Part shown: positions 1-64,000 of the stretch, piece after piece
How positions within the stretch are numbered: the stretch's first letter is position 1
Layout of the letters: each line of letters starts with the position of its first letter
NCBI GenBank assembly: GCA_019636755.1
Contig: JAHBWZ010000008.1
Location: forward strand, 103,900 to 167,899
DNA: 64,000 nucleotides
Reading direction: 5' to 3'
DNA from: Phycisphaeraceae bacterium
Lineage (GTDB): Bacteria > Planctomycetota > Phycisphaerae > Phycisphaerales > SM1A02
Made by a program: the position numbers and the translations under genes
The notes under the pieces: model-generated
Seen by the model: only the letters and a program-made list of their open reading frames with translations
Told to the model about the DNA's origin: nothing
The model's database searches: none

Positions 1-801
1 CTGGACGACGTGATGCGGTACCGGATCGATCCGGTCTTCGAGCCGTCCGGGGACGGACCGGATCTTCCGCCGGAGCACCGGCTCGCCGGCTTCGTCGAAC
101 TCAGGAACGTGACCTTCGGCTACAGCCGCCTCGATCCGCCGCTGCTCAAGGACTTCAGCCTTTCCCTGGCGCCCGGCGACCGCGTCGCGCTCGTGGGTGC
201 GTCGGGCAGCGGGAAATCGACGGTCGCCCGGCTGATCAGCGGACTGTACAGGCCCTGGGCGGGGGAGATCCTCTTCGATGACGTCCGGCGCGAGTGCCTC
301 CCGCGCACGATGGTCGCCAACTCCTGCGCGATGGTGGACCAGGACATCTTCTTCTTCGAGGGGACCGTCCGGGAGAACATCGCGCTCTGGGACGGGACGC
401 TGCCCGACGAGGCGATCCAGCAGGCGGCGAAGGACGCCTGCATCCACGAGGAGATCACGGCGCGCAAGGGCGCCTATGCAAGCGTCGTCGAGGAAGGGGG
501 GCGGAACTTCAGCGGCGGCCAGAGGCAGCGGCTGGAGATCGCGCGGGCCCTCGCGATCGACCCGACCATCATCATCATGGACGAGGCGACGAGCGCGCTG
601 GATGCGACGACGGAGAAACTCGTCGATGACAGCATCCGACGGCGCGGCTGCACCTGCATCATCGTCGCGCACCGGCTGAGCACGATCCGTGACTGCAATG
701 AGATCATCGTCCTGGAGGCCGGGCGCATCGTGCAGCGCGGCCCGCACGCTGAACTGATCGCGGTCGACGGACCGTACGCCCGGCTCATCAACGCGGAGTA
801 G
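1..801 (+). CDS. C-terminal ATP-binding domain of a bacteriocin/RiPP-type ABC exporter (NHLM-type peptidase/ATP-binding ABC1-like); 5' end is outside the window
   Basis: Frame is open to base 1. Walker [10 protein letters not shown], signature [15 protein letters not shown], Walker [14 protein letters not shown]-loop VAHRLST. A second exporter gene follows directly, as in NHLM/NHLP export loci. Confidence 0.85.
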
Positions 802-817
802 GACGATCCCGACCCCG

Positions 818-3748
818 ATGTCCGATCACGTGGCGACCATCTTCTCCGAGCGGGGCACGATCGTGCCGGCGGGAAGCAATCAGCCGCTGCCGCTCATCGA
901 TCCCGGCGGTGTCCTGCTCGTCAGGCGCGGCCACGTCGACGTGTTCGCCATCACGATCGTGCACGAGGACGGCGCCCGGGACCTGCGGCGCACCCACCTG
1001 CTGCGCGTGCCCGCCGGTCAGATACTCCTCGGTTTCCGCATGCCGCAGGAGGGCACGAATGCGCTGCTCCTGGGATTCGGCTCCGCCGATGCGGAGGTCG
1101 CGCGGCTGGATGCGGAGGCCGTGGAGGACGCCTCCGGCGCGGCGGAGTTCATGGCAGCGTTCAGCCCGCTGGTCGACCGCTGGATCTCGGCGATCTGCAC
1201 GCTCTGCGCGGATGACCATCCGCCCGCCGGCGCGATCAACCTCCGGGAGGGCGCCACCGTCGACCTGGAGGCCGGCCGGAGCGTGCAGCCCCAGACCGGC
1301 GTGCTGTGGCTCCGCATCCGGGGCGGCACCGCGCGGTTCCTGGGTGAGGCCGATGATCCCGGCATCGACGGTTCACGGCTGTTCCCGCTGGGCAAGGATG
1401 CGTGGATCACGGCGGAGACGCCGCTCCGCGTCCGCGGCTTCCGGGCGTCGGAGGTCGCCGGAACGCGCGGCTGGTGGCGCGGCATCGAGCGGTTCCAGGA
1501 CGCCGCCGACGCGATCATCGATCGGCAGCGCGTGCGCGAACGCGAGGAGTCACGGCGCCGGCTCGTGGCCAAGGCACGCGCGGGGCGATCCGCCGTGCAC
1601 GCCGCGCTCAGCGAACTCGGCGCCGTGCTGTCGCGTCGCGTGGTCCCGAACGTCGGTCGAGCCGGCGACACGACGCTGCTCAATGCATGCAGGCTGGTCG
1701 GCGCCGCCCAGGGGATCGAGATCCGTGATCCGGGCCGGGGCGATGACGGCATCGGCAGCGACCCGATCGCGCGGATCGCGCGGGCATCGCGCTTCGCGTA
1801 CCGGCGGGTGATGCTCCGCCGGGGATGGCACCGGCGGGATGGCGGTCCACTGCTCGGCTTCGTCGCCGCGGACGGAAGGCCGGTGGCGATCCTGCCCGCG
1901 GGCCCGCGGCGGTACGAGGTGCACGACCCGCTTGACGGCGAGGTGGTCGCCGTCGATCGCGGTGTTGCCGAGGAGATCGCCGTCCGTGCCTTCGCGTTCA
2001 CGCGCTGTCTTCCCGACCGACCGCTGTCCGCGATCGATCTGATCCGCTTCGCGAGCCGCGGCATCGGGCGCGATGTCGCCACCGTCGCGGCCGTCGGCGG
2101 GGTCGGTGCGCTGCTGACGCTCGCCACCCCGGTTGCCATCGGCCACCTCTTCGACGCCGTCATTCCCTGGGCGGAGCGCGTGCAGCTCCTCCAGGTCACG
2201 ATCGGACTCGTGGTGGCGGCCCTTGCCGCGGGCGCGTTCCAGGTGACGCGGAACATCGCCCTCATCCGGATCCAGCACCGCGCGGCGGCGTCGCTCCAGG
2301 CGGCACTCTGGGAACGCGTGATCAACCTGCCCGCCCGGTTCTTCAGCCGGTACTCCGCCGGCGACATGGCGACCCGGGCGATGGGCGTGGATGCGATCCG
2401 GGACGAACTCTCCACGTCGGCGGTCACCGCCATCGTGACCGGCGCATTCTCGATCGTCAGCGTCGTCGTGCTCTTCGTCCACAGCCCGGCGGCGGCGGTG
2501 GTGGCACTGCTCCTCGTGATGCTGGTACTCGCGGTGATCATGACCGCGGGCGTGCTGCAGATGCATCATCAGCGTGAACTGGAGGAGTGCGAAGGCCGGA
2601 TGTCGGGCATGCTCCTGCAGTTCATGAACGGGATCGCGAAGATCCGCGTGGCGGCGGCCGAGCACCGGGCGTTTGCCGAGTGGGCGCGGCGGTTCTCGCA
2701 CCAGGCCCGGGTGATGGTGCGCGCGCGGACCCTCAACAACCACCTGGCGGTCTTCAACGCGGTCTTCCCCGTCCTGGGCATGGTCGTCGTCTTCTGGCTT
2801 CTCGCCGATGCGGCCGCCGCGCCGGGGATGGACCGCGCGACCGGCCTGTCGACGGGAAGCGTGCTGGCGTTCCTCTCCGCGTTCACCATCCTGCTCTTCG
2901 GCATGATCCAGCTCGGCGTGACGGCGGCGAACATGCTGACGGTCGTTCCGCTCTACCGGCGACTCCGGCCGATTCTCGAGACGGCGCCGGAGATCGATCC
3001 CGCCCGGATCGATCCGGGACCGCTCCGCGGACGGATCGAGGTCTCGAACGTCTCGTTCCGCTACGAGAAGGACGGCCCCGCGATTCTCGATGCGGTCAGC
3101 CTGCACGTGGAGCCCGGCGAGTTCATTGCCGTCGTCGGCCCGTCGGGGAGCGGCAAGTCGACGCTGCTGCGGATCCTGCTCGGCTTCGAGGCACCGGAGT
3201 CGGGCACGGTGTCGTACGACGGGTTCGATCTCGCGGGGCTGGATCCCCGCGCGGTCCGTCGCCAGCTCGGCGTGGTCCTGCAGGGCGGCGATCTCGCACC
3301 GGGTGACATCTTCACGAACATCGTCGGGTCTGCGGTGGACCTGACCGTCGAAGACGCGTGGGAGGCGGCACGCCAGGCCGGCATGGCCGGAGACATCGCC
3401 GCCATGCCCATGGGCATGCACACCATTCTCAGCGAGGGCGGCGGGTCGCTTTCGGGCGGGCAGCATCAGCGGCTGCTCATCGCGCGGGCCCTGGTCTCCC
3501 GGCCGCGGATCGTGTTCTTCGACGAGGCGACCAGCGCGCTCGACAATCCGACGCAGGCGGTGGTCACCGGGAGCCTCGATCGCCTCCGGGCCACGCGGAT
3601 CGTCATCGCCCATCGCCTGAGCACGATCGTCGGCGCCGACCGGATCTATGTCATGGAACGCGGCCGGGTCGTGCAGTGTGGAACGTATCGCGAACTTGCC
3701 GGAGTCCCGGGCCTGTTCCATGAACTCATCAAGCGCCAGATCGCCTGA
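818..3748 (+). CDS. Second ABC exporter of the pair (NHLM-type ABC2-like): long N-terminal regulatory/peptidase-like region, 6-TM exporter domain and NBD
   Basis: 976-aa ORF with ATG 16 nt after the upstream stop. About 290 aa of non-transporter N-terminus, then a C39-like segment (LLNACRLVGAAQGIEIR...RFAYRRVML...), then a TM domain. NBD motifs [42 protein letters not shown]. Confidence 0.85.
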   Translation: MSDHVATIFSERGTIVPAGSNQPLPLIDPGGVLLVRRGHVDVFAITIVHEDGARDLRRTHLLRVPAGQILLGFRMPQEGTNALLLGFGSADAEVARLDAEAVEDASGAAEFMAAFSPLVDRWISAICTLCADDHPPAGAINLREGATVDLEAGRSVQPQTGVLWLRIRGGTARFLGEADDPGIDGSRLFPLGKDAWITAETPLRVRGFRASEVAGTRGWWRGIERFQDAADAIIDRQRVREREESRRRLVAKARAGRSAVHAALSELGAVLSRRVVPNVGRAGDTTLLNACRLVGAAQGIEIRDPGRGDDGIGSDPIARIARASRFAYRRVMLRRGWHRRDGGPLLGFVAADGRPVAILPAGPRRYEVHDPLDGEVVAVDRGVAEEIAVRAFAFTRCLPDRPLSAIDLIRFASRGIGRDVATVAAVGGVGALLTLATPVAIGHLFDAVIPWAERVQLLQVTIGLVVAALAAGAFQVTRNIALIRIQHRAAASLQAALWERVINLPARFFSRYSAGDMATRAMGVDAIRDELSTSAVTAIVTGAFSIVSVVVLFVHSPAAAVVALLLVMLVLAVIMTAGVLQMHHQRELEECEGRMSGMLLQFMNGIAKIRVAAAEHRAFAEWARRFSHQARVMVRARTLNNHLAVFNAVFPVLGMVVVFWLLADAAAAPGMDRATGLSTGSVLAFLSAFTILLFGMIQLGVTAANMLTVVPLYRRLRPILETAPEIDPARIDPGPLRGRIEVSNVSFRYEKDGPAILDAVSLHVEPGEFIAVVGPSGSGKSTLLRILLGFEAPESGTVSYDGFDLAGLDPRAVRRQLGVVLQGGDLAPGDIFTNIVGSAVDLTVEDAWEAARQAGMAGDIAAMPMGMHTILSEGGGSLSGGQHQRLLIARALVSRPRIVFFDEATSALDNPTQAVVTGSLDRLRATRIVIAHRLSTIVGADRIYVMERGRVVQCGTYRELAGVPGLFHELIKRQIA

Positions 3749-3838
3749 TCCGCTCGCCCCGCCCCGCGCCGCGGTCCGCACGGGTCGCCCGCGCGTCCCG
3801 GGAGGCGGTCCGTCGCGTCGCGCGCTGCGCAGACGGGA

Positions 3839-3864
3839 GCGGGCCCGTCCGGAGACGGGCCCGC
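3839..3864. terminator. Perfect 11-bp stem / 4-nt loop hairpin between convergent genes (possible bidirectional terminator)
   Basis: GCGGGCCCGTC-CGGA-GACGGGCCCGC lies between the ABC exporter stop (3748) and the stop of the minus-strand gene (3935). No T-tract, which is common in high-GC genomes. Confidence 0.4.
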
Positions 3865-3934
3865 CCAGGGGGATCGCGATGATCCGGACGGCTCGCAGGC
3901 GCGGGCCGCCTCCGGACAGTCGACCGCGGAGAGT

Positions 3935-4573
3935 TCAGGACCCGGTCGAACTCCGCCGGACGCGAACCTTGACGTTCGTGCCCGTCGTGCTTCCGCCGGA
4001 GACCGACCCGAGCGATGCGCCGCCGCGTCGCTTCGTCGACGTCGCACCGGTGGAACCGCCGCGGACACCGAGCGTGTCACGGGAGAGGTTGGTGCGGGTC
4101 TTCGGGGCGCCGGTGCCGGTGGAACCGCCGCGGACGCCGAGCGTGTCACGGGAGAGGTTGGTGCGGGTCTTCGGGGCGCCGGTGCCGGTCGAACCGCCGG
4201 ACGCCGCGCCCAGCTTCGTGCCCGTCGACGTGCGCCTGCCGCCACTGGTTCCGGTGGATCCGCCGGAGGTGGCGCCGAGCTTGCTGCCCGTGCCCGTGCG
4301 CTTCGCCGTGGCGCCGGTCGACCCGCCGGACGTCGCGCCGAGCCTGGTGCCTGCCTTCTTCCGGATGGCGCCGCCGGATCCGGCGGAGGTGGAGCCGAGC
4401 TTGCTGCCGGCGCTCTTGCGCTTGGTCGTGGCGCCGCTGGATCCCGTGGAGCCGGATCCGGCGGAGGTGGAGCCGAGCTTGCTGCCCGTGCTCCGGCGCT
4501 TCGCCGTGGCGCCCGTGCTCCCACCCGAGGCCGTGCGGCCCGACGTGGTCTTCTTCTTCGTGGTCGTTGCCAT
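3935..4573 (-). CDS. Hypothetical basic Gly/Ser/Thr/Lys/Arg-rich intrinsically disordered repeat protein (212 aa)
   Basis: Internal ATG at 4573 is preceded by AAGGAG at 8-nt spacing, so the longer track ORF start is rejected. Protein MATTTKKKTTSGRTASGGSTG... has no hydrophobic core. It reiterates GGSTGxxAKRxxTGSKLGxTS and contains two near-identical 23-aa copies (GGSTGTGAPKTRTNLSRDTLGVR). Confidence 0.6.
   Translation of the reverse strand: MATTTKKKTTSGRTASGGSTGATAKRRSTGSKLGSTSAGSGSTGSSGATTKRKSAGSKLGSTSAGSGGAIRKKAGTRLGATSGGSTGATAKRTGTGSKLGATSGGSTGTSGGRRTSTGTKLGAASGGSTGTGAPKTRTNLSRDTLGVRGGSTGTGAPKTRTNLSRDTLGVRGGSTGATSTKRRGGASLGSVSGGSTTGTNVKVRVRRSSTGS
4050..4187. repeat. Direct tandem duplication, 69 bp x 2 (one mismatch), inside the disordered-protein gene
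   Basis: GGTGGAACCGCCGCGGACACCGAGCGTGTCACGGGAGAGGTTGGTGCGGGTCTTCGGGGCGCCGGTGCC is repeated head-to-tail at 4050-4118 and 4119-4187. Confidence 0.9.
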
Positions 4574-4753
4574 GATGCTGACTCCTTGGAGTACCTGCGT
4601 TGTTCCTGCCGGGTGGCGGTCAGCCTGCCCGGAACGGAGCGAGTCGGTCACGAACACAGTCAACGTGACCGGCGATGCTGATGGAAGCGTGAAACGCGCG
4701 CTGCGCGCCACCCGGAATCCGTTCCGGGATCGAAACAATCCGGTGATGCCACC

Positions 4754-5353
4754 ATGAGCAGGCGAGGATCATCGGATGCGCGGTCGTCGGACGGCCGGTC
4801 CGTCGGCGCGGGCGGACCGGATGGAGCGCAGGATGATGTCGCGCACCTGCTTCCCGTGGTGGCGCGGCAGCTCCACCGGCTCGCCGCGGCGCGACTGCGA
4901 TCGGACGGCGCGGACATCCTGCTGGAGCCGGCGGCGCTCGTCAACGAGACCTGGCTCCGCCTCGCATCGCGCGATCCCGCGTCGTGGCGGGATCCTGCAC
5001 ACTTCCTTGCCGTGGCCGCGACGGCGATGCGCCAGATCCTGATCGACCACGCGCGGCAGCGGCGGACGCTCAAACGCGGCTTCGGGCGTGCACGGGTCAC
5101 GTTCGAGGTCGCCGACCGGGACGGAACCGCGTCGTTCGAAGTCCGGGAGGTGGATGAAGCCCTCAAGCGGCTGCGCCACCTGGACCCCCGGGCGGCGCAG
5201 GTCGTCGAACTCCGGTTCTTCACGGGCCGGTCGAATGCAGAGATCGCCGGGGCGCTGGGGGTCTCCAGGAAGACGGTGGCGCTCGACTGGGCGCGTGCCC
5301 GCCGCTGGCTGGCGCAGGAACTCGGGTCCGACCACGATCGACGGCGCGGATGA
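4754..5353 (+). CDS. ECF-type RNA polymerase sigma factor (Sigma70_ECF / TIGR02999-like family typical of Planctomycetes/Acidobacteria)
   Basis: 199 aa. Region-2-like LVNETWLRL...HFLAVAATAMRQILIDHAR. Region-4 HTH AAQVVELRFFTGRSNAEIAGALGVSRKTVALDWARARRWL. No recognisable anti-sigma gene downstream. Confidence 0.8.
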   Translation: MSRRGSSDARSSDGRSVGAGGPDGAQDDVAHLLPVVARQLHRLAAARLRSDGADILLEPAALVNETWLRLASRDPASWRDPAHFLAVAATAMRQILIDHARQRRTLKRGFGRARVTFEVADRDGTASFEVREVDEALKRLRHLDPRAAQVVELRFFTGRSNAEIAGALGVSRKTVALDWARARRWLAQELGSDHDRRRG

Positions 5354-5458
5354 CCGGCGCGGACGTCCGGCGCGGCGCGCACCGCCGCCACGGGTGCACC
5401 GGAGTCACCCGTGGCGGTGGCGTGCCGCGATGAGGTCGGGCGTGCCCGCCCGCGCGGG

Positions 5459-5815
5459 TCAGCCGGCGCCCATGCCGCCGCTGTCCTGCCGGCGCCGCGG
5501 TGCATGCGCCCCGGTGAGGCCCGCACCGCCGGTGGTGGCGTTCAGCGTCGATCCCGACGCGGGCTTGCGCCGCGGCGCGGAGGCATCCGTGGAACCGGCG
5601 GCCGCCCCGCCGGCGGTCGCGTCGGTGAGCGACCTGCGCTTGGCGTCGTTGTTCTGTCCGCGGATGTTGGAGGCCGTGGAACCGGCGGCCGCCCCGGCGG
5701 CGGTCGCGTCGGTGAGCGACTTGCGCTTGGCGTCGTTGTTCTGTCCACGGATGTTGGAGGCCGTGGATCCGCCGGAGACCTTCGTCAGATCGGTTGGCTT
5801 CTTCCTGTCGGTCAT
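5459..5815 (-). CDS. Hypothetical small disordered repeat protein (118 aa)
   Basis: ATG at 5815 is preceded by GGGAG. MTDRKKPTDLTKVSGGSTASNIRGQNNDAKRKSLTDATAAGAAA is followed by a second copy of the 29-aa unit. It shares the SGGST motif and a K-rich N-terminus with the 3935-4573 protein. Confidence 0.5.
   Translation of the reverse strand: MTDRKKPTDLTKVSGGSTASNIRGQNNDAKRKSLTDATAAGAAAGSTASNIRGQNNDAKRRSLTDATAGGAAAGSTDASAPRRKPASGSTLNATTGGAGLTGAHAPRRRQDSGGMGAG
5589..5762. repeat. Tandem duplication, about 87 bp x 2, inside the small disordered-protein gene
   Basis: GTGGAACCGGCGGCCGCC...GGATGTTGGAGGCC occurs twice in tandem and encodes GSTASNIRGQNNDAKR(K/R)SLTDATA.GAAA. Confidence 0.8.
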
Positions 5816-6088
5816 CGTGCGTACTCCCTGATTTCCGGGGCGGCCCATCGGTATCCGGCCGGCCGGAGTCCCACGCATCGGAGGGACGGCACGCGGTTGG
5901 GGTCGCGGGGTACGGCGTGCACGCACCGCGCGAGGATCGGATCCGGGCGTCCGGATCCGCGGGATGAACAAGAGCGCGTCGGTGTCCGCCGGCGCGCGGA
6001 CCCGTGAATTTTCTCCGGGACGGTGCACCCCGGCCGGTGCATGCCGTGGTCGTCCGGCCGGACGGCGGCGGACGACCGGATGCAGACG

Positions 6089-7768
6089 CTACCACGCGAC
6101 CCGGGTCGCACCCAGGAGCATGCCCGTGGCGTGCGCGAGATCCACCTGCGCGATCTCGTACGTCGCCAGGGCGTCCGCAAGTGCGATCCGCGCGTCGGCC
6201 AGCCGGGTCTCCGCATCCAGGACCTCGGTGCTGGTGCGCAGGCCCAGTCGGAACTGGCCCTGCTCCGCCTGGTAGTTCCTGGCCTCCAGCACCACGTTCT
6301 GCCGTGCGGCGAGGATCCGCTGCCACGACGCCTCCATCGTGTCGACCGCACCAAGGACCTCGCTCCGGATGACCTGTTCGCGGGCCGCCCGCGTCGCGAG
6401 CCGCTGCAGGCGCGCAAGCAGCGCGCGGCGCAGGGTCGATTCCGCCGCTTCGTTCCCCAGCGGGATCTCCGCTCGAAGCCCGAGTTCCATGCCGTCCGAG
6501 CCGCGGTCGAAGAGGTCATCGAGGGCGCGCCCGGGCGTCCGACCGCTTCCGCCGATGCGATACCGGTACTCCAGGAGGACCAGCGGAAGCCGGCCGCTGC
6601 GCGCCGCATCCACGCGGACGGCGTCCCGGGCAACCTGGAGTTCGAGTTCCAGCAGTTCCATCCGGTGCTGCATCGCCGCCTCGAGCATCGACGCCGGGTC
6701 GACGGTGCGCAGCGCGGCCTCCGGCGAGGCGGCGGCGACGATCCGGACCGGTGACTCGACCTCGAGCCCCGGCCGGTTCATCACCCGCTTCAGGGTGCGC
6801 TGCGCGTCGCGCGCGTCGAGGTCTGCGTCGATGATCGCCGCGAGCCGTCTGGAGAGTCCGGCCTCGGCGCGGACGACCTCGACCTCGGGACCGAGCCCGG
6901 CCTGGAGCCGCGCCTCCGCCTGCTGGACCTGTGCGAGCGCCTGCTCGTACTGCTGCTGGCGGATCTCGAGGATGGCCGCGGTGGCATGCACGATCCAGTA
7001 CGCGCGATCCACGTCGGCGAGGCTGCGCACGATCCGCAGCTTCGTCTGCGCCTCGGTGATCTGCACGTCCAGGGCCGCCAGTCGGATCCGGTGCGTGGCG
7101 AACCACCGCCCGCCGCCGCGCGCGAGCGGGAGACTCAGCGCGAGTTCGATGTCGCTCCAGTACCGGTCGCTGCCGGGGAGTACGCCGGATGCCTCGCGCG
7201 CCGCGGGCAGATGCACGGTCACCGAGCCGCCGGTCCGAAGCGGGATCGTGACGCCGGGATCCAGCGACGCGGCCGGGACGAGTTCACCACGGAAGGTCTC
7301 GACGCGCTCCGGCTGCGCCGTCGAGGCGCCGGCATCCACGAAGAAGAGCGCTTCGAACGCGGCCTCCTCCTCGGAGACGGCCGTCCCGGCGATCTGCGGA
7401 TCGAACAGCGCGACCCGGATGTCCAGGTTGTGCTCGAGCGTCCATGCCCGCGCCTGCGCGAGGGAGACCTCGACCGTTCCGGCGCCGGCGAATCGATCGG
7501 GCGGAGGCACGCGCAGCGATCGACCGGTCGACGGCTGCTCGGGGTGCGGCGCCAGGTGCATGACGTCGATCTGTCGAGTCCGCTCCGGCGACATCCATGC
7601 GCCGCGATCGGAGAGGCGGCCGCGCAGCGGATGACCCGCGTCGCAGCCGGGCAGGACGGTCGACGCGGCCGCGACCAGGGCGATCGACGCGTACCGTCTG
7701 CATGACGATGCATGCCCGGACGCGGGGGACCGGCGGGCAGCGCGCCGTCGGCTACGGACAGGCTGCAT
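6089..7768 (-). CDS. TolC/NodT-family outer-membrane efflux protein, probable lipoprotein
   Basis: 559 aa. N-terminal signal with lipobox-like LVAAASTVLPGC. Two-fold repeated TolC-like helical pattern (LAQARAWTLEHNLDIRVA..., ...LEARNYQAEQGQFRLGLRTSTEVLDAETRLADARIALADALATYEIAQVDLAHATG). Confidence 0.75.
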   Translation of the reverse strand: MQPVRSRRRAARRSPASGHASSCRRYASIALVAAASTVLPGCDAGHPLRGRLSDRGAWMSPERTRQIDVMHLAPHPEQPSTGRSLRVPPPDRFAGAGTVEVSLAQARAWTLEHNLDIRVALFDPQIAGTAVSEEEAAFEALFFVDAGASTAQPERVETFRGELVPAASLDPGVTIPLRTGGSVTVHLPAAREASGVLPGSDRYWSDIELALSLPLARGGGRWFATHRIRLAALDVQITEAQTKLRIVRSLADVDRAYWIVHATAAILEIRQQQYEQALAQVQQAEARLQAGLGPEVEVVRAEAGLSRRLAAIIDADLDARDAQRTLKRVMNRPGLEVESPVRIVAAASPEAALRTVDPASMLEAAMQHRMELLELELQVARDAVRVDAARSGRLPLVLLEYRYRIGGSGRTPGRALDDLFDRGSDGMELGLRAEIPLGNEAAESTLRRALLARLQRLATRAAREQVIRSEVLGAVDTMEASWQRILAARQNVVLEARNYQAEQGQFRLGLRTSTEVLDAETRLADARIALADALATYEIAQVDLAHATGMLLGATRVAW

Positions 7769-7900
7769 GGCACCCCCCGCGCCGCCTCACCGGAAGATGC
7801 ATGACCGCGGCCACGGCCGCGATGGTCGGAAAGCCGACATCGGCTGTCAAGCGGCCTGATCGGCGGGGACCGCCCCAACCCGTTCCGTTAGAATCCGGGC

Positions 7901-8479
7901 ATGGACACATCGCATGAGTTCCTCGGTGAACGGAAGCAGGCGCTCGAGGAGGCGTTCTTCGCGCAGCAGGATGACGCCCTGAAGGCACGGCTTCGCAGGC
8001 GGCAGGAGGCGGCTGCCCACCGGGCGGCGCTGCAGTCCGTTTCCGGCATCACCGACGAGCGGCTTCTGGACCATCTCGTGGCGCTGGATGTTCATGCCGG
8101 CGCGCTTTCGGCGCTCACGCTCATCCCGCTGGTCACGGTCGCATGGGCGAACAATCGCATCGAGCCCGGCGAGCGGCGGGTGATCCTCGAGGCCGCCCGG
8201 GAATCGGGCGTCGTCCCGGGTACGGAGGCCCACGAACTCCTCGCCGCCTGGCTCGAACGGCGGCCCGGACCCGGACTCTTCGCGGCGTGGAAGGAGTACA
8301 TCGCGACCATCACGGCGCGGCTGGAACCCTCGGGCCGCCTCGCGCTCCGCGACGGCATCCTCCGGCACGGGCGGGAGGTCGCGGAGGCATCCGGAGGACT
8401 CTTCCCCTTCCTCCGCACCGGAAGCGTCTCGCCGGGGGAGCAGGCGGTGCTGAACGAGATCGAGCGCGCGTTCGCCTGA
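7901..8479 (+). CDS. Hypothetical protein, TerB/DjlA-N-like helical domain
   Basis: 192-aa ORF with normal composition. Segment LIPLVTVAWANNRIEPGERRVILEAARESG...ELLAAWLERRP resembles the TerB-type (aADG.i...E) motif layout. Function is uncertain. Confidence 0.5.
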   Translation: MDTSHEFLGERKQALEEAFFAQQDDALKARLRRRQEAAAHRAALQSVSGITDERLLDHLVALDVHAGALSALTLIPLVTVAWANNRIEPGERRVILEAARESGVVPGTEAHELLAAWLERRPGPGLFAAWKEYIATITARLEPSGRLALRDGILRHGREVAEASGGLFPFLRTGSVSPGEQAVLNEIERAFA

Positions 8480-8517
8480 GATCGGCGGCGGCGCGGTGAC
8501 CGCGGGCGGCGCGACGT

Positions 8518-9564
8518 TCACGCCGGCTCGATGCGCGCATGCGTCGCGATGAAGCGCGCCTCGTCCGGGTTGAGCGCGGTGACCTGCGCCGCGTCGAAGC
8601 GCGTGTCCCGGTCCATGCGCGTCTCCGGCGCCGGCGGCGGGGTGCGCTCGGCGCTGTCGGCGCTCCCGACGGCGAATGTCGCGCCGAAGAGCGAGGCGCC
8701 CCGGAAGTCGACGCCCCTGAGATCGGCGCCGCGGAAATCAGCGCCCTCCAGGTCGGCCTGGCGCAGTGAAGCGCCGGCCAGGGCGGCGCCGCTGAACCGG
8801 GCATTGGTGAGATTCGACTTCGCGAAGTCGGCGCCCTCCAGGCGACTGCCGCGGAAGTCCGCATGGCGCAGGACGGCGTCCCGGGCGCGAAGCGCGCGCA
8901 GGTCCAGCCCCGCCGCCTGCAGGCTGAGCAGCGTGCGCCGCTCGATCGTCCGGTCGGCGAGGACGCGGGCGGCGTCGCGCCGATCGAGCGACGATGACAC
9001 GTACCGCTGTTCCCGCCAGGGATCGGCCTCGTTGTGGTATCCCGCTTCCCGCTCCCAGTAGCCGGGCCGGTCCTCCGCGAGGACCTCGATGTGCGTCAGC
9101 CACTTGAGGCTCTTGTAGAAATAGCGATCCCGGGTGACCGTCCGGACCGGCCCGCCGTGGTCGGTCGGAAGCGGCGCGCCGTCGGCGGACCAGGCGACCA
9201 GGACATCGGGGGCGGCGTCGATCGGCAGCGAGGTGTCATGCGATCGCGGTGACCGCGCCCGGAACGAGACGAACCGCGCGCTCCGCTCGGGGACCGCCCG
9301 GTCCAGCAGGACCGGGAGCGGAACGCCGGTGAACGGGACATCGAGGCGCGACCAGCGGGTGACGCAGTGGATGTCGACGCGCCACGTCACCGCATCGAGG
9401 GCCGTGAGTTCCGCCAGGGAGAGCGTCACGGGCCGGGAGACCAGGCCGCCGATGGAAACGCACCACGGGGACGGGTCCGCCGCCGGGGCACGTTCGCCCA
9501 CGATCGGCCAGCGCCCCGGCGCGGCCAGCGCCTGATTCGGCGGGAGTGTGGGACGGGCAGGCAC
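8518..9564 (-). CDS. Sulfite-oxidase-like molybdopterin oxidoreductase domain fused to C-terminal pentapeptide repeats
   Basis: The track ORF (to 10050) runs through tRNA-Arg, so the start must lie below 9593; an in-frame GTG at 9564 is proposed. Body: LPPNQ...WCVSIGGLVSRPVTLSLAEL...DIHCVTRWS...LVAWSADGAPLPTDHGGPVRTVT...YFYKSLKWLTHIEV. Tail: ADFRGSRLEGADFAKSNLTNARFSGAALAGASLRQADLEGADFRGADLRGVDFRGASL. Confidence 0.7.
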   Translation of the reverse strand: MPARPTLPPNQALAAPGRWPIVGERAPAADPSPWCVSIGGLVSRPVTLSLAELTALDAVTWRVDIHCVTRWSRLDVPFTGVPLPVLLDRAVPERSARFVSFRARSPRSHDTSLPIDAAPDVLVAWSADGAPLPTDHGGPVRTVTRDRYFYKSLKWLTHIEVLAEDRPGYWEREAGYHNEADPWREQRYVSSSLDRRDAARVLADRTIERRTLLSLQAAGLDLRALRARDAVLRHADFRGSRLEGADFAKSNLTNARFSGAALAGASLRQADLEGADFRGADLRGVDFRGASLFGATFAVGSADSAERTPPPAPETRMDRDTRFDAAQVTALNPDEARFIATHARIEPA

Positions 9565-9592
9565 GGCGGAAGACGCCTTCTCGGCGGAGAAG

Positions 9593-9666
9593 CGCACCCG
9601 GAGGGACTCGAACCCCCGACCTTCTGGTTCGAAGCCAGACGCTCTATCCAACTGAGCTACGGGTGC
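9593..9666 (-). tRNA. tRNA-Arg (anticodon UCG)
   Basis: GCACCCGTAGCTCAGTTGGATAGAGCGTCTGGCTTCGAACCAGAAGGTCGGGGGTTCGAGTCCCTCCGGGTGCG folds as a cloverleaf: 7-bp acceptor, anticodon loop CUUCGAA, T-loop TTCGAGT. Confidence 0.9.
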
Positions 9667-9855
9667 AGACGGCGGAGGATATCGCGGGCGCCGCCGCGCT
9701 GGAAGCGCGGGCGGGGTGCCGTCCGGATGCGCGGGTGGTGCAGGCACGCGCGGCGGACGGACGACCCGAGGCCGGACTGCCGATGCACTGGCGGGGCAGA
9801 AAGAGGGGGTCTTCCGGCTTTCGTGCGGGGAGACCGGGCCGTGGACGACGCCGCC

Positions 9856-10260
9856 CATGGGGGGCTGAGGCCCCCCATGCACCCCCCTTGCGCGCAGGCG
9901 GGTGGTGGTGGTCAGCCGGCGCGCGAGTGGAGATGCCTGCGCGCAGAGGGTCCGTGGTCGCGCGCAGGACGTCCGGCGGCGACGGCGCGTGCAGCGCGGC
10001 GCGTCCGTGATCGCCTTGTTGCGAGTCAAGGCGTTCCCCGGATCATCCATCCGCGAGGGGGGTTGCAGGGGGGCGCTTCAGCCCCCCTGCGCATGCGCGT
10101 GCCGAAATCGATGGCGTGCACGGCGCCATGCCCGGGCGCATCGTCCTGATCGATGACTGGTGCTTGATCGCGCGCCCAATGTCTTTCAAGCACCCGGGTG
10201 GACCTCGGGTCTCCCCGGTCACGAGAGTCTCGTCCGGGTGCGCGAGCGCAGGTGGGGCTG
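9856..10260. repeat. Dispersed copy of the composite G7/C7-hairpin repeat element (same family as the 42.3-46.4 kb array)
   Basis: Hairpin A-type CATGGGGGGCTGAGGCCCCCCATG (9856-9879). Core ...GGTGGTCAGCCGGCGCGCGAGTGG... Hairpin B-type GCAGGGGGGCGCTTCAGCCCCCCTGC (10065-10090), preceded by GGATCATCCATCCGCGAGGGGGG. Degenerate continuation to about 10260. Confidence 0.8.
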
Positions 10261-10904
10261 GACATCCGCGATGCCGTCGATCCCGCGCGTCCGGGCGAAG
10301 CCCGACTCCCGGCGCGCGGGCGTGCGTTCACTCCGCCGGTACGCCCTCGCCGCCATCCCCGGCTCCAGGCGATCACGCCATCGGCGTGCTGGGCTGCAGG
10401 CGATACACGCGCGCCCGTCGCCGGCGAAACACGTCGTTCGCAAGGCGGGTCCACCCGCACGAAGGCCGGAAGCCCCAAAAAGGATGACGGGCGGCCGCTC
10501 ACGCGGACGCCCGTCGTTGGATCAGGAAAACGACTCGTCGCCGGGTTCCGTGTCGCCGCGTGTCCGCGTCGTGGACGGTGAGGTCGGGCCCCATCGAGTC
10601 GGCCGTTCCTCCGGATGCAGCCCGAAGGCCGCACGCCATCCGCGGAGCAGGTCTGATGCCGCTCCGCCCGGGTTCCGATGTTCGAAGCGTCTCTCCGTCT
10701 TCTCACAAGCGCCGACGCTTTCTTCCGATGGGCCCATGTCGCCGGGGCGGGGTCGCCGAGGCGGGTGGACCGACCGGTTGCGGTCACGTCGAAGCTCGAC
10801 TCTCTCTCTCTCGGGCTCTCTCGTCTCGATGGGAAGGAGGTTCCCGGGAACCGAAGCCGGTTGCCGGGAAGGCGAACTCTCGGACGTGAGTGTATCGGCC
10901 CTGG

Positions 10905-12215
10905 TCAGGGGCCACAAGCCCCGAGGTGCAATTTCTGCGGCCCCTTCGACATCCCGGTCCCGGCGTGCTGCCCGTCCACCCGGCGGGTGCCCTCGCCCTG
11001 TTCGTGGATGGTCCGGACCCGGATCGTCTCGGGGATCGCGCTCAGCCGGGTTTCGACCACGTCGGCAGGCACCGGATCCACGTCGAGGATGACGTAACTG
11101 ACCTCGGCGTTGCTGCGCAGGTACTCGGCGTTGATGTTGACGCCCAGGTCCGCCATGATCCCGTTGATCCGGCTGAGCACGCCGGGCACGTTCCGGTGGA
11201 AGTGCAGGATCCGCAACTGATCGGCAAGCGGTGAGGGGAGATCCACCTCGGGGACATTGACCGCGGAGGTGGTCGTGCCGGTGCGGACGAACCGGGCGAG
11301 CTTCTCGGAGACCTCGACGGCGATGTTGCGCTGGGCTTCCTCGGTGCTGCCCCCGACGTGCGGCGTCAGGATCACGTTCGGCAGGCCGGCGAGAGGGCAT
11401 GCGAACGGCGCGTCGTTCAGCGCAGGCTCCTCGGGGAAGACATCGGCGGCGATCCCCCCGAGATGCCCGGTCTGCAGCGCGGCCGCGGCCGCGTGGAGAT
11501 CGACGACGCTTCCCCGGGCATTGTTGATGATCATGGCGCCGGGCTTCATCGTCGCGATCTCGGCGGCGCCGATCAGGTTGTGCGTCGCGGGCGTCGCCGG
11601 GACATGCAGCGAGACGCAATCGGCCTCCCGAAGAACATCGCTGAGCGACGATCGCGGCTGCGCATTGCCGAGCGGCAGGCGCTGGACGATGTCGAAGTAC
11701 ACGACGCGCATGCCGAACGCCTCGGCAAGGACCGAGACCTGCGACCCGATGTGGCCGTATCCGATGATGCCGAGCGTGCGCCCGCGCACCTCGTGAGCGC
11801 CGGCGCTGGACTTGTCCCAGCGTCCTCCGTGCATCAGCATGCTCTTGTCGACGAGCCTGCGGTTCAGCGCCACGACCTCCGCGAGCGTGAGTTCGGCGAC
11901 ACTGCGCGTGTTCGAGAACGGGGCGTTGAAGACGGTGACGGCGCGGCGCATCGCGGCGCGCAGATCCACCTGGTTCGTGCCGATGCAGAAGCAGCCGATC
12001 GCCAGCAGATCCGGAAGCCGCTCGATCGTCGCGGCGTCGATCTCGGTCTTGGACCGGATGCCGAGGATCGCGGTCCCCGCCAGTTCGGACGGCGAGGCAC
12101 CCTCGAGAGCGCCGTCCCGCCGCTCGACACGGAGACCGGCCTGGTGGAACGCGGCCTCCGCCGCCGGGTGGATCCGTTCGCAGAGCAGCACCTTCATGTC
12201 CGTGAGAGCCTCCAT
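10905..12215 (-). CDS. serA: D-3-phosphoglycerate dehydrogenase with C-terminal ACT domain
   Basis: 436 aa. NAD-binding GIIGYGHIGSQV. Catalytic-region motifs INNARGSVVD and TPHVGGSTEEAQ. ACT-like tail LRILHFHRNVPGVLSRINGIMADLGVNI. Confidence 0.9.
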   Translation of the reverse strand: MEALTDMKVLLCERIHPAAEAAFHQAGLRVERRDGALEGASPSELAGTAILGIRSKTEIDAATIERLPDLLAIGCFCIGTNQVDLRAAMRRAVTVFNAPFSNTRSVAELTLAEVVALNRRLVDKSMLMHGGRWDKSSAGAHEVRGRTLGIIGYGHIGSQVSVLAEAFGMRVVYFDIVQRLPLGNAQPRSSLSDVLREADCVSLHVPATPATHNLIGAAEIATMKPGAMIINNARGSVVDLHAAAAALQTGHLGGIAADVFPEEPALNDAPFACPLAGLPNVILTPHVGGSTEEAQRNIAVEVSEKLARFVRTGTTTSAVNVPEVDLPSPLADQLRILHFHRNVPGVLSRINGIMADLGVNINAEYLRSNAEVSYVILDVDPVPADVVETRLSAIPETIRVRTIHEQGEGTRRVDGQHAGTGMSKGPQKLHLGACGP

Positions 12216-12248
12216 GGCCGGCGTCCGTCCTGATCGTGCCGCCCCGGC

Positions 12249-13064
12249 TCAGTCACCCACGATCTCCGGCAGGTCGGCGAGACCCTCGGTGAGGTCGCAG
12301 GGGCCCTCCTCCGTGATGAGGACATCCGCCTCGTAGTGGACGCTGAGCGAGCGGTCACCGGTGAATATCGGCCAGCCCCGGGGCTCGGAAAAGGTCTCCG
12401 GTGTCCCCACCGCGATCATCGGCTCCACGGCGAGCAGCATGCCCGGCTTGAAGGTGGTCCAGGCGTCCGGCCACTCGGCCCGGTTGCGCGGGACGACGTT
12501 CGAGATGAACGGACTGTCGTGCAGCGTCCGGCCGTACCCGTGTCCCCCGAGGTTGCGGACGAGGTGGAAGCCGCACTCCGCCTCGGCGTGGGCCTGGACC
12601 GCTCGCGCCCAGTCCACGAGCGGCCGCCCAGGCTGCATCGCGGCGACCCCCCGGCGCAGCGCCTCCCGGCCGCACTGCATCAGCCGCCGCGCGGTCGGAT
12701 CGGCATGGGCGATCGCGTACGTCCAGGCCGCGTCGCCGATCCAGCCGCGGTGCACCACGCCGATGTCCACCGAGAGCAGGTCTCCGGGCTCCAGCGCCTG
12801 CTCGGTCATCGTGTGCGTGCCGTGCACGATGCAGGCGTTCACGGACAGGCAGGAGTGGCTTGGAAAGGGGGGCAGCCCGGAGGCCTGGTAGCGGAGGAAG
12901 GCGGAGCGGGATCCGCGGCTCCGAAGGGCCTCCGCGATGAAGCAGTCGATCGCCGCGAGGGTCAGACCCGGCCGCAGGAAGTCGACCAGGTCCTGGTGGA
13001 TCTCCACCACCTGCCGTGCGGCCAGCCGGGCGCCCTGGGTGTCCGATTCGGTTCTGATGAGCAT
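12249..13064 (-). CDS. map: Type I methionine aminopeptidase
   Basis: SHSCLSVNACIVHGTH, LLSVDIGVVHRGWIGDAAWTY, NLGGHGYGRTLHDSP, LAVEPMI and HYEADVLITEEG are metal-ligand contexts. Start chosen at MLIRTESD (13064). Upstream in-frame ATGs at 13166 and 13361 are possible but give an atypical extension. Confidence 0.85.
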   Translation of the reverse strand: MLIRTESDTQGARLAARQVVEIHQDLVDFLRPGLTLAAIDCFIAEALRSRGSRSAFLRYQASGLPPFPSHSCLSVNACIVHGTHTMTEQALEPGDLLSVDIGVVHRGWIGDAAWTYAIAHADPTARRLMQCGREALRRGVAAMQPGRPLVDWARAVQAHAEAECGFHLVRNLGGHGYGRTLHDSPFISNVVPRNRAEWPDAWTTFKPGMLLAVEPMIAVGTPETFSEPRGWPIFTGDRSLSVHYEADVLITEEGPCDLTEGLADLPEIVGD

Positions 13065-13359
13065 GAAGAAGCGGGGATGGTAGAGGCGGCCATCCGACTG
13101 TCCAAGCGCGGCGTCGGGGCGGCAACCCCCGACCGATCGGGCGGACGGTGCTTCCCGCGGGGTCATCTGTCCGATACTCTGGCGGGTTCGAGGCGACGGC
13201 GGTCGATCGCTCACGCGGTCCCACCTCGTCCGGAGGGGCGTCGGCTGACCGGGACAGAGCGGCGCGAGGTTCGTGGCGACTCCGTGCGCGGTGGCCTCGT
13301 CACCGTCTTCGACGCCCCATCCGCATGCCACCCCCGGCTCTTCCTCGGAATCCCGTCCC

Positions 13360-14283
13360 ATGCACCACGCCGTCGGTCATCGATCCGTCTCTCCGGCCAC
13401 CCGCGTCGCCTGTACCGCCGCGCTGATCGCGTCGGCCGCGGGCCCCGGCGCATCCGCCGGCGGCACGCTCCCCGCGCTCGGTGCGAAACTCGATCCACTG
13501 ACCGTGGAAGTGACGCTGAACCAGTCGGTGTCGTGGATGGTGCCGCTGACCGCGAATGCGCAGCCGAACGGGAACGTCCTCTACAGCGGCACCTCGGCGC
13601 CGGCCGGCGCCGGCTACTCGTGTACCATCGCGCTCACGCTGGACGCCGACCCGACCGATCAGGCGCGGCTGTCGGGAACCATCACCACGAAGAACCTCTC
13701 GAGTGTCCCGCAGGACTACGAGATCGTCACCCGGGCGCCGATCTGCCCGCAGGTGATCGGCGATACGCTCGCGGGCGCCTCGGTCCAGCTGCAGCTCGTC
13801 ACCAGCGCCAACGGCGGCATGCTCTCCGTGCCGCCCGGGGAGGCGGGCGCCAGGTACCTGGTCGATGAGGTGCCGATCGCCGCGAACTACCCCTATCCGT
13901 TCTTCATGCAGGGCAGCGGCGCGGGAACAGTGACCGTGCTCGGGTCCTTCGGCCTGCCGGCTCCCAGCCAGCCCGCACCGCCGCTTCTCGGTTCATTCGG
14001 CGTGCGCCAGCGATTCACGCTGACGCCCGACGACACGGCCCGTCTCACGCTCGTCACCTACATCATCAAGCCGGCCGATCCTGCCACGGTGGTCGCCTGC
14101 GACCGCGTGCCCATCGGCCCGTGCGACGTGTTCGATGGCGGCACGGCCGGATTCGAGGATGCGCTCCTGGTCCTGGCGACATGGGGCCCGTGCGCCTCCT
14201 GCGAGGCGGATTTCACGGGGGACGGCGTCGTGGACTTCGAGGATCTCCTCGTCGTGCTGTCGTGCATCGGCGCGGGGGAGTGA
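13360..14283 (+). CDS. Secreted hypothetical protein with C-terminal dockerin/EF-hand-like module (paralog 1)
   Basis: Signal-like N-terminus MHHAVGHRSVSPATRVACTAALIASAAG. Shares YPYPFFMQGSGAGTVTVLGSFGLPAPSQPAP with the next gene. C-terminus CASCEADFTGDGVVDFEDLLVVLSCIG. Confidence 0.7.
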   Translation: MHHAVGHRSVSPATRVACTAALIASAAGPGASAGGTLPALGAKLDPLTVEVTLNQSVSWMVPLTANAQPNGNVLYSGTSAPAGAGYSCTIALTLDADPTDQARLSGTITTKNLSSVPQDYEIVTRAPICPQVIGDTLAGASVQLQLVTSANGGMLSVPPGEAGARYLVDEVPIAANYPYPFFMQGSGAGTVTVLGSFGLPAPSQPAPPLLGSFGVRQRFTLTPDDTARLTLVTYIIKPADPATVVACDRVPIGPCDVFDGGTAGFEDALLVLATWGPCASCEADFTGDGVVDFEDLLVVLSCIGAGE

Positions 14284-14377
14284 TGCGAAGCGCCCTTCCG
14301 GCCTTGCCCTGGCGGGACGGGCGCGGAATGATGTCCACGGTCGCGCGGGACGGGCGGAGGCGCGCGACGGAGTCACC

Positions 14378-15238
14378 ATGAACCGCATGCGGTGGAGGAG
14401 TCTCGTGGCGGGTGTGACGGTGTCCGTCACCGTCTGCACGACCGGCGGCGTGTCCGCTGCGCCGCCATCGGCGGTGGCCACGGTGGCTGTCGACGGCGCG
14501 GCGCCGCAGGTCATTCCGCTGACCGTCTACGCGCAGCCGGACAGCGACCGGTTCGTGGGCGAACTGGACGGACCGGGCGGCGCGTGGTCGGCGCTGGTGA
14601 ACGTGGTCGTCGCCCCGGATGGCGACGGTCTCATGCAGCTCGCGGGCACGCTCCTGGCGTCCAATGCATCTGATGCGCCGGTCGATCTCGATCTCAATTT
14701 CACGGTGGACGTCTGCCCCCGCCTGCCGGGGAACACGCTCATCGGCGGCATCATGCAGCTGCAGGTCCTGATCGGCGGCGGTGGCGGCGGGCTGTTCGCG
14801 CCGCCGGGGGATGCGGTCTTCCGTCTCCGTCACGACACGTCCTCCGCCGCGCAGCACTACACCGATCCGTTCTTCATGCAGGGGACAGGCGCCGGTGTCA
14901 TCACCATCCTGACGCTCTTCGGTCTGCCCATTCCCGCGCTGCCCGCGCCCGGGATCGAACGGAGCGCCACGCTGCGCTTCCATCCGGTGCTGACGGCGGG
15001 GGAGACCGGACGCCTGATCCTCACGAGCCTCAGCATCGCGCCGGCGCCCGGGACCGTGCCGGTCGAGTGCGAGGGCAGGCCGGGTGATCCATGCGACCTG
15101 CTTGCCGATGACCCGTTCGATGACCTGCTGCACCTGCTGTCCGTGTGGGGCGCCTGTCCGGGGTGCCGCTACGACCTGGACGACGACGGAGAGGTGGGAT
15201 TCAGCGATCTGCTGATCCTCCTCGCCTGCTGGCAGTGA
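14378..15238 (+). CDS. Secreted hypothetical protein with C-terminal dockerin/EF-hand-like module (paralog 2)
   Basis: GGAG RBS then ATG. Signal MNRMRWRSLVAGVTVSVTVCTTGGVSA. YTDPFFMQGTGAGVITILTLFGLPIPALPAP. C-terminus CPGCRYDLDDDGEVGFSDLLILLACWQ. Confidence 0.7.
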   Translation: MNRMRWRSLVAGVTVSVTVCTTGGVSAAPPSAVATVAVDGAAPQVIPLTVYAQPDSDRFVGELDGPGGAWSALVNVVVAPDGDGLMQLAGTLLASNASDAPVDLDLNFTVDVCPRLPGNTLIGGIMQLQVLIGGGGGGLFAPPGDAVFRLRHDTSSAAQHYTDPFFMQGTGAGVITILTLFGLPIPALPAPGIERSATLRFHPVLTAGETGRLILTSLSIAPAPGTVPVECEGRPGDPCDLLADDPFDDLLHLLSVWGACPGCRYDLDDDGEVGFSDLLILLACWQ

Positions 15239-15273
15239 AGGACGGATGACGCATCCCCCCGGTGGCTGCCGGA

Positions 15274-17052
15274 TCAGGCGCGGCGCGCTTCGCCGGACTT
15301 GTCCTTCAGCCATGCGTGCAGGCGCCGCGCCGGCCATGCATTCACGCAGCGATCCGCAGGCAGGCCGCCGCGGCGGGCGGTGAGGATGCCGTACCGGAGC
15401 TGATCGAACTGCTCCGGCGCATGGGCGTCCGTGTTGATCGCGATGAGCGCGCCCGCGTCGAGCGCGATCCGGATATGCGCGTCGCGGAGGTCGAGTCGCA
15501 GCGAGTTCGCATTCACCTCGAGCGCCGTGCCTGTCGCGGCGGCGGCCGCCGCGATCGCCCGGATGTCCGGTTCGAGTCCGCGGCGTCGACCGATCAGCCG
15601 ACCCGTCGGGTGACCGAGGATGTGCACGCGCGGGTGCCGGACGGCGCAGAGCAGCCGCGCCGTCGCGGAGTCGGGAGACTGCCGCAGCGCCGCGTGCGGG
15701 GAGGCGACGACGAGGTCGAGTCCGCCGAGCGTCCGGTCGTCGTAGTCGAGCCGGCCGTCCGCGAGAATGTCCACTTCGCTGCCCGCGAGCAGGCGCACGC
15801 CGCGGCACTGCGCCGCCAGCGCGCGGATCCGTGCCGCGTGGACGTGAAGGCGGTCGACATCCAGGCCGTTCGCCTGCACGCTCGAACGGGAGTGATCGGT
15901 GACGGCGATCGAATGAAACCCGCGCGCCCGCGCGAGTCTGATGATCTCCTCCACCTCCATGGACCCGTCGCTGGCCGTCGAGTGGACGTGCAGGTCCGCG
16001 CGGATGTCCTCGACGGTCACGAGCGTGTCCGACGGCACCGGCGGGGCGATCGTCTCGCCCTCGCGCAGTTCGGGGGCGATCCATGGAAGGTCGAGCTTCC
16101 CGTAGATGGCCTCCTCCGTCGCGGCGGCGACCGGCCGTCCCTGGGCATCGCCCGCGCCGCGCGAAGGCCCCTTGAACAGGCCGTACTCGTTGAGATGCAT
16201 GCCCCGGTCGATCGCGCGCTGCCGGAGTGCGATGTTGTGCTGCTTCGATCCGGTGAAGTAGAGGAGCGCCGCGCCGAAGGCACGGGCAGGGACGATGCGC
16301 AGGTCGACCTGGATGCCTTCGTCACGCATGACGCTGGCGCGGGTCGAACCCTCCGCGAGCACGCGCGACACGCCGTCAAGCGTCACGAACGCGCGGGCGA
16401 CGGCGGGCCCGTCCTCGGCGACGCACAGCAGGTCGATGTCTCCGATCGTCTCCGCGCCGCGGCGGAGCGATCCGGCGATCTCGACGCGATCGACACCGTC
16501 CAGCGCCCGCACCTGCGCCGCGATCGACTCGGCGATCGGAAGCGCCCGGCCCAGCCGCATCCGCTCCGCGCCGCGGCGTCGCTCGGCGATCGCCTGGCGG
16601 AGGTTCTCGATCGTCTTCGCGCCGAGACGGGGTATGCCCTCGAGGCGGCCGTCGGCGATGGCCTTCTCCAGTCCGTCCAGATCGACGATGCCCGCGTTCT
16701 GCCAGAGCGAGCGCGCCAGCGCGGGGCCCACGCCGGGCAGGTCGAGGATCGCAATGAGCCCGGGAGGAATGCCCTCGCGGAGCTGTTCGAGATCCGTGAT
16801 GCGCCCGGTCCGGCACCATTCGGCGATCCGGCGCGCCGAGGACTCGCCGATCCCCTCCAGCGCGACCAGCGCCGAGAGGTCCTCGCCGGACCGGGCACCG
16901 GGGACGTCGCAGATGTCCGTCGGCATCGCCTCCAGCACCCGGGCCACGCGCGCGACCGCGAGGACGCGGAACCGGTCCGCGCCGGAGAGTTCCATCAGCA
17001 GAGCCATCTCTGCGAAGAGCGAGGCCGCTTCTTCGTTCGGTCGCCCGGTCAC
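15274..17052 (-). CDS. polX: Family X DNA polymerase with C-terminal PHP phosphoesterase domain (PolX)
   Basis: 592 aa. HhH segments (LPGVGPALARSL). Pol-beta nucleotidyltransferase core EIAGSLRRGAETIGDIDLL. PHP motifs DLHVHSTASDG, IAVTDHS and ILGHPTGR. Confidence 0.9.
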   Translation of the reverse strand: MTGRPNEEAASLFAEMALLMELSGADRFRVLAVARVARVLEAMPTDICDVPGARSGEDLSALVALEGIGESSARRIAEWCRTGRITDLEQLREGIPPGLIAILDLPGVGPALARSLWQNAGIVDLDGLEKAIADGRLEGIPRLGAKTIENLRQAIAERRRGAERMRLGRALPIAESIAAQVRALDGVDRVEIAGSLRRGAETIGDIDLLCVAEDGPAVARAFVTLDGVSRVLAEGSTRASVMRDEGIQVDLRIVPARAFGAALLYFTGSKQHNIALRQRAIDRGMHLNEYGLFKGPSRGAGDAQGRPVAAATEEAIYGKLDLPWIAPELREGETIAPPVPSDTLVTVEDIRADLHVHSTASDGSMEVEEIIRLARARGFHSIAVTDHSRSSVQANGLDVDRLHVHAARIRALAAQCRGVRLLAGSEVDILADGRLDYDDRTLGGLDLVVASPHAALRQSPDSATARLLCAVRHPRVHILGHPTGRLIGRRRGLEPDIRAIAAAAAATGTALEVNANSLRLDLRDAHIRIALDAGALIAINTDAHAPEQFDQLRYGILTARRGGLPADRCVNAWPARRLHAWLKDKSGEARRA

Positions 17053-17792
17053 GCCGTCGTCTTGGGATCGTTGCTCAACAGCCGGACGCCGTCGGCGCGC
17101 ATGCGGCTTTCCTGGAGCACGAATCCGCCGACGGCCGCCAGCGCGACCAGGAGCGGGACGAGCATCGGCGTGGACGTGAACGTCTCACGCACCGCGCCGT
17201 CCCAGGACGGGACATGCATCAGCAGCGTGATGGCGCCGAAGACGACCATGAGCGATCCGCCGACGCTGGTGAAGAGCACGACGACGAACCGGTAGAGAAT
17301 CAGCGACGCCATCGCGAGCACGACGAACCCGAGCAGCGCACCGGCCCATCGCGCGTCTGCGACGCTCTCCGGCTGCGCGACGGACCAGGCGTTGACGCCG
17401 ATGAACGCGCCGGTCAGACCGCCGAAGATGGCGACCGTGATCTTGAGCAGCGGGGTCGCCACGATGGCACAGAGGCAGCCGACGGCCGCCGCCACGATGG
17501 TCGGCCGGCCCATTTCCTGCGCGAGCGCATGACCGATGCCGAGTCCCGCAAGGAAGGCGAGGATCGCGACCACCCACTTGTGCCAGCGGTACCCGTTGAG
17601 CACGCAGAGCACGCCGACGGCCACGACGGACATGGCCGCGACCAGCGGCAGGGACGCGAGCCCGTCCAGGAGATCATCGGGACGGTTGAGGACGTTGAGA
17701 CGATCCACCAGCGGACCGGAGAGGAGCCGGTCGGACGCGGGGTCCTCCTGTCCCAGCAGGAACAGGAACGGTAGGGGAGCCGGGGTCGCCAT
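17049..17792 (-). CDS. Polytopic integral membrane protein, function unknown
   Basis: 247 aa with about 6 hydrophobic spans. Its stop overlaps the polX start by 4 bp. Confidence 0.6.
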   Translation of the reverse strand: MATPAPLPFLFLLGQEDPASDRLLSGPLVDRLNVLNRPDDLLDGLASLPLVAAMSVVAVGVLCVLNGYRWHKWVVAILAFLAGLGIGHALAQEMGRPTIVAAAVGCLCAIVATPLLKITVAIFGGLTGAFIGVNAWSVAQPESVADARWAGALLGFVVLAMASLILYRFVVVLFTSVGGSLMVVFGAITLLMHVPSWDGAVRETFTSTPMLVPLLVALAAVGGFVLQESRMRADGVRLLSNDPKTTA

Positions 17793-17797
17793 GGCGA

Positions 17798-18802
17798 TCA
17801 GCGGCTTCTATCGGCACGGCGTCCCCGGTTCGTCCACTGAACGACCGATCCTGCGGCGGCGAACAGCGCCCACGCGCCGAGAAGAATCTCCGCGCGGTCG
17901 AGCGAGGCGGCGGCCGGCTCCAGCGAGAGCGGGACCAGCGTGATGCGGAGTCCGGCGATCACGAGTGCCGAGCCGACCGCGGCCGACGCGATGATGGCGG
18001 CGACATCCGCACAGAATGCGCCGAGCAGGAGGCCGGCCAGGAGGCCTCCGGTCAGCGCGGCCAGGAGCGTGCGCCGCCCCGCGGGATCCAGGCGCAGAAT
18101 CCGCGCACGCAGGTCGGCCCACCGCGCCGCCGCCCATGCGGTGAACGCATCCACGCGCGCCATGTCACCGCCATGGCGCTCGAACTCGTCCACGACACGC
18201 TGCCGCGCCGCGTCCCGCGCCTCGTCGCGCAGGAGCCCGCCCAGTCGCTCGGCGAGACCCGGCTCCGGATCGCGTGCCGGCGCGGCGCCGCTCTCCGCGG
18301 GGCGCTCATCGAGCCACGACCCCGGGTCCGGTGCCGCAGGCCCGGGTGCGTCATCCCCGGTGTGCTGCGGTCCCGGGCGCTCCGGCGGCGCCGCGTCCCC
18401 GGCGCGCGGCGGACCATGGGCGTCCGAGGTGTCCAGCGCCAGCACCAGGGCGCCCGCCATGAACGCCAGCGCCAGTCCCAGGGCGCCGGCCACGGCAAGG
18501 CGGAACAGCAGGATGCACAGGGCGCACAGCAGCGCCGCGCCGACCGCGGCGCCGATCCATCCGGGGGCCATGGCCGTCGCTTCCGCCAGGATCCATCCGC
18601 ACGCGCCGCCGACGACCAGCCCGGCGAGCGCCGCCGCCGGCCGGAGCGTCCGGCGTCCGCTGATCACCAGGGTCACGCCCGCCGCCAGCATGAGTGCACC
18701 CATCAGCAGCGGCAGCCACGGCAGCGCTGTGACGATCGCGTCGGCGGTGTCCGCCGCGGTGTCAGGGTCGAGCAGGGCTGGGACGTCCGGGGCCTCGGTC
18801 AT
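17798..18802 (-). CDS. Integral membrane protein, function unknown
   Basis: 334 aa. N-terminal and C-terminal clusters of TM helices are separated by a charged Pro/Asp-rich loop. It ends 5 nt upstream of the next minus-strand gene. Confidence 0.55.
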   Translation of the reverse strand: MTEAPDVPALLDPDTAADTADAIVTALPWLPLLMGALMLAAGVTLVISGRRTLRPAAALAGLVVGGACGWILAEATAMAPGWIGAAVGAALLCALCILLFRLAVAGALGLALAFMAGALVLALDTSDAHGPPRAGDAAPPERPGPQHTGDDAPGPAAPDPGSWLDERPAESGAAPARDPEPGLAERLGGLLRDEARDAARQRVVDEFERHGGDMARVDAFTAWAAARWADLRARILRLDPAGRRTLLAALTGGLLAGLLLGAFCADVAAIIASAAVGSALVIAGLRITLVPLSLEPAAASLDRAEILLGAWALFAAAGSVVQWTNRGRRADRSR

Positions 18803-18971
18803 GGCGCGCCGGTGACGATTATGACGGAACCGACGGCGCCGGGCGGTGCGACGGCGTCCGACGCTGGCCGCGGGTCATCCGGCGGGATCCGTCTGCCGAT
18901 AGCGCGTGCATCCCCCGCAGGATGCCGTCGCCGGGCAGGGCCGGCCGGGGGCCTTGCCGGATCACGTGCCG

Positions 18972-20102
18972 ATGGAACCGATCGACCCCGCTGAACCCCC
19001 GCGTCCGGACGACGCGCCGACGCTCGACGAGACCGCGCTCGCGGAGATCCGCGCGCGGATCGACGACATGGACCGCGTCATCATCGATGCGCTGAGCGAG
19101 CGCGCCCGCCTGGTCGTGCGGATCGGCGGGACGAAGCGGGCGCTGGGTCTTCCGATCTACGCACCGCACCGTGAGCGCCAGGTCCTGGACCGCGTCCTGC
19201 GGATGAACCCCGGACCGCTGCCACCGCGCTGTGTCGAGGCCATCTACCGCGAACTCATGTCCGGGAGTTTCGCGCTGGAACTTCCGCTGCGCGTGGCGTA
19301 TCTCGGGCCGCCCGGCTCGTTCAGTCACCTGGTCGCAACGCGCCAGTTCGGATCCTCGGTGGAGTTCAGTCCGTTCCGGGAGATCATCGATGTCTTCGAG
19401 GAGGTCGGCGCGGGGCGCTGCCACTACGGCCTCGTGCCGTACGAGAACTCGATCGGCGGCGGAATCACCGACACGCTGGACGCGTTCCAGGCATTCCGTG
19501 TCACCGTCTGCGCCGAGGCGCTGCTCGCGGTGCGCCAGACGTTCCTCTCGAATCATCCGCCGGGCGAGATCGACCGGATCTACTCCAAGCCGCAGGTCTT
19601 CAGCCAGTGCCGGAAGTGGCTGGCGCGGATGTATGAGCGCGCGGAACTCGTTCCGGCGACGAGCACATCGGAGGCCGTGCGGCTGGCCGCCGGCACGCCG
19701 CGCGCCGCAGCGATCGGCTCCCCGCTCGCGGGCGAGATCTACGGCGTCAAGCCCCTGTTCGATCACATCGAGGACAATCCGCACAACGTCACGCGGTTCC
19801 TCGTCATCGGTCGCGAACCGGCGAAACCCACGGGCGACGATCGCACGAGCATCATGTTCGTCACCGCGCACCGTCCCGGCGCCCTGGTCGATGTCCTTGC
19901 CGCCTTCCGGGATGCCGGCGTCAATCTCAGTCACATCGAGAAGCGGCCGAGCGGGCGGACGAACTGGGAGTACACCTTCTTCATCGACTGCGACGCGCAT
20001 CGCGAGGATGCCGCGATGACCCGGGCGACCGCCGCGGCGCGGGCGCATTGCGCGCGGCTGGAGGTCCTGGGGTCGTATCCGCGGGCGCAGAGCATCCTCT
20101 GA
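18972..20102 (+). CDS. pheA: Bifunctional chorismate mutase / prephenate dehydratase (P-protein) with ACT domain
   Basis: CM segment LAEIRARIDDMDRVIIDALSERARLVVRIG...PIYAPHRERQVLDRV. PDT segment VAYLGPPGSFSHLVA...GLVPYENSIGGGITDTLD. ACT segment TSIMFVTAHRPGALVDVLAAFRDAGVNLSHIEKRPS. An alternative start at 18906 is possible. Confidence 0.9.
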   Translation: MEPIDPAEPPRPDDAPTLDETALAEIRARIDDMDRVIIDALSERARLVVRIGGTKRALGLPIYAPHRERQVLDRVLRMNPGPLPPRCVEAIYRELMSGSFALELPLRVAYLGPPGSFSHLVATRQFGSSVEFSPFREIIDVFEEVGAGRCHYGLVPYENSIGGGITDTLDAFQAFRVTVCAEALLAVRQTFLSNHPPGEIDRIYSKPQVFSQCRKWLARMYERAELVPATSTSEAVRLAAGTPRAAAIGSPLAGEIYGVKPLFDHIEDNPHNVTRFLVIGREPAKPTGDDRTSIMFVTAHRPGALVDVLAAFRDAGVNLSHIEKRPSGRTNWEYTFFIDCDAHREDAAMTRATAAARAHCARLEVLGSYPRAQSIL

Positions 20103-20103
20103 C

Positions 20104-22650
20104 TCACGGTGCCGGTCGGGCGCCCCCGTGACGGATCCACCGCAGGACGTTGAGCAGCGTGTCCACGGCGCCGTCGTGCGCCGGTCCGCTGACCGCCCAC
20201 ATCGGGCGGTCGAGCAGCGCGTGCGAGAGATCGTCCTCGCAGATGATGACGCGCAGCCGACCGTCCCGCGCCAGCCCGCGCAGCCGGACGCCTTCGCCCG
20301 TGCCGCCCGGATGCTGCACGGCGAACGGCCGGCGGGGCGCGCGGTCCAGGTCCCGCCCGTCCGGGAGCCCCTCGCCCGTGACGACGGGATGGCGGCGCAG
20401 GACCATCGGCCGGAGGCGCGCCGCGCGTTCCAGTCCCGACTCCAGCCCGCGGGCGAAGTCGCCGAGACCGCCGGCCGTCTCGATGAGCACGATCGCGTCG
20501 GAATCCGCCAGGACGGAGGCGATCCTGGCGTCGAGCGACGCGTCGCCCGGGGCGCCGTCCACACCGCTGAGCCAGAGCAGGTCAGGCATGACGGCGCGGT
20601 CGACCCCCGCGGGCGGTTCCGCGCGGGGCAGCGCGTCGATGGGCTCCACGCGCACCTCGGCGGGAACGCCCCGGGCGGCGGCGGCCGCCGCGAGCATGAC
20701 CGCGGCATGCGGCTCCGGCGGCGCGCCGTTCACGCCGGCAAGGACCACGCGGATGACCGGCTCCGGCGCCGGCACCGCCTGCCGCGCCGACGTGGATCGC
20801 GACAGCCGCGGCTGCGGCCGGTCCATCTCCGAGGCCAGCAGGTAGACGTTCTCGATGACCGCGCGGTGTTCCGGCGGAATCGTTCCCGTGCCCTGCCAGG
20901 ATGCGGTGAGATCGCCGCGCGGCACCAGGATGATGCACTCCCGCACGCCGTTGCCGATGGCCCGGAGCGGAAGCGATCCCGTGGATCGGCGCAGCGATGC
21001 GGCGGGATGTTCACGCGGCAGCGTGCGCCACGCGCGACCCGGAAGAAGCATCTCGCCCAGCGCTTCGACGCTCTCGCTGAAGCCGGTGGACCCGGACTCC
21101 GCCAGCGCCAGCAGCAGGCCGCCCCGGTGCAGGAATGCGCGCAGGATGTCCAGTTCGCGGTCGCCGGGAAGGGGCGGCGGGGGCTCGTCGGCCGGCGCGG
21201 CGCGGGCGGCCGCGGCCTGGAGCGCGCGTCGGCGATCGCGCACGAACGGAATCGCCTGGTCTGACGCGAGCATCAGGACGGCGGATTCCAGCAGCGCCTC
21301 GGGACCGTCGAGCAGGTGCACGGACTGCCACGCGTGGACGGACTCGGTCATCGCCCCGAGCGCCTGCGCCATGCCGGCGGCCGCCGCCGGGCGCAGCGCC
21401 GTGTTCATGCCCGGGATGTCCAGGCGCCCGAGGACGATCGGCTCCCGACCGCGCGCGAGGAAGAGCAGGGTGAAGGCCAGGTCCGTGGTCGACGGCGCCC
21501 GGGCGCCGGTCCTGACACGGAAGCGGATCGACGGCGCGTCGAATGCCCCGCAGCGCGCGAGCAGTTCCGCGGCGAGCGCCGGGAACCACGGGACACCGCC
21601 CAGGCTCCGCAGTCCGCCGGCGAGTCCCAGGCGCTCCACGGCGTATGCCCAGTACGCGAAGTGACCGCCGTGTCCGGGATGGGCGGACGGATCGAACCGC
21701 GCCTCCAGCCATGCGACGGCGCGATCGATGGCGGCGGCGCTGCGATCGGGGCGATGGCGCGATGCGCGCAGCACGGCATCGCGCCGGACGGTGTCCCGGA
21801 TCATGAGCAGCGTCGCGGCGCCGGCGGCCGTCATCGAGCCCCGCGCCGTGCGTTCATGGTCCAGGTAGGGCCAGCCGCCGTCTGCCAGTTGCCCGTCCAG
21901 GAGCGACTCCTCGAGGGTCATCCAGAAGCGGGGATCGATGCGGGCACCGCGCTCGACCGCTTCGCGCAGAGCCAGGGCGCCGAACTGGCGCAGCGAGTTG
22001 TCGCGCCGCGCGATGCGCATCGGCGACTCATAGCCCCATGAACGCGTGTCCAGGTCGAAGCCGTCCAGCAGGCGCGCGGTCTCCGTTTCCAGGTGCGACA
22101 TGAACCGCGGCGGGAGCATCGCCCAGAGCATGGTGCGCATCGCGACCGCGTACGTTCCCGCGGGCGACTGGCCCGCAAGCCACTCGATGGACGGCGCGAG
22201 CCGGGGATCCTGGTACGAGACCCCGGCGCGGACCAGCGCGGCGGCGACCAGCGCCGTGTATCCGCCGCGCTGTGTCGGACTGCCGTGCGTGCGCTCGTTC
22301 CAGGTCGCCGGCTCCCAGTGCCGGCGCGCGTGACGCCGCCGCAGCAGTTCCTCCACGATCGCGTCGTTGGCGGAGGCGAGGTGCGCGTGCGTGAGCGGTA
22401 CGCTCGCGCCGCTCGACGCGTCCGCCGCGGCAGCGACGCGGGCGGTGTCCATCGCGCCGATCGGGGCGAGGAGCAGCACCAGGCGCCACAGCGGCCGGCC
22501 GATGCGGGCACGGTCGCATCGGCGCCGGCCTTCACGGTGATGCGGACTGCGGACCCGTCGCCGGCCCGGCCCGTGGCGCCACCAGCGGCGCTGGTTCCCG
22601 TGCGGCGGCGGAAGCGGGCCGCGGTCGATCGTGACACCATGGTCCGGCAT
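20104..22650 (-). CDS. Large secreted/membrane-associated protein: prenyltransferase/terpene-cyclase-like alpha-toroid repeats followed by two DUF4159-like domains
   Basis: 848 aa. N-terminal hydrophobic RPLWRLVLLLAPIGA. Repeats with GGY..., QLADGGWPY... Central and C-terminal regions resemble DUF4159 (AFLHRGGLLLA...HP..., ...LWLSGVDG...VIICEDDLSHAL). Domain calls are from memory of family patterns. Confidence 0.5.
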   Translation of the reverse strand: MPDHGVTIDRGPLPPPHGNQRRWWRHGPGRRRVRSPHHREGRRRCDRARIGRPLWRLVLLLAPIGAMDTARVAAAADASSGASVPLTHAHLASANDAIVEELLRRRHARRHWEPATWNERTHGSPTQRGGYTALVAAALVRAGVSYQDPRLAPSIEWLAGQSPAGTYAVAMRTMLWAMLPPRFMSHLETETARLLDGFDLDTRSWGYESPMRIARRDNSLRQFGALALREAVERGARIDPRFWMTLEESLLDGQLADGGWPYLDHERTARGSMTAAGAATLLMIRDTVRRDAVLRASRHRPDRSAAAIDRAVAWLEARFDPSAHPGHGGHFAYWAYAVERLGLAGGLRSLGGVPWFPALAAELLARCGAFDAPSIRFRVRTGARAPSTTDLAFTLLFLARGREPIVLGRLDIPGMNTALRPAAAAGMAQALGAMTESVHAWQSVHLLDGPEALLESAVLMLASDQAIPFVRDRRRALQAAAARAAPADEPPPPLPGDRELDILRAFLHRGGLLLALAESGSTGFSESVEALGEMLLPGRAWRTLPREHPAASLRRSTGSLPLRAIGNGVRECIILVPRGDLTASWQGTGTIPPEHRAVIENVYLLASEMDRPQPRLSRSTSARQAVPAPEPVIRVVLAGVNGAPPEPHAAVMLAAAAAARGVPAEVRVEPIDALPRAEPPAGVDRAVMPDLLWLSGVDGAPGDASLDARIASVLADSDAIVLIETAGGLGDFARGLESGLERAARLRPMVLRRHPVVTGEGLPDGRDLDRAPRRPFAVQHPGGTGEGVRLRGLARDGRLRVIICEDDLSHALLDRPMWAVSGPAHDGAVDTLLNVLRWIRHGGARPAP

Positions 22651-22904
22651 GGCCCCGGTCTCCTCTGGCGGATCGAGCGCCGGCCTGTCATCGGCCTGTC
22701 ATGCGCCGCGTCGATCCACCGCCCGAGCGTACCCGTCGCGCGTGTCCGCACGGGCGGACATGACCGAAGTGCCGCCGCAGTGCGCGACGCGGGCGGGCCG
22801 CGATCGCCGGATCCCCGTCGCGCCCCGCGCGCCGGACCGCCGGTGGGCGGGGATCACCACCGGCGGCTACGCTGCCGGGCCGCCGAGCGGCCGCGGACCT
22901 CCGG

Positions 22905-23534
22905 ATGCCACAGGAACCCTCGTATCTCGCGCCCTACGCCGCCGCCATCCGCGCGTCGGGTGCCGGATTCCAGGCCACGCTCTGGCGCAGCCGGGAGGGG
23001 CAGCGCCGGCGCTTCGAGGTCTTCACGGACTTCGTCGACTTCGGCGGCGCGACGATCCTGGACATCGGCTGCGGCCCGGGCGATTTCGCCGCGTACCTGC
23101 TCGAGGCCGGGGTCGCGTACCGGTCGTTCTTCGGGGTCGACGCCCTGCCGGAGATGGTCGCCGCGGCGACGGCGCGCCGGCTCGACCGCGCGTCCTTCCA
23201 TGCCGGCGATCCGGTCGCGGACCCGGACGCGCTCGATGGCTTCGCGCCGGACTGGGTGACGTGCTCGGGCGCCCTCAACACGCTCGATGAACCCGTGGCG
23301 GTCGCGCTGCTCGATCGACTGTTCGCGCGGGGGGCGCAGGGCCTCATCTTCAACTTCCTCTCGGATCGACCACATCCGCAGGGAACCGCTGGTCCGCCCG
23401 CGCCGGCGCGCCGCTTCTCGACCATCCGCCTGCTCGACCATGCGCTGGCGCGGACGTGTCGTGTCGCCTTCCGCCAGGACTACCTGGACGGTCACGATGC
23501 GACGATCGCCATGTGGCATGACGGGCGCGGATGA
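22905..23534 (+). CDS. Class I SAM-dependent methyltransferase
   Basis: Motif I ILDIGCGPGDFAAYL, then the post-I acidic FGVDALPEMV. 209 aa. Confidence 0.75.
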   Translation: MPQEPSYLAPYAAAIRASGAGFQATLWRSREGQRRRFEVFTDFVDFGGATILDIGCGPGDFAAYLLEAGVAYRSFFGVDALPEMVAAATARRLDRASFHAGDPVADPDALDGFAPDWVTCSGALNTLDEPVAVALLDRLFARGAQGLIFNFLSDRPHPQGTAGPPAPARRFSTIRLLDHALARTCRVAFRQDYLDGHDATIAMWHDGRG

Positions 23535-23719
23535 CGGACGGAGATGACGCCCGCGCGACGACCGGATCGTCGCGAGACCGACCGTTGACAGGACGCCCGG
23601 CCCGCACCGGTCCGACCCCGGGTCGCCGGGCGCGGCGCCCGGCGCCGATGATGTCCCGTCGCCCCCGCGCCCGCGGTGGTTGCCCGCCCGGTCGGGCGTC
23701 GGTACGCTCCCCGCTCACC

Positions 23720-24463
23720 ATGGCGACCCTGGTTCTCGAACACTCGGATACCGCCCGCGCTGACCGGCTCGGGTTCCTCCTGCGCGACCACGGGCATCGC
23801 ATGCGCCTGGTGCGGCCCCACCACGGCGAGGCAGTGCCCGGGTCGCTGAATGACATCGACGCCATCGTCGTCATGGGTGGCCCGGCAGCACCGACGGATG
23901 ACACGCTGCCGTGGATGGCGCCGGAACTGGACCTGCTCGCGGCGGCCCACGCGGCGCAGATGCCGATCCTGGGCATCTGTCTCGGCTGTCAACTGCTCGC
24001 CCGCGCGCTGGGCGGCGAGGTCGAACGCCTGCCGGCGCCGGAAATCGGGTTCGCGCCGATCACGCTCTCGCCGGTCGGCCGGGAGGATCCGCTCTTCGCC
24101 GGCGTGCCCTGGGTGCACGCGCAATTCCATGCGCACGCCTGGCAGGTCTCGAAACTGCCGGCGGGGGCTCGCCTGCTCGCGTCGTCGGCGGTGACGCGCG
24201 TCCAGGCGTGGTCCATGGGGCTGCGGACATTCGCCGTGCAGTATCACCCCGAGTGCCGCCGCGCGACGATCGAGGCGATCGTCGCCGAGGAGACGCAGAC
24301 GATCCGCGCGGCGGGCACGACTGCGCAGGACATCCTGCGCGATCTCGACCGGCACTGGGCGGACTACGAGCGCACGACCGACCGCTTCTTCGAGTCGGTG
24401 GCGCTCTGCCTGATGCCGCTGGACCGGCGCTTCGCGGGCATCGCGCGGGACGTGCATCACTGA
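23720..24463 (+). CDS. Class I glutamine amidotransferase (GMP-synthase-like GATase1 domain protein)
   Basis: Start at MATLVLEH. Nucleophile elbow ILGICLGCQLLARALGG and the catalytic His/Glu context VQYHPE. Confidence 0.8.
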   Translation: MATLVLEHSDTARADRLGFLLRDHGHRMRLVRPHHGEAVPGSLNDIDAIVVMGGPAAPTDDTLPWMAPELDLLAAAHAAQMPILGICLGCQLLARALGGEVERLPAPEIGFAPITLSPVGREDPLFAGVPWVHAQFHAHAWQVSKLPAGARLLASSAVTRVQAWSMGLRTFAVQYHPECRRATIEAIVAEETQTIRAAGTTAQDILRDLDRHWADYERTTDRFFESVALCLMPLDRRFAGIARDVHH

Positions 24464-24669
24464 GCGGACGAGCCCGCGTTATTGCGCATGCATGCAGCGC
24501 CGCGCCGGGCCGTGCGGGGAACGACGATCATTGTGAGGGGACGGCGCCGCAGGACCGGGACGCCGTGCCGCACGCGCCGACTCCAGGGCAGGGGAATGGG
24601 CTGGAACGAGCGCTCGCGGAGCGCTGCGATCCTGCCGCGCGAGGTGGGCTCCATCGGCCCGACCGGCAA

Positions 24670-25582
24670 TCAGCCGCTCCAGGCCGCAAGGAGGTGCAGC
24701 AGGTCGACGGCGCTGGTGGTCCCGTCGCCATCAAGGTCAGCACCATCGGCCCCCCATGATGCCAGCAGGTGAAGCAGGTCGACGGCGTTGACGACTCCGT
24801 CGCCGTTGAAGTCCGCCGGCTGCCACGCGTCCTGCGCGGGGAGTCCCGTTACGATCCAGGCGCGCGGCAGGTTGCGCCAGGTGCCGTTTCCGGCGAGCGT
24901 CGATCCGTCGTGGCTGACGGCGACGATCTCTTCAAGCGTCCAATCGGCCATGTCCAGGCCCTGCGCCGCGAGGCAGGTACCGAGATCAGCGGCGCCAGTC
25001 GCCGCAGACCAGAAGGTCGCCTTGTGCGTGCCCATCCAATCCACCCGGCTGCCGGCCACAACGGTGCCGGTTGCGCTCGTGGCGCGCGGTCTGGTCGCAT
25101 ATCCGTCGGAGGGCAGCTCGAGCAGGAGTGGAGGCTCATTGGAGCGCCACATGCATCCGAAGTGGTTGAAGTCGGGCGGGATCGTGACCTGACCGGCGAT
25201 GGCGGAACCGTCGGCGCTGATCGCTGTCGCCCAGCTCCCGGTGCCGTCGTCGGGGGACAGTGCCTCCATACCGGATGCCTGCGACCATCTGAAGGCGCGC
25301 CCGGAGCCGCTGTCCGCATCGCTTGTGCCCACAACGATGCTCCCGTGGCCGCTCACGCCCTCCGCGTATGACCATGTCCCGCTCAACGTGCCCAGATCGT
25401 CGAGTCCGAGTCCGTCCCTCCACCGGACCGCGCGCCACCCGAGGCCGATGTCCCACCGCGCGGAGCGACACGCCGGTGGAACCGGCGCTGAGGCCGGTGG
25501 CGATGAGGCCTGTCGCCAGAACGGCGATGAACGGGATCCGTCCGCTTGACCGGTGATGTATCGCTGCTGCGGCAGTGAGCAC
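24670..25582 (-). CDS. HAF-repeat extracellular protein with two C-terminal dockerin-like modules; apparent frameshift between signal peptide and body
   Basis: Body in the frame of track ORF 24670..25665: ...LGTLSGTWSYAEGVSGHGSIVVGTS...AFRWS...ATAISADGSAIAG...ADFNGDGVVNAVDLLHLLASWG..DLDGDGTTSAVDLLHLLAAWSG. The only signal peptide (MLTAAAAIHHRSSGRIPFIAVLATGLIATGLSAGS) is in another frame, starting at 25582. Confidence 0.6.
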
Positions 25583-25891
25583 GGCGAGTTCCTTCCCGGT
25601 GCTGGTATGCAGACCGGGGCACGATCCTGTTCCACCGGCGGCCGCATGTGGGCCCTGCCCGCCACCGCACGATCAGCCCAGGTCGGTGGGATCGATCAGG
25701 GCGCCGGTCGCCTGCAGACGCACGACTTCCCGCGTGGCGCGGAGCACCTCCAGCACGTGCCAGCCCGTCTGGCGCACCGCGACCGTCCACCCGGGCAGGC
25801 ACGTCGAGGTCACGTCACCCGTCCGGGTCACCCGGTGTTCACCATCGCGCAGGCACCTGGACCCTCGCGCCCGGAACCCGCCCGTGGGCGG

Positions 25892-27895
25892 TCACGGGCA
25901 GGGCCCCCACGCCGCCAGCAGCACCAGGACATCCTGGAAGCCCACCACGCCGTCGTCGGTCAGGTCGGTGCCATCCGATCCGTCGGTCCCCCACGCGTCG
26001 AGCACCATGACAAGGTCGTCGATGCCGACGGCGCCGGTCTGCGTGAGGTCGGCGGGGCAGGCGCGGGGTGGGCAGGCCTGCCACCGCGCGATCGCATGTG
26101 AAGGCGATCCTCCGGCGGTGCCGAAACCCCCACCTGCAAACAGGGCCGGGGCGCCGCCGCGACCGTCGGCGAACGGAGACATCGCGTACACGTGCGTCCC
26201 CGTTCCGCCACCGTCGGTGAGTCCTGAGCCGAGCGCGGACCATGCTGAACCATCCCACCGCGCGATACTGCGGGCACTCACGCCGCCGGCGGCGGTGAAG
26301 TCACCGCCCGCATACAGCGCCGGCCCACCGCCCGTGCCGTCGTCGAAGACGGTCAGGGCGTACACCCAGTGGTCTGGCGCGCTGTCGAGCGCTGACCACG
26401 TCAGGCCATCCCAGCGCGCGATGTTCGGCGACGGGATGCCGTCCGCCATGGTGAACTCCCCCCCCACATAGAGCGAAGGACCGTTGCCCGAGCCGTCGTC
26501 AAAGACCGCCAGGGCGCGCACCGTGTAGTCTGTCCCGCTGCCGAGCGCTGACCACGACGTGCCATCCCACCGTGCAATCCTGCTCGCCGACACTCCTCCG
26601 GCGGAGGTGAAATGCCCTCCGGCGTAGAGGGCCGGGCCATTGCCCGAGCCGTCATCAAAGAACGCGAGGGCGTGGACTGGGCCATTCAGGCCGGTGCCCA
26701 ACGCGGACCAGGTCGTACCGTCCCAGCGCGCCACGAAGTTCGTGGACGTGCCTCCAGCCGTCCCGAAGATGCCACCTGCATAGAGGGCCGGGCCTGCGCC
26801 CGCGTCGTCGTCAATGACCGCGAGTGCTCGCACTGAACCCAGGATCCCGGCGCCAAGCGGGGACCACCCCGAGCCATCCCAGCGCGCAATTCGGTTCGCT
26901 GGTACTCCGCCGGCGGTGTCGAAGCTGCCCCCGGCGTAGAGCGCCGGGCCGCCACCTGCGCCGTCGTCGTAGACAGTCAGCGCGTTCACCGGACCGTTCG
27001 TGCCGGCGCCCAGGGGCGACCAGTCCGACCCGTCCCAGCGCGCGACGAAGTGTGCTGACGGAAAGCCCGCAGCGGAGGATCCCCCACCGGCGTAGAGCAC
27101 CGGGCCATCGCCCGTGCCATGGTCGATGACGGCAAGGGCGCTGACCGCCCCGTCTACCCCGCTGGAGAGAGGCGACCACGTCGAGCCGTCCCAGCGCGCG
27201 ATCCGGCTTGCCGGCATGCCCCCGGCGGTCCCGAACGTCCCTCCCGCGTAGAGCGCGGGGCCGCTGCCGGAACCGTCATCGAAGACGTTCAGCGCGTGCA
27301 CCACGCCCCCGATCCCGTCGCTGACCGGCGACCAGGTCGAGCCATCCCATCGCGCGATGCGGCTCGCCGGTATACCTCCGGCGGTCGTGAACTGGCCTGC
27401 GGCGTAGAGCGCGGGCCCGCGGCCAGTGCCGTCGTCGTGCACGGTCAGCGCATTGACTCTGCCATTCATCCCCTCGCCCAGCGGGGACCACGTCGTTCCG
27501 TCCCATCGCGCGATGAAGGCTGCCGGCGCGCCTCCGGCGGTGGTGAACTGACCTCCCGCGCAGAGCGCGGGCCCGCCACCCAGGCCATCATCGAAGACCG
27601 CCAGCGCGTAGACCGTGGAGGGTACCCCCTCGCCCAGCGCCGTCCACGTCGTGCCATCCCACCGCACGACGCTCCTGGCCCGGGTGCACCCCGCCACCGA
27701 GAACAGGCCGCCCACATAGAGCGCTTCGCCCGTGCCGTCGTCCCATGTCAGGGCAGTGCGCACGGTGAAGTTGACTCCCGGCACGCAGAACAGCCCCTCG
27801 CTCCACGACGGCTCGCACTCGTCGCTCGACGCGGGATGACCCAGGGCAGGCGCCGCAAGCCAGGGCGGCGCCAGCACGGCGGCGACTGCATTCAT
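25892..27895 (-). CDS. Secreted repeat protein (about 10 x 47-aa beta-propeller-like repeats) with C-terminal dockerin-like modules
   Basis: Signal MNAVAAVLAPPWLAAPALG; the start could be a few codons upstream (27916 or 28000). Repeat consensus IARWDG..WS.LG.G....V.AL.VFDDG.G.GPALYAGG.F..AGG. C-terminus CPADLTQTGAVGIDDLVMVLDAWG...DLTDDGVVGFQDVLVLLAAWGPCP. Confidence 0.8.
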   Translation of the reverse strand: MNAVAAVLAPPWLAAPALGHPASSDECEPSWSEGLFCVPGVNFTVRTALTWDDGTGEALYVGGLFSVAGCTRARSVVRWDGTTWTALGEGVPSTVYALAVFDDGLGGGPALCAGGQFTTAGGAPAAFIARWDGTTWSPLGEGMNGRVNALTVHDDGTGRGPALYAAGQFTTAGGIPASRIARWDGSTWSPVSDGIGGVVHALNVFDDGSGSGPALYAGGTFGTAGGMPASRIARWDGSTWSPLSSGVDGAVSALAVIDHGTGDGPVLYAGGGSSAAGFPSAHFVARWDGSDWSPLGAGTNGPVNALTVYDDGAGGGPALYAGGSFDTAGGVPANRIARWDGSGWSPLGAGILGSVRALAVIDDDAGAGPALYAGGIFGTAGGTSTNFVARWDGTTWSALGTGLNGPVHALAFFDDGSGNGPALYAGGHFTSAGGVSASRIARWDGTSWSALGSGTDYTVRALAVFDDGSGNGPSLYVGGEFTMADGIPSPNIARWDGLTWSALDSAPDHWVYALTVFDDGTGGGPALYAGGDFTAAGGVSARSIARWDGSAWSALGSGLTDGGGTGTHVYAMSPFADGRGGAPALFAGGGFGTAGGSPSHAIARWQACPPRACPADLTQTGAVGIDDLVMVLDAWGTDGSDGTDLTDDGVVGFQDVLVLLAAWGPCP
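26125..27715. repeat. Coding tandem repeats with about 141-bp periodicity (about 10 copies)
   Basis: DNA-level reiteration underlies the 47-aa ARWDG...YAGG repeat. Copies are diverged but clearly periodic. Confidence 0.8.
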
Positions 27896-28211
27896 CGCGA
27901 GAACGACCACACGCACGGCCTCCACGATGCAACTGACGCGACCAGCCCGCAGGTTCCGTGATACGCCCTGTGTGCACTGCACCATCGCTGGACTCCTCAT
28001 GGCACGCGACCGACGGGATGCCGGGGTCGCGGATTGCGCTGGCCTGCCGACTGCCCCGCACGGGACAGGCGGCAGGGCCGGACACAGATACGCCGTCTGG
28101 CGGCCGGTTCCAGCGCGGCCATCCCGGGCGATGGTCGATTCCTCCGGCGGACCCGTGGCTGTGTGTGTGTGGGGGGGGGAGGGGGCGACTGAAGGTCGGA
28201 CGCATGGTGGG

Positions 28212-29477
28212 TCACTCCTGTCGGCGCGCGCCGCCCGATGCGTCGAGCAGCGCTCCCGTCGCCGGCAGTCGCTGGGCCGTCCGCGTGGCGCGGAGCACCT
28301 CCAGCAGCGCCTGCATGTCCGGCGGCACGGGGGCGAGGAACCGCGCGGGCGAGAGCATGATCGGGTGCTCGAACCCCAGCAGCGCCGCGTGCAGCGCCTG
28401 CCGCGTCATGAGCGGCTCGCGCGGGGAGCGCCCGGGCACGCCCGCCGCGCCGGCAACGTCTCCCACGGTGACGTGGCGCCCCCCGTAGAGGTCGTCACCC
28501 ACGATCGGATAGCCCAGGTGGGAGAGGTGCACGCGGATCTGGTGCGTCCGGCCGGTGCGGAGTTCCAGTTCCACCAGGGCCATGTCGCCGAACGACTCCA
28601 GCACGCGGTAGAGCGTGACCGCGGACTTGCCCAGGTCGTCCCAGCGGACGGCGTACTGGAGTCGCTTGAGCGGATGCGCGCCGATCGGGAGATCGATGAC
28701 ATCGTTCGCCGGTTCCGGGACGCCGTGGACGACGGCCAGGTAGCGCTTCTCGACGCGCCGCTGTTCGAACTGCCGCGCCAGTCTCCAGTGGGCCAGGTCG
28801 CTCTTTGCAACGACCATCGCGCCGGTCGTGAACCGGTCCAGGCGATGGACGATGCCGGGTCGCGCCATCGACTCGCCGACCGAGGAGAGCGCCCCCGCCG
28901 CCTGCGTCCGGAAGTGCCACGCGATCGCGTTGAGCAGCGTGCCGGAGAGATTGCCGCGCGCGGGATGCACGATGATGTCCGCATGCTTGTCGAGGACCAG
29001 GAGATCCGCATCCTCGTACAGCACACGGATCGGAATGTCCTCCGCGGGAATCTCCGTGGTCGGCGGCGGCGGAAGGATCGCGACGATCTCGTCGCCGGCG
29101 CGCAGCGTCGTGGATGCCTTGGCGGGTCGACCGTTCACCGTGACCGCGGACTCGCGGATCAGGCGCTGGAGCGAGGTGCGGCTCAGGAACGGGATGCGGT
29201 CGACGAGGTATCGATCCAGCCGCTTCTCCAGGTCACGCTGCAGGCGGAACCGGACGGTGACCGGTCGTTCGTCCTCATCGTCGGTCTGCGCGGCGTAGAC
29301 CTGCGCCAGCGCCTCCTGGTCCACCTTGCCGCCGCGCGAGAGAATCTCGGCGGTGCGATCCTGCGGTGCGGGGCGTCCGTCGGCGGGGTCCCGGGGCGGA
29401 TCGGGCCCGGAGGTACCGGGCGCGTCTGCGCCGTCGTGCGCGGGCCTCGGCCGGGCGGGTCCGTCGCCGGGACTCAT
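28212..29477 (-). CDS. rluD: RluA-family pseudouridine synthase (RluD-like) with S4 RNA-binding domain and a Pro/Gly/Asp-rich N-terminal extension
   Basis: S4: RLDRYLVDRIPFLSRTSLQRLIRESAVTVNGRPAK. Catalytic motif GIVHRLDRFTTGAMVVAKS. Also ELRTGRTHQIRVHLSHLGYPIVGD. The start overlaps the upstream gene's stop (ATGA). Confidence 0.85.
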   Translation of the reverse strand: MSPGDGPARPRPAHDGADAPGTSGPDPPRDPADGRPAPQDRTAEILSRGGKVDQEALAQVYAAQTDDEDERPVTVRFRLQRDLEKRLDRYLVDRIPFLSRTSLQRLIRESAVTVNGRPAKASTTLRAGDEIVAILPPPPTTEIPAEDIPIRVLYEDADLLVLDKHADIIVHPARGNLSGTLLNAIAWHFRTQAAGALSSVGESMARPGIVHRLDRFTTGAMVVAKSDLAHWRLARQFEQRRVEKRYLAVVHGVPEPANDVIDLPIGAHPLKRLQYAVRWDDLGKSAVTLYRVLESFGDMALVELELRTGRTHQIRVHLSHLGYPIVGDDLYGGRHVTVGDVAGAAGVPGRSPREPLMTRQALHAALLGFEHPIMLSPARFLAPVPPDMQALLEVLRATRTAQRLPATGALLDASGGARRQE

Positions 29478-30250
29478 GGCGCCGCGGGCGGCGCGGCGTC
29501 GCCTTCGCCGTCGATCAGCCGCTGCAGGGCCGGATCGACGAAGACGGGCGTGCGCGCCGGGAGGGCCGGGCGCTGCGCCATGACGTCAGCGCGAGGCGGG
29601 AAGGCCGGCGGTGCGTCGAGCCCGGCGGCGTCGATACGGTTGCGGAAGACCTTGGCCAGGATCGGGAACGCATCGCCCGCGCGCTCCGCGGCGCGCTGGT
29701 AGAAGCGCTTCGCCTCCTCGATGCGTCCGCGGCTCTCCTCCACCGCGCCGAGCCCGGCGAGGGCGTGCACGGCGTGCAGTCGGAAGCCCTCGCCGCCGTC
29801 GTCCAGGTCGACCACCCGCTGGTACAGCGACTCCGCCTGCTGCAGCGACCGCGTCCGCTCCTCGTCGTCCAGTTCCGGCGCGGCCGACTCCGACGGATCC
29901 ACCATCGAGGAGAGCGGAATGCCGAGCCGGACGGTGGCCAGCCGCATGTCCGCGGCCCGCCGCAGCGCGAGCGGCGCCAGGCCGTCGATCGAGCCGTACT
30001 GGTTCGCGACATCCACGAGGCTCTCCGGCAGGCTTGCGGAGAAGAACGCCGCCCACGCCTCGCTGCGCTTCGCATCCCGCGACTGCCGGAACTGGATGAT
30101 CCCGAGGTACGCGGTCACCCCCAGCAGGATCACGATGAGCCACGTCACGCCGGGGCCCTTCAGCCAGTCGACGAAGTCCTCGTTGATGCGACTCTCGGTC
30201 GTCTGGCCCGAGCGGACCTGCTCCAGACGTTCGCGATCGGTTCGATCCAT
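29474..30250 (-). CDS. Single-pass membrane protein with TPR-like C-terminal domain (YfgM-like layout)
   Basis: 258 aa. N-terminal charged segment, then TM VTWLIVILLGVTAYLGIIQF, then a helical Ala/Leu/Glu-rich region (AESLYQRVV..., EEAKRFYQRAAE). Confidence 0.5.
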   Translation of the reverse strand: MDRTDRERLEQVRSGQTTESRINEDFVDWLKGPGVTWLIVILLGVTAYLGIIQFRQSRDAKRSEAWAAFFSASLPESLVDVANQYGSIDGLAPLALRRAADMRLATVRLGIPLSSMVDPSESAAPELDDEERTRSLQQAESLYQRVVDLDDGGEGFRLHAVHALAGLGAVEESRGRIEEAKRFYQRAAERAGDAFPILAKVFRNRIDAAGLDAPPAFPPRADVMAQRPALPARTPVFVDPALQRLIDGEGDAAPPAAP

Positions 30251-30325
30251 AGGGATCGGACTCTATCGGCGGAACCGGGCGGCCGCAACGGCGTCGATCG
30301 GCCGTGTCCGCGCACGGGCCCGCAC

Positions 30326-31300
30326 TCATCCGCCGGGCGGAACCTGGTCGACTTCGCGGAGACCACGCTCCAGCCATTCGAGACAGGCGGCGAGATGCGC
30401 CGGGTGCCCCTCGGACCGGATGAACCTGGGCGCGGTGGCGGCGAGCAGCAGCCGCCGCACCATCGCGAGCCGGGGCCACTCCGGGCCGACCGGGCGGCCG
30501 GTGGACCGCCGGGCCCGCGCGACTTCCCGGACCGGGTTCCAGCGCGCCATGCGCTCCGGCCGTGCCCAGAGCTGGCGCTCCAGGAAGACCGCGTCCTCGA
30601 TCCAGTGCCCGGCGTGCACCTCGGCGAAGTCGATCAGGCTGACGGTTCCTGCCGCCAGTCCGTCGCGACTCATGGCATTGGCGAAGTGCGCGTCACCGTG
30701 CAGCCAGTCCGTCACCGGTCGGCGCTCCCAGGCCCCGGCGACCTCGTCGAGCCGGTTCCGCAGCGCCCGCAGTCCCTTCTGCCAGCGGGACTGCTCGGCG
30801 ATGTGGTTGATGCGGACGGACTCATCCGCCAGGCCGAGCAGCGCCGCCCAGTCCTCCTGCCGCGCGGGCTGGTCGATCTCGTGGTTCGCGGCGTGCGCAT
30901 GGAATTCCGCGAGCGCGCCGGCGACGCGCGGCACGTGCTCGTCGTGCCACTCGATCCCGAGCGGGCCGAACGGGAAGCGCTCCATGACCACCCACGCCAG
31001 GTCGTACCCGTTGATCTCCGTGCCGGAGTCGTACAGGCGCGGGACGCACCCCGCGACGCCGTCGCCGTCCGGCTGGAGGCGCCGAAGCCACGAGAGTTCC
31101 CGCTGATTGACGGGCAGCTTCACGACGACCGGATAGGCAGAGCCCTGGTCGGTCCAGGTGGCGCTGCCGGTTGCCGCGCCGCCGCGCTGCCAGTCGGTCC
31201 GGAACCAGGTGATCTCTCCCAGTCGACCGCGGGTGGAGTCCGCGAGCTTCGGGGCGAGCAGCGCCGCCATGGACCGCGAATCTTCCGGGCGCTCCAGCAT
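30326..31300 (-). CDS. Aminoglycoside-phosphotransferase-like (APH/ePK-like) kinase-fold protein
   Basis: Start at MLERPED (31300); the upstream part of the track ORF is antisense to the HAD gene. Catalytic-loop WLHGDAHFANAM and the metal-binding SLIDFAEV. Confidence 0.65.
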   Translation of the reverse strand: MLERPEDSRSMAALLAPKLADSTRGRLGEITWFRTDWQRGGAATGSATWTDQGSAYPVVVKLPVNQRELSWLRRLQPDGDGVAGCVPRLYDSGTEINGYDLAWVVMERFPFGPLGIEWHDEHVPRVAGALAEFHAHAANHEIDQPARQEDWAALLGLADESVRINHIAEQSRWQKGLRALRNRLDEVAGAWERRPVTDWLHGDAHFANAMSRDGLAAGTVSLIDFAEVHAGHWIEDAVFLERQLWARPERMARWNPVREVARARRSTGRPVGPEWPRLAMVRRLLLAATAPRFIRSEGHPAHLAACLEWLERGLREVDQVPPGG

Positions 31301-31432
31301 CCGTGGGGGAGCGTACCGGAGGGGCCCGTCCCGCGACAAGCATGCCGTGGGCCGGCGCGCCGCCGCGGGCCGGACGATCGCCCCCCGGGGCCGCGTCCGG
31401 GGCGGCGGCGGCGCCCCCGGTACACTCGGCGC

Positions 31433-32308
31433 ATGCGCCCTGGGATCGACGCGATCGCGATCGACCTCGACGGCACCCTGCTCGGCCGTGACGGCGCGGT
31501 TTCTGCGCGGAACATCGACGCGCTCGACCAGGCGCGGCGGGCGGGTCTCCGCGTCGTGATCGCCACCGGGCGCGCCCTCGCCGAGTGCACGGACATCCTC
31601 GCCGCGATCGGGCACGACGGCCCGGTGATCCACGCGGGCGGATCCATGCTCTCGGATGCCGCGTCCGGCCGGACGCTGGAGCGGCGGACCATGGACCCGG
31701 AGGTGGTGGCGATGCTGACCGACGCCATCCTCGACGACGCGCACCGGGCGCTCGTGCTCAAGGACGGTACCGACACCGGGTACGACTACCTCGCCGTGGG
31801 CGACCACGAACTCCATCCCGCCTCCCGGTGGTGGTTCAGCGCCCGCGGGGTCCGCGTGCGCGAGGCGCCGGCGCTGCACGCGGATCCGCATCCCGGGGTC
31901 ACCGTGCGCGTCGGTGCCGTGGCCTGCTCACAGCGCCTTCGACCGCTCGCGGAGCGACTCGCGCAGACGATGGGGCCGCGCTGTGAACTCCAGCACTGGT
32001 CCGCGGTCACCGAGACCGAGGCGACCGGGTCCGGCGTCCACCTGCTGGAGGCATTCGCGGCGGGCGCCGACAAGTGGTCCATGTTCGAGACCTGGTGCCG
32101 GCGTGAAGGCATCTCGACGGCGCGGACGGCGGGGATCGGGGACGGACTGAACGACGTCCCGCTGGTGCGCAACGCGGCCCTGGGGATCGCGATGGGCAAC
32201 GCCGATCCGCGCGTTGCCGCCGTGGCGCGCGTCCACGCGCCCGCGGCCGAACATGACGGTGTCGCCACCGCCATCGGACACGTCCTCTCCCGCGCATGGG
32301 CGCCCTGA
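31433..32308 (+). CDS. Cof-type HAD-IIB family hydrolase (sugar-phosphatase-like)
   Basis: Motif I IAIDLDGTLL, motif II VVIATGR, motif IV GIGDGLNDVPLV. Only the last 291 codons of the 980-aa track ORF look like protein. Confidence 0.8.
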   Translation: MRPGIDAIAIDLDGTLLGRDGAVSARNIDALDQARRAGLRVVIATGRALAECTDILAAIGHDGPVIHAGGSMLSDAASGRTLERRTMDPEVVAMLTDAILDDAHRALVLKDGTDTGYDYLAVGDHELHPASRWWFSARGVRVREAPALHADPHPGVTVRVGAVACSQRLRPLAERLAQTMGPRCELQHWSAVTETEATGSGVHLLEAFAAGADKWSMFETWCRREGISTARTAGIGDGLNDVPLVRNAALGIAMGNADPRVAAVARVHAPAAEHDGVATAIGHVLSRAWAP

Positions 32309-32312
32309 CGTG

Positions 32313-35300
32313 ATGAGACGCCACGCCGACGACGCCGGTCATCCGCTCGCGGCGCCGCAGGGCCCGGTCGTGACCGCGGCGGCGGACGCGATCCTGAAGG
32401 CTCTCCTGGAGGCGGAGCATGGTGCGGCGATGCTCGCCGTACCCGCGGACGGATCGTTCGCCGCGCTGGCGCGCCTGATGGAGACCGACGTCGCGCGGGC
32501 GCAGGCGCGGCTGCACGATCTCGCCCTCGTCACCTCCGCGAATGCAGGTCGCGCCCTGGACCTCGGCGCCGAGATCACGGCGCGCGGAAGCGGTGCCGCG
32601 GCGGTCGCGCTGTCGGCGCGCGATCTTGCACCGCTGCGCGATGACATCGACCGGGTCGTCCGGCGGCCGGCCGGCGCGCTGCTGCTGCTGCTGGAGGATG
32701 ATCCGGCCTGCGGACCGGCCTCCTGTCCGACGAGGCTCGCCGAGGAGATCGGCCTGCCGCTGCTGGTGGCCGGGTCGATTCCGCACCTGCGGGACCTGGT
32801 CGTCGCCGCGATCGCGATCGCGCAGGCGCAGCGCGGACCGGTCGCGCTGTCCGTGCACCAGGCGCTGCTCCACTCCATCGATACCTGGGACGCGCACCCG
32901 AATCGCGCGGATGACTCGGCGCCGGCGATCATCGCCCGGGCCGAGCGTGCTGCGCGCCCGCCGCTGCACGCGGAGAGCGACGCCCTGCGCGCCATCCGGC
33001 GGCTGGAGATCAACCACTTCGAGATGCTTCCCAGCCCCGGCGAACGCGTGCCGCTGGGCTTCGTGACGGTCGGCCCGGCCCGGGAAGCGCTGCTCCAGGT
33101 GCTTGCCTCGCTTTCGCTGGCCGGGCGGGTTCCGCGCCTCACGCTCAGCGCGGTCGTCCCGGCGGACCCGGTGGCGCTGGAGCGCATGCTCGCGCGCTGC
33201 GAGCACGTGGTCGTCCTGGAGCCGCGACCGGGCGCCGCCGTCCGCGCGTTCGCGGGGATTCCGGAACGCCTCCGGGCGCGCGGCACGGTGCCCGCACGAC
33301 TGAGTTTCGACGTGCTGGAGCATGGCGATCCCGACACGGCACGGCGCATCCGCCCCGACGATGTCCGGCATCCGTCGCGCCTGGCGAGGCTGCTGCTGCC
33401 GCTGCTGCACACGCTGCGCCCCGGTGCGCGGATCGCGGAACGGCTGGCGGCGGCACCGCCGCCGGTGCCGGCACTCCGGGCCGACGCGCGGTCGGCCGGG
33501 GCGCCCCTGCGGCGCGCGACGCGAGAACTGGAGCGTCTGGTCCTGCGCGCGGCGCGCGGCCTGCGGCCGGCGCCGGGCGAGGACGCACCGACGCCGGCAC
33601 CGGTCTTCAGCGCGGCGGCGCTGCTCCGGGGCACGGCGCCGCCGAACCCGGTCCCGGTGGAGATCGTGTCCGATGAGCGCTTCGTCGACGAGGCCGGCGG
33701 CCTCGTCCCGTACGCGGCGGCGTCGCGGCGCGCCTGGCTCATCCTGGTGCCCGACCTGGGCCGGCGGCGCGTCCTGCTCGACCCGATGCGGGCGGCGCGC
33801 GCCGCGATCCCGGACGGACTGGCCGAGCGCGTGCGCCTGGAGGAGGCGCACTTCCATGATCACGCCGAACTCGCGGCGCGCATTGCCGCGGCGCTCGGCG
33901 GTGACCGGCTCACGGTGCTCGTCGTGCGCGATCGCGCGCCGGCGCGATTCCGCGATGATGCCGACGACGCGCAGGTGGACATGGTGGACCACCTTGGATT
34001 CGAGCCGCTCGAGCGCGTCCGGTGGTCGCTGGAGCGTTCGGCAGGCATCCGTGACGGGTCGGCGTCGGCGCTCGTCGAGCATCGTGACGATGCCGCGAGA
34101 ACGATGCCGCGGCACGAGCTTCGCCTGGATCGCATCGGCCGCGGTGTGCTGACACGGCCCATCCTGCGCGTCCGACCACTGCTGGAGGAGGTCGAGGTCC
34201 GGCGCATCCGGTCGCCCGGGCGCCGGCCGCTGCAGGGTGAAGGCGTCCGGCTGCCGCTTCCGGAGTTCATCCACCGTCGCAGCGCCGTGTGGCGGATGCA
34301 CCTTGCCGGTGTCCGCGCCGACCCGCCGGGACCCGTCGGCCTTGCGCTGCTCGAGGCCGGCCGGCTCATGGGCTACCGGGTGCGTGCGGCCTGGGATCCG
34401 ACGCGCATCGGACCACGGCGGAGCCGCTGGCTCCAGGTGGTCTTCACGCGGGAGGGTCCGGGCGAGGCGCCGGCGGCGCATGCCACGCGGACGCCGTTCG
34501 GCGAGGCAGACCTGGTGCTCGGGCTGGATCCGATCGAGACGCTCGCGGCGCTCACCGTCGATGCGGATCTCCGAGTCGCCGATCCGACGCGCACCGGCAT
34601 CGTCGCCGACCTGGGCCTCTCCTCGCGCGAGCCCGCACCCGAGGCGGCGCGCGAGGCGGCGCGTCTCGTGCCGGCCCAGCTCGAGGCGCTTTCCCTCGCA
34701 GCGCGCCGGCACTGCGCGGACCTGAGCGAACTCAGCCGGGCCGCGTTCCACACCGATCGGATGAGCGATGCCATCGCCCTCGGCATCGCGTGGCAGTCCG
34801 GGCTCATCCCGCTGACGATCGACGCGATCGAGCGGGGGCTCGCGGCGGCGGAGGCGACCGGGCACGAGCAGCTGCGGACCGCCTTCGACCTGGGGCGCCG
34901 TGTGGCCGAGGATCCCCGGATCGCGCGGCGTACCGCCCCGCCGCCGGTGGATGATCCCGTGCGCATCGCGCGGCGGTTCGCGCGCTTCGCGTTCCACATC
35001 CGCGGCGGCCGCTGCCGGCGGCTGGAACAGGAAGCGGCCGAACGCCTGCGCCGCGCGATCCGCGATCTGCCCGGCCTTGCCGAGAGCGACGCCGGCCGGC
35101 AGGCGCTCATCGACTTCGCGGCGGGATTCGTCCGGTGCGTGGCCTGGGGCGGACCGCGGCATGCGATGGCGTTCGCCGATCGGGTGCAGCGCCTGTATGC
35201 GCGCGACCACGGCGAGCGCGGCCGGGAACTCACGTGCCTGGCCATCCTGCCGCTGGCAACGGTGATGCTGCCGACGGACGCGCTCTACCTGGCGTGTCTC

Positions 35301-35771
35301 GCCACCGGGCCGGAGCACCGCCGGCGCATGCGCCAGCGCCTGGACGTGCAGCGCGCCCGCGGCGACGAGGTCAGCCGGCGCTACCTGACGCGGATCGAAC
35401 TCATCGCCCTGGGCTTCCGCTTCCGCGCGGTGCTGCGGACGAGCGACTGGCCGAGCCGGCTTGCCGCGCGCCTGCGGCCCATCGTGCCCGACCGCTGGCG
35501 CGGGACCGAGCGCGACCGGGCGCTGGCCCGGTGGGTGACCGGCCTGGTCGAGCAGGCCATCGCCGGGGCCGATGACGATCCCGCGCGCTGGGCGCTGGTG
35601 CTCGGACGGCTGCATGCGCTCGTCCGGGATGAGCGATGGCGGACCATTCAGCTCATCGAGGCCAGGCTCCTGGTCGAAGGCGCCGCCGACGAGACGCGAC
35701 CGGCGCTCGACGGCACGGAGCCCGTCGGGGTGCGGGAGGACGGGCCGGCGGCGCCGGGGGCGGCACCATGA
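32313..35771 (+). CDS. Divergent member of the fused indolepyruvate/2-oxoacid:ferredoxin oxidoreductase family (about 1150 aa), apparently lacking cofactor motifs
   Basis: ATG 5 nt after the HAD stop. N-terminal IorA-like layout (AADAILKALLEAEHG...LLLLLEDDPACGPASCPTRLAEEIGLPLL...). C-terminal IorB-like layout (FGEADLVLGLDPIE..., MSDAIALGIAWQSGLIPLTIDAIERGL...AFDLGRRVAEDP). I could not see a clustered-Cys Fe-S motif or a GDG TPP motif. Confidence 0.5.
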   Translation: MRRHADDAGHPLAAPQGPVVTAAADAILKALLEAEHGAAMLAVPADGSFAALARLMETDVARAQARLHDLALVTSANAGRALDLGAEITARGSGAAAVALSARDLAPLRDDIDRVVRRPAGALLLLLEDDPACGPASCPTRLAEEIGLPLLVAGSIPHLRDLVVAAIAIAQAQRGPVALSVHQALLHSIDTWDAHPNRADDSAPAIIARAERAARPPLHAESDALRAIRRLEINHFEMLPSPGERVPLGFVTVGPAREALLQVLASLSLAGRVPRLTLSAVVPADPVALERMLARCEHVVVLEPRPGAAVRAFAGIPERLRARGTVPARLSFDVLEHGDPDTARRIRPDDVRHPSRLARLLLPLLHTLRPGARIAERLAAAPPPVPALRADARSAGAPLRRATRELERLVLRAARGLRPAPGEDAPTPAPVFSAAALLRGTAPPNPVPVEIVSDERFVDEAGGLVPYAAASRRAWLILVPDLGRRRVLLDPMRAARAAIPDGLAERVRLEEAHFHDHAELAARIAAALGGDRLTVLVVRDRAPARFRDDADDAQVDMVDHLGFEPLERVRWSLERSAGIRDGSASALVEHRDDAARTMPRHELRLDRIGRGVLTRPILRVRPLLEEVEVRRIRSPGRRPLQGEGVRLPLPEFIHRRSAVWRMHLAGVRADPPGPVGLALLEAGRLMGYRVRAAWDPTRIGPRRSRWLQVVFTREGPGEAPAAHATRTPFGEADLVLGLDPIETLAALTVDADLRVADPTRTGIVADLGLSSREPAPEAAREAARLVPAQLEALSLAARRHCADLSELSRAAFHTDRMSDAIALGIAWQSGLIPLTIDAIERGLAAAEATGHEQLRTAFDLGRRVAEDPRIARRTAPPPVDDPVRIARRFARFAFHIRGGRCRRLEQEAAERLRRAIRDLPGLAESDAGRQALIDFAAGFVRCVAWGGPRHAMAFADRVQRLYARDHGERGRELTCLAILPLATVMLPTDALYLACLATGPEHRRRMRQRLDVQRARGDEVSRRYLTRIELIALGFRFRAVLRTSDWPSRLAARLRPIVPDRWRGTERDRALARWVTGLVEQAIAGADDDPARWALVLGRLHALVRDERWRTIQLIEARLLVEGAADETRPALDGTEPVGVREDGPAAPGAAP

Positions 35772-37180
35772 GACGACTGGCCGTCCTGAACATCGTCGGA
35801 CTGACGCAGGCGGTGCTGGCGCATGCACCCGGCCTGTCGGGCCGCGCGGCGAAGGGCATGCTGCGGGCCCTGCGTCCGCCGCTTCCCGCGGTGACATGCA
35901 CCGCGCAGGCCACGATGCTGACCGGGCGCCCGCCGGCCGGGCACGGGATCGTGGGGAACGGCTGGTATGACCGCGAATCCGCGGAAGTGCGATTCTGGAA
36001 GCAGTCGGGCCGGCTGGTGGCGGGCGACAAGGTGTGGGACGTCGCGCGGCGGCGCGATCCGGCGTTCACCTGCGCGCAGCTCTTCTGGTGGTTCAACATG
36101 CACGCGAACGTCGACGTCGCCGTGACGCCGCGGCCGCTCTACCTTGCCGACGGCCGGAAGATCCCGGACATCCACACGCGCCCCGCGTCGCTCCGCGATG
36201 ACCTGACCGCAGCGCTCGGCGCGTTCCCGCTCTTCCGGTTCTGGGGCCCCGGCGCCGGCCTTGCGTCCAGCACGTGGATCGCCCGGTCGGCGGCGCACGT
36301 TGTCCGCACCGCGGCGCCGACCCTGACGCTCGTCTACCTGCCGCACCTGGATTACGCGGCGCAGCAGTACGGTCCGGACGATCCGCGGACCATCGCGGAG
36401 ATCGGCGCGATCGATCGCGTCGCCTCGGATCTTGCGTCCTTCCTGGAGTCGGAGGGCGTCGACGTCATGATCGTGAGCGAGTACGGACTGGAGGCGGTCG
36501 ATGCCCCGGTCCGCATCAACCGGATCCTCCGGACCATGGGGCTGCTGGCGGTGCGCGACGAGCGCGGTCGCGATCACCTGGATCCGGGGGAGAGCCGCGC
36601 CTTCGCGATCGCGGATCACCAGGTCGCGCATGTGTGCATCAATCCGCCCGCCCCGCGGGCCTCGGCGACGGATCCGGCGCGGCTGGCCGCTGAACTCGCC
36701 GGCGTGGAGGGCATCGCGGAGGTTCTCCTGGGCGAGGCCCGGGCGGCGCGCGGACTCGATCATCCGCGCGCGGGCGACCTCGTCCTGGTCGCCTCGCCGG
36801 GACGGTGGTTCTCCTACGACTGGTGGCTGGATGACGCGCGCGCGCCGGACTACGCGCGGACGGTCGACATCCATCGCAAGCCCGGCTACGACCCGCTGGA
36901 ACTCTTCGTCGATCCGCGCATCCGGCTGCCGCGCCTGCGCATCGCCGCGATGCTCGCGGCGCGGCGCCTGGGCCATCGCATGCCCCTGAGCATCATCCCG
37001 CTGGATCCGGCGCTCGTCCGGGGATCGCACGGGCGGGACCATGTCCGTGCCGAGGCGGCGCCGGTCCTGATCCTGCCGCCGGGATCGGCGGCCGGCGCGA
37101 TCGCGGACGAGGCCGACGCCGGGGTCCTTCCGATGGCCCGCGTGCACGACGCCATCCTGGCCCACGTCTTCTCCGCCTGA
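35768..37180 (+). CDS. Alkaline-phosphatase-superfamily nucleotide pyrophosphatase/phosphodiesterase (NPP, type I phosphodiesterase family)
   Basis: The ATG overlaps the upstream stop (ATGA). PAVTCTAQATMLTGRPPAGHGIVGNGWY (nucleophile Thr context), YLPHLDYAAQQYGP, VSEYGL. Confidence 0.75.
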   Translation: MRRLAVLNIVGLTQAVLAHAPGLSGRAAKGMLRALRPPLPAVTCTAQATMLTGRPPAGHGIVGNGWYDRESAEVRFWKQSGRLVAGDKVWDVARRRDPAFTCAQLFWWFNMHANVDVAVTPRPLYLADGRKIPDIHTRPASLRDDLTAALGAFPLFRFWGPGAGLASSTWIARSAAHVVRTAAPTLTLVYLPHLDYAAQQYGPDDPRTIAEIGAIDRVASDLASFLESEGVDVMIVSEYGLEAVDAPVRINRILRTMGLLAVRDERGRDHLDPGESRAFAIADHQVAHVCINPPAPRASATDPARLAAELAGVEGIAEVLLGEARAARGLDHPRAGDLVLVASPGRWFSYDWWLDDARAPDYARTVDIHRKPGYDPLELFVDPRIRLPRLRIAAMLAARRLGHRMPLSIIPLDPALVRGSHGRDHVRAEAAPVLILPPGSAAGAIADEADAGVLPMARVHDAILAHVFSA

Positions 37181-37264
37181 GCATGCCGGTGTGAGCGCTT
37201 CCGCGCCGGCGTTGCCGGGCGCGCACGCGGGCAAAGCGCCGCGGCATGCCGGCGCGGTCCCGGT

Positions 37265-39235
37265 TCAGGGGCCGGTGTGCAGCCCGGGGCGCCGCAGCGC
37301 ACCGGTCGGCGGCTCGGGTCGGGACGGACCGGCCAGGACCTCGCGCACCGTGCGGGCGATCGACGCTGCGTCCAGCCCCGCCTCCTCCAGCTGTTCCCGC
37401 CGTGATGCCTGGTGGATCCAGCGGTCGGACGGCATCGCCAGGCGATGGATGTGCCGCGCATCGAGACCAGCGTCCAGGGCGGCTTCCGCCACGGCCGCGC
37501 CGAAGCCTCCCTCGCGCCCGTGATCCTCGATCGTGACGATCGGGATGCCGCGCTGGAGAAGCGACCGGAGCAGGGCGACATCCACCGGCTTCGCGAACCG
37601 CGCGTCGTACAGGTCCACGGCGTACTCGCCGCCGAGCAGTCCGATCGCGTCATCGGCGTCGATCACCGGGGTGCCGTAGGCGAGGATCGCCAGGTCCGGA
37701 TGGTCGTGGGTCCGCAGCCGACGCGCCACGCCGGGTACGAACGGCGGGCACGGTATGCCGGCGAACCGGTCGCTGACCGTGTCACGCGGATAGCGCACCG
37801 CGCTGAGCGCGGTGTCGCAGTCGCGCATGAACGTCAGCGCCGCGATGAGACTCGGCTCGTCCATCGCCGCCATCAGGATGGAGCCGGGCAGGGGGCGCAG
37901 CAGGGCGATGTCACAGAAGCCGTGATGCACGGCGCCGTCGCCGCCCACGAGGCCCGCCCGATCCAGGCAGAGGCGGACGGACAGCCCCTGCAGCGCGACT
38001 TCCTGGAAGGCCTGGTCGAAGGCGCGCTGGAGGAACGTCGAGTACACCGCGAAGAAGGGCTTCCAGCCGGTGCGGGCGAGTCCCGCCATCATGTCCATGG
38101 CATGCGATTCGCAGATGCCGACATCCCAGGCGCGATCCGGATGGGCGGCCAGGACCTGCGTCAGCCCGGTGCCGTCCGGCATCGCCGCCGTCGCGGTGAC
38201 GATCCGCGGATCCGTCGCCATGAGGTCGAGCATCGCTTCGCCGAATGCCTGCGTGAACGAGCGTCCTCCCGAGGCGACCTCGACGCGGCATCCGTCCATG
38301 CGGAGCGGCCCCGGCGAATGGAAGCGGCACGCGTCGCTCTCGGCGAACTCGAAGCCCTTGCCCTTGACCGTGTGCACGTGCAGCACGATCGGGCGGTCGA
38401 CGTCGCGCACGGCGATGAGCATCTCCACGAGCGACCGCAGGTCGTGGCCGTCGACGGGACCGACGGTCAGCAGTCCGAACTTCTCGAACCAGGCATCCTC
38501 GGCCACCGCGTCCTTCGCGATCTCGCCGAGTCGATGCGAGATGTCCTCCAGCAGCGAACCGCCCGGCAGGTGCGCGAACGCCTCCTTCGCCGCGCGCTTC
38601 GCACGGCGGTAGGTCTCGCTCACGCGGAGTCGATCGAAGTACGCCGCGACGGCGCCCTGCGGCTGCGCGATGGACATGCCGTTGTCGTTCAGCACGACGA
38701 GGAACTGCCGGCGGAGCGTTCCGGCGTTGTTGAGGCCCTCCATGGCGACGCCGTTCACGATGCTCGCGTCACCGATCAGCGAGACGACGCGCCGGCCGCC
38801 GGGGCGGGTCTCGCTGTGGAAGCCGTCGCCGGCAAGGTCGTCGCCGCGGGCCATGCCCACGGCGGTCGAGATCGCGGTGCCGGCGTGACCCACCATGAAG
38901 AGGTCGAAGGCGCTCTCCCGCGGATCCGGGAAGCCGGCCATGCCGCCGCGCTGGCGCAGGCGGTCGAGCAGCGGGAGGCGACCGGTCAGGAGCTTGTGCG
39001 GGTAGCACTGGTGCCCCACGTCGAAGAGCAGGCGATCGTGCCCGAAGTCGAACACGTAGTGCAGGGCGATGGTGAGTTCGACGACCCCGAGATTCGGCGC
39101 CAGGTGACCGCCGCTGACGCGGACCTGCTCGCAGATCGCGTGGCGGATCTCCGCGGCAAGCCGCGGGAGCTGTTCGAACGGGATGGCGCGCAGGTCCTGC
39201 GGCGTGCGGACGGTTGGGAGGAGGCTCAGTTCCAT
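37265..39235 (-). CDS. dxs: 1-deoxy-D-xylulose-5-phosphate synthase
   Basis: Start at MELSLLPTV. GGHLAPNLGVVELTIALHYVFD, DVGHQCYPHKLLTGR, TPP motif IGDASIVNGVAMEGLNN and DVGICESHAMDMMAGLA. Confidence 0.92.
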   Translation of the reverse strand: MELSLLPTVRTPQDLRAIPFEQLPRLAAEIRHAICEQVRVSGGHLAPNLGVVELTIALHYVFDFGHDRLLFDVGHQCYPHKLLTGRLPLLDRLRQRGGMAGFPDPRESAFDLFMVGHAGTAISTAVGMARGDDLAGDGFHSETRPGGRRVVSLIGDASIVNGVAMEGLNNAGTLRRQFLVVLNDNGMSIAQPQGAVAAYFDRLRVSETYRRAKRAAKEAFAHLPGGSLLEDISHRLGEIAKDAVAEDAWFEKFGLLTVGPVDGHDLRSLVEMLIAVRDVDRPIVLHVHTVKGKGFEFAESDACRFHSPGPLRMDGCRVEVASGGRSFTQAFGEAMLDLMATDPRIVTATAAMPDGTGLTQVLAAHPDRAWDVGICESHAMDMMAGLARTGWKPFFAVYSTFLQRAFDQAFQEVALQGLSVRLCLDRAGLVGGDGAVHHGFCDIALLRPLPGSILMAAMDEPSLIAALTFMRDCDTALSAVRYPRDTVSDRFAGIPCPPFVPGVARRLRTHDHPDLAILAYGTPVIDADDAIGLLGGEYAVDLYDARFAKPVDVALLRSLLQRGIPIVTIEDHGREGGFGAAVAEAALDAGLDARHIHRLAMPSDRWIHQASRREQLEEAGLDAASIARTVREVLAGPSRPEPPTGALRRPGLHTGP

Positions 39236-39333
39236 GCCGTCCCCATGATAGAGGTGACCGCACCGCGGCGCTGCGCGGGATCCGCGGTCGATCGACGCCG
39301 TCCGCGCGCCCGCGGCATCGAGGGAGGGGCCGG

Positions 39334-40254
39334 TCACCGGGTCCGGACCGCGAGTTCGCCGGCCAGCGTGCGGAGGCGATCGGCGGCGGCGCCGAGCGGT
39401 GCCAGGCTGGATGCGGCCGCCTCCGCCAGTTCCTGTGCCCGCGACCGGGCCCCGTCCACGCCAAGGACCTCCGGCCAGGTGAGGCGCCCCCGCGCGCGGT
39501 CCTTGCCGGTGGTCTTGCCGACGTGCTCCGTCGTCTGCGTGGTGTCGAGCAGGTCATCGACGACCTGGAAGAGCAGGCCGATGGCGTCGCCGTACCGGCG
39601 GAGCGCATGCAGTGCCTCGGGCCCCGCCTCGACGGCGAGCCCTCCCAGGACGCACGACGCCCGGATCAGGGCGCCGGTCTTGCCGCGCTGGATCATCTCC
39701 AGCCGCTGCACCGGCGCGAGCGACGCCGGCACGCCGCCGACGGTGTCCATCGTCTGCCCGTCCACCATGGCGATGGTCGCGGATGCCAGTTCCGTGGTCA
39801 TCCGCACCACCGATCCCGGCGGCCGGTCGCCCTCGGTAAGGACGGCGAATGCCAGTGCGAGCAGCAGGTCGCCGGTGAGCAGGGCGGTCGCCTCGCCGTG
39901 CACGACATGCACGGTCGGGCGCCCGCGGCGCAGCACATCGTTGTCGAGCGCCGGAAGGTCATCGTGCACCAGGCTGAAGCAGTGAACGAGTTCGACCGCG
40001 ACGGCGGCGGGCATGGCAGCCGCGTGGTCACCGCCCGCGGCCTCCGCCGCGAGCAGGACGAGCGCCGGGCGGACGCGCTTGCCGCCGCCGAGGACCGCGT
40101 GGCGCGCGGCATCGACGAGGCGCGGGGCCGCCGAACGGGGCAGCACGACCTCGATCGTGTGTCGTAGCGCCGCCTCGATCTCCGCCCGGCACGCCCCGGC
40201 GGCGGACAACTCCTGCACGAGCGGCAAGGCGGTTTCTCCTGGGCCGTCCATCAT
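39334..40254 (-). CDS. ispA: Polyprenyl diphosphate synthase, farnesyl-diphosphate-synthase-like
   Basis: FARM with bacterial insertion LVHCFSLVHDDLPALDNDVLRRG (aromatic F at -5 suggests C15 product). SARM FQVVDDLLD. The ispA-dxs order is classical. Confidence 0.85.
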   Translation of the reverse strand: MMDGPGETALPLVQELSAAGACRAEIEAALRHTIEVVLPRSAAPRLVDAARHAVLGGGKRVRPALVLLAAEAAGGDHAAAMPAAVAVELVHCFSLVHDDLPALDNDVLRRGRPTVHVVHGEATALLTGDLLLALAFAVLTEGDRPPGSVVRMTTELASATIAMVDGQTMDTVGGVPASLAPVQRLEMIQRGKTGALIRASCVLGGLAVEAGPEALHALRRYGDAIGLLFQVVDDLLDTTQTTEHVGKTTGKDRARGRLTWPEVLGVDGARSRAQELAEAAASSLAPLGAAADRLRTLAGELAVRTR

Positions 40255-40277
40255 CGAGGCGATGCTACCATGCCGCC

Positions 40278-42281
40278 GTGCCGGCCCTGTTCGATTCTCT
40301 TTCGATCCTCATCGAGCGCGGCGGGATCATCATGGTCCCGCTGCTCGCGCTGAGCATCGCCGCGCTGGCGATGATCGTCGAGCGGTCGCTCTTCTGGTGG
40401 ATCGCGCACCGGGCGACGGCGGTCCGGCGGGCGGAGCATCTCCTGGAGGCGCTGCGTGTCCGGAACCGGACGCGGGCGCTCGCCCTGACCGAGGGCGACG
40501 AGGGACCGTACGCGGTCGTCGCTCGCCGGCTGGCGGAGCGGGGCGCGGGAGACGCCGTGGCGCTCGCGGCGGTGGATGCGGTCCGACCGCGCATCGAGCG
40601 TTTCATGACCGCCCTCTCCACGACCATCACCGCCGCGCCGCTGCTGGGGATCCTGGGGACCGTCATCGGCATCATCCGTTCGTTCGAACTGCTGGGCGGT
40701 CATACCTCGCTGACCGATCCGCGCGCCGTCGCGGCGGGCATCGCCGAGGCACTGCTCACCACCGCGTTCGGACTCATCATCGCGCTGCTGACGCTCTTCC
40801 CGTACATGCTCTTTCGAGGGCACGTGCAGCGGGCGTTCCTGCGGCTGGAGTCGCTCATCGCCGCGGCGCGGGAGGCGTCGACATCCCCGGGCGAGCCGCC
40901 GGCGGTGGCGGAGCGCGGGCCGGCGGAGCGCACCTCCGGCGCCCTGGCGCCACCCGGCGCTCATGCGGGCCGCGTGCCGGTCGCGGTGCTCGCCATCATC
41001 GCGGGGGCCGTCGCCGCGTCGACCGCGCTGCCAGAGGCACAGGCGTCGGAGCGATCGATCCGGCGCCAGCGCACCGCCGACGGCCTGGTGCTGGAGACGG
41101 CCGTCCGCCGGTTCGTCGACCCGGTGCGCGGCACCGAGGTGCTGCTCGCGGGGGTGACGCATATCGGCGATGCCGCGTACTACGCGGCGCTCGGCGACCT
41201 GCTGGGCACCTGCGACGTCGTCCTGTTCGAACTCGTCCGGCCCGCGGGTGCGGGCGCGGTCGCGGGTGCAACACCGCAGGCGCGACGCGACGCCACGCGC
41301 GCGGCCGCGATGTTCCTTGCGGACGCGATGGCCGTTCTGCCCGCGGCCGTGGCCGATGGAGAGGCACAGGCGACGCCACCGACCTCCGTCGCCGGACTGG
41401 CGGAGCGCCTTCGCGCCACGGACTCGATCCTCGCGAACCTGGTGGCCGCGACGGCGATGGACGCGTGGGGACACCCGTTCACCGTGTCGGCGGACGCGGT
41501 GCGCAGCCTGGGTGCCGACGGCGCCGAGGGAGGCGAGGGCGAGGCGGCGGACATCATCGTGGACGTGCCGCCCGCAACCGGCATGGCCGGGCGCGCAGGC
41601 GGCCTGCAGGCGTCGCTCGCGCAGGCGCTCGGCCTCGCGTTCCAGCTGCACGAGATCGATTACGCCTCTCCGTCGTGGCGCGCCAGCGATCTCACGATCG
41701 ACGACCTGGATGCGCGCCTGCGGGCGCGGGGCGTCCCGATCAGCCTGGGTGGCGGCGGCGCCGACGGTGGTGGCGGTCCCGCGCTCTTCGGCGGCGTCAC
41801 GGAGACGATCGCGCGGCTGATGCTGACCATGATCGAGCGCGGCGATCGCATGTCGGGCGGGACGCTCCGGCGCTCGCTCCGGCTCCTGCTGGTCGAACTG
41901 CTCGGCGATCCGGCGACGCTCGAGGGCGGACTCGCGCAGCTCGGCGAGGATTTCCACGCGATCATCATCGAGGAGCGCAACGAGGTTCCTGTCCGCGACC
42001 TGCAGGCGCTCCTCGCCGGGGACCCGGTGCCCGGCCGCATCGCGCTCGTGTACGGCGCAGGGCATCTCCCCGACCTGGCGGCGCGCCTGGCGGCGCTGGG
42101 CCTGGAAGAAGGCGCGTCCACCTGGCTCTCCGCAATCACCGTGGACCTCGCCGCGGAAGGCGTGCCCGCCGCCGAGCGCCTGAGGCTGCTCCAGGCGGTG
42201 CGCCGCATGCACATGATGATGCGAAGCCAGATGCAGATGCCGGCGCCGGCGCCGGGGCGCCCGGCCTCGCCGCGCGAGTGA
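40278..42281 (+). CDS. Fusion protein: N-terminal MotA/TolQ/ExbB proton-channel domain + extra TM + C-terminal TraB/GumN-like domain
   Basis: 667-aa single ORF (GTG start). ExbB-like aa 1-200 (LSTTITAAPLLGILGTVIGIIRSFE...GIAEALLTTAFGLIIALLTLFPYMLF). Hydrophobic linker VPVAVLAIIAGAVAAS. TraB/GumN-like landmarks: LLAGVTHIGDAAYY...CDVVLFELV, LHEIDYASPSWRASDL, IIEERNEV, ALVYGAGHLPDLAARLAALG. Confidence 0.7.
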   Translation: MPALFDSLSILIERGGIIMVPLLALSIAALAMIVERSLFWWIAHRATAVRRAEHLLEALRVRNRTRALALTEGDEGPYAVVARRLAERGAGDAVALAAVDAVRPRIERFMTALSTTITAAPLLGILGTVIGIIRSFELLGGHTSLTDPRAVAAGIAEALLTTAFGLIIALLTLFPYMLFRGHVQRAFLRLESLIAAAREASTSPGEPPAVAERGPAERTSGALAPPGAHAGRVPVAVLAIIAGAVAASTALPEAQASERSIRRQRTADGLVLETAVRRFVDPVRGTEVLLAGVTHIGDAAYYAALGDLLGTCDVVLFELVRPAGAGAVAGATPQARRDATRAAAMFLADAMAVLPAAVADGEAQATPPTSVAGLAERLRATDSILANLVAATAMDAWGHPFTVSADAVRSLGADGAEGGEGEAADIIVDVPPATGMAGRAGGLQASLAQALGLAFQLHEIDYASPSWRASDLTIDDLDARLRARGVPISLGGGGADGGGGPALFGGVTETIARLMLTMIERGDRMSGGTLRRSLRLLLVELLGDPATLEGGLAQLGEDFHAIIIEERNEVPVRDLQALLAGDPVPGRIALVYGAGHLPDLAARLAALGLEEGASTWLSAITVDLAAEGVPAAERLRLLQAVRRMHMMMRSQMQMPAPAPGRPASPRE

Positions 42282-42299
42282 TCCTGAGATGGGAGGGGG

Positions 42300-43260
42300 A
42301 GGAGTCGGCGCGGCGCGTCCGCGACCGATGCATCGCGCGCCAAGGCGCTTCCGGGATCGTCCATCCGCGAGTGGGGGGTGCAGGGCGGCGCTTCAGCCCC
42401 CCTGCGCATGCGCGTGCGGAAGGCGAGAAGGCGTGCACGGCAGAGTGCCTGAGAGCGTCGTCAGGTTGCTGACTCGTCCATGCGCGCGCGCGCTTGCTCG
42501 CTCGCTCGATGTCTCTTCGGGGACCACGGTTGGCGTCGGGTCTCGATGATCATGTGGCTTTCCGTCCGGGGGGCGCGAGCGCAGGGGGGGCTGAGGCCCC
42601 CCCTGCAACCCCCTTGCGCGCAGGAGGGTTGTGGTGGTCAGCCGGCGCGCGAGTGGTGGTGGCATCGCGCATTGAGTTCAGGGGCGCGCGCCGAGGACCT
42701 CTGGCGCCGATGGCGCGTCCGCGACCGATGTATTGCGTGCAGAAATTCGTTCCCAGGATCATCCATCCGCGAAGTTGCAGGGGGAGCAGCTCAACCCCTG
42801 CGCACTTTACGTCACGGAGAAGACGATGAAATTGCCTGGCAGGTGCCTGAGAGCGTCGTCAAGTTCCTGACTCGTCCATGCGCGCGCGCGCCTGCTCGCT
42901 CGCTCGATGTCTCTTCGGGGACCACGGTTGGCGTCGGGTCTCGATGATCATGTGGCTTTCCGTCCAGGGGGCGCGGCAGAATGGGCTACCACAGCTACTA
43001 TGAAGGTGGCGGTGGTCAGCCGGCGCGCGAGTGGTGGTGCCTTCGCGCATGGAGTCCAGCGCCGGGCGCTGAGGACGTCTGGCGGCGCGGCGCGTCCGTG
43101 ATCGATGCATTGCGCGAGAAGGCGCTTCCGGGATCATCCATCCGCGAGGGGTTGCGGGAATTCAGCCCCTGCGCTCACTGCGTGGAAGCGATAATGCAGC
43201 CGGTCACCTGGGAAGCGTCGTCAAGTTCCTGACTCGTCCATGCGCGCGCGCACGCTCGCT
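42300..43260. repeat. Tandem array (left part) of about 0.4-kb composite repeat units carrying inverted G7/C7 hairpin modules
   Basis: Unit starts near 42309, 42711 and 43089 (GGCGCGTCCG(C/T)GA(C/T)CGATG...). Hairpins at about 42379-42405, 42581-42606 and 42777-42801. Conserved cores GACTCGTCCATGCGCGCGCG...CTCGATGTCTCTTCGGGGACCACGGTTGGCGTCGGGTCTCGATGATCATGTGGCTTTCC. No credible ORF. Confidence 0.85.
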
Positions 43261-43338
43261 GTAAGCGTTCGACGAACGACGCCTTGGCGCCGTCTCGCGG
43301 CACATGCGACGATCGGAGGCCTCGAAAGGAGGCTGGCG

Positions 43339-43700
43339 ATGGCGGAGCAGCCCAGGGACGGTGGGCGGAGGCGGAACACGGAGATCGAGCGGGCGTGGCG
43401 TGAGCGCATCGCGGGGTGGGAAGCCAGCGGGCTGAGCGCGGGCGTACTGCGGCGAGCACGGTCTGAAGGCGGCTCGTTCTGCGTATGGCGGCGGGAGCTC
43501 GATCGGCGCGCGACGGCAGGCGGCGCGGCCGGCGCGGCAGGGCCGAGCCGGCAGCAGCGCCGGACACAGCCGCGGTTCGTCGCCACTCAGGTCCGCGAGC
43601 GGACGCCAGGCGCCCGATCGAGATCGTGCTGCCGGGCGGCGCGGTCGTTCGTGTGAACGGTCACGCCGATCAGGCGACCATCGCGGGCGTGCTCCACTTG
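43339..43700 (+). pseudogene. tnpA: IS66 tnpA (orf1) remnant
   Basis: AAGGAGG RBS then ATG. MAEQPRDGGRRRNTEIERAWRERIAGWEASGLSA... The motifs continue in other frames (YCGEHGLKAA / SFCVWRREL, then PIEIVLPGGAVVRVNGHADQATIAGVLHL), implying indels. Confidence 0.6.
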
Positions 43701-43739
43701 CGCTTGCACGCGAGCGCGGGCATTGCTGGGTCTCCGCCC

Positions 43740-44070
43740 TCGACGGATCCTGCTGTGCGCAGGTCACCGACATGCAGCGCGGCTTCAGCGGCACGGCGGG
43801 ATGACGCGCGATATTGCTTCTGGATGATCCGCTCTCGGGTCACCTCTTCGTGTTCCGCAACCGGCGCGGCGATCGGATGAAAGATCCTGTGCTGGGGGAT
43901 CGCGACGGCTGTAGCTTCTGAGCACAAAGCATCAGGAAAGACATTCCCGTTCCCCGCGCGCGCCACGGCTCGGCGTCGGTCGGGTGGATCGCGCGACGCT
44001 GACGCTGATCATCGGGGCATCGACGTGCGCGATGCGCGCCCGGCAGCGGCTATCGGCGATCGGCGCTGGC
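43740..44070 (+). pseudogene. tnpB: IS66 tnpB (orf2) remnant
   Basis: Fragments RILLCAQVTDMQRGFSG and DPLSGHLFVFRNRRGDRMKILCW match the conserved IS66 Orf2 pattern, but frame changes and stops interrupt them. Confidence 0.55.
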
Positions 44071-44119
44071 GCCGCAGCATCATGCTGCGATAAGCTCGCA
44101 TGTTCGTAACGGTATCACT

Positions 44120-45800
44120 AGTGTGATCATCCTTGCACATCGCAGCAGGGACGCGACTGTGCCGACGACCTTGACCACGACCACGACCGACCACGACGAC
44201 CAGGGCGGTGCGGAACGGTCTCGTCGGGGCACCGCCGAGCCCGTCAGGCGTGGGGTCCACCGGTATCGAGGATCACCGGCGAGCGTCGGATCATCAACAG
44301 ATGATCCACCTGCTCGGGTCGATGAACAGACGGCCGCGTCGAACGCGAAGCTCCGAGCAGCTCGCGTACATGCTGCGGCGCTTACCGGGGACGCCAGTCA
44401 GAAGATGGACGCGGCGCTCCTGCTCTTTGCCAGAATTGCTCAGCGAAGCCGTGGCCGGGCGACCGACGCCGATCGCGCACTCCGAGCCCGCGGAAGAGCA
44501 GACGCAGTCAGAAAAGCCGCGCGGACGAAGCCTTCGGGGCGGCGGAAGATCGGCCCACCTGCGTGTCATCCATGAGCACAGGCTCGGCTCCGTCGATGCT
44601 CCCAATGCGTGCTGCGGTGAAGAACGCGTCGTGATCAGTGCGGGACGAGTGGCAGTATGAGCTCGTGCCGGCGAAGCTGGTCGTGACCCGGCACGTGACG
44701 GTTCACCTACGCGTGCCGCTCGTGCGGGGCGAGGTCGAGATTTCAACGCGAAGCCCGGCAGCCCGATCTGAAGTGCCTCGCGGGACCGGGCCTCGGCCCA
44801 CACGTGATCGTGAACAAGTTCGACGATCATCTGCGATGCTCACCGCCGAGGAGAGATCTTCAGACGGAACATCGACATCAGCCGCTCACGATGTGCGGGT
44901 GGTTGATGGGATGCGTGGCGGCAGCGGAACCAGTGTACAAGCTGATGCACAGCCGGATCTGCGATCAGGTGGTCCAGACGGACGGCTCGACGCTTCCGAT
45001 GATGGAGCCGGGGCGCGGATCGACGCAGGCGTCGGGATTCTGGGTATACCGTGAGGGCGATCTGCGCCGTACGTGGCGTACGACTTCACGGGACAGGACC
45101 GCGGCAGGCCGCAACAGCGCAGCTGAAGGGGTTCAGCGGGACACTCCAGGGCGGATGCATCGTCGATCTACGACGACATCTTCTTCGACGAGAAGAGGTT
45201 CGGCGCGCGTCGTCGAGGCAGGATGCTGTGACGCATCTGCGGCGGTGCTTCGAGAAGTCGAAGCTGGAGCATCCTGCCCGGGCAATCACGGCGATAAGAG
45301 GTGGATCAGGAAGCTGTACGCCATCGAGGACGAGCCCGAAGCGGATGTCAAGCAACGACGGCGCCCGCCTTCGACGGCGCGAATCGCGAGCGGTGCTGGA
45401 CGGCTTCTACGCGGCTGGACACGATCGAGCCGGGTGCAGCGCGCGAAGGCTCCAGCTCGGCAGGGCGATCACGCCGATGCGGCGGCACCGGAGGCCCTGA
45501 GCCGATACGCGAGCAGCGGTCGTCTCGCGATCGACAACAACGCGTCGAACGCGGCGTCAAGCCGATGGTGATCGGCCGGAAGAACTACCTGTTCGCGGGC
45601 AACCCGGATGGCGGCCGCGCGCGACGCGACGCTGGCGCACGATGGTCGAGTCGGCGAAGGCGTGCAGGATCGAGAACCCGGCGATCTGGCTGGCGGACGT
45701 CTGGCTCGCGTGAACGACACGCCCGAGCACGAGCGCGCCGATCTCCTGCCCGACCGGTGGAAGCTGCTCAACGGGAACGCGGCCGTCCGCCAGATCGCCG
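44120..45800 (+). pseudogene. tnpC: IS66 transposase tnpC remnant
   Basis: Scattered across frames: Zn-finger-like CCGEERVV...YELVPAKLVVTRHV, HVIVNKFDDH, VQTDGSTLPMMEPGRGSTQASGFWVY, LAIDNNASN, VIGRKNYLFAGNPDGG, LLPDRWKLL. Multiple frameshifts and stops. Confidence 0.7.
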
Positions 45801-45924
45801 CCGCCGCCGCCCGCCGCCGCGCGTTCGCCGTCACGCGGCCCCGCTGAATCTCAGCCCGATCCTCGGCCAGCCGGCCATGCGCCGGCGCAGAGCACTGCGG
45901 GGACGTCGTTCGTCGAGCGCTTAC

Positions 45925-46440
45925 CGCTCGCTCGCTCGCTCGATGTCTCTTCGGGGACCACGGTTGGCGTCGGGTCTCGATGATCATGTGGCTTTCCCTC
46001 CGGGGGGCGCGAGCGCAGGGGGGGCTGAGGCCCCCCCTGCAACCCCCTTGCGCGCATGAAGGTGGCGGTGGTCAGCCGGCGCGCGAGTGGTGGTGGCATC
46101 GCGCATTGAGTTCAGGGGCGCGCGCCGAGGACCTCTGGCGCCGATGGCGCGTCCGCGACCGATGTATTGCGTGCGAAGTCGTTCCCGGGATCATCCATCC
46201 GCGAGGGGGGTTGCAGGGGGGCGCTTCAGCCCCCCTGCGCGTGCGCGTCCAGAAGGCGATGGCATGCCCCGCAGTGCCTGCGCGCAGGCGGTCGCGCCGA
46301 GGAAGTCGGCCTCGGGACGCGTCTCTGACATGGACGGCACGTCGATGAACGGCCGAGCGCGCGCCAACGCGTGTCCGGGATCGTCCATTCGCCGGGGGGG
46401 GTGCAGGGGGGCGACGCAGCCCCCCTGCGCTCGCGTGCGC
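45925..46440. repeat. Tandem array (right part) of the composite repeat units, resuming exactly where the IS66 element interrupted unit 3
   Basis: CGCTCGCTCGCTCGCTCGATGTCTCTTCGGGGACCACGG... continues unit 3. Hairpins at 46015-46040 (A-type), 46213-46238 and 46403-46428 (B-type). Unit 4 starts near 46143. Confidence 0.85.
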
Positions 46441-46638
46441 TGTTCCAGGAGTCCTGAAGGCGCTGTCCGGATGCCTGGTACGCGGCCCATCCGGTCGCAG
46501 GGGCTCGCCCCCCGGCGGATTCTGTGCACGAATCCACTGAATTCCTGTCCGGGTTCCGCCGCCGCCGTCGGCCCTGGTCCCGGTCGACCGGTCCTGCGCA
46601 GGCCGGGCGCCCCCGGCCCTGACCAGGAGTGATCGCAC

Positions 46639-49557
46639 ATGCTCGCCCGGCTCGTTCTTCTCGTGGTGCTCTCGGTCGTGATCCCGCGGACCGTGGCGGC
46701 CGGCCCGCCCGGCCCCGGTGCATTCACGTTCCAGGGCCAGCTCCGTCAGGACGGGGCGCCCGTCACCGGGCCGGTGGACCTGCGGTTCCTCCTGTACGAC
46801 GCGCTCGTCGACGGCGACCAGGTCGGGGAGACGCTGGTCGCCCCGGCATTCGGCGACTTCGACGACGAGGGGCGGTTCACGGTCGACCTCGACTTCGGTC
46901 CGGACGCCTTTCCCGGTGGTCCGCGCTGGCTGGAGATCCAGGTCGGCGACACGGTGCTTTCGCCCCGGCAGCCCATCATGCCCGCGCCCTACGCGATGCG
47001 CGCCCTCGCCGTCACCGCCGTGGCGGACGGTGCCCTCTCCGGCATGTACTCGAATCCGATCGCGCTCAGCAACCCGGCGAATGCGTTCTCCGGGTCAGGT
47101 GCGGGCCTGACGGACCTGAGCGCCGCCGCGATCACCACCGGCATCCTCGGCGGCGCGCATCTGGCCGGTGCGTATCACCAGGCACTCTCACTGACGAACG
47201 TGAACAACGTCTTCGCGGGCGACGGTTTCGCGCTGACCGGCCTGAACGCCGCGGCGCTGACCGGCGTCCTGCCGGACGGCGCGCTGGCGGGCGCCTACAG
47301 CGGCGCGGTGTCCTTCACCAACCCGGCGAACAGCTTTGCCGGCAGCGGCGCGGGACTCACCGCGCTCGACGCCGGGCACATCACGACGGGCGTGCTGACG
47401 GAGGCACGCCTGCCCGCGACCCTGGTGGATCGGCTTCCCACGGTCATCCCCGGAGACGCGGTTGCCCTGGCCAGTATCGGGCCGGGCGGCAACCACGTCG
47501 GCGCCATGGCGATCGCGGGGCCGTACGCGGCGATCTCGCGCGACGGTCCCGCCCCGGGCGATCCCAGGTTCGTCGTCTATGACATGACCGACCCCTCGTC
47601 GCCCGTTCAACTGGGATCCATCGCGTCCGCCATGCACGCCCGCGCCGCCGCGGCGCTCACGGAGTCGCTCATCGCGGTGCTGCATGCAGGCAACGTGGTC
47701 CGCCTGTTCGACATCGCGAATCCCGCGGCTCCCGCCCTTGTCGCCACGCAGACGCTCGGCGCCAGCCCCATGATGATGCTGCGGACGTGCATGGCCGCGG
47801 ACGGCGTCCTGTACGTGCTGGACGACTCTGCCGGAACCGTCGTGTCCTTCGCGCTCACGGCGCAGCCCGAGCCGCTCCAGCTCATCAACTGGGCCCAGAC
47901 GACGTCGGGGCCCAGGGCCCTGGCGTGGACCGGGACCGACTGCTGCGTCGTCACGGCGGCGGGCCGGCTCGAGGTCTACCGAACGCAGGACCTGACGCCG
48001 ATGTCGGTCACGCAGATCGTCGGATCGCCGGTCGCGATCGCCGCCCGGGGCGGATACGTCTTCGTCCTCAGCGAGAACCCGGACGTGCTGCTGACCTTCA
48101 AGATCGCCGTCGACGGCGTGCCCATCTCCATCGGACAGGTGCCGGTCGAGCCCGGGTCCCAGCACATCGCGGTCGGGGGGAACATCGCGGCGGTGGTCTC
48201 CGCCGATGCGCTGCGACTGCAGGTCTTCGAGGTGTCCGTCGCCAGCCTGGCCGCACCGGTCCTGCTGGACAGCGTGCCGGTCAGCGCGTCTCCGCGCACC
48301 CTGGCGATGGATGCAGACACGATCTACCTGGCCGGCGGGCCCGCCAGCTTCCTCCGGACGTTCGGCCTCGATCCGGTGCTCCGGTTCACGGCGCCGGTCC
48401 TGGCGTCCGCGGGCCTGTCCGGTAGCGGCACCGCCCTGACCGGACTGAACGCGTCGAGCCTGGCCAGCGGCACGGTCGGCGGAGGACGCCTCTCCGGCAC
48501 CTACGGCAACGCGCTCTCATTCACGAATGCCGGCAACACCTTCGCCGGCGACGGCGGCGGACTCACGGGGCTCGATGCATCCGGCGTGAGCGCCGGCACG
48601 CTCAGCGATGCGCGCCTGTCCGCCAACGTCGCGCTGCTCTCCGGCGCGCAGACCTTCAGCGGCGCCAAGACGTTCTCGAACGCGGGCAACGTCTTCACGG
48701 GCAGCGGCGCCGGGCTGACCTCGCTCAACGCCGCGAGTGTCAGCAGCGGGACGCTCAACGCCGCGCGGCTGCCCGCCTCGGGCAACTGGCAGCCGTCGTC
48801 GACGGTCTCCATCGCCGGAAGCGCCTTCGCGGTCAGCCCGTCGAGCGGCGGCCGGGTCGGCGTGGGCACCACGTCGCCGCTGCTTCCGATGGATGTCCAT
48901 GCATTCGGGAACCACGTGGCCCGGCTGCTCAGTCCGTCGACGATCGGCACGTGGCTCAGCCTGGCCAATACCTCCACCGGCGGCAATCACTGGCGGATCA
49001 TCTCGTCGGGACAGGCCAACGGCGAAGGAAGCGGTCACCTGCTCTTCGCGCACTCCCCGGACCTCAACGACGGCGTGGCCACCCGCGTCGTCATGCGGAG
49101 CGACGGTACCGTCGGGATCGCCACGGCCGAGCCGTTGTTCACGCTGCACGTCAATGGCAGTGCCGGAAAGCCGGGCGGAGGATCGTGGTCAACGGCGTCC
49201 GACGCCCGGCTCAAGCACCGGGTCGAGCCGCTCCGCGGCATGCTCGATCGGCTGCTCCGGCTCCAGGGCGTGTCGTTCGAGTACATCGATCCCGACGCCG
49301 TGAGCGAACTGCATGGCACGCGGACCGGGCTGCTCGCGCAGGACGTGGCGCAGGTCTTCCCGGACTGGGTGGAGAAGGGCGCGGACGGCTACCTCCGACT
49401 GACGATCCGCGGCTTCGAGGCGATCATGGTGGAGGCCACGCGCGAGCTCCGCGCGGAGAAGGACGCGGAGATCTCCGCGCTGCACGAGCGGATCGATCGG
49501 CTGGAGGCGCTGGTACACCGGCTGGCCGGCGCCGCGGGAACTGGAGGTGCGCGATGA
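46639..49557 (+). CDS. Secreted tail-fibre-like protein: fibre-repeat regions flanking a beta-propeller (LVIVD-like) insert, with C-terminal endosialidase-chaperone (peptidase S74-like) domain
   Basis: AGGAG RBS. Signal MLARLVLLVVLSVVIPRTVAAG. Repeats ...FTN(P/A)(A/G)N.FAG.G.GLT.L.A... on both sides of aa ~270-560. C-terminus SDARLKHRVEPLRGMLDRLLRLQGVSFEY...GLLAQDVAQVFPDWV...IRGFEAIMVEATRELRAE. Confidence 0.8.
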   Translation: MLARLVLLVVLSVVIPRTVAAGPPGPGAFTFQGQLRQDGAPVTGPVDLRFLLYDALVDGDQVGETLVAPAFGDFDDEGRFTVDLDFGPDAFPGGPRWLEIQVGDTVLSPRQPIMPAPYAMRALAVTAVADGALSGMYSNPIALSNPANAFSGSGAGLTDLSAAAITTGILGGAHLAGAYHQALSLTNVNNVFAGDGFALTGLNAAALTGVLPDGALAGAYSGAVSFTNPANSFAGSGAGLTALDAGHITTGVLTEARLPATLVDRLPTVIPGDAVALASIGPGGNHVGAMAIAGPYAAISRDGPAPGDPRFVVYDMTDPSSPVQLGSIASAMHARAAAALTESLIAVLHAGNVVRLFDIANPAAPALVATQTLGASPMMMLRTCMAADGVLYVLDDSAGTVVSFALTAQPEPLQLINWAQTTSGPRALAWTGTDCCVVTAAGRLEVYRTQDLTPMSVTQIVGSPVAIAARGGYVFVLSENPDVLLTFKIAVDGVPISIGQVPVEPGSQHIAVGGNIAAVVSADALRLQVFEVSVASLAAPVLLDSVPVSASPRTLAMDADTIYLAGGPASFLRTFGLDPVLRFTAPVLASAGLSGSGTALTGLNASSLASGTVGGGRLSGTYGNALSFTNAGNTFAGDGGGLTGLDASGVSAGTLSDARLSANVALLSGAQTFSGAKTFSNAGNVFTGSGAGLTSLNAASVSSGTLNAARLPASGNWQPSSTVSIAGSAFAVSPSSGGRVGVGTTSPLLPMDVHAFGNHVARLLSPSTIGTWLSLANTSTGGNHWRIISSGQANGEGSGHLLFAHSPDLNDGVATRVVMRSDGTVGIATAEPLFTLHVNGSAGKPGGGSWSTASDARLKHRVEPLRGMLDRLLRLQGVSFEYIDPDAVSELHGTRTGLLAQDVAQVFPDWVEKGADGYLRLTIRGFEAIMVEATRELRAEKDAEISALHERIDRLEALVHRLAGAAGTGGAR

Positions 49558-49964
49558 ATGTATCGCTGATGCTCGGCGCGATCATCGGCCTGGGCGCCGC
49601 CGCCGCGTTCGACGGGCCCGCCGGATATGACCTTGCGTGGTCTGCGGTCGCCGGTGGCGGCGGCACGTCCGCCGCCGGCACGCTCGTCCTCTCGGCCACG
49701 ATCGGCCAGTGGAGCGCGGGCGCGATGTCGGGCGACGCGTTCTCGCTGGTCGGCGGCTTCTGGTCCGGAGGCACCGTCGGCGCGCCGCCGTGCGCCGCGG
49801 CGGACCTGGACTGCGACGGTTCGGTGGGGTTCGGCGACCTGCTGCGGCTGCTCAGCGCCTGGGGCGCGTGCGCTGACTGCGCCGCGTGCCCGGCGGACCT
49901 GGACGGCGGCTGCACCGTCGGGTTCGAGGACCTGCTGCTGCTGCTGAGCGCGTGGACCGGATGA
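49554..49964 (+). CDS. Small secreted protein with a GGFW-type motif and two C-terminal dockerin-like modules, translationally coupled to the tail-fibre-like gene
   Basis: The ATG overlaps the upstream stop (ATGA). MNVSLMLGAIIGLGAAAA signal. YDLAWSAVAGGGGTSAAGTLVLSATIGQWSAGAMSGDAFSLVGGFWSG. CAAADLDCDGSVGFGDLLRLLSAWGAC...CPADLDGGCTVGFEDLLLLLSAWTG. Confidence 0.7.
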   Translation: MNVSLMLGAIIGLGAAAAFDGPAGYDLAWSAVAGGGGTSAAGTLVLSATIGQWSAGAMSGDAFSLVGGFWSGGTVGAPPCAAADLDCDGSVGFGDLLRLLSAWGACADCAACPADLDGGCTVGFEDLLLLLSAWTG

Positions 49965-49999
49965 TTGCGCGGCGCGCCGGCCTCCAGCGCGCCGGACGA

Positions 50000-50467
50000 T
50001 CACGCGCCGGCGCCGGCGCCGGCCTGCGGGCCGAGCGCGTCGCCCAGGACGTGCCAGGGCAGGGTGGCGCACTTGACGCGCATCGGGAATCGTCGCACGC
50101 CCGCGAGCGCCGCGGCGTCGCCGAGGTCGGGGTCCGGCAGGGCGTCGTCGGCCCCCGGAACCGGTTCGCCGGTCAGCAGGGCCCGGAACGCACCGAACAG
50201 CCGCGCCGCCTCGGCGATCGTCAGACCGCGCACGCGCTCCGTCATCATCGACGCGGAGGCGGTGCAGATGGCACACGCCGTCGCGTCGAAGCGCGCATCG
50301 ACGATCCGGCCGTCCTCCAGTTCGAGCAGTACCGTGACGCGGTCGCCGCAGAGCGGATTGTCCCCCTCGGCGCGGCGATCGATGCGATCGGGGACGCCCT
50401 GGTTCCGCGGATCCCGGCTGTGATCCATCAGGAGTTCGCGATAGAGGTCGGCAAGGTCGTCCGTCAT
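50000..50467 (-). CDS. sufU: SufU/IscU-like Fe-S cluster assembly scaffold/sulfur acceptor
   Basis: LYRELLMDHSRDPRN, NPLCGDRVTV and ATACAICTASASMM (three conserved Cys contexts). The start overlaps the sufS stop. Confidence 0.85.
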   Translation of the reverse strand: MTDDLADLYRELLMDHSRDPRNQGVPDRIDRRAEGDNPLCGDRVTVLLELEDGRIVDARFDATACAICTASASMMTERVRGLTIAEAARLFGAFRALLTGEPVPGADDALPDPDLGDAAALAGVRRFPMRVKCATLPWHVLGDALGPQAGAGAGA

Positions 50468-51729
50468 CCGAGCAGCTCCCGGACGCGGTCGAGCCCCGCG
50501 ACGAGGGCGTCGATCTCGTCCCGTGTCGTGTGCATGGCGATCGACGCGCGGAGCAGCGCCGGGACGCCGAGGCGCGTCATCAGCGGCTGGGCGCAGTGAT
50601 GCCCGGCGCGCACCGCGATCCCCAGCGTGTCGAGCACGGTCGCGGCGTCGTGCGGATGGACGCCGTCCAGGGCGAAGGAGAACACGCCGATGCGATCCTT
50701 CGACCGCGGCCGGTCCGGGCCGTACAGCCGGAGCCCCGGCACCGCAGCCAGCGCGGTGAGCGCGTGCGCCGTGATGTCCGCTTCATGCGTTCGGATCGCC
50801 TCCTGGCCGATCGAGTCGATGAAGTCGAGCGCGGCGTGCAGTCCGACCGCGCCCATGATGTCGGGTGTGCCTGCCTCGAATCGCTGCGGCGGGTCCGCGA
50901 AGGACGTGCCGCTGAACGAGACGCGCCGGATCATGTCGCCGCCGCCCTGCCAGGGGGGCATCGAGTGCAGGAGGTCCCGGCGGCCGTACAGCGCGCCGAT
51001 GCCGGTCGGTCCGTAGACCTTGTGGCTGGAGAACGCATAGAAGTCCGCGCCCAGCGACCGGACATCGACCGCGCCGTGCGGCACCGCCTGCGCACCGTCG
51101 ATGACGGAGATCGCGCCGGCGGCGCGGGCGAGCTGCGTGATGCGCGCGACGTCGTTGATCGTCCCGAGCACGTTGGACGCATGCGTCATCGCCACGATGC
51201 GCACGCGTTCGTGCGCCAGCAGTCGCTCCAGCGCGTCGAGGTCGACCGCAATGCCGTCGGCCAGCGGGACGGGGACGACGCGCGCGCCGCGTTCGCCGGC
51301 GATGATCTGCCACGGCACGATGTTCGCGTGATGTTCCATCTCGGAGACCAGCACGACATCGCCCTCGCGCAGCGTCATCCGCCCGTACGACCATGCGACG
51401 AGGTTGATCGCCTCGGTGGTCCCGCGGACGAAGACGATCTCGTCCTCGCCGGCGCCCAGCCAGCCGGCCACCCGGCGCCGGGCGCCCTCGAGCGCATCGG
51501 TGGCCTCACCGGCGAGCCGGTGCACGCTGCGCCGCGCGTTCGCGTTCGAGGTCCGCAGGAAGCGGTCCATCGCGCGGAGCACGGGTTCGGGTTTCTGCGA
51601 GGTGGCCGCGGCGTCCAGCCAGACGAGCCCGGTCCCCTCCGGCGCCTCGGCGGGCCCGCCGCCGGCCGCGAAGCGGCGCTCGAGGATCGGGAACCGGCGT
51701 CGGATGGCGTGAACGTCGAAGGGTGACAC
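50464..51729 (-). CDS. sufS: Cysteine desulfurase, SufS-like (class V aminotransferase)
   Basis: WLDAAATSQKP, MEHHANIVPW, PLP-Lys context FYAFSSHKVYGPTGIG, RAGHHCAQP. The track ORF to 53526 crosses tRNA-Leu, so an in-frame GTG at 51729 (VSPFDVHAIRRRFP) is proposed as start. Confidence 0.88.
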   Translation of the reverse strand: MSPFDVHAIRRRFPILERRFAAGGGPAEAPEGTGLVWLDAAATSQKPEPVLRAMDRFLRTSNANARRSVHRLAGEATDALEGARRRVAGWLGAGEDEIVFVRGTTEAINLVAWSYGRMTLREGDVVLVSEMEHHANIVPWQIIAGERGARVVPVPLADGIAVDLDALERLLAHERVRIVAMTHASNVLGTINDVARITQLARAAGAISVIDGAQAVPHGAVDVRSLGADFYAFSSHKVYGPTGIGALYGRRDLLHSMPPWQGGGDMIRRVSFSGTSFADPPQRFEAGTPDIMGAVGLHAALDFIDSIGQEAIRTHEADITAHALTALAAVPGLRLYGPDRPRSKDRIGVFSFALDGVHPHDAATVLDTLGIAVRAGHHCAQPLMTRLGVPALLRASIAMHTTRDEIDALVAGLDRVRELLG

Positions 51730-51815
51730 GGAAGCCTGATGATCCGCGGTCGAGCGCGGTGCCTTGAGGGGACGGGCGCCGGCCGTCGCGTCCGGGGGTC
51801 CGGGGAGAAAGGAGA

Positions 51816-51898
<83 letters not shown>

Positions 51899-52080
51899 CG
51901 TCGGACACCCGCGGCCCGGGTGCGGCGAGGATTGTGGGAGGGCGGGGGCGTCCGGTCAAACGCGCCCGGGATCCGGCGATGTCGATGCATCCGGACCGGA
52001 CACGGCAGGCGGTGCATCCGGAGTAGACTTCGGACCGCCGATCCATCGCGATCGGATCCGGCCGGAAGGACTCCACTCGC

Positions 52081-53439
52081 ATGCCGCTCAACGCACACAC
52101 CGGACAGTTCGACCGTCCCGCGTCGCTCCGCCGCGCGTCGATCCGCGCCACCCTCGTCATCCTGCTCGCATTCGTCGCGGTCGCGGTCGGCGCGTTCCAG
52201 CTCGGTCGCCGGCAGGGCGATTCCGACGGCGCGCGGGAGGCGGCACCCGCGGGTCCCGGCGGCACGCCGGTTCGCCCCGGCGCCGCAGGAACCGCGGGCG
52301 AGCCGGTCGAGGGCGGTGGTCCGGCGCCCGCGCCGCGCCGCGTGGGCCCGCCCGCGCCCCCGCCTCCGGCGGGACGGGTGTATCCCCGCGATGCGGAGGG
52401 GAACATCGACATGGCCCGTCTCATCGAGCAGCGGATCGCCAGCGGCGAGACGCCGATCGATCCCCGCATGCAGGGGAACTCCGTCCGGTTCGAGCCTGCC
52501 GAGATGGTCATCGAGCCGGTCCGGTCCGGGTCCTTCCTGGACACGAGTTTCGACGTCGTGAACGACGGCGTGGCCACCCTCAGGGTCCTGGCGATGAAGC
52601 CGGACTGCAAGTGCACGACCATCGAGGATCTCGCCGGACGGGAGATCGGTCCGGGTGACCGGATCACGGTGCACGCCCGCATCGATGCGCGCCAGGCGCC
52701 GGCCAGCCAGACGAACCGGATCCAGTTCGTCTTCGAGAACCTCGGTCAGCGCGAGTACGTCATCCGCACGGAGGTCCATCGCGCGCTCATCGCCGACCCG
52801 CCGTTCCTGCGGATGGATTCGTCGCCCGCCGGGGACGTCGCGATCGCGTCGGCGGACGGCGCGCCGTTCCGGATCCTGCGCGCCGACGGCGCCGATCCGG
52901 TCTTCATCGGATTTGACCCGGCGACCGAGGCGCCGCGGAACACCTACCGGCTGGCATGGGATCTCTCCGCGTTCGATCCGGACACCTGCGTGGATCCGCG
53001 CGGGCGGACGATGCCGCGGTACTGGCTCGTCGAGACCGACCATCCCGAGATGCGCCTGGTGGTCCTGCCGGTCCGGCATGTGCCCTGCACGCTGCCCGAC
53101 CTGCCGAGCGCCGGCCGCCGGTGGTTCATGACCCCGGACTTCATCGTGCTCGATCCGCTGGCCGCCGGTGTCACGGAGGAGATCACCCTCCGGATGCGCT
53201 GGCTGCCGAACGCGTCGAAGACGGACCTGATCCGCTCGGCGACGACCACGTCGAACGCGATCGAGGTGGAACTCGGCGGGATGGCTCGGGCCGGAGCGGA
53301 GACGGACGTGCTCCTCCGCGTGCGTGCCACCCCGGGCTACACCGGTGTGTTCACCGCCGAGGTCCGCATCGATGGCATGTCGGAGGGCCAGAGCCAGCGC
53401 GTCACGATTCTCGGACGTGTGCCCGGTCCCGCCTCCTGA
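52081..53439 (+). CDS. Membrane-anchored protein with DUF1573-like (PapD/ASH-like Ig) domain
   Basis: 452 aa. TM IRATLVILLAFVAVAVGAF, Pro/Gly/Ala linker, then FDVVNDGVATLRVLAMKPDCKCTTIEDLAGREIGPGDRITVHARID, which resembles the DUF1573 N.G...L.I..v..sCgCt pattern. Confidence 0.6.
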   Translation: MPLNAHTGQFDRPASLRRASIRATLVILLAFVAVAVGAFQLGRRQGDSDGAREAAPAGPGGTPVRPGAAGTAGEPVEGGGPAPAPRRVGPPAPPPPAGRVYPRDAEGNIDMARLIEQRIASGETPIDPRMQGNSVRFEPAEMVIEPVRSGSFLDTSFDVVNDGVATLRVLAMKPDCKCTTIEDLAGREIGPGDRITVHARIDARQAPASQTNRIQFVFENLGQREYVIRTEVHRALIADPPFLRMDSSPAGDVAIASADGAPFRILRADGADPVFIGFDPATEAPRNTYRLAWDLSAFDPDTCVDPRGRTMPRYWLVETDHPEMRLVVLPVRHVPCTLPDLPSAGRRWFMTPDFIVLDPLAAGVTEEITLRMRWLPNASKTDLIRSATTTSNAIEVELGGMARAGAETDVLLRVRATPGYTGVFTAEVRIDGMSEGQSQRVTILGRVPGPAS

Positions 53440-53614
53440 TCCGTTCCGCAGGCCCCTCCGGAAGGCGCCCTCCCGGTGACATCGGCGGTCAAGTGCGCCC
53501 GCGATCGGGTCGATGCCGACCGGCACGCACGCCGGCGTCCCGAGCGTCCCGGCGGACGCCCTGGACGCGCGTCATGCGCCGTGACCGCGGTGGTCGCGGG
53601 TGCCGGACCGGACC

Positions 53615-54118
53615 ATGGACGCAAGCACCATCACGCCCTACATCGACTCGACGCGGGACGTCTTCCGGACGATGCTCGGCCTGCCCGTGACCTGCGGATG
53701 CCCGGTCCATGTGCGGAAGGTCGGCGCCGGTGACGCGGACGTGTCCGGGATCATCGGCATGTCCGGGGATGTCCGGGGGACGGTGGTGCTGGCGTTTCCG
53801 ATGGCGACCGCCATCGGCGTGGTGAGCCGATTCGCGGCGTGTTCGCCGGACCCGGAGTCCGATGACTTCGCCGATGCCGTCGGAGAGCTGGTCAACATGA
53901 TCTCCGGGGCCGCCAAGGCGAAGTTCGACGGGCGGATCGTGAGCATCTCCTGTCCGTCGGTCATCCTCGGCCGCGGGCATCGCATTCAGCAGATGAGTGA
54001 TTCGATCGCCACCCGGATTCCCTGCGGATCCGAGTGCGGTCCGTTTGCGGTGGAGGTCGCGATCAGGGTGGCGATCCCGGCCGTCGCCGATGTCGAGGCA
54101 CGGCGCCTCAGCGCCTGA
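53615..54118 (+). CDS. cheX: CheX-like chemotaxis phosphatase
   Basis: ITPYIDSTRDVFRTMLGLPV...DVSGIIGMSGDVRGTVVLAF...AVGELVNMISGAAKAKF. An alternative GTG start at 53600 is possible. Confidence 0.7.
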   Translation: MDASTITPYIDSTRDVFRTMLGLPVTCGCPVHVRKVGAGDADVSGIIGMSGDVRGTVVLAFPMATAIGVVSRFAACSPDPESDDFADAVGELVNMISGAAKAKFDGRIVSISCPSVILGRGHRIQQMSDSIATRIPCGSECGPFAVEVAIRVAIPAVADVEARRLSA

Positions 54119-54140
54119 TCCAGTGCGGAGAAGTCACGCG

Positions 54141-54512
54141 ATGCGAGTCATGCTCATCGACGATTCGAGGACGATGCGTTCGATCCAGCGGAACATCCTG
54201 ACGCAGATCGGCTGCTCCGCACTGGAGGAGGCGTTCGACGGCCAGGATGCGCTGAGCAAGGTCAATGCATTTCAGCCCGATCTGATCCTCTGCGACTGGA
54301 ACATGCCGGTGATGGACGGCATCGCATTCGTCCGGTCGTACCGCGCGGGTGGGCATCGCACGCCGATCATCATGGTGACGACCGAAGCGGAGAAGACGCG
54401 TGTCATCGATGCGATCAAGGCGGGCGTGAACAACTACATCATCAAGCCGTTTACGCCGGAATCGCTCTCGCAGCGCGTCCGGGAGACCCTCGAGCGCGCC
54501 CGCGCCGCGTGA
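54141..54512 (+). CDS. Single-domain CheY-like response regulator
   Basis: GGAG RBS. MRVMLIDDSRTMR...DLILCDWNMPVMDG...PIIMVTTE...NNYIIKPF (acidic pocket DD, phospho-acceptor D, T and K all in place). Confidence 0.9.
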   Translation: MRVMLIDDSRTMRSIQRNILTQIGCSALEEAFDGQDALSKVNAFQPDLILCDWNMPVMDGIAFVRSYRAGGHRTPIIMVTTEAEKTRVIDAIKAGVNNYIIKPFTPESLSQRVRETLERARAA

Positions 54513-54543
54513 TCGCGGACGGGTGTCACAGGAGACCCGGGCC

Positions 54544-55995
54544 ATGGGCGCGGGAGCATTGAACGAAATCTCGGTGACGATCTCGTCCGATCGGATGAGC
54601 GCCCGCGTTCGACTGCCTCCCGACCTGGATGCCAGGCAGCTGGATCGGACCGTGCTCGCGGGAATCGTGCGCGATGCCGGCGTGGAGGTGACGCCCGACG
54701 TCGAGGCGCGGGTGGCCGGGATGCTCGAGCAGCTCGCTCAGGGCGATCCGGAGCCGGGCGGCGTCGTCGCGGTGGGGACCGCCGCGGTGCCCGGTCGCGA
54801 CGGCTCGATCGAATGGTGTCCGGGGTTCGATCCGGACGAGGTGATCACCCTCGAGCGCGGTGACGACGACGAGGTGGACCACTACGCGCGGACGCGGGTC
54901 CGCACGGTCCGCAACGGTGATCTCATCGGCCGGCTGACGGCGCCTGACCCGGGGATCGACGGTCGCGACGTCACGGGCGGCACGGTCCCCGCGCGTCCGG
55001 GCCGACCGGCACCCCTGCGGATGGGCGACGGCGTGCAGGTGGACGAGGCCGGCGCCGTTCGCGCGCTGTGTGACGGCGTGCTCGATCGTGTCCATGGTGT
55101 CCTGTGCGTCTCGCCTGTCCTGGACATCGCCGGGTGCGTCGATTTCTCGACCGGCAACATCGACTTCCCAGGGCAGATCAATATCCGCGGCGACGTCCGG
55201 GACCGGTTCGTGGTGCGCGCGACCGGATCCGTGCACGTGGACGGGCTGGTCGAGGGTGCGACCATGCTCGTCGGCGGTTCGTTCACGCTGCGATGCGGCA
55301 TGGCGGCGAAGGAGCGCGGGCAGGTGGTCGTCGACGGCGACTGCGAGGCCGGATTCCTGAACAACGTCAGGGGCCGCGTCGGCGGATCGCTCGCGGTCCG
55401 CAACGAACTGATCGACTGCCACCTGGTGGTCGGCGGTAACCTGGCGGCGCCGGCCGCCTCCGTCGTCGGCGGAACGCTGGCGGTGACGGGCGAGGTCATC
55501 GTCAGTACGCTCGGATCGATCGGGGGCTCGCCGACGGAACTGATTCTCGAGGGCGCGCCGCTGCTGATCGCCAGGCTCGCCCGCACAGAGGACGTGGTCG
55601 AGCGCGGCCGGGAGGCGCTGGCGGCGCTGCGCGATGAACTGGCACAGCGGGTCCGGTCAGGGTGCGGCCAGAGCGTGCGGAACCGCGAACGCATCACGGA
55701 ACTCTCCGCCCTGATCGCCGAGCGCGAGCGGCGCATCGATGTCGCCGCCACGCGCGTGGAGGACCTCCGCCGGGAGATCCGTGCGGTGCGGCGGCTTCGG
55801 CTCACGATCGGCCGGATGCTGCACGCGCGCGTCCGCCTGCGCGTCCGCGGCGCGGTCTTCGAGGTGCAGCAGGATGTCCGCGGGCCCTTCACGGTGGAGC
55901 GATCGGGATCCGGTGCGGTGGTCCTGCGGCGCCCGGACGGATCGGCCCAATTGCTGTCGGAGGTGGTCCCGGTCGGCGGCCGGCGCGTTGCCTGA
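54544..55995 (+). CDS. FapA/DUF342 family protein (flagellar-assembly-protein-A-like)
   Basis: AGGAG 9 nt upstream of the ATG (alternative GVG at 54523 is GTG). VPGRDGSIEW, PGIDGRDVTGGTVPARPGRP, then a beta-helix-like GNIDFPGQINIRGDVRDRFVVRATGSVHVDGLVEGATMLVGGS... and a C-terminal coiled-coil-like segment. Confidence 0.75.
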   Translation: MGAGALNEISVTISSDRMSARVRLPPDLDARQLDRTVLAGIVRDAGVEVTPDVEARVAGMLEQLAQGDPEPGGVVAVGTAAVPGRDGSIEWCPGFDPDEVITLERGDDDEVDHYARTRVRTVRNGDLIGRLTAPDPGIDGRDVTGGTVPARPGRPAPLRMGDGVQVDEAGAVRALCDGVLDRVHGVLCVSPVLDIAGCVDFSTGNIDFPGQINIRGDVRDRFVVRATGSVHVDGLVEGATMLVGGSFTLRCGMAAKERGQVVVDGDCEAGFLNNVRGRVGGSLAVRNELIDCHLVVGGNLAAPAASVVGGTLAVTGEVIVSTLGSIGGSPTELILEGAPLLIARLARTEDVVERGREALAALRDELAQRVRSGCGQSVRNRERITELSALIAERERRIDVAATRVEDLRREIRAVRRLRLTIGRMLHARVRLRVRGAVFEVQQDVRGPFTVERSGSGAVVLRRPDGSAQLLSEVVPVGGRRVA

Positions 55996-56033
55996 GGCGG
56001 CGCGGTCCGGGCGGCGCCGGCCGGCGCGGTACC

Positions 56034-56843
56034 ATGGCCGGCAGCATGCGACTGGGCGTGATCATTCCCGCGGCGGGGGAGAGCCGGCGCTTCGGCGGCG
56101 GCTCGAAACTCGCACAGGACCTCGGCGGACGGCCGGTGCTGATCCGGACGGTGGAGATGTTCGCGCGGCTGGATCCCGTGCACACGATCGTGGTCGGTGC
56201 GCCGCCGGAGCCCGAGGCACTGGAGGCGTTCCGCGAGCGCTTCGGTCCGACCCTCGCGTTTCACGGTGCGTCGATCGTCCCCGGCGGACGCACCGCGCGC
56301 AGCGAGACGGTGCGCCTCGCGCTGGACGCACTGCCGGACGACCTCACGCACGTCGCCGTGCATGACGCGGCCAGGCCGGCGACGTCGCCGCAGCTGCTCG
56401 CCCGCATCCTCCAGGCCGCGGAAGCCTTCGACGCGGTGGTCCCCGGTCTGCCGGTCGCGGACACGATCAAGCGCGTGGAATCCGCGGTGGAAGTGGCCGA
56501 CGACTCGGGCGAGGACGGGCTCGCCGATGCGATCCTGGGCGACGCCGGTCGCATCCGCGTGCCGGCGCATCGCGTGCTGGAGACCGTGCCGCGCGACGGC
56601 CTGCGCGCCATCCAGACGCCGCAGGTGTTCCGCGCCTCGCTCCTGCGGGACGCACTCCGGCGCGCGACGACGGAGACCCTGACCGACGATGCCTCCTTCA
56701 TCGAACGGCTGGGCCTGCCGGTGCACGTCATCGACGGCGAACCGGGCAACATCAAGATCACGACCGAGGACGACCTGGTGCTCGTCCGCGCGATCATGGG
56801 CGCCGCGCCGCCGGCCGAGCGCCCGGCGCACCTGCGCTTCTGA
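56034..56843 (+). CDS. ispD: 2-C-methyl-D-erythritol 4-phosphate cytidylyltransferase
   Basis: VIIPAAGESRRFG...K, VHDAARP, VVPGLPVADTIKRV, IQTPQVF, NIKITTEDDL. It contains an insert (ESAVEVADDSGEDGLADAILGDAGRIRVPAH) relative to the usual compact layout. Confidence 0.85.
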   Translation: MAGSMRLGVIIPAAGESRRFGGGSKLAQDLGGRPVLIRTVEMFARLDPVHTIVVGAPPEPEALEAFRERFGPTLAFHGASIVPGGRTARSETVRLALDALPDDLTHVAVHDAARPATSPQLLARILQAAEAFDAVVPGLPVADTIKRVESAVEVADDSGEDGLADAILGDAGRIRVPAHRVLETVPRDGLRAIQTPQVFRASLLRDALRRATTETLTDDASFIERLGLPVHVIDGEPGNIKITTEDDLVLVRAIMGAAPPAERPAHLRF

Positions 56844-56987
56844 GCATCCAGGGGATCATGAGGATCCGGGTCAGGGGTCCTGCGTGCCGTTCCGTGCCCA
56901 GGGCGCGCCTGCTCGTGCGCATGCCCGGACACCGGACTCGGCGTCCGCGCTGCGTGTGGATTCGCCCGCAGGTTCAGGTCTGCGAGC

Positions 56988-57277
56988 GCAGGGGGGCTGC
57001 GCCCCCCCGCACCCCCCCTGGCGTGCCGGCGCCATGCGTGGGGTGGGGGCGTGTGAGCGCGCCGTCTGCGCCGGCGGTGTGACCGATCAGGTCGAGCCAC
57101 GGGTGGTCGCGGCCGCGCGCGCCTCTGAGCGCGCGCGAGGTGTCAGCAGACCGGCGCGTGGTTCCCGGCTCGGACGTCAGGCGCCTGGCGTCCGTCTGCG
57201 ACGTCAGCCACCAGGCTGGTCGGTTCACCACGCCACCGCCACGCAAGGGGGGGTGCGGGGGGGCGCAGCCCCCCTGC
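56988..57277. repeat. Dispersed, diverged copy of the composite hairpin repeat element (A-type hairpin ... core ... B-type hairpin)
   Basis: GCAGGGGGGCTGCGCCCCCCCGC at about 56988-57010 and GTGCGGGGGGGCGCAGCCCCCCTGC at about 57254-57277. They flank about 240 bp in the convergent gap between ispD and the 57377-59350 gene. Confidence 0.7.
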
Positions 57278-57376
57278 GTTCGCGTTTCAAAGATCTCGAG
57301 ATTCCCGGCGGTCGGCACGCATCGAGCGCCCCGCCCGGCCGCAGGACCTCGCGCCGGGCCCGCCCGCCACGGACCC

Positions 57377-59350
57377 TCAGCGGCGCTCGATCTCGCCGAC
57401 CGACCGCCCCTCGCGCGCTTCGCGCTGGCGGCGCAGTTCCTCCGCGATCAGCGCACGGTACTCCCGGAGTCCCGGCGGCTCGGGGAAGAGCTGGGCCACC
57501 GTGAACCGCTGACTGAGCTCCGAGCGGGCGAGCTGCTCGGCGACTCCGGGCATGATGTCGTCGTAGACGGTGGCGCGCAGGCCGGGCGCGAAGCGGTCGA
57601 TGCGCGACCAGATCGTGGCCTTCTCCTGGAGCTGGATCGACGGGTCGGTCATGAGCTGGCCGAACGCGGCGCGTCGGAGCGTGGGGAAGTCGTGCATCAG
57701 GTCGGCCATGCGGTCGACGCCGAACTTCTGGACGGTGAACCGGTAGTACTCGTTCTCCTTGAAGATCGTGATGACCTGCTGCACGAACTGCACGGCCTGC
57801 TGATAGAGCTCCTCGTTGTCGTTTGCCACGCCCATCCGGAACGCGGCCCGCATGGCGGCGACCGCCTCGCTGGGGGCCAGGTGCGGCTGCGACTGGTACT
57901 CGTCCCGGATCTGCTCGCGGACGAATACGTCCAGCGGCATGTTGTACTTGTTGTTCGGCGCGTGGGCGAGGCCGCGACCGAACCGCTCATCCAGCCGGTT
58001 CAGGAGGCTCTGTGCACGCGCCCAGTCGCCGCCGCGGTAGGCCTCGCGCACGGCCGAGGACATGAAGTTCTCCAGGAACGACATGAATGTCTCGCCGCCG
58101 GCGCCGCGGGCGTCGTAATACTTCGTGTAGAACTCGGCGAACACGCGATCGATCGTGTCGATCCAGCGCGGATCCGGGAACCGCACGGGAAGCTCGGAGG
58201 AGAACGGGTCGAACGTGATGCGGCCCCATCGCGCCAGGTCCTGCATCGCCTGGAGCTGGAGGCGGTCCGTGTTCAGCACGCGATAGAGTTCGTCCGAATG
58301 CATCGACCGCGTGTCCGCGAAGAGCGTGCCGCGGCGGGACCAGTAGAGTGCGTGCGCCTGGCCGTGACGCCAGTCGATCGGCCCGAGATCGCGCGTGAAC
58401 TCGTACATGAGGCGCGGATCCATGTTGTACTCGTCCAGCAGCACGCGCCGGCGGATGAAGGCAAGCAGGGCGTCCCAGGCCGGCCGGAGCGACTCGTCCT
58501 CCGCGATCGCGTTGAACGCGTCGAAGAACGGGCTGGTCTGGCGGACCTGCCGCGCGATGCCGAGGAGTTCCGCGGCGCTTTCCTTCTCCGTGACCGCCTC
58601 CCACAGCGCGTAGTTCATGAGGAAGCCGCGGGAGACGCTGAAGCGACCGGCCTCGCCGAACGGTGTCAGGCTCTGCTCCAGCCGGGTGATGAGCGACCGG
58701 ACCTCGGGCATGCGCGCCTGCAGTTCCTCGAGCGTTCCCGGTGCGTCCGCCACGCGCCGGATCCACGCCACGCGATCCTCCCACGCCTCCGGCGGGCGCC
58801 CCAGGAGGAAGTGCCACTCCTGGGCGAAGTTCCGCTTGTAGAAGAGGTGCGCGTCGTCGGCGTAGCCCTCGATCTTGTGCGCGTACCAGAAGGCCAGTTC
58901 ACGATGGAGGTTGACGTCGTTCGGATTGTGCCGGAGCCCCTGGTTCCGCACGAGCCGGATCCCGGCCTGCACCCAGTTCCACCGCTCCTCCTCCGTGTGG
59001 GTCGCGACGGAGATGTTGTACGCCATGTTGTGGCCGTGGAACGCCCAGACGGCGGCGAATCGCGGCTGGAGCTTCGTGATGAGTTCGGCGTCGGCCATCA
59101 CCTCGTAGAAGAGCCCGCGCTCCTTCATGAGGTTGACCTTCAGCCAGAGGATGTCGACGATCAGACCGCGCAGCGCGCCGATCGCCGTGCCGATGGCGAC
59201 CCACGGCGGTGCACCGTCGACCGGTTCATCCGTGTAGCGGAGGCCGCGCTGCTCCACCTGCCGGAGCATCCAGGGAAGCGTCGCGCCGCCGCCGGCGAAG
59301 CACGTGGCGGCGATGAGCAGGCACAGAAGCTGTCCGAGTCGTTCCCGCAT
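57377..59350 (-). CDS. Conserved-looking hypothetical membrane protein (657 aa), last gene of the SPFH-ABC operon
   Basis: Normal, Trp/Tyr/Phe-rich composition unlike GC-artefact ORFs. N-terminal TMs LLCLLIAATCFAGG and WVAIGTAIGALRGLIVDILWL, then a large helical domain. I did not recognise a family. Confidence 0.7.
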   Translation of the reverse strand: MRERLGQLLCLLIAATCFAGGGATLPWMLRQVEQRGLRYTDEPVDGAPPWVAIGTAIGALRGLIVDILWLKVNLMKERGLFYEVMADAELITKLQPRFAAVWAFHGHNMAYNISVATHTEEERWNWVQAGIRLVRNQGLRHNPNDVNLHRELAFWYAHKIEGYADDAHLFYKRNFAQEWHFLLGRPPEAWEDRVAWIRRVADAPGTLEELQARMPEVRSLITRLEQSLTPFGEAGRFSVSRGFLMNYALWEAVTEKESAAELLGIARQVRQTSPFFDAFNAIAEDESLRPAWDALLAFIRRRVLLDEYNMDPRLMYEFTRDLGPIDWRHGQAHALYWSRRGTLFADTRSMHSDELYRVLNTDRLQLQAMQDLARWGRITFDPFSSELPVRFPDPRWIDTIDRVFAEFYTKYYDARGAGGETFMSFLENFMSSAVREAYRGGDWARAQSLLNRLDERFGRGLAHAPNNKYNMPLDVFVREQIRDEYQSQPHLAPSEAVAAMRAAFRMGVANDNEELYQQAVQFVQQVITIFKENEYYRFTVQKFGVDRMADLMHDFPTLRRAAFGQLMTDPSIQLQEKATIWSRIDRFAPGLRATVYDDIMPGVAEQLARSELSQRFTVAQLFPEPPGLREYRALIAEELRRQREAREGRSVGEIERR

Positions 59351-59377
59351 GGGTGATCCGGGGCGCGGCGAAGGCGG

Positions 59378-61438
59378 TCAGCCCTGGCCACTGTAGGTGG
59401 CGAGTTCCCGCCGGCGGAGCACGATCCAGCCGACGACCGCCGCGAGGGCGGTCCAGAGAACCCCGATGCGCAGGCCGCTGCCCGCCACCTCCCGCCACGG
59501 GATGAGGCGTCCCTCGACCAGGCGCTGCGTCGGGTTGTACGCACCGAACGACTCCAGCATCATGACGATGAACATCGCGATGCCGCGCACCGCGGACTGG
59601 AACGCCCACTGCAGCAGCAGCGCGATGTCCGTGGGGTCGATGCGGCCGAACTCCGGCGGCTCGTAGAGTCGGAGCGAGAGTGCGAGGAACGGCGCGACCG
59701 TTCCCCCGAGGAAGATGGTGAAGGCGGTCAGGCATGCCACGGGGAAACTCAGGAACGTGGCGCACGCGATGGCGAGCATCGCGAGGAACGCCAGCTTGGT
59801 CCAGTGCACCAGCATGGCGCGGACGAAGTTCCCTTCGAACGAGCCGGCGCGATGGAGAACCTCGAAGTACTGTGCCTCGAAGTTGATCGAACCCATGCCG
59901 GCGGCTTCCGGCGGCGGCATGAAGAGATTGTGCACGGTGACCAGGAGTTCCCCGGAGGGCGAGATGAGTTCGGCGGGGATGGGCAGGACGTGCGTCATCG
60001 TCGGAACGAAGTCCCGGACGATGGACAGGTCGGGGTTCTCGTTGAAGATGAACTCGACGGGGAACGTGCGGTGCTCGTCGTCCCGCAGGATGTAGAACTT
60101 GTAGCGGAGCGAGACGGTCGTTCCCGTCGTTCGCGCGGCGCCCAGTCCCGTGAAGCGGTAGGTCCGCGCGGCCCCGGGCGGGACGCTGCGCAGGCCGGCA
60201 TTGAATCCGGCGATCACCTCTTCCCGCAGCGCCCGCCGCCGACCCGGCGGTATCTCGGCCATCGTCGAGAGAATCGGGTCGCGCTCGATGACGGCTTCCA
60301 CCCGCTGCCGGATCTGCTCCTCGGTGAGCCGGGGATACTCCGGTGCGCTGCCGACCCGCGCGGTCAGCACGCCGTCGCGCACCTGCTGGAGATCCTCGGC
60401 GCCGGGCAGTCCGGAAGCGACCGGCTGGGTCCGCAGGAACTGGATGAAGGTGAAGATGGACACGGCGGCGATGAGCAGCAGGATCGCGTTCACGGTGATC
60501 AGGCCGAGCCACTTCCCGACGAGGTACTGGAGCCGGTGGACGGGTCTGGTCATCACGTGCCAGATCTGCCGATCGCGGATCTCGAACGCGACGGTTGCGC
60601 AGCCGACGATCAGCGTGAGGCATGCCGCGACGTAGAACGTCAGCCCGAGACTGCGGCTGATGAACGTCTGGAGCCGGTACCGGAGCGGCGCGTCCGGGTC
60701 GAGTCCGAGCGGAAGCAGGGGCAGGAGGACCAGCAGCAGTCCGATGAACACCAGGGCGATGCGCGTGCGCGAGGCCTCGCGCAGCACGGTGTGCGCGACC
60801 GCGAGCGTCTGCCTGGGCGAGTCGAGCAGGAACGAGGCCACCCGGATCAGCAGGAGGAATGAGAAGGTCAGGAAGCCGATGCCGGCGACGGCGACCGCGG
60901 CCTGCGTCCAGCCGGCCAGCAGTGCCGGTCCGGCGACCGCGAGCGTCCCGAGCGCGGTGAGCAGGAGCTGCAGCGCGAGCCGCATGAGGACGATGAGCAG
61001 CAGCCACGCCGGAACGATGAGCGCGACGGTCCACGTGGTGGACGACTGCTCCAGCAGCCATCGCGGGATCCGCTCCGGATACCGGTCGCGCAGCAGGACC
61101 TCGGCGAGCGAGCCGGGCACGGCGATCCGGCCGCTCTCGTCGAAGATCAGGTCCGGGCGTTCCTTCAGGCGCGGATGTCCGTACTCGCGACCGCCCACGA
61201 CGACGGTCCCGTGCTCGCGGAGCGAGATCGCGATCTCGTCTCCCGCCGCGAGGCTTCCGCCGGTCAGCGCCTCCACCAGCCGCGCGCGCTGGGACGCGAG
61301 ATCCAGGCTGACGGCGACCAGCCATCCGGCCGCACTCCCGGCCGTCATCAGTACCAGCACGATGAGCGCGATCATCACCCCGCGCCGCCCCTGGAGCGCA
61401 TCGAGCCGGCGGAAGATCTGAAGCCACCGCGCGGTCAT
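59378..61438 (-). CDS. Large ABC-2-type transporter permease (686 aa)
   Basis: Many TM segments in two clusters separated by a large extracytoplasmic domain. FEIRDRQIWHVMTRPVHRLQYLVGKWLGLITVN resembles the ABC-2 N-terminal pattern. The start overlaps the ATPase stop (4 bp). Confidence 0.7.
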   Translation of the reverse strand: MTARWLQIFRRLDALQGRRGVMIALIVLVLMTAGSAAGWLVAVSLDLASQRARLVEALTGGSLAAGDEIAISLREHGTVVVGGREYGHPRLKERPDLIFDESGRIAVPGSLAEVLLRDRYPERIPRWLLEQSSTTWTVALIVPAWLLLIVLMRLALQLLLTALGTLAVAGPALLAGWTQAAVAVAGIGFLTFSFLLLIRVASFLLDSPRQTLAVAHTVLREASRTRIALVFIGLLLVLLPLLPLGLDPDAPLRYRLQTFISRSLGLTFYVAACLTLIVGCATVAFEIRDRQIWHVMTRPVHRLQYLVGKWLGLITVNAILLLIAAVSIFTFIQFLRTQPVASGLPGAEDLQQVRDGVLTARVGSAPEYPRLTEEQIRQRVEAVIERDPILSTMAEIPPGRRRALREEVIAGFNAGLRSVPPGAARTYRFTGLGAARTTGTTVSLRYKFYILRDDEHRTFPVEFIFNENPDLSIVRDFVPTMTHVLPIPAELISPSGELLVTVHNLFMPPPEAAGMGSINFEAQYFEVLHRAGSFEGNFVRAMLVHWTKLAFLAMLAIACATFLSFPVACLTAFTIFLGGTVAPFLALSLRLYEPPEFGRIDPTDIALLLQWAFQSAVRGIAMFIVMMLESFGAYNPTQRLVEGRLIPWREVAGSGLRIGVLWTALAAVVGWIVLRRRELATYSGQG

Positions 61439-62670
61439 GGTCGCTCCGTCTTCTTCGTCGCCTCCGCGGCGCCGCCGCCCGGTCCGGGCGGACCGCCGTC
61501 CGTTGCGCCGGGATCGAGCAGCGAGCGGATCACCGAGTCATCGACCGGGCGCCCGGTCCCGCGCGGCGCCGTCTTCTCCGACGCGGCGGGGCGCTCCTGC
61601 GGCGCCTTCGCGATGAGTTTCTCGATGACCTCCGGTCGGGCGGGCGCCGCCGCGGGCGCGGCGGGGCGCGGTGCCTGCGGCGGGGGTTCCTCGCCCGCGA
61701 CGAGCGACTCGATGAGGCGCCTGCCGTCGGTCTCCTCGGCGCGGAGGAATGCCGCGGTCTCGCCGCCGTGCATCGCGCCCGACGTGGCGACCTGTTCGCG
61801 GCGGGCGCGCTCGACGATCTCCAGGAAGAGCTGCTCCAGCCGCTGCCGCGGCGCTTCCACGCGCTCGATGCCCACGCCCTCGGCGTCCCGCAGGACCGAG
61901 TCGATGCGCGAGATCGTCTCCGTGCGCAGCCGCGGCGTCGTGATCACGGTGTGACTGAGGTCCGAGAGCAGTTCGCCCGCCGTCCCTTCCGCACGGATCC
62001 GTCCGCCGTACAGGATGACCATGCGGTCGCACACATCCTCCACGTCCGCGAGGAGGTGGGACGAGAGCAGGATCGTCTTGCCGCGCCGACGGAGTTCGAC
62101 CAGCAGGTCCTTGACCTGTCGCGTGCCGATGGGGTCGAGGCCCGATGTCGGTTCGTCGAGAATCAGGAACTCGGGATCGTTGATCAGCGCCTGCGCCAGG
62201 CCGATGCGCCGCGTCATGCCCTTGGAGTACTCGCCGACCGCGCGGTGTGCCACCTGCGTGAGGCCGACCATCTCCAGGAGTTCATCGGTCCGGCGCCGCC
62301 TGGTGCGCCGGTCCAGGCCGAAGAGCTTGCCGTAGTAGTCCAGCATCTCCCGGGCATTGAGGTACCGGTAGAAGTAGGACTCCTCGGGGAGGAACCCGAT
62401 GTACTTCTTGACCATCACGTCGTCCGGCGGCCGGCCGAAGACGAGCAGGCGGCCGCTGGACCGATGGAGCAGCCCGAGGATCATCTTGATCGTCGTGCTC
62501 TTCCCGGAGCCGTTCGGACCGAGCAGTCCGAAGATCTCGTTGGGCCGGATGGTGAAATCGATCCGGTCGACGGCGAGCGCCTTCGTGCGCATCCAGAAGT
62601 CGCGGAAGACCTTCGTGAGTCCGACGGCCTCCACGACCGCGACGTCTGCCCGGGACTGCTTCATCATCAC
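61435..62670 (-). CDS. ABC transporter ATP-binding protein with Pro/Ala-rich C-terminal extension
   Basis: Walker A GPNGSGKST, signature YSKGMTRRIGLAQAL, Walker B FLILDEPTSGLD, H-loop LSSHLL. About 110-aa low-complexity tail. Confidence 0.9.
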   Translation of the reverse strand: MMMKQSRADVAVVEAVGLTKVFRDFWMRTKALAVDRIDFTIRPNEIFGLLGPNGSGKSTTIKMILGLLHRSSGRLLVFGRPPDDVMVKKYIGFLPEESYFYRYLNAREMLDYYGKLFGLDRRTRRRRTDELLEMVGLTQVAHRAVGEYSKGMTRRIGLAQALINDPEFLILDEPTSGLDPIGTRQVKDLLVELRRRGKTILLSSHLLADVEDVCDRMVILYGGRIRAEGTAGELLSDLSHTVITTPRLRTETISRIDSVLRDAEGVGIERVEAPRQRLEQLFLEIVERARREQVATSGAMHGGETAAFLRAEETDGRRLIESLVAGEEPPPQAPRPAAPAAAPARPEVIEKLIAKAPQERPAASEKTAPRGTGRPVDDSVIRSLLDPGATDGGPPGPGGGAAEATKKTERP

Positions 62671-62691
62671 TGGCGTCCTCTCCGGTCTCGA

Positions 62692-64000
62692 TCAGTCACG
62701 GCGCATCGAACCCGCCTGCCGGTCGAGCTGGCGTCCGGCGCCGCTGCGCATGTCCTGGGCCCGTTCGAAGCGCGGGTTCAGCAGGTCGAGTCCGGCGACC
62801 GCGGCCGCGCGTTCGCTCCGATCGAGGCGCTGCTGCCGGCGCACCTTGGCGACCTCGCCGCTGCCGTTGAGGATGAGCCGCATGAGCCCGAGCCCGTCCG
62901 GGACGGCGAGCGTCTCCGCGTCCGGCCGGCTGCGGATGTAGCCGATCGTGTCGCTCCAGAGCTCCGCCCTGACGAGACTCGCGCTCTCCCGCCAGGTCGG
63001 CAGGAGGGCGGAGAAGCGCCGCGCCTCGTTGCCCAGCGTGCCCTCCACGAGGGAACGGTACGCGAACGCCTGCGAGATCCGCTCGGCGACCTCGCCCTGC
63101 ATGTCCGGTGCCTCGAGCATCGCGTTGATGCGGGCGAGGGCGGCGTCCGCGGTGTCGCTCTCGGCGCTGTCGACGGCGATCTGGTAGAGGTCGATCGCGT
63201 CGAGCAGGCGGTCCGCCTCGGTGCCGGCCAGTTCGATCAGCCGGCTCTGCGCCTGGCGCTGTGCATCCTCGATCAGCCGGCCGGCTTCGCTCCGCGCGGA
63301 CTGGACCTCCAGGTCCGCCTTGCGGATGGCGAAGACGGGCGTGGGGCTGGTCGGCGGGAACGAGATCTCCGCGACGCGGACGCCCGCGCCGGTGCGGTCG
63401 ATGAACGCCTGCGCGGCGGCGCGGAGATCGACGCGTTCCTGGTCTCCCATCTCCGTGAATCGCGCGAGCGGCGTGCGGGCGGCATGCAGCGTCACGGCGC
63501 GCATGAGTGCGATCTCGACCAGGCGGTCGCCGTCCAGGGACCCGGCGCGCGACGCGCGGTTCTCGACGGTCCGGATGAAGCCGATGGGGTCGTCGACCTC
63601 GTACTGTCCGCGGAGCTGGAGGTGCGCGATGTCGCCGTCGCCCGTGATGACGTACCCGTCGCCGCGGGTGTCGCCGCGGAACGGGCCGGGCTGCAGGAGC
63701 GTGGAGGTGAGCGCCGCCTCCACCGCCTGCTCGAACGACTGGTTCGGGCGCATGCGGGGCCAGAACGCGTACTCGAGTGCGATCGGCCGGTTGCGATCCT
63801 CGAAGATCAGGAACTCGCCGATCGGATAGGGGAAGATGCTGAAGTGGGCGCCGGGCTCCAGCGCCTCCCGCCCGGGCTCGCCGGCGATGCCGCCGAACTG
63901 GAGGCGCACGCCGGTGCGGTGCGTCTCGACGGTCTGGAAGCCGGAGAAGACGAAGAGCACCAGGAGCACGAGAATGACGAGCTGGAGGACGCGGTAACTC
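62692..64000 (-). CDS. SPFH/band-7 (HflK/HflC-like) domain membrane protein; N-terminus at or beyond the window edge
   Basis: Frame is open to the window end. Hydrophobic anchor LQLVILVLLVLFVFSGF, then VETHRTGVRLQFGG...LEPGAHFSIFPYPIGE...YVITGDGDIAHLQLRGQYEVDDP...GVRVAEISF...EAGRLIEDAQRQAQ, typical of the SPFH layout. Confidence 0.7.
   Translation of the reverse strand, partial: SYRVLQLVILVLLVLFVFSGFQTVETHRTGVRLQFGGIAGEPGREALEPGAHFSIFPYPIGEFLIFEDRNRPIALEYAFWPRMRPNQSFEQAVEAALTSTLLQPGPFRGDTRGDGYVITGDGDIAHLQLRGQYEVDDPIGFIRTVENRASRAGSLDGDRLVEIALMRAVTLHAARTPLARFTEMGDQERVDLRAAAQAFIDRTGAGVRVAEISFPPTSPTPVFAIRKADLEVQSARSEAGRLIEDAQRQAQSRLIELAGTEADRLLDAIDLYQIAVDSAESDTADAALARINAMLEAPDMQGEVAERISQAFAYRSLVEGTLGNEARRFSALLPTWRESASLVRAELWSDTIGYIRSRPDAETLAVPDGLGLMRLILNGSGEVAKVRRQQRLDRSERAAAVAGLDLLNPRFERAQDMRSGAGRQLDRQAGSMRRD

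Follow-up and report, generated by a model that had tools for sequence, protein, structure and literature searches.

A candidate family of repeat-bearing double-glycine cargo beside a C39-type peptide exporter in a Phycisphaeraceae bacterium

In a window of 64,000 nucleotides of contiguous DNA from a Phycisphaeraceae bacterium, two minus-strand genes for hydrophilic, internally repeated proteins (IDP1 and IDP2) bracket the gene for an ECF sigma factor, in a locus lying, as the initial annotation placed it, between a pair of ABC exporter genes and a TolC gene (Table 1). Both are real protein-coding genes. The account that we favour, with somewhat better than even confidence, is that their products are disordered cargo of the adjacent C39-type peptide exporter and belong to a fast-evolving family with double-glycine leaders. 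This is probably a previously unnamed peptide family of the Phycisphaerae, so far confined to this bacterial family, and judging from gene order it accompanies the pump and, in the closest relatives, a sigma factor of its own. The initial annotation had offered three roles: hydrophilin/LEA-like stress proteins, nucleoid- or polyanion-binding proteins, and unconventional cargo or regulators of the exporter. The last is favoured by the leader peptides of relatives, by the leader of IDP2 and by the counterparts of IDP1 in other genera.

Table 1 Features of the locus, with positions counted from the first nucleotide of the window
Feature	Position	Strand	Description
ABC1, 3′ part	1..801	+	NHLP-type exporter subunit with N-terminal C39 peptidase domain; TIGR03796
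ABC2	818..3748	+	NHLP-type permease/ATPase subunit without peptidase domain, 976 aa; TIGR03797, 899.7 bits (cut-off 709)
IDP1	3935..4573	-	212 aa, pI 12, 61 % Gly/Ser/Thr; proposed repeat-expanded exporter cargo
69-bp tandem duplication in IDP1	4047..4199	.	Recent, in frame; Tandem Repeats Finder, 2.2 copies, 97 % matches
66-bp array in IDP1	4181..4351	.	Older; Tandem Repeats Finder, 2.7 copies, 76 % matches
Promoter-like motif GGTGGCGC-N15-CGCT	4686..4712	-	139 nt 5′ of the IDP1 start codon
ECF sigma factor	4754..5353	+	199 aa, divergent from IDP1; PF07638, 136 bits (cut-off 21); TIGR02999, 164 bits (cut-off 126)
IDP2	5459..5815	-	118 aa, pI 11.4; leader MTDRKKPTDLTKVSGG, two 29-aa repeats, Gly-rich tail; proposed exporter cargo
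87-bp tandem duplication in IDP2	5587..5775	.	Recent, in frame; Tandem Repeats Finder, 2.2 copies, 95 % matches
TolC-family outer-membrane factor	6089..7768	-	PF02321 OEP, 121 bits; public calls start shorter, 490 aa

Coding status and composition of the two proteins

Three lines of evidence show the minus-strand frames to be the coding ones: the codons they use, the ribosome-binding sites before them and gene calls made independently. We confirmed the two ORFs of the initial annotation with their lengths of 212 and 118 amino acids and their N-termini, as well as the good ribosome-binding sites claimed for them (AAGGAG for IDP1 and AGGGAG for IDP2, each 8 nt 5′ of the ATG); GGAG-type sites are also found in all relatives. 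Third codon positions are GC-rich (GC3 of 0.90 in IDP1 and 0.88 in IDP2). In a synonymous-codon test, from which the effect of amino-acid composition was taken out, the minus frame scored 0.488 against 0.320 for the shadow frame of IDP1 and 0.412 against 0.189 for that of IDP2. Real genes of the same genome gave 0.47 against 0.27, with sense exceeding shadow in 98 % of chunks. TTG would encode 8 of 20 and 8 of 11 leucines in the shadow frames (40-73 %), compared with 1 % genome-wide. The 212-aa IDP1 was called independently in one ENA assembly, and the 118-aa IDP2 in six assemblies (one ENA, five Logan).

It is very improbable that both ORFs are annotation artefacts, that is, shadows of a real plus-strand gene at 3648-4757 or ORFs in a non-coding region. 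The plus ORF does close in an ATGA overlap with the start codon of the sigma factor, and its frame has the third codon positions of IDP1, with GC1/GC2/GC3 of 0.81/0.51/0.90 in the IDP1 region and canonical GC1/GC2; a composition-sensitive codon model preferred it over IDP1 (0.194 against 0.062), and neither protein has a sequence homologue among 5.8 billion proteins. Against this, the synonymous margin of the minus frames is typical of real genes while the plus frames need TTG for so many of their leucines, the ribosome-binding sites precede the minus-strand ATGs, and independent callers took the minus frames. The N-terminal leader, C-terminal tail and promoter motif are moreover kept in the minus orientation in relatives, and the region has no Rfam match. 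The codon model that chose the plus shadow for IDP1 mixes codon usage with amino-acid composition and was dropped for the synonymous-only test. There is a lesson for annotation here, in that low-complexity genes of GC-rich genomes can have an antisense shadow frame of more 'normal' composition; only synonymous-codon statistics separated sense and shadow frames at this locus.

Neither protein contains Cys or aromatic residues, and the reported absence of a hydrophobic segment was borne out (maximum Kyte-Doolittle values over 19 residues of 0.18 in IDP1 and 0.45 in IDP2). Glycine makes up 15-24 % of residues, the net charges are +35 and +10 and the pI values 12.0 and 11.4 for IDP1 and IDP2 respectively, and Ser and Thr together account for 38 % of the IDP1 core. 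IDP1 is built from some eight units, each roughly 22 aa long and in most cases closing with L-G-x-x-S-G-G, and has the C-terminal tail NVKVRVRR. The SGGST motif does occur in both proteins (five times in IDP1, once in IDP2), which otherwise lack significant similarity to each other (E = 0.11). Disorder, which the initial annotation had suspected, is also what AlphaFold2 indicates for IDP1, with a mean pLDDT of 41.5 and no secondary structure; only residues 201-210, a block that includes the tail, reach 64. An ice-nucleation-like or beta-solenoid fold found no support in that model.

All repeat periods (69, 66 and 87 bp) are multiples of three. The twofold 69-bp duplication described initially stands, whereas its single mismatch does not: in protein register the copies differ at two sites, both synonymous third positions, of which the one at 4067 is polymorphic between assemblies. 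The duplication of about 87 bp in IDP2 was likewise recovered, its copies having four differences (two synonymous, K>R and A>G). The abundance of GG dipeptides, to which the initial annotation had drawn attention, carries no signal, as IDP1 has 10 against 11.6 ± 2.6 in shuffled sequences, and the count was set aside as chance.

Double-glycine leaders and repeat-bearing relatives

In 10 genomes, which represent seven genera of the same family, hydrophilic peptides with GG leaders adjoin the same HlyD / C39-ABC / ABC cassette. Their leaders align to the consensus M..K..DLxxVxGG. The leader of IDP2 contains DLTKVSGG, and against a profile built from relatives alone the IDP2 N-terminus ranked third of the 57,317 six-frame segments of the genome; the earlier statement that the proteins have no leader peptide is thus not upheld for IDP2. 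The first GG lies at residues 15-16 in IDP2 and 17-18 in IDP1, and both align with the GG of nine relatives' leaders. The C39 groove docks hydrophobic leader residues at -4, -7 and -12 (PMC6363468). Short-form relatives are hydrophobic at all three positions, and IDP2 has Val at -4 and Leu at -7 but Lys at -12. The first GG of IDP1, preceded by Ala at -4, Gly at -7 and Lys at -12, does not score against the leader profile and offers C39 no hydrophobic knobs because of the Ala and Gly; internal sites of the same protein (e.g. SLGSVSGG and RLGATSGG) have Leu at -7. For IDP1 the earlier statement is only partly right, in that a short N-terminal region does end in GG and this first site is degenerate. 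Neither protein matched curated leader models at E ≤ 0.01, and leaders of relatives scored 14.8 and 12.9 bits with TIGR01847 bacteriocin_sig (cut-off 15.7). A relative in genome G103 carries the textbook leader IDEELEEVAGG.

Long repeat proteins occupy the place and orientation of IDP1 in G103, G067 and G053 and share with it a C-terminal (V/I)(K/R)(V/I)(K/R)(V/I) tail. These counterparts are acidic (pI 4.0-4.8 vs 12.0 for IDP1) and rich in Pro and Gln, and core composition is not kept between genera. Within G103 the single-core peptide aligns to the long protein (E = 3e-10), and its leader end and core match the internal repeat junctions of that protein (E = 1e-8, 2e-6 and 2e-4), which suggests a polyprotein-like cargo with repeated cleavage sites. 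The pattern [LIVMF]-x4-[GA]-G was counted six times in IDP1, where 1.3 occurrences were expected (P = 0.0004), and three times in IDP2, where the expectation was 0.46 (P = 0.01), although these P values overstate the support because the repeat copies are not independent. Among 80 NHLP-exporter loci from other phyla we found one similar hydrophilic GG peptide, in a Phycisphaeraceae MAG.

Searches with IDP1 and IDP2 returned only composition-driven noise or the query itself from 40 related genomes, no homologue from the 5.8 billion proteins and, for IDP1 only, none from 1.84 billion cluster representatives, so that the family assignment depends on gene order and motifs. Scanned against Pfam and NCBIfam, the two proteins gave no match (no LEA, KGG or histone-like family); homology to a known family such as histone-like proteins, which the initial annotation had named as grounds for refuting its reading, was not found in these collections. 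Among hydrophilins, LEA and KGG proteins of GsiB type there was no family match and only the general composition fits, and no HU, Hc1 or other histone-like family matched either protein. The GGxGxD calcium-binding nonapeptides and acidic pI of RTX-type substrates are likewise missing, the GGSTG units having no Asp, the pI values being 12.0 and 11.4 and no RTX Pfam model matching.

The cargo family would comprise a short form with a single core (44-59 aa) and a long form in which the leader end, cleavage site and core unit are tandemly amplified and followed by a conserved tail. IDP1 would belong to the long form; IDP2, which is shorter, would be a member that bears repeats and has a good leader. 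With its 212 aa, IDP1 is long in comparison with the cargo known for peptidase-containing ABC transporters. The C39 domain of ABC1 would recognise the hydrophobic residues at -7 and -4 with the G-G and cut after the N-terminal GG, while further cuts at the repeated internal L-x4-G-G sites might release several peptides; the product would then leave the cell through ABC1/ABC2, HlyD and TolC. If the L-x4-G-G junctions are cut, these proteins would be a polyprotein-type substrate of a double-glycine peptidase, in which tandem duplication multiplies the peptide output of a single gene.

Exporter, sigma factor and promoter-like motif

ABC1 is 810 aa in full, starting upstream of the window at C19:102268, and its public gene call carries PF03412 Peptidase_C39. 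The C-terminal third inside the window matches TIGR03796 with 430 bits; the C39 domain lies upstream, with intact catalytic motifs (Q/C in LQMEAVECG, His in NHF and Asp in NDP). Together with the HlyD-type adaptor (TIGR03794, 290 bits, cut-off 156) and the TIGR03797 subunit ABC2 this makes the NHLM export cassette complete, and with TolC it would form a type-I-like exporter. The end of ABC1 is 3.1 kb from IDP1, and the position of the TolC gene is kept in G103, G067 and G049. No NHLP (TIGR03793) or Nif11 (TIGR03798) leader domain was found in the IDPs or genome-wide at E ≤ 0.1, in a search whose TIGR03793 control was silent. No YcaO enzyme turned up in the genome, a search for LanC-like proteins with a silent control found none in it, and no tailoring enzymes are encoded within about 15 kb of the locus. 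NHLP-type exporters are widespread, and many genomes, including this one, have no recognisable annotated cargo, so that the pumps look orphaned; here the cargo would seem to be a family that sequence searches miss and that its position, a 14-residue leader, a short C-terminal tail and the promoter motif give away.

The gene between IDP1 and IDP2 does encode an ECF sigma factor, its TIGR02999 match spanning residues 25-190. Orthologues with 51-59 % identity are found in the same position in G103, G067, G049 and G024, and the synteny of peptide and sigma factor genes, which the initial annotation proposed to examine in related genomes, is conserved, the two being divergent neighbours in five genera. 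The remark that no anti-sigma partner is visible also proved correct, as no anti-sigma gene lies beside the sigma factor. In G024 and G105 a gene for a Ser/Thr kinase comes directly after the sigma factor, which is an orthologue or a relative of the present one, and G047 has short-form peptides without any sigma factor. A transmembrane segment is present in the G024 kinase, whose C-terminal repeat domain resembles TPRs on visual inspection. In the present genome the nearest kinase is about 20 kb away, beside an apparent second ECF sigma factor. The sigma factor at the locus is a conserved partner of the long-form gene and most likely controls, or is co-controlled with, expression of the cargo.

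A promoter-like motif, GGTGGCGC-N15-CGCT, is the sole bipartite word that this genome, G103 and G067 have in common between the sigma factor gene and the peptide gene. Its presence in a fourth genus was then predicted and borne out: in G024 it again stands 139 nt before the start codon, and across the four genera it precedes the start codon of the peptide gene by 113-139 nt. On the two strands together, the 8.2 Mb of this genome contain 14 copies of the strict pattern. It was not found upstream of IDP2, hlyD or the short-form peptide genes, so no regulon can be defined. A sigma-54-like GG-N10-GC core is present in three of the four genera only, and the genome encodes RpoN; the motif may be of sigma-54 type, and nothing about it points to this particular sigma factor. 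Scans of the locus for sigma-70 promoters, terminators and Rfam families returned nothing useful.

Relation to known systems and alternative explanations

The locus invites comparison with PCAT/AMS double-glycine systems such as colicin V CvaAB-TolC, class II bacteriocins, ComC/ComAB and LahT. It shares with them a short leader running to GG with hydrophobic -4 and -7 positions (IDP2 and the relatives), highly variable cores, the lack of a Sec signal peptide, and a C39 ABC protein with intact residues encoded alongside a HlyD-type adaptor and TolC. It departs from them in long, disordered cores that are not amphipathic and contain neither Cys nor aromatic residues, in the tandem repetition of the leader-end/core unit within one protein and in the degenerate first GG of IDP1. 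As far as the genes tell, there is also neither an immunity gene nor a histidine-kinase/response-regulator pair, an ECF sigma factor being present instead. NHLP/Nif11 precursors use the TIGR03794/TIGR03796/TIGR03797 cassette (Haft et al. 2010, PMC2887384), the same three-gene cassette that is found here with all models above their cut-offs. Unlike those precursors, the present cargo has no leader domain, its leaders being 16-32 aa against about 70-80 aa, and searches of the locus and the genome turned up neither a cyclodehydratase nor a lanthionine synthetase. The tandem cores flanked by recognition or cleavage motifs, with repeat number and sequence diverging fast, resemble multi-core RiPPs (cyanobactin precursors of PatE type, microviridins and fungal KEX2 precursors), whereas here the exporter would itself do the processing, its C39 domain cutting at GG sites, and tailoring enzymes are missing. 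Our literature searches yielded no description of reiterated double-glycine sites, and neither did a term search of one cyanobacterial survey aimed at repeats and multiple GG motifs.

A known group of ECF sigma factors, ECF43-like and of PF07638 / TIGR02999 type, is paired with Ser/Thr kinases. The present sigma factor is a full-score member without an anti-sigma factor, and a kinase gene directly follows in G024 and G105; in this genome, unlike the group, the kinase is not adjacent. To our knowledge no link to peptide export has been described for ECF43-like sigma factors.

One unlikely alternative has a GG-tagged protein, IDP1 in particular, hold the sigma factor until removal by the C39 pump frees it, following the logic of FlgM and sigma-28. 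FlgM is a disordered protein, and the two systems have in common a small disordered protein, a dedicated exporter and an alternative sigma factor encoded together without a classical membrane anti-sigma factor. The missing anti-sigma gene, the peptide-sigma pairing in five genera, and the predicted disorder of IDP1, whose termini, as its only conserved parts, could be binding or recognition elements, would all suit such a mechanism. The bodies of the long proteins cannot be aligned across genera and range in pI from 12 to 4, yet the sigma factors are 51-59 % identical, hardly what a conserved binding interface would lead one to expect. The kinases of G024 and G105 already offer a regulator, and in G047 the peptides occur without the sigma factor; further differences from FlgM are the unconserved body, an ABC pump with leader cleavage instead of a type III apparatus, and a sigma interaction that is hypothetical. 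We give equally little credence to the view that the proteins are polycations similar to hydrophilins or histones, belong to the sigma regulon and remain in the cytoplasm for stress protection or nucleic-acid binding, with their leader likeness a by-product of composition. Extreme hydrophilicity, the glycine content of 15-24 %, the charges of +35 and +10, predicted disorder, an adjoining stress-type sigma factor and the poor quality of the first IDP1 GG as a C39 substrate speak for it. It is countered by the lack of LEA, KGG, histone-like or other Pfam/NCBIfam matches, by an IDP2 leader that is among the three best in the genome and lies inside an exporter locus, and by relatives such as the G103 peptide with IDEELEEVAGG. 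The acidic counterparts (pI 4.0-4.8 vs 12.0) mean that charge, and with it any polycation function, is not conserved, which weakens both the hydrophilin/LEA and the nucleoid- or polyanion-binding roles of the initial annotation.

That the proteins are RiPP precursors, their Ser/Thr-rich cores glycosylated, phosphorylated, dehydrated or otherwise tailored before export by enzymes whose genes lie elsewhere, appears slightly more doubtful still. The cassette was defined through its association with RiPP precursors (PMC2887384), and the IDP1 core is 38 % Ser+Thr. The case is weakened by the missing tailoring enzymes within about 15 kb and the missing YcaO in the genome, by the failure to find a LanC-like protein in a search whose control was silent, and by cores that lack Cys and a NHLP/Nif11 leader domain and vary in composition between genera. 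Multi-core precursors occur in other RiPP classes.

An extension of the exporter-cargo reading, tentative and on balance rather improbable, is a planctomycete peptide-signalling circuit in which the reiterated-GG polyprotein is cut by the C39 domain of the exporter and the peptides are read back through the ECF sigma factor. The signal may be the released hydrophilic peptides or the conserved C-terminal tail peptide. Read-back could be the work of a membrane Ser/Thr kinase whose repeat domain would bind peptides (compare the kinase beside the G024 sigma factor), or else the sigma factor could be retained by the uncut protein until the latter is exported; by either route the outcome would be autoinduction from the predicted GGTGGCGC-N15-CGCT promoter. 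The pairing with an ECF sigma factor of kinase-linked type suggests that peptide export and transcription may be coupled outside the Firmicutes.

The upstream neighbours of the locus encode a DUF2868 protein, a DUF3482 GTPase and MltA, and the downstream neighbours a 192-aa protein that matches no family and a Mo-oxidoreductase to which pentapeptide repeats are fused. A separate ORF that appears Hc1-like by eye lies elsewhere in the genome (C17).

Coding status and genomic setting of IDP1 and IDP2

The initial annotation had described two genes for disordered repeat-rich proteins (IDP1 and IDP2) bracketing an ECF sigma factor, next to an exporter pair and a TolC lipoprotein, and we located all of these features, together with the N-termini, ribosome-binding sites and tandem repeats, as claimed. 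Profile matches place the gene between IDP1 and IDP2 among ECF sigma factors of the PF07638 / TIGR02999 type, while two NHLP-type ABC exporter genes, ABC1 (TIGR03796) and ABC2 (TIGR03797), lie upstream and a TolC-family gene downstream. Just beyond the window edge sit a gene for an HlyD-type adaptor (TIGR03794) and the remainder of ABC1, whose C39 peptidase domain spans about residues 95-235, so that the export cassette of this 4.1-Mb, roughly 70 % GC genome is complete; the Gln/Cys, His and Asp motifs of the peptidase are all present. Directly 5′ of the HlyD gene is a pair encoding a DUF2868 membrane protein and a DUF3482 GTPase (MMR_HSR1), and a 192-aa protein called in all assemblies adjoins TolC; the latter is without a Pfam or NCBIfam match.

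Features of the locus and of related loci. Positions without a prefix refer to the window (C19:103900-167899); L numbers are DNA pieces of this genome or of relatives, C17 is another contig of this genome and G numbers are genomes of related genera in the same bacterial family.
Feature	Source	Position	Strand	Description
IDP1	This genome	3935-4573	-	212 aa, AAGGAG 8 nt before ATG
IDP2	This genome	5459-5815	-	118 aa, AGGGAG 8 nt before ATG
In-frame tandem arrays	This genome			69 bp x 2.2 copies (97 % matches), 66 bp x 2.7 (76 %), 87 bp x 2.2 (95 %); Tandem Repeats Finder
Shadow ORF	This genome	3648-4757	+	369 aa, antisense across IDP1
192-aa protein	This genome	7901-8479	+	Adjoins TolC
ABC1 acidic extension	This genome	C19:102268-102550 (L019 about 16269-16550)		About 95 aa
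HlyD acidic extension	This genome	C19:100665-101020		About 120 aa
DUF2868/DUF3482 pair	This genome	L019 10149-14422 (C19:96148-100421)	Same as HlyD	Directly 5′ of HlyD
Small ORF	This genome	C17, start near 171950	+	MPLEMYDRLVKLVESAAEDVKKAAGGNKAAGTRVRKIMQEV...
Long protein	G103			212 aa, MPKEDTNKIDLKKVAAG/AAAPSPYQQAP..., five repeats, most after ADLGGQAAG, end TIKIKIADADL...
Short peptide	G103			59 aa, MTNEDTNNKKIDEELEEVAGG/RARPSMYEIAP..., textbook double-glycine leader
Repeat protein	G067			97 aa, MPEKDKQEQPDFKTVAGG/TGDGPEVETERPGKSKPVVGLTAAG/TGDGPELETERPGRTKPHLDVGLVAGG/AADD...KIKIRVDDPDLGAK (slashes, unit boundaries marked in the sequence)
Repeat gene fragment	G053			Contig break inside equivalent repeat gene, end ...GVRIRKDKG...
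Tandem trio	G024	L052 7377-8429	+	Small proteins just 3′ of ABC2
Sigma and kinase	G024	L175 516-3509		Kinase of 778 aa
Sigma and ORF	G105	L057 10730-12381		ORF of 351 aa, putative Ser/Thr kinase
CGCTTGCACGC sites	G047 and G105	L055 about 9515-9700; L057 about 10080-10330	-	Upstream of short-form genes

The plus-strand ORF across IDP1 shares its third codon positions with IDP1, has canonical GC1/GC2/GC3 values (0.81/0.51/0.90 in the IDP1 region), and its 3′ end overlaps the start codon of sigma as ATGA. Since a codon model including amino-acid composition preferred this shadow frame (0.194) to IDP1 (0.062), we scored synonymous codon choice alone, which in real genes of the genome gives 0.47 ± 0.09 for sense and 0.27 ± 0.09 for shadow frames, with the sense frame higher in 98 % of 200-codon chunks. 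The minus frames scored 0.488 vs 0.320 for the shadow at IDP1 and 0.412 vs 0.189 at IDP2, and TTG accounts for 8/20 (40 %) and 8/11 of the Leu codons in the respective shadow frames, compared with 1 % genome-wide. Both minus-strand genes are called independently in an ENA assembly, five Logan assemblies contain the called 118-aa gene together with the IDP1 start truncated by the contig end, and an Rfam scan of the region gave no match. IDP1 and IDP2 are therefore real genes on the minus strand. That they are an annotation artefact, as the base composition of the shadow ORF and the composition-influenced model would have it, is highly improbable given the synonymous-codon scores and the independent gene calls; the plus-strand ORF is a convincing annotation decoy, rejected only by synonymous-codon statistics.

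The ENA and Logan sequences hardly differ from the window; within IDP1 the sole difference is a synonymous GGT/GGC change at position 4067 that raises the likeness of the two 69-bp copies. The organism occurs in the sample series covered by runs SRR30015093-110 and assembly ERZ2606016. Short-read public assemblies from at least 7 runs break within the IDP1 repeat region on both sides, so that the gene is absent or split in most assemblies of the organism. Logan contigs L017/L018 and L139-L143 end at window positions 4097 and 4457.

IDP1 consists of 24 % Gly, 20 % Thr and 17 % Ser and has a pI of 12.0 and a net charge of +35; the pI of IDP2 is 11.4, and neither protein contains a hydrophobic stretch, Cys or aromatic residues. 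AlphaFold2 modelled IDP1 with a mean pLDDT of 41.5 and no secondary structure, only the block 201-210, which holds NVKVRVRR, rising to 64. Pfam and NCBIfam scans found no family for either protein, and no homologues of either were detected in 40 relatives or among 5.8 billion proteins, nor of IDP1 among 1.84 billion representatives.

Leader peptides at the equivalent position in relatives

A TIGR03797 search recovered the cassette from 26 of 121 genomes of the bacterial family. The order HlyD - ABC1 - ABC2 - gap - sigma - TolC is identical here, in G103 and in G067, and in both relatives the gap carries peptide genes on the strand opposite ABC2 and sigma, which is the arrangement of IDP1; the check originally suggested, conserved synteny of the sigma and IDP genes, thus came out positive. 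Further genera have short peptides of 44-53 aa at the equivalent position, with leaders of the type KLSxxDLxKV(A/S)GG and basic cores rich in Ser, Thr, Gly, Arg and Lys (leader/core examples being MAEAKKPKKLSADDMKKVAGG/AKSRSTSTSSVGRTGPRKSTRGR and MTNDKKLNAKDLASVKGG/AAKGRSSLAKASGGRTASKGVNLGSKRR), and in G024 such a peptide adjoins the sigma orthologue on another contig. In total the family's peptide genes occur in 10 genomes of 7 genera. Only one of the 80 cassette loci considered for other phyla had a similar peptide; it belongs to a Phycisphaeraceae MAG that is also the best named ABC2 match (52 % identity), and from this single named match the lineage is probably Phycisphaerae.

Just 3′ of ABC2 in G024, three small paralogous proteins encoded in tandem, all with a single transmembrane helix and sharing a REQTKREIAAYVAEGS...PE motif, occupy the place of the GG peptide of other genera. 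They are not assigned to a family and may be immunity-like or accessory proteins.

Aligned on GG, the leaders give the consensus M..K..DLxxVxGG. In the LahT structure the C39 groove accommodates leader positions -4, -7 and -12 (PMC6363468). The leader of IDP2, MTDRKKPTDLTKVSGG, fits the consensus and has the docking residues V-4 and L-7 but lacks the one at -12, and a profile built from the relatives' leaders only ranked the IDP2 N-terminus 3rd of 57,317 six-frame genome segments. Two of the relatives' leaders, at 14.8 and 12.9 bits, score not far below the 15.7-bit cut-off of the curated TIGR01847 model. IDP1 has a degenerate first GG site, A standing at -4 and G at -7, and the original statement that both proteins lack a leader peptide holds in part for IDP1 and finds no support for IDP2. 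IDP1 is the positional counterpart of the relatives' long proteins, alike in place and orientation and with a similar C-terminal tail (NVKVRVRR vs KIKIRVDD, IKIKIADAD and VRIRKDKG). The second-ranked match to the leader profile, the small ORF on C17, is a false positive that by eye resembles chlamydial histone Hc1.

Internal junctions and the proposed cargo role

The many GG dipeptides had been likened to the sites cut by C39 peptidases; their raw count shows no above-chance excess over shuffles. Internal sites in which G-G or A-G is preceded by a hydrophobic residue at -7 number six in IDP1 (e.g. RLGATSGG/ST and SLGSVSGG/ST) vs 1.3 in shuffles (P=0.0004) and three in IDP2 vs 0.46 (P=0.01), these P values being indicative only because repeat copies are not independent. 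In G103 the single-core peptide matches the long protein's N-terminal unit (E=3e-10), and its leader end and core align with three internal junctions (E=1e-8, 2e-6 and 2e-4), so that the amplified unit comprises a leader end, a cleavage site and a core. Repeats that are themselves unrelated, in G067, G053, IDP1 and IDP2, have junctions built on this same hydrophobic - x - small - G-G scheme. On these grounds we propose that the C39 domain may cut the repeat proteins at several GG junctions.

Genome-wide searches for NHLP and Nif11 precursors, YcaO enzymes and LanC-like proteins were all negative, the controls of the NHLP and LanC searches being silent, and no tailoring enzymes were found within about 15 kb of the locus. 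The IDPs are thus the sole visible cargo and probably unmodified, and their being precursors modified by unlinked enzymes appears quite improbable. We favour, with moderate confidence, the reading that IDP1 and IDP2 are cargo of the adjacent C39 exporter and belong to an unnamed, extremely fast-evolving leader-peptide family of which IDP1 is the repeat-amplified long form. Among the roles first suggested, that of unconventional exporter cargo is the best supported, by family membership through position and motifs. The change in pI from 12 here to 4 in G103 and G067 is in keeping with how quickly secreted signals or antagonistic peptides typically diversify, and argues against a charge-dependent role such as the nucleoid binding also suggested. 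That the two are non-exported stress proteins we regard as unlikely. A FlgM-like role, in which export would gate a regulator of the sigma factor, is equally unlikely. As exporter cargo, IDP1 and IDP2 would be a variant of the kind known for peptidase-containing ABC exporters, and would gain in import should processing at the repeated GG junctions, or signalling through the sigma factor, be borne out.

ABC1 carries a very acidic N-terminal extension (D/E runs, e.g. DDDDDDAVEDEEGDG) before its C39 domain, and the HlyD adaptor likewise has an acidic N-terminal extension; relatives are without these, as alignments begin only at residue 74-121. Since the most basic cargo, IDP1, occurs in the genome with the acidic extensions, a role for them in electrostatic cargo docking is conceivable.

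Promoter-like element, sigma factor and kinases

When the intergenic regions between sigma and peptide genes were compared for this genome, G103 and G067, one bipartite word proved common to all three, GGTGGCGC-N15-CGCT, on the peptide strand and 113-139 nt ahead of the start codon. Matches to the strict pattern number 14 in 8.2 Mb of this genome when both strands are counted. Used as a prediction, the motif was found again in the AT-rich intergenic region of G024, once more 139 nt upstream (GGTGGCGCTGAGCGGCCCGTTTACGCT), while IDP2, hlyD and the short-form (single-core) peptide genes have no copy of it upstream. The ECF sigma factor may recognise this element, which in three of the four genera also contains a sigma-54-like GG-N10-GC core; an RpoN gene is present in the genome.

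True orthologues of the sigma factor (51-59 % identity, E<1e-49) are confined to G067, G024, G103 and G049; many other genomes have weaker matches that look like paralogues. Wherever the flank is available sigma is the divergent neighbour of the peptide gene, and the same pairing involves a more distant sigma (36 % identity) in G105. The gene immediately 3′ of sigma in G024 encodes a Ser/Thr kinase that contains a transmembrane segment and, in its C-terminal part, a domain of about 380 aa judged TPR-like by eye; it is a candidate sensor for an exported peptide. The ORF directly following sigma in G105 resembles G024-type kinases at its N-terminus. This genome has many such Ser/Thr kinases, none of them at the locus.

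The short-form genes of G047 and G105 share an upstream 11-mer, CGCTTGCACGC, about 75-90 nt before the start codon, which differs from the long-form motif.

Follow-up and report, generated by a model that had tools for sequence, protein, structure and literature searches.

Positions 42296 to 46450 of the window (the whole 64-kb stretch of DNA that we analyzed; features lie on the plus strand unless noted) hold a tandem array of composite repeat units built around mutually inverted, GC-rich hairpin modules, and the same composite recurs at further loci and in a second genome, so that the array is one member of a dispersed family. In our view this family, carried by a Phycisphaerae-type planctomycete, is probably a REP/BIME-type mosaic repeat that is non-coding, restricted to its lineage and amplified in place by unequal recombination. 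Head-to-tail duplication of a ~0.4-kb composite built up the array, which was afterwards rearranged by unequal crossing-over or gene conversion. Microhomology deletion gave rise to short-form units, modules were lost or replaced, and an IS66-family element was inserted. Through all of this the hairpin modules have stayed near-identical while the linkers between them have drifted.

The array is bordered on one side by a gene (40278–42281) that joins a MotA/ExbB domain to a C-terminal half related to TraB/GumN-type proteins and lies in a chromosomal neighborhood with dxs and ispA, and on the other by a gene (46639–49557) for a 972-aa protein with a Peptidase_S74 chaperone domain. Its units were recovered by repeat finding and by nhmmer, and the core motifs occur three to four times as against 0 in 100 shuffles, which bears out the tandem structure proposed in the preliminary description of this DNA; Tandem Repeats Finder did not report the 0.4-kb period. 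Four head-to-tail units had been counted, two modules had been assigned to every unit and the array had been taken to fill the whole gap. Of these, three are full units in head-to-tail order (402, 375 and 385 bp); the supposed fourth (46140–46329) is a short form of 190 bp with an internal deletion, a partial fifth of ~120 bp follows it, and the array ends ~190 nt short of the downstream start codon (46639). Nor do all units have both modules. Unit U1 (402 bp, 42306–42707) runs from the 3′ half of core2 through module B (42366–42413; hairpin 42380–42405, with one stem mismatch), core1 and module A (42573–42620; hairpin 42581–42606, with a 10-bp G/C stem), the reverse complement of module B, to the 5′ half of core2. 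In U2 (375 bp, 42708–43082), module B is cut down to a 7-bp stem (42777–42801) and 23 unrelated bases (42977–42999) stand where module A would be. U3 is split into a left part of 178 bp (43083–43260), whose module B has decayed (43154–43172), and a right part of 207 bp (45933–46139), whose module A is intact (46007–46054; hairpin 46015–46040). The two short forms carry module B only: U4 consists of the 3′ half of core2, module B (46200–46246; hairpin 46213–46238) and ~40 nt, followed by a jump into mid-core2 that is consistent with a deletion between the microhomologous GTGCCTG and (A)TGCCTG, and U5 (46330 to approximately 46450, the end of the array) has its module B hairpin at 46403–46428.

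The units are mosaics of one another, in keeping with the earlier suggestion that the element is recombinogenic. The segment 45925–46174 is 98% identical to 42491–42740, a 250-nt block that U3/U4 share with U1/U2; core1 is 94–99% identical among units whose neighboring segments are 34–73% identical. The junctions between array units are homologous, which argues for duplication and not for repeated insertion. The element that splits U3, already recognized as IS66 in the preliminary description, is a 2664-bp insertion sequence of that family (43261–45924); its identity was confirmed by Pfam DDE_Tnp_IS66 matches on frameshifted ORFs, and it has terminal inverted repeats that begin GTAAGCG and an 8-bp target duplication, CGCTCGCT, at 43253–43260 and 45925–45932. 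It is decayed, several frameshifts breaking the transposase frame, and its ends are unrelated to the repeat modules.

The modules themselves are conserved over ~45–50 nt, with a hairpin core of 24–26 nt made up of a 9–10-bp stem and a 6–8-nt loop, and with conserved flanks reading GGGGG-TT-GCAGGGG and CCCCTGC-GC. As proposed earlier, A and B are mutually inverted: they are reverse complements over 41–53 nt at 79–88% identity, and the inverted homology ends there. The predicted hairpins hold as well, folding at −12 to −22 kcal/mol as DNA, and the G-run/C-run hairpin pattern was seen 5–6 times where 0.00–0.02 occurrences are expected. Along the array the order is B-core1-A-core2-B and so on, core1 and core2 measuring ~150–160 nt each. 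Across loci and genomes, module B is 92–98% and module A 96–98% identical, as against 55–77% for the linkers; the U4 copy of module B, for example, is 98% identical to a copy at 10052–10098 and 94% identical to one on the metagenome contig L133. Since the modules are near-invariant and the linkers drift, the hairpin stands out as the element in which to look for a protein that binds or mobilizes it. The identity of the modules could also stem from recent spread or gene conversion instead of selection. Preservation of structure over sequence had been suggested from the short hairpin at 42777–42801; this hairpin exists, but it is a weak example, being a symmetric shortening of the same stem. Better evidence comes from a compensatory double change of G-C to T-A, by which GCAGGGG../..CCCCTGC becomes CATGGGG../..CCCCATG in a hairpin at 9856–9879; the CATG stem is also present on L133. 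No GTAG/CTAC or CGTC/GACG tag is conserved at either end of the aligned modules, and neither the 64-kb window nor about 100 kb of related contigs contained a solitary module.

The repeat also occurs outside the gap between the two genes. A diverged copy, locus X (9842–10262), is composed of a module A′ with the CATG-type hairpin, core2, a module B (hairpin 10065–10090), a diverged core1 and a truncated module A. It lies in a 600-bp segment (9714–10313) that begins 47 nt upstream of the 5′ end of a tRNA-Arg(TCG) gene (9592–9666, minus strand) and that is missing from four short-read assemblies, which represent other strains of the same species. The segment is bounded by a 9-bp direct repeat, GCGCGGGCG (9705–9713 and 10305–10313), of which the empty site has one copy, and its ends show weak, gapped similarity only. 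Because 181 of the 600 polymorphic bases (9714–9841 and 10261–10313) have no homology to the repeat family, the boundaries of the indel are not the boundaries of the repeat. A further copy, at 11729–12265 of the ENA metagenome contig L133 (nhmmer E 1e-54), lies inside a disrupted FG-GAP/VWA gene, where it takes the place of ~155 codons (~465 bp) of a VWA domain, which the homologue P0082 retains intact; the overlong ORF around this copy is also found in an NCBI protein from a MAG labelled Phycisphaeraceae bacterium. Positions 46278–46325 of U4 match 12216–12262 of L133. This contig was assembled by SPAdes straight through its repeat copy, which speaks against a large number of near-identical copies in its genome, and the genomic copy number of the repeat is probably low. 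Only three loci were recovered, in two lineages (two in the 64-kb window and one in the other genome), all three of them starting and ending at differing points of the unit, and searches of plasmids, phages and viral contigs gave no match.

In its design the family resembles REP/BIME clusters; it matches no described family and its units are much longer. REP palindromes are imperfect, 20–40 nt in length and end on one side in a conserved tetranucleotide, GTAG or CGTC; classical REPs frequently stand alone, and REP/BIME elements occupy a genome's extragenic space in tens to thousands of copies. The associated RAYT is a Y1/HUH transposase, its gene usually flanked by REPs, and the spacer of Pseudomonas REPINs is ~70 nt. 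Like the REP/BIME elements of Enterobacteria and Pseudomonas, the present modules are GC-rich imperfect palindromes that alternate in orientation with conserved linker motifs between them, are reiterated in tandem as dimers along with flanking DNA, are conserved better than their linkers, are mostly extragenic with some intragenic copies and are prone to IS insertion. Their stems and loops fall inside the published REP ranges of 5–13 bp and 2–20 nt, and for published REPs, too, head-head and tail-tail dimers, clusters in which dimers and flanking DNA are repeated in tandem, and copies inside genes are on record (PMC3733652). They differ from REPs in that the GTAG/CGTC tag is absent, that modules were never found alone and that no RAYT was found among the genes of the 64-kb window, where a Pfam scan gave no transposase or RAYT/IS200-like gene besides the IS66 remnant. 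In contrast to BIMEs, with linkers mostly of 1–100 nt and a period of ~0.1 kb, the linkers here measure ~150–160 nt and the period is ~0.4 kb; a ~160-nt spacing of inverted modules combined with a 0.4-kb period exceeds anything described for BIMEs or REPINs. As in REPINs, two inverted palindromic modules surround a spacer, the whole could fold as one long ssDNA hairpin, and there are sequence subfamilies, here with GCAG-type and CATG-type stems. However, the spacer is ~160 nt and not ~70 nt, the doublet can be read either as B-core1-A or as A-core2-B, no locus has a discrete doublet with its own ends, and no cognate RAYT was found in the window. The literature that we searched contains no report of palindromic intergenic repeats in Phycisphaerae, and we know of no repeat-element study in this group. 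The family carries the REP/BIME design into this phylum at larger scale, with 0.4-kb units, 160-nt linkers and no tag.

The preliminary description had called the element MITE/BIME-like, and it is the BIME part that holds best, with modules that outlast their linkers and a compensatory change in the stem, whereas a MITE in the narrow sense is not indicated: none of the copies has defined termini that bear terminal inverted repeats, and an IS with matching ends was not seen in the window. We regard as unlikely the proposal that the family is a non-autonomous DDE transposon mobilized in trans, for which A and B would be the terminal inverted repeats and the array a product of secondary duplication. 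Inverted ~45-nt modules on either side of a ~160-nt core speak for it, as do a copy within a gene and the presence or absence of a 600-bp segment at tRNA-Arg with a perfect 9-bp direct repeat, which has the size of a target duplication; in common with bacterial MITEs (Correia/NEMIS, ERIC, RUP) and the Rickettsia palindromic element, the family is small, non-coding and dispersed, contains inverted repeats, can land in genes and is polymorphic among strains. Yet clean termini are lacking at all three loci, whose start and end points differ, and the 600-bp indel extends beyond the repeat. Microhomologies of 9 bp are estimated to be common by chance in 71% GC DNA, so that deletion explains the polymorphism equally well. 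Furthermore, the L133 copy replaces coding sequence and does not simply interrupt it, the tandem units meet without target duplications, and the parent IS with ends like A and B that had been envisaged was not found in the window, where the sole IS is IS66. It is very improbable that the array, or the number of its units, was created by collapse, expansion or chimerism at a hard-to-sequence GC hairpin. In data from about ten sequencing runs, the short-read contigs all end at the G-run hairpin modules and none spans the array, so the unit number depends on the present assembly; nevertheless, both array edges are reproduced exactly in short-read assemblies from many other runs, the units differ from each other in specific ways, IS66 sits within one unit with a proper target duplication, and independent copies exist at the second locus and on the SPAdes contig of another genome.

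A host-selected cis-acting or RNA element, whether small RNA genes with terminators or a terminator/insulator stack between the flanking genes, also appears unlikely. In its favor are very stable hairpins kept by compensatory change, conservation of module and core2 sequences between genomes, and an array start whose position is unchanged in a strain with a 93%-identical flanking protein. A unit also folds better than its shuffles (z-scores of −3.5 and −3.1 for the plus and minus strands), but the minimum-free-energy fold pairs B with A, and the score is accounted for by the complementarity of the two. Rfam gave 0 matches in 42200–46700 even at E≤1 and, at gathering score, two tRNAs only in the whole window; with the plasmid, phage and viral searches also negative, the repeat matches no catalogued family, in line with the initial inability to assign it to a known repeat class. 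Neither a sigma-70-like promoter nor a U-tailed terminator was found in the units, and RNAalifold covariation terms were unfavorable (+9.7 and +1.25, from only 4–5 sequences); of the repeated structured RNA once suggested, nothing emerged beyond local hairpins. The contexts of the copies are unrelated and include the interior of a disrupted gene, four strains do without one of the copies, and some units have lost modules. The layout of tandem intergenic units with an isolated copy elsewhere fits the LDR and Sib/Ibs loci of E. coli (units of 0.3–0.5 kb), in which long direct repeats encode a small toxic or regulatory peptide and an antisense RNA, but we think it most unlikely that the array is of this kind. 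Two candidate frames were seen, a 30-codon minus-strand ORF (42461–42553; MIIETRRQPW...) with GGAAAG upstream, and a 17–35-codon plus-strand ORF starting just 3′ of module A. In X and L133 the former is not conserved, 'RAS' being all that is shared; in the latter, most differences that separate the window from L133 fall on second codon positions, and the stop is not conserved. Indels of 1–2 nt shift the frames between units, the candidate peptides, being basic and hydrophilic, do not resemble typical type I toxins, and the units have no conserved small ORF. Consistent with the earlier statement that the gap holds no credible ORF, none with coding-like GC3 was found from 42281 to 46633 outside the IS.

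On the favored reading of a REP/BIME-type mosaic repeat, the hairpin would be maintained by something acting on its structure. By analogy with RAYT transposases and their REPs, this might be a trans-acting protein that recognizes or mobilizes the hairpin; alternatively, it might be a benefit to the host, such as transcription termination or protection of the 3′ end of the upstream mRNA. New loci would be seeded by some transposition-like or recombination event. We give only a small chance to the more specific proposal that the G7/C7 module is the recognition site of a new Phycisphaerae trans-acting system, with the 0.4-kb composite being either a structured RNA unit or a new kind of giant element made up of a hairpin doublet; a structure-specific mobilizing enzyme outside the GTAG/RAYT rule, or a nucleic-acid-binding regulator, could serve as such a system. 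A system of this kind would keep modules 92–98% identical while their surroundings drift. The repeat also affects how these genomes are read: its hairpins break every short-read assembly at the array locus, so that MAGs of the group are fragmented, and gene callers read through it and report false over-long proteins, for example P0001 and P0002. Finally, it marks sites of strain-level structural change, seen here in the 600-bp indel, the inserted IS66 and the broken FG-GAP/VWA gene.

Downstream of a MotA/ExbB-family gene that stops at 42281, sequence reading of 42000-46900, repeat finding and nhmmer delineated a head-to-tail array of repeat units with a period of 0.4 kb, which was missed by Tandem Repeats Finder. 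Three full units, U1 (42306-42707, 402 bp), U2 (42708-43082, 375 bp) and U3 (43083-43260 plus 45933-46139, 385 bp, split by an IS66-family element), are followed by two short forms, U4 (46140-46329, 190 bp) and U5 (46330 to ~46450, about 120 bp); the preliminary description of four head-to-tail composite units was thus right about the arrangement but not about the fourth unit, which is a short form. In a full unit the order is core2 (3′ half), module B, core1, module A and core2 (5′ half), the modules being hairpins and the cores the linkers between them. The conserved cores occur 3-4 times in the window versus 0 in 100 shuffles, and the G-run/C-run hairpin pattern 5-6 times versus 0.00-0.02 expected. 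Both modules had been assigned to every unit, which is true of U1; in U2, 23 unrelated bases (42977-42999) stand at the position of module A and module B is symmetrically shortened to 7 bp (42777-42801), module B of U3 is without its 5′ arm, and the short forms U4 and U5 retain module B and, from ~40 nt past it, skip to a point midway through core2, the jump falling on a GTGCCTG / (A)TGCCTG microhomology. The unit-to-unit junctions are homologous, indicating that the array grew by unit duplication rather than by repeated insertion. Across the U1/U2 junction, a 250-nt block matches the U3/U4 junction at 98% identity, and core1 is 94-99% identical among U1-U3, whereas adjoining parts of these units reach only 34-73%. 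Such mosaic identity is the mark left by unequal crossing-over or gene conversion. These data demonstrate local amplification of the repeat by recombination.

The repeat was not confined to the one gap to which it had been assigned. Core and hairpin motifs also match near 9.9-10.1 kb of the window, where nhmmer and blastn resolved about 1.2 diverged units (locus X, 9842-10262) between tRNA-Arg(TCG) (9592-9666, minus strand) and serA. Among contigs of GTDB representative genomes, matches to the 21-mer GGTCAGCCGGCGCGCGAGTGG were limited to six single chance ones, in Actinomycetota; none of the loci from a loose-pattern metagenome scan had family homology by nhmmer, and plasmids, phages and viral contigs gave no match to the family. 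The sole search to recover a copy in another genome was a protein query made from the unit translated in six frames. It returned two over-called ORFs, P0001 from an ENA assembly and P0002, an NCBI MAG protein labelled Phycisphaeraceae bacterium, and the 22.5-kb metagenome locus around P0001 (L133) has a repeat copy at 11729-12265 (E 1e-54) in the same order as X, namely a decayed A′ (the variant module A of X), core2, B, core1, A and then part of core2. The repeat therefore appears to be a dispersed family. The L133 copy sits within an FG-GAP/VWA gene, whose true frame runs up to about 11700 (...DVIFVLDESASV...) and resumes in a different frame at about 12270 (...GLVEYGADVEEL...DCNGNGIPD..., stop at 12522). 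About 155 VWA-domain codons are missing relative to an intact homologue (P0082, from a representative-protein profile search whose profile retained FG-GAP columns and so returned FG-GAP proteins), which indicates that the repeat can come to lie within coding sequence, as a replacement and not as a clean insertion.

P0001 (10001-12522 of L133) and P0002 are 833-aa and 751-aa 'proteins' produced by gene callers that ran through the repeat out of frame; the gene actually underlying both calls encodes the FG-GAP/VWA protein, its VWA domain interrupted in comparison with P0082. Inspected by eye in a BLASTP alignment, the two show identities of roughly 60% in the N-terminal ~420 residues and 72% overall, and the C-terminal ~370 residues, repeat copy included, are ~99-100% identical. 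This C-terminal identity suggests that the segment with the repeat was recently recombined or transferred, or else that the two are paralogues that gene conversion has homogenised. At 12617-12650, ~100 nt past the FG-GAP/VWA stop codon, L133 carries another, separate GC-rich hairpin (CCCCGGGGCC...GCCCCGGGG); it may be a terminator without a U-tail, a type that could serve such a GC-rich lineage.

Presence of X varies among strains of a single species. Four contigs from different runs extend from serA to a molybdopterin-oxidoreductase gene without window positions 9714-10313, a 600-bp segment that includes X and starts 47 nt upstream of tRNA-Arg(TCG); in the flanks, their identity to the window is 98.5-100%. 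Both ends of the segment (9705-9713 and 10305-10313) carry GCGCGGGCG as a 9-bp direct repeat, of which the empty site contains one copy (11891-11899 of contig L139). The difference could represent an insertion that duplicated 9 bp of target. Deletion through microhomology is at least as likely, because 181 of the 600 bases are without family homology and because 9-bp matches are, by our own estimate, common by chance in DNA of 71% GC.

Modules A and B are reverse complements over 41-53 nt, with 79-88% identity, and the inverted homology ends there; each forms a stable hairpin when folded as DNA (9-10-bp G/C stem, 6-8-nt loop, -12 to -22 kcal/mol), in agreement with their earlier description as mutually inverted G-run/C-run hairpins. 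Segment by segment, identity is 92-98% for module B (U1, U4, X and L133) and 96-98% for module A (U1, U3 and L133), compared with 55-77% for the linkers between loci and genomes. This comparison is our clearest result on conservation, which is much stronger in the modules than in the linkers. The CATG-type A′ of X has CATGGGGGG/CCCCCCATG in its stem in place of GCAGGGGGGG/CCCCCCCTGC, a change of G-C to T-A on both arms, and the CATG variant is also found in the decayed A′ of L133. That a paired stem change is common to both loci indicates that module subfamilies exist and that pairing has been kept. No solitary modules were found in the window or in related contigs. We infer that the repeat may reach new loci by a transposition-like or recombination event, and that the nearly invariant hairpin module would be maintained by something that acts on it.

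The preliminary description also considered a repeated structured RNA. The whole unit does fold better than shuffles (z about -3.5 and -3.1) because B pairs with A. Consensus folding of 4-5 copies, however, supported no structure beyond the local hairpins; with covariation terms of +9.7 and +1.25, these copies give no support to a long-range RNA structure, and Rfam returned 0 matches at gathering score or at E<=1. An RNA gene is not supported. As had been noted of the gap, no credible ORF is present: none with the GC3/GC2 gene signature of this genome occurs in 42281-46633 outside the IS, and 1-2-nt indels between units shift the reading frames. ORFs of 155 aa and 90 aa and a minus-strand ORF ('MDDPG...HHHSRAG') failed as genes on frame shifts or second-position changes, a 30-codon minus-strand ORF of core1 cannot be recognised in X or L133, and in a short ORF after module A most differences between the window and L133 fall on second codon positions and the stop is not conserved. 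A putative small-peptide locus is likewise not supported by these comparisons. No sigma-54, sigma-70 or ECF promoter motif is conserved across copies, and the sequence fits neither integron attC sites nor CRISPR repeats nor G-quadruplexes.

The sequence is best read as a mosaic repeat of a REP/BIME-like type. A survey of REP families (PMC3733652) describes every feature on which this reading rests, namely palindromic modules that alternate in orientation, linkers that are conserved, tandem repetition that takes in flanking DNA, copies that are occasionally intragenic, and insertion of an IS. In module orientation, linkers and reiteration the BIME-like half of the initial MITE/BIME-like proposal is retained. 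In contrast to the described REP superfamilies, the repeat lacks a GTAG/CGTC tag, its linkers and period are several-fold longer and it has no known RAYT (the REP transposase), which places it outside them. It has no termini, proven target duplication or parent IS, and its status as a MITE is thus not shown. The empty Rfam search agrees with the original view that no known repeat class could be assigned.

The window is ordinary chromosome, encoding ABC transporters, an outer-membrane efflux protein, serA, an M24 peptidase, polymerase X and pheA, as well as dxs, ispA, iscS/nifU, cheX and fapA; it contains no RAYT-like gene and no transposase other than the IS66 remnant. The best named serA relatives belong to Phycisphaerales/Phycisphaerae MAGs (59-68% identity), and two loci with serA 66-68% identical (L137 and L138) have no repeat copy within ±10 kb of that gene. 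In the upstream flanking gene (40278-42281), previously called an ExbB-TraB fusion, the one Pfam domain detected is MotA_ExbB, in the N-terminal third; 'TraB' derives from a 37%-identical homologue (P0005) with PF01963 (TraB/GumN family). This gene adjoins dxs and ispA and so lies in a core neighbourhood, not an accessory one as had been supposed.

The only homologues of the flanking genes were on short-read (Logan) contigs from the same species or a close one (flanking proteins 99% and 93% identical), and every such contig terminates at a hairpin module. Left-side contigs end where B has its first G-run, 91 nt past the stop codon, and right-side contigs begin inside B of U4 or U5; the array edges are thus independently confirmed, and the interior rests on this assembly. 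Logan contigs of about ten runs (the ends of L134/L135/L136 and the starts of L001-L006) all break at G-run hairpin modules, which are assembly breakpoints in this lineage.

The IS66-family element that splits U3 (43261-45924) has terminal inverted repeats (GTAAGCG...) and an 8-bp duplication, CGCTCGCT. Pfam matches to DDE_Tnp_IS66 fall on frameshifted ORFs, and the transposase region is spread over at least five frames, in ORFs of 138-255 aa. Since these frames are broken while neighbouring chromosomal genes are long and intact, decay rather than sequencing error is indicated, and the element is a decayed copy, a pseudogene. Its insertion site is a (GCTC)n microsatellite in the linker core1.
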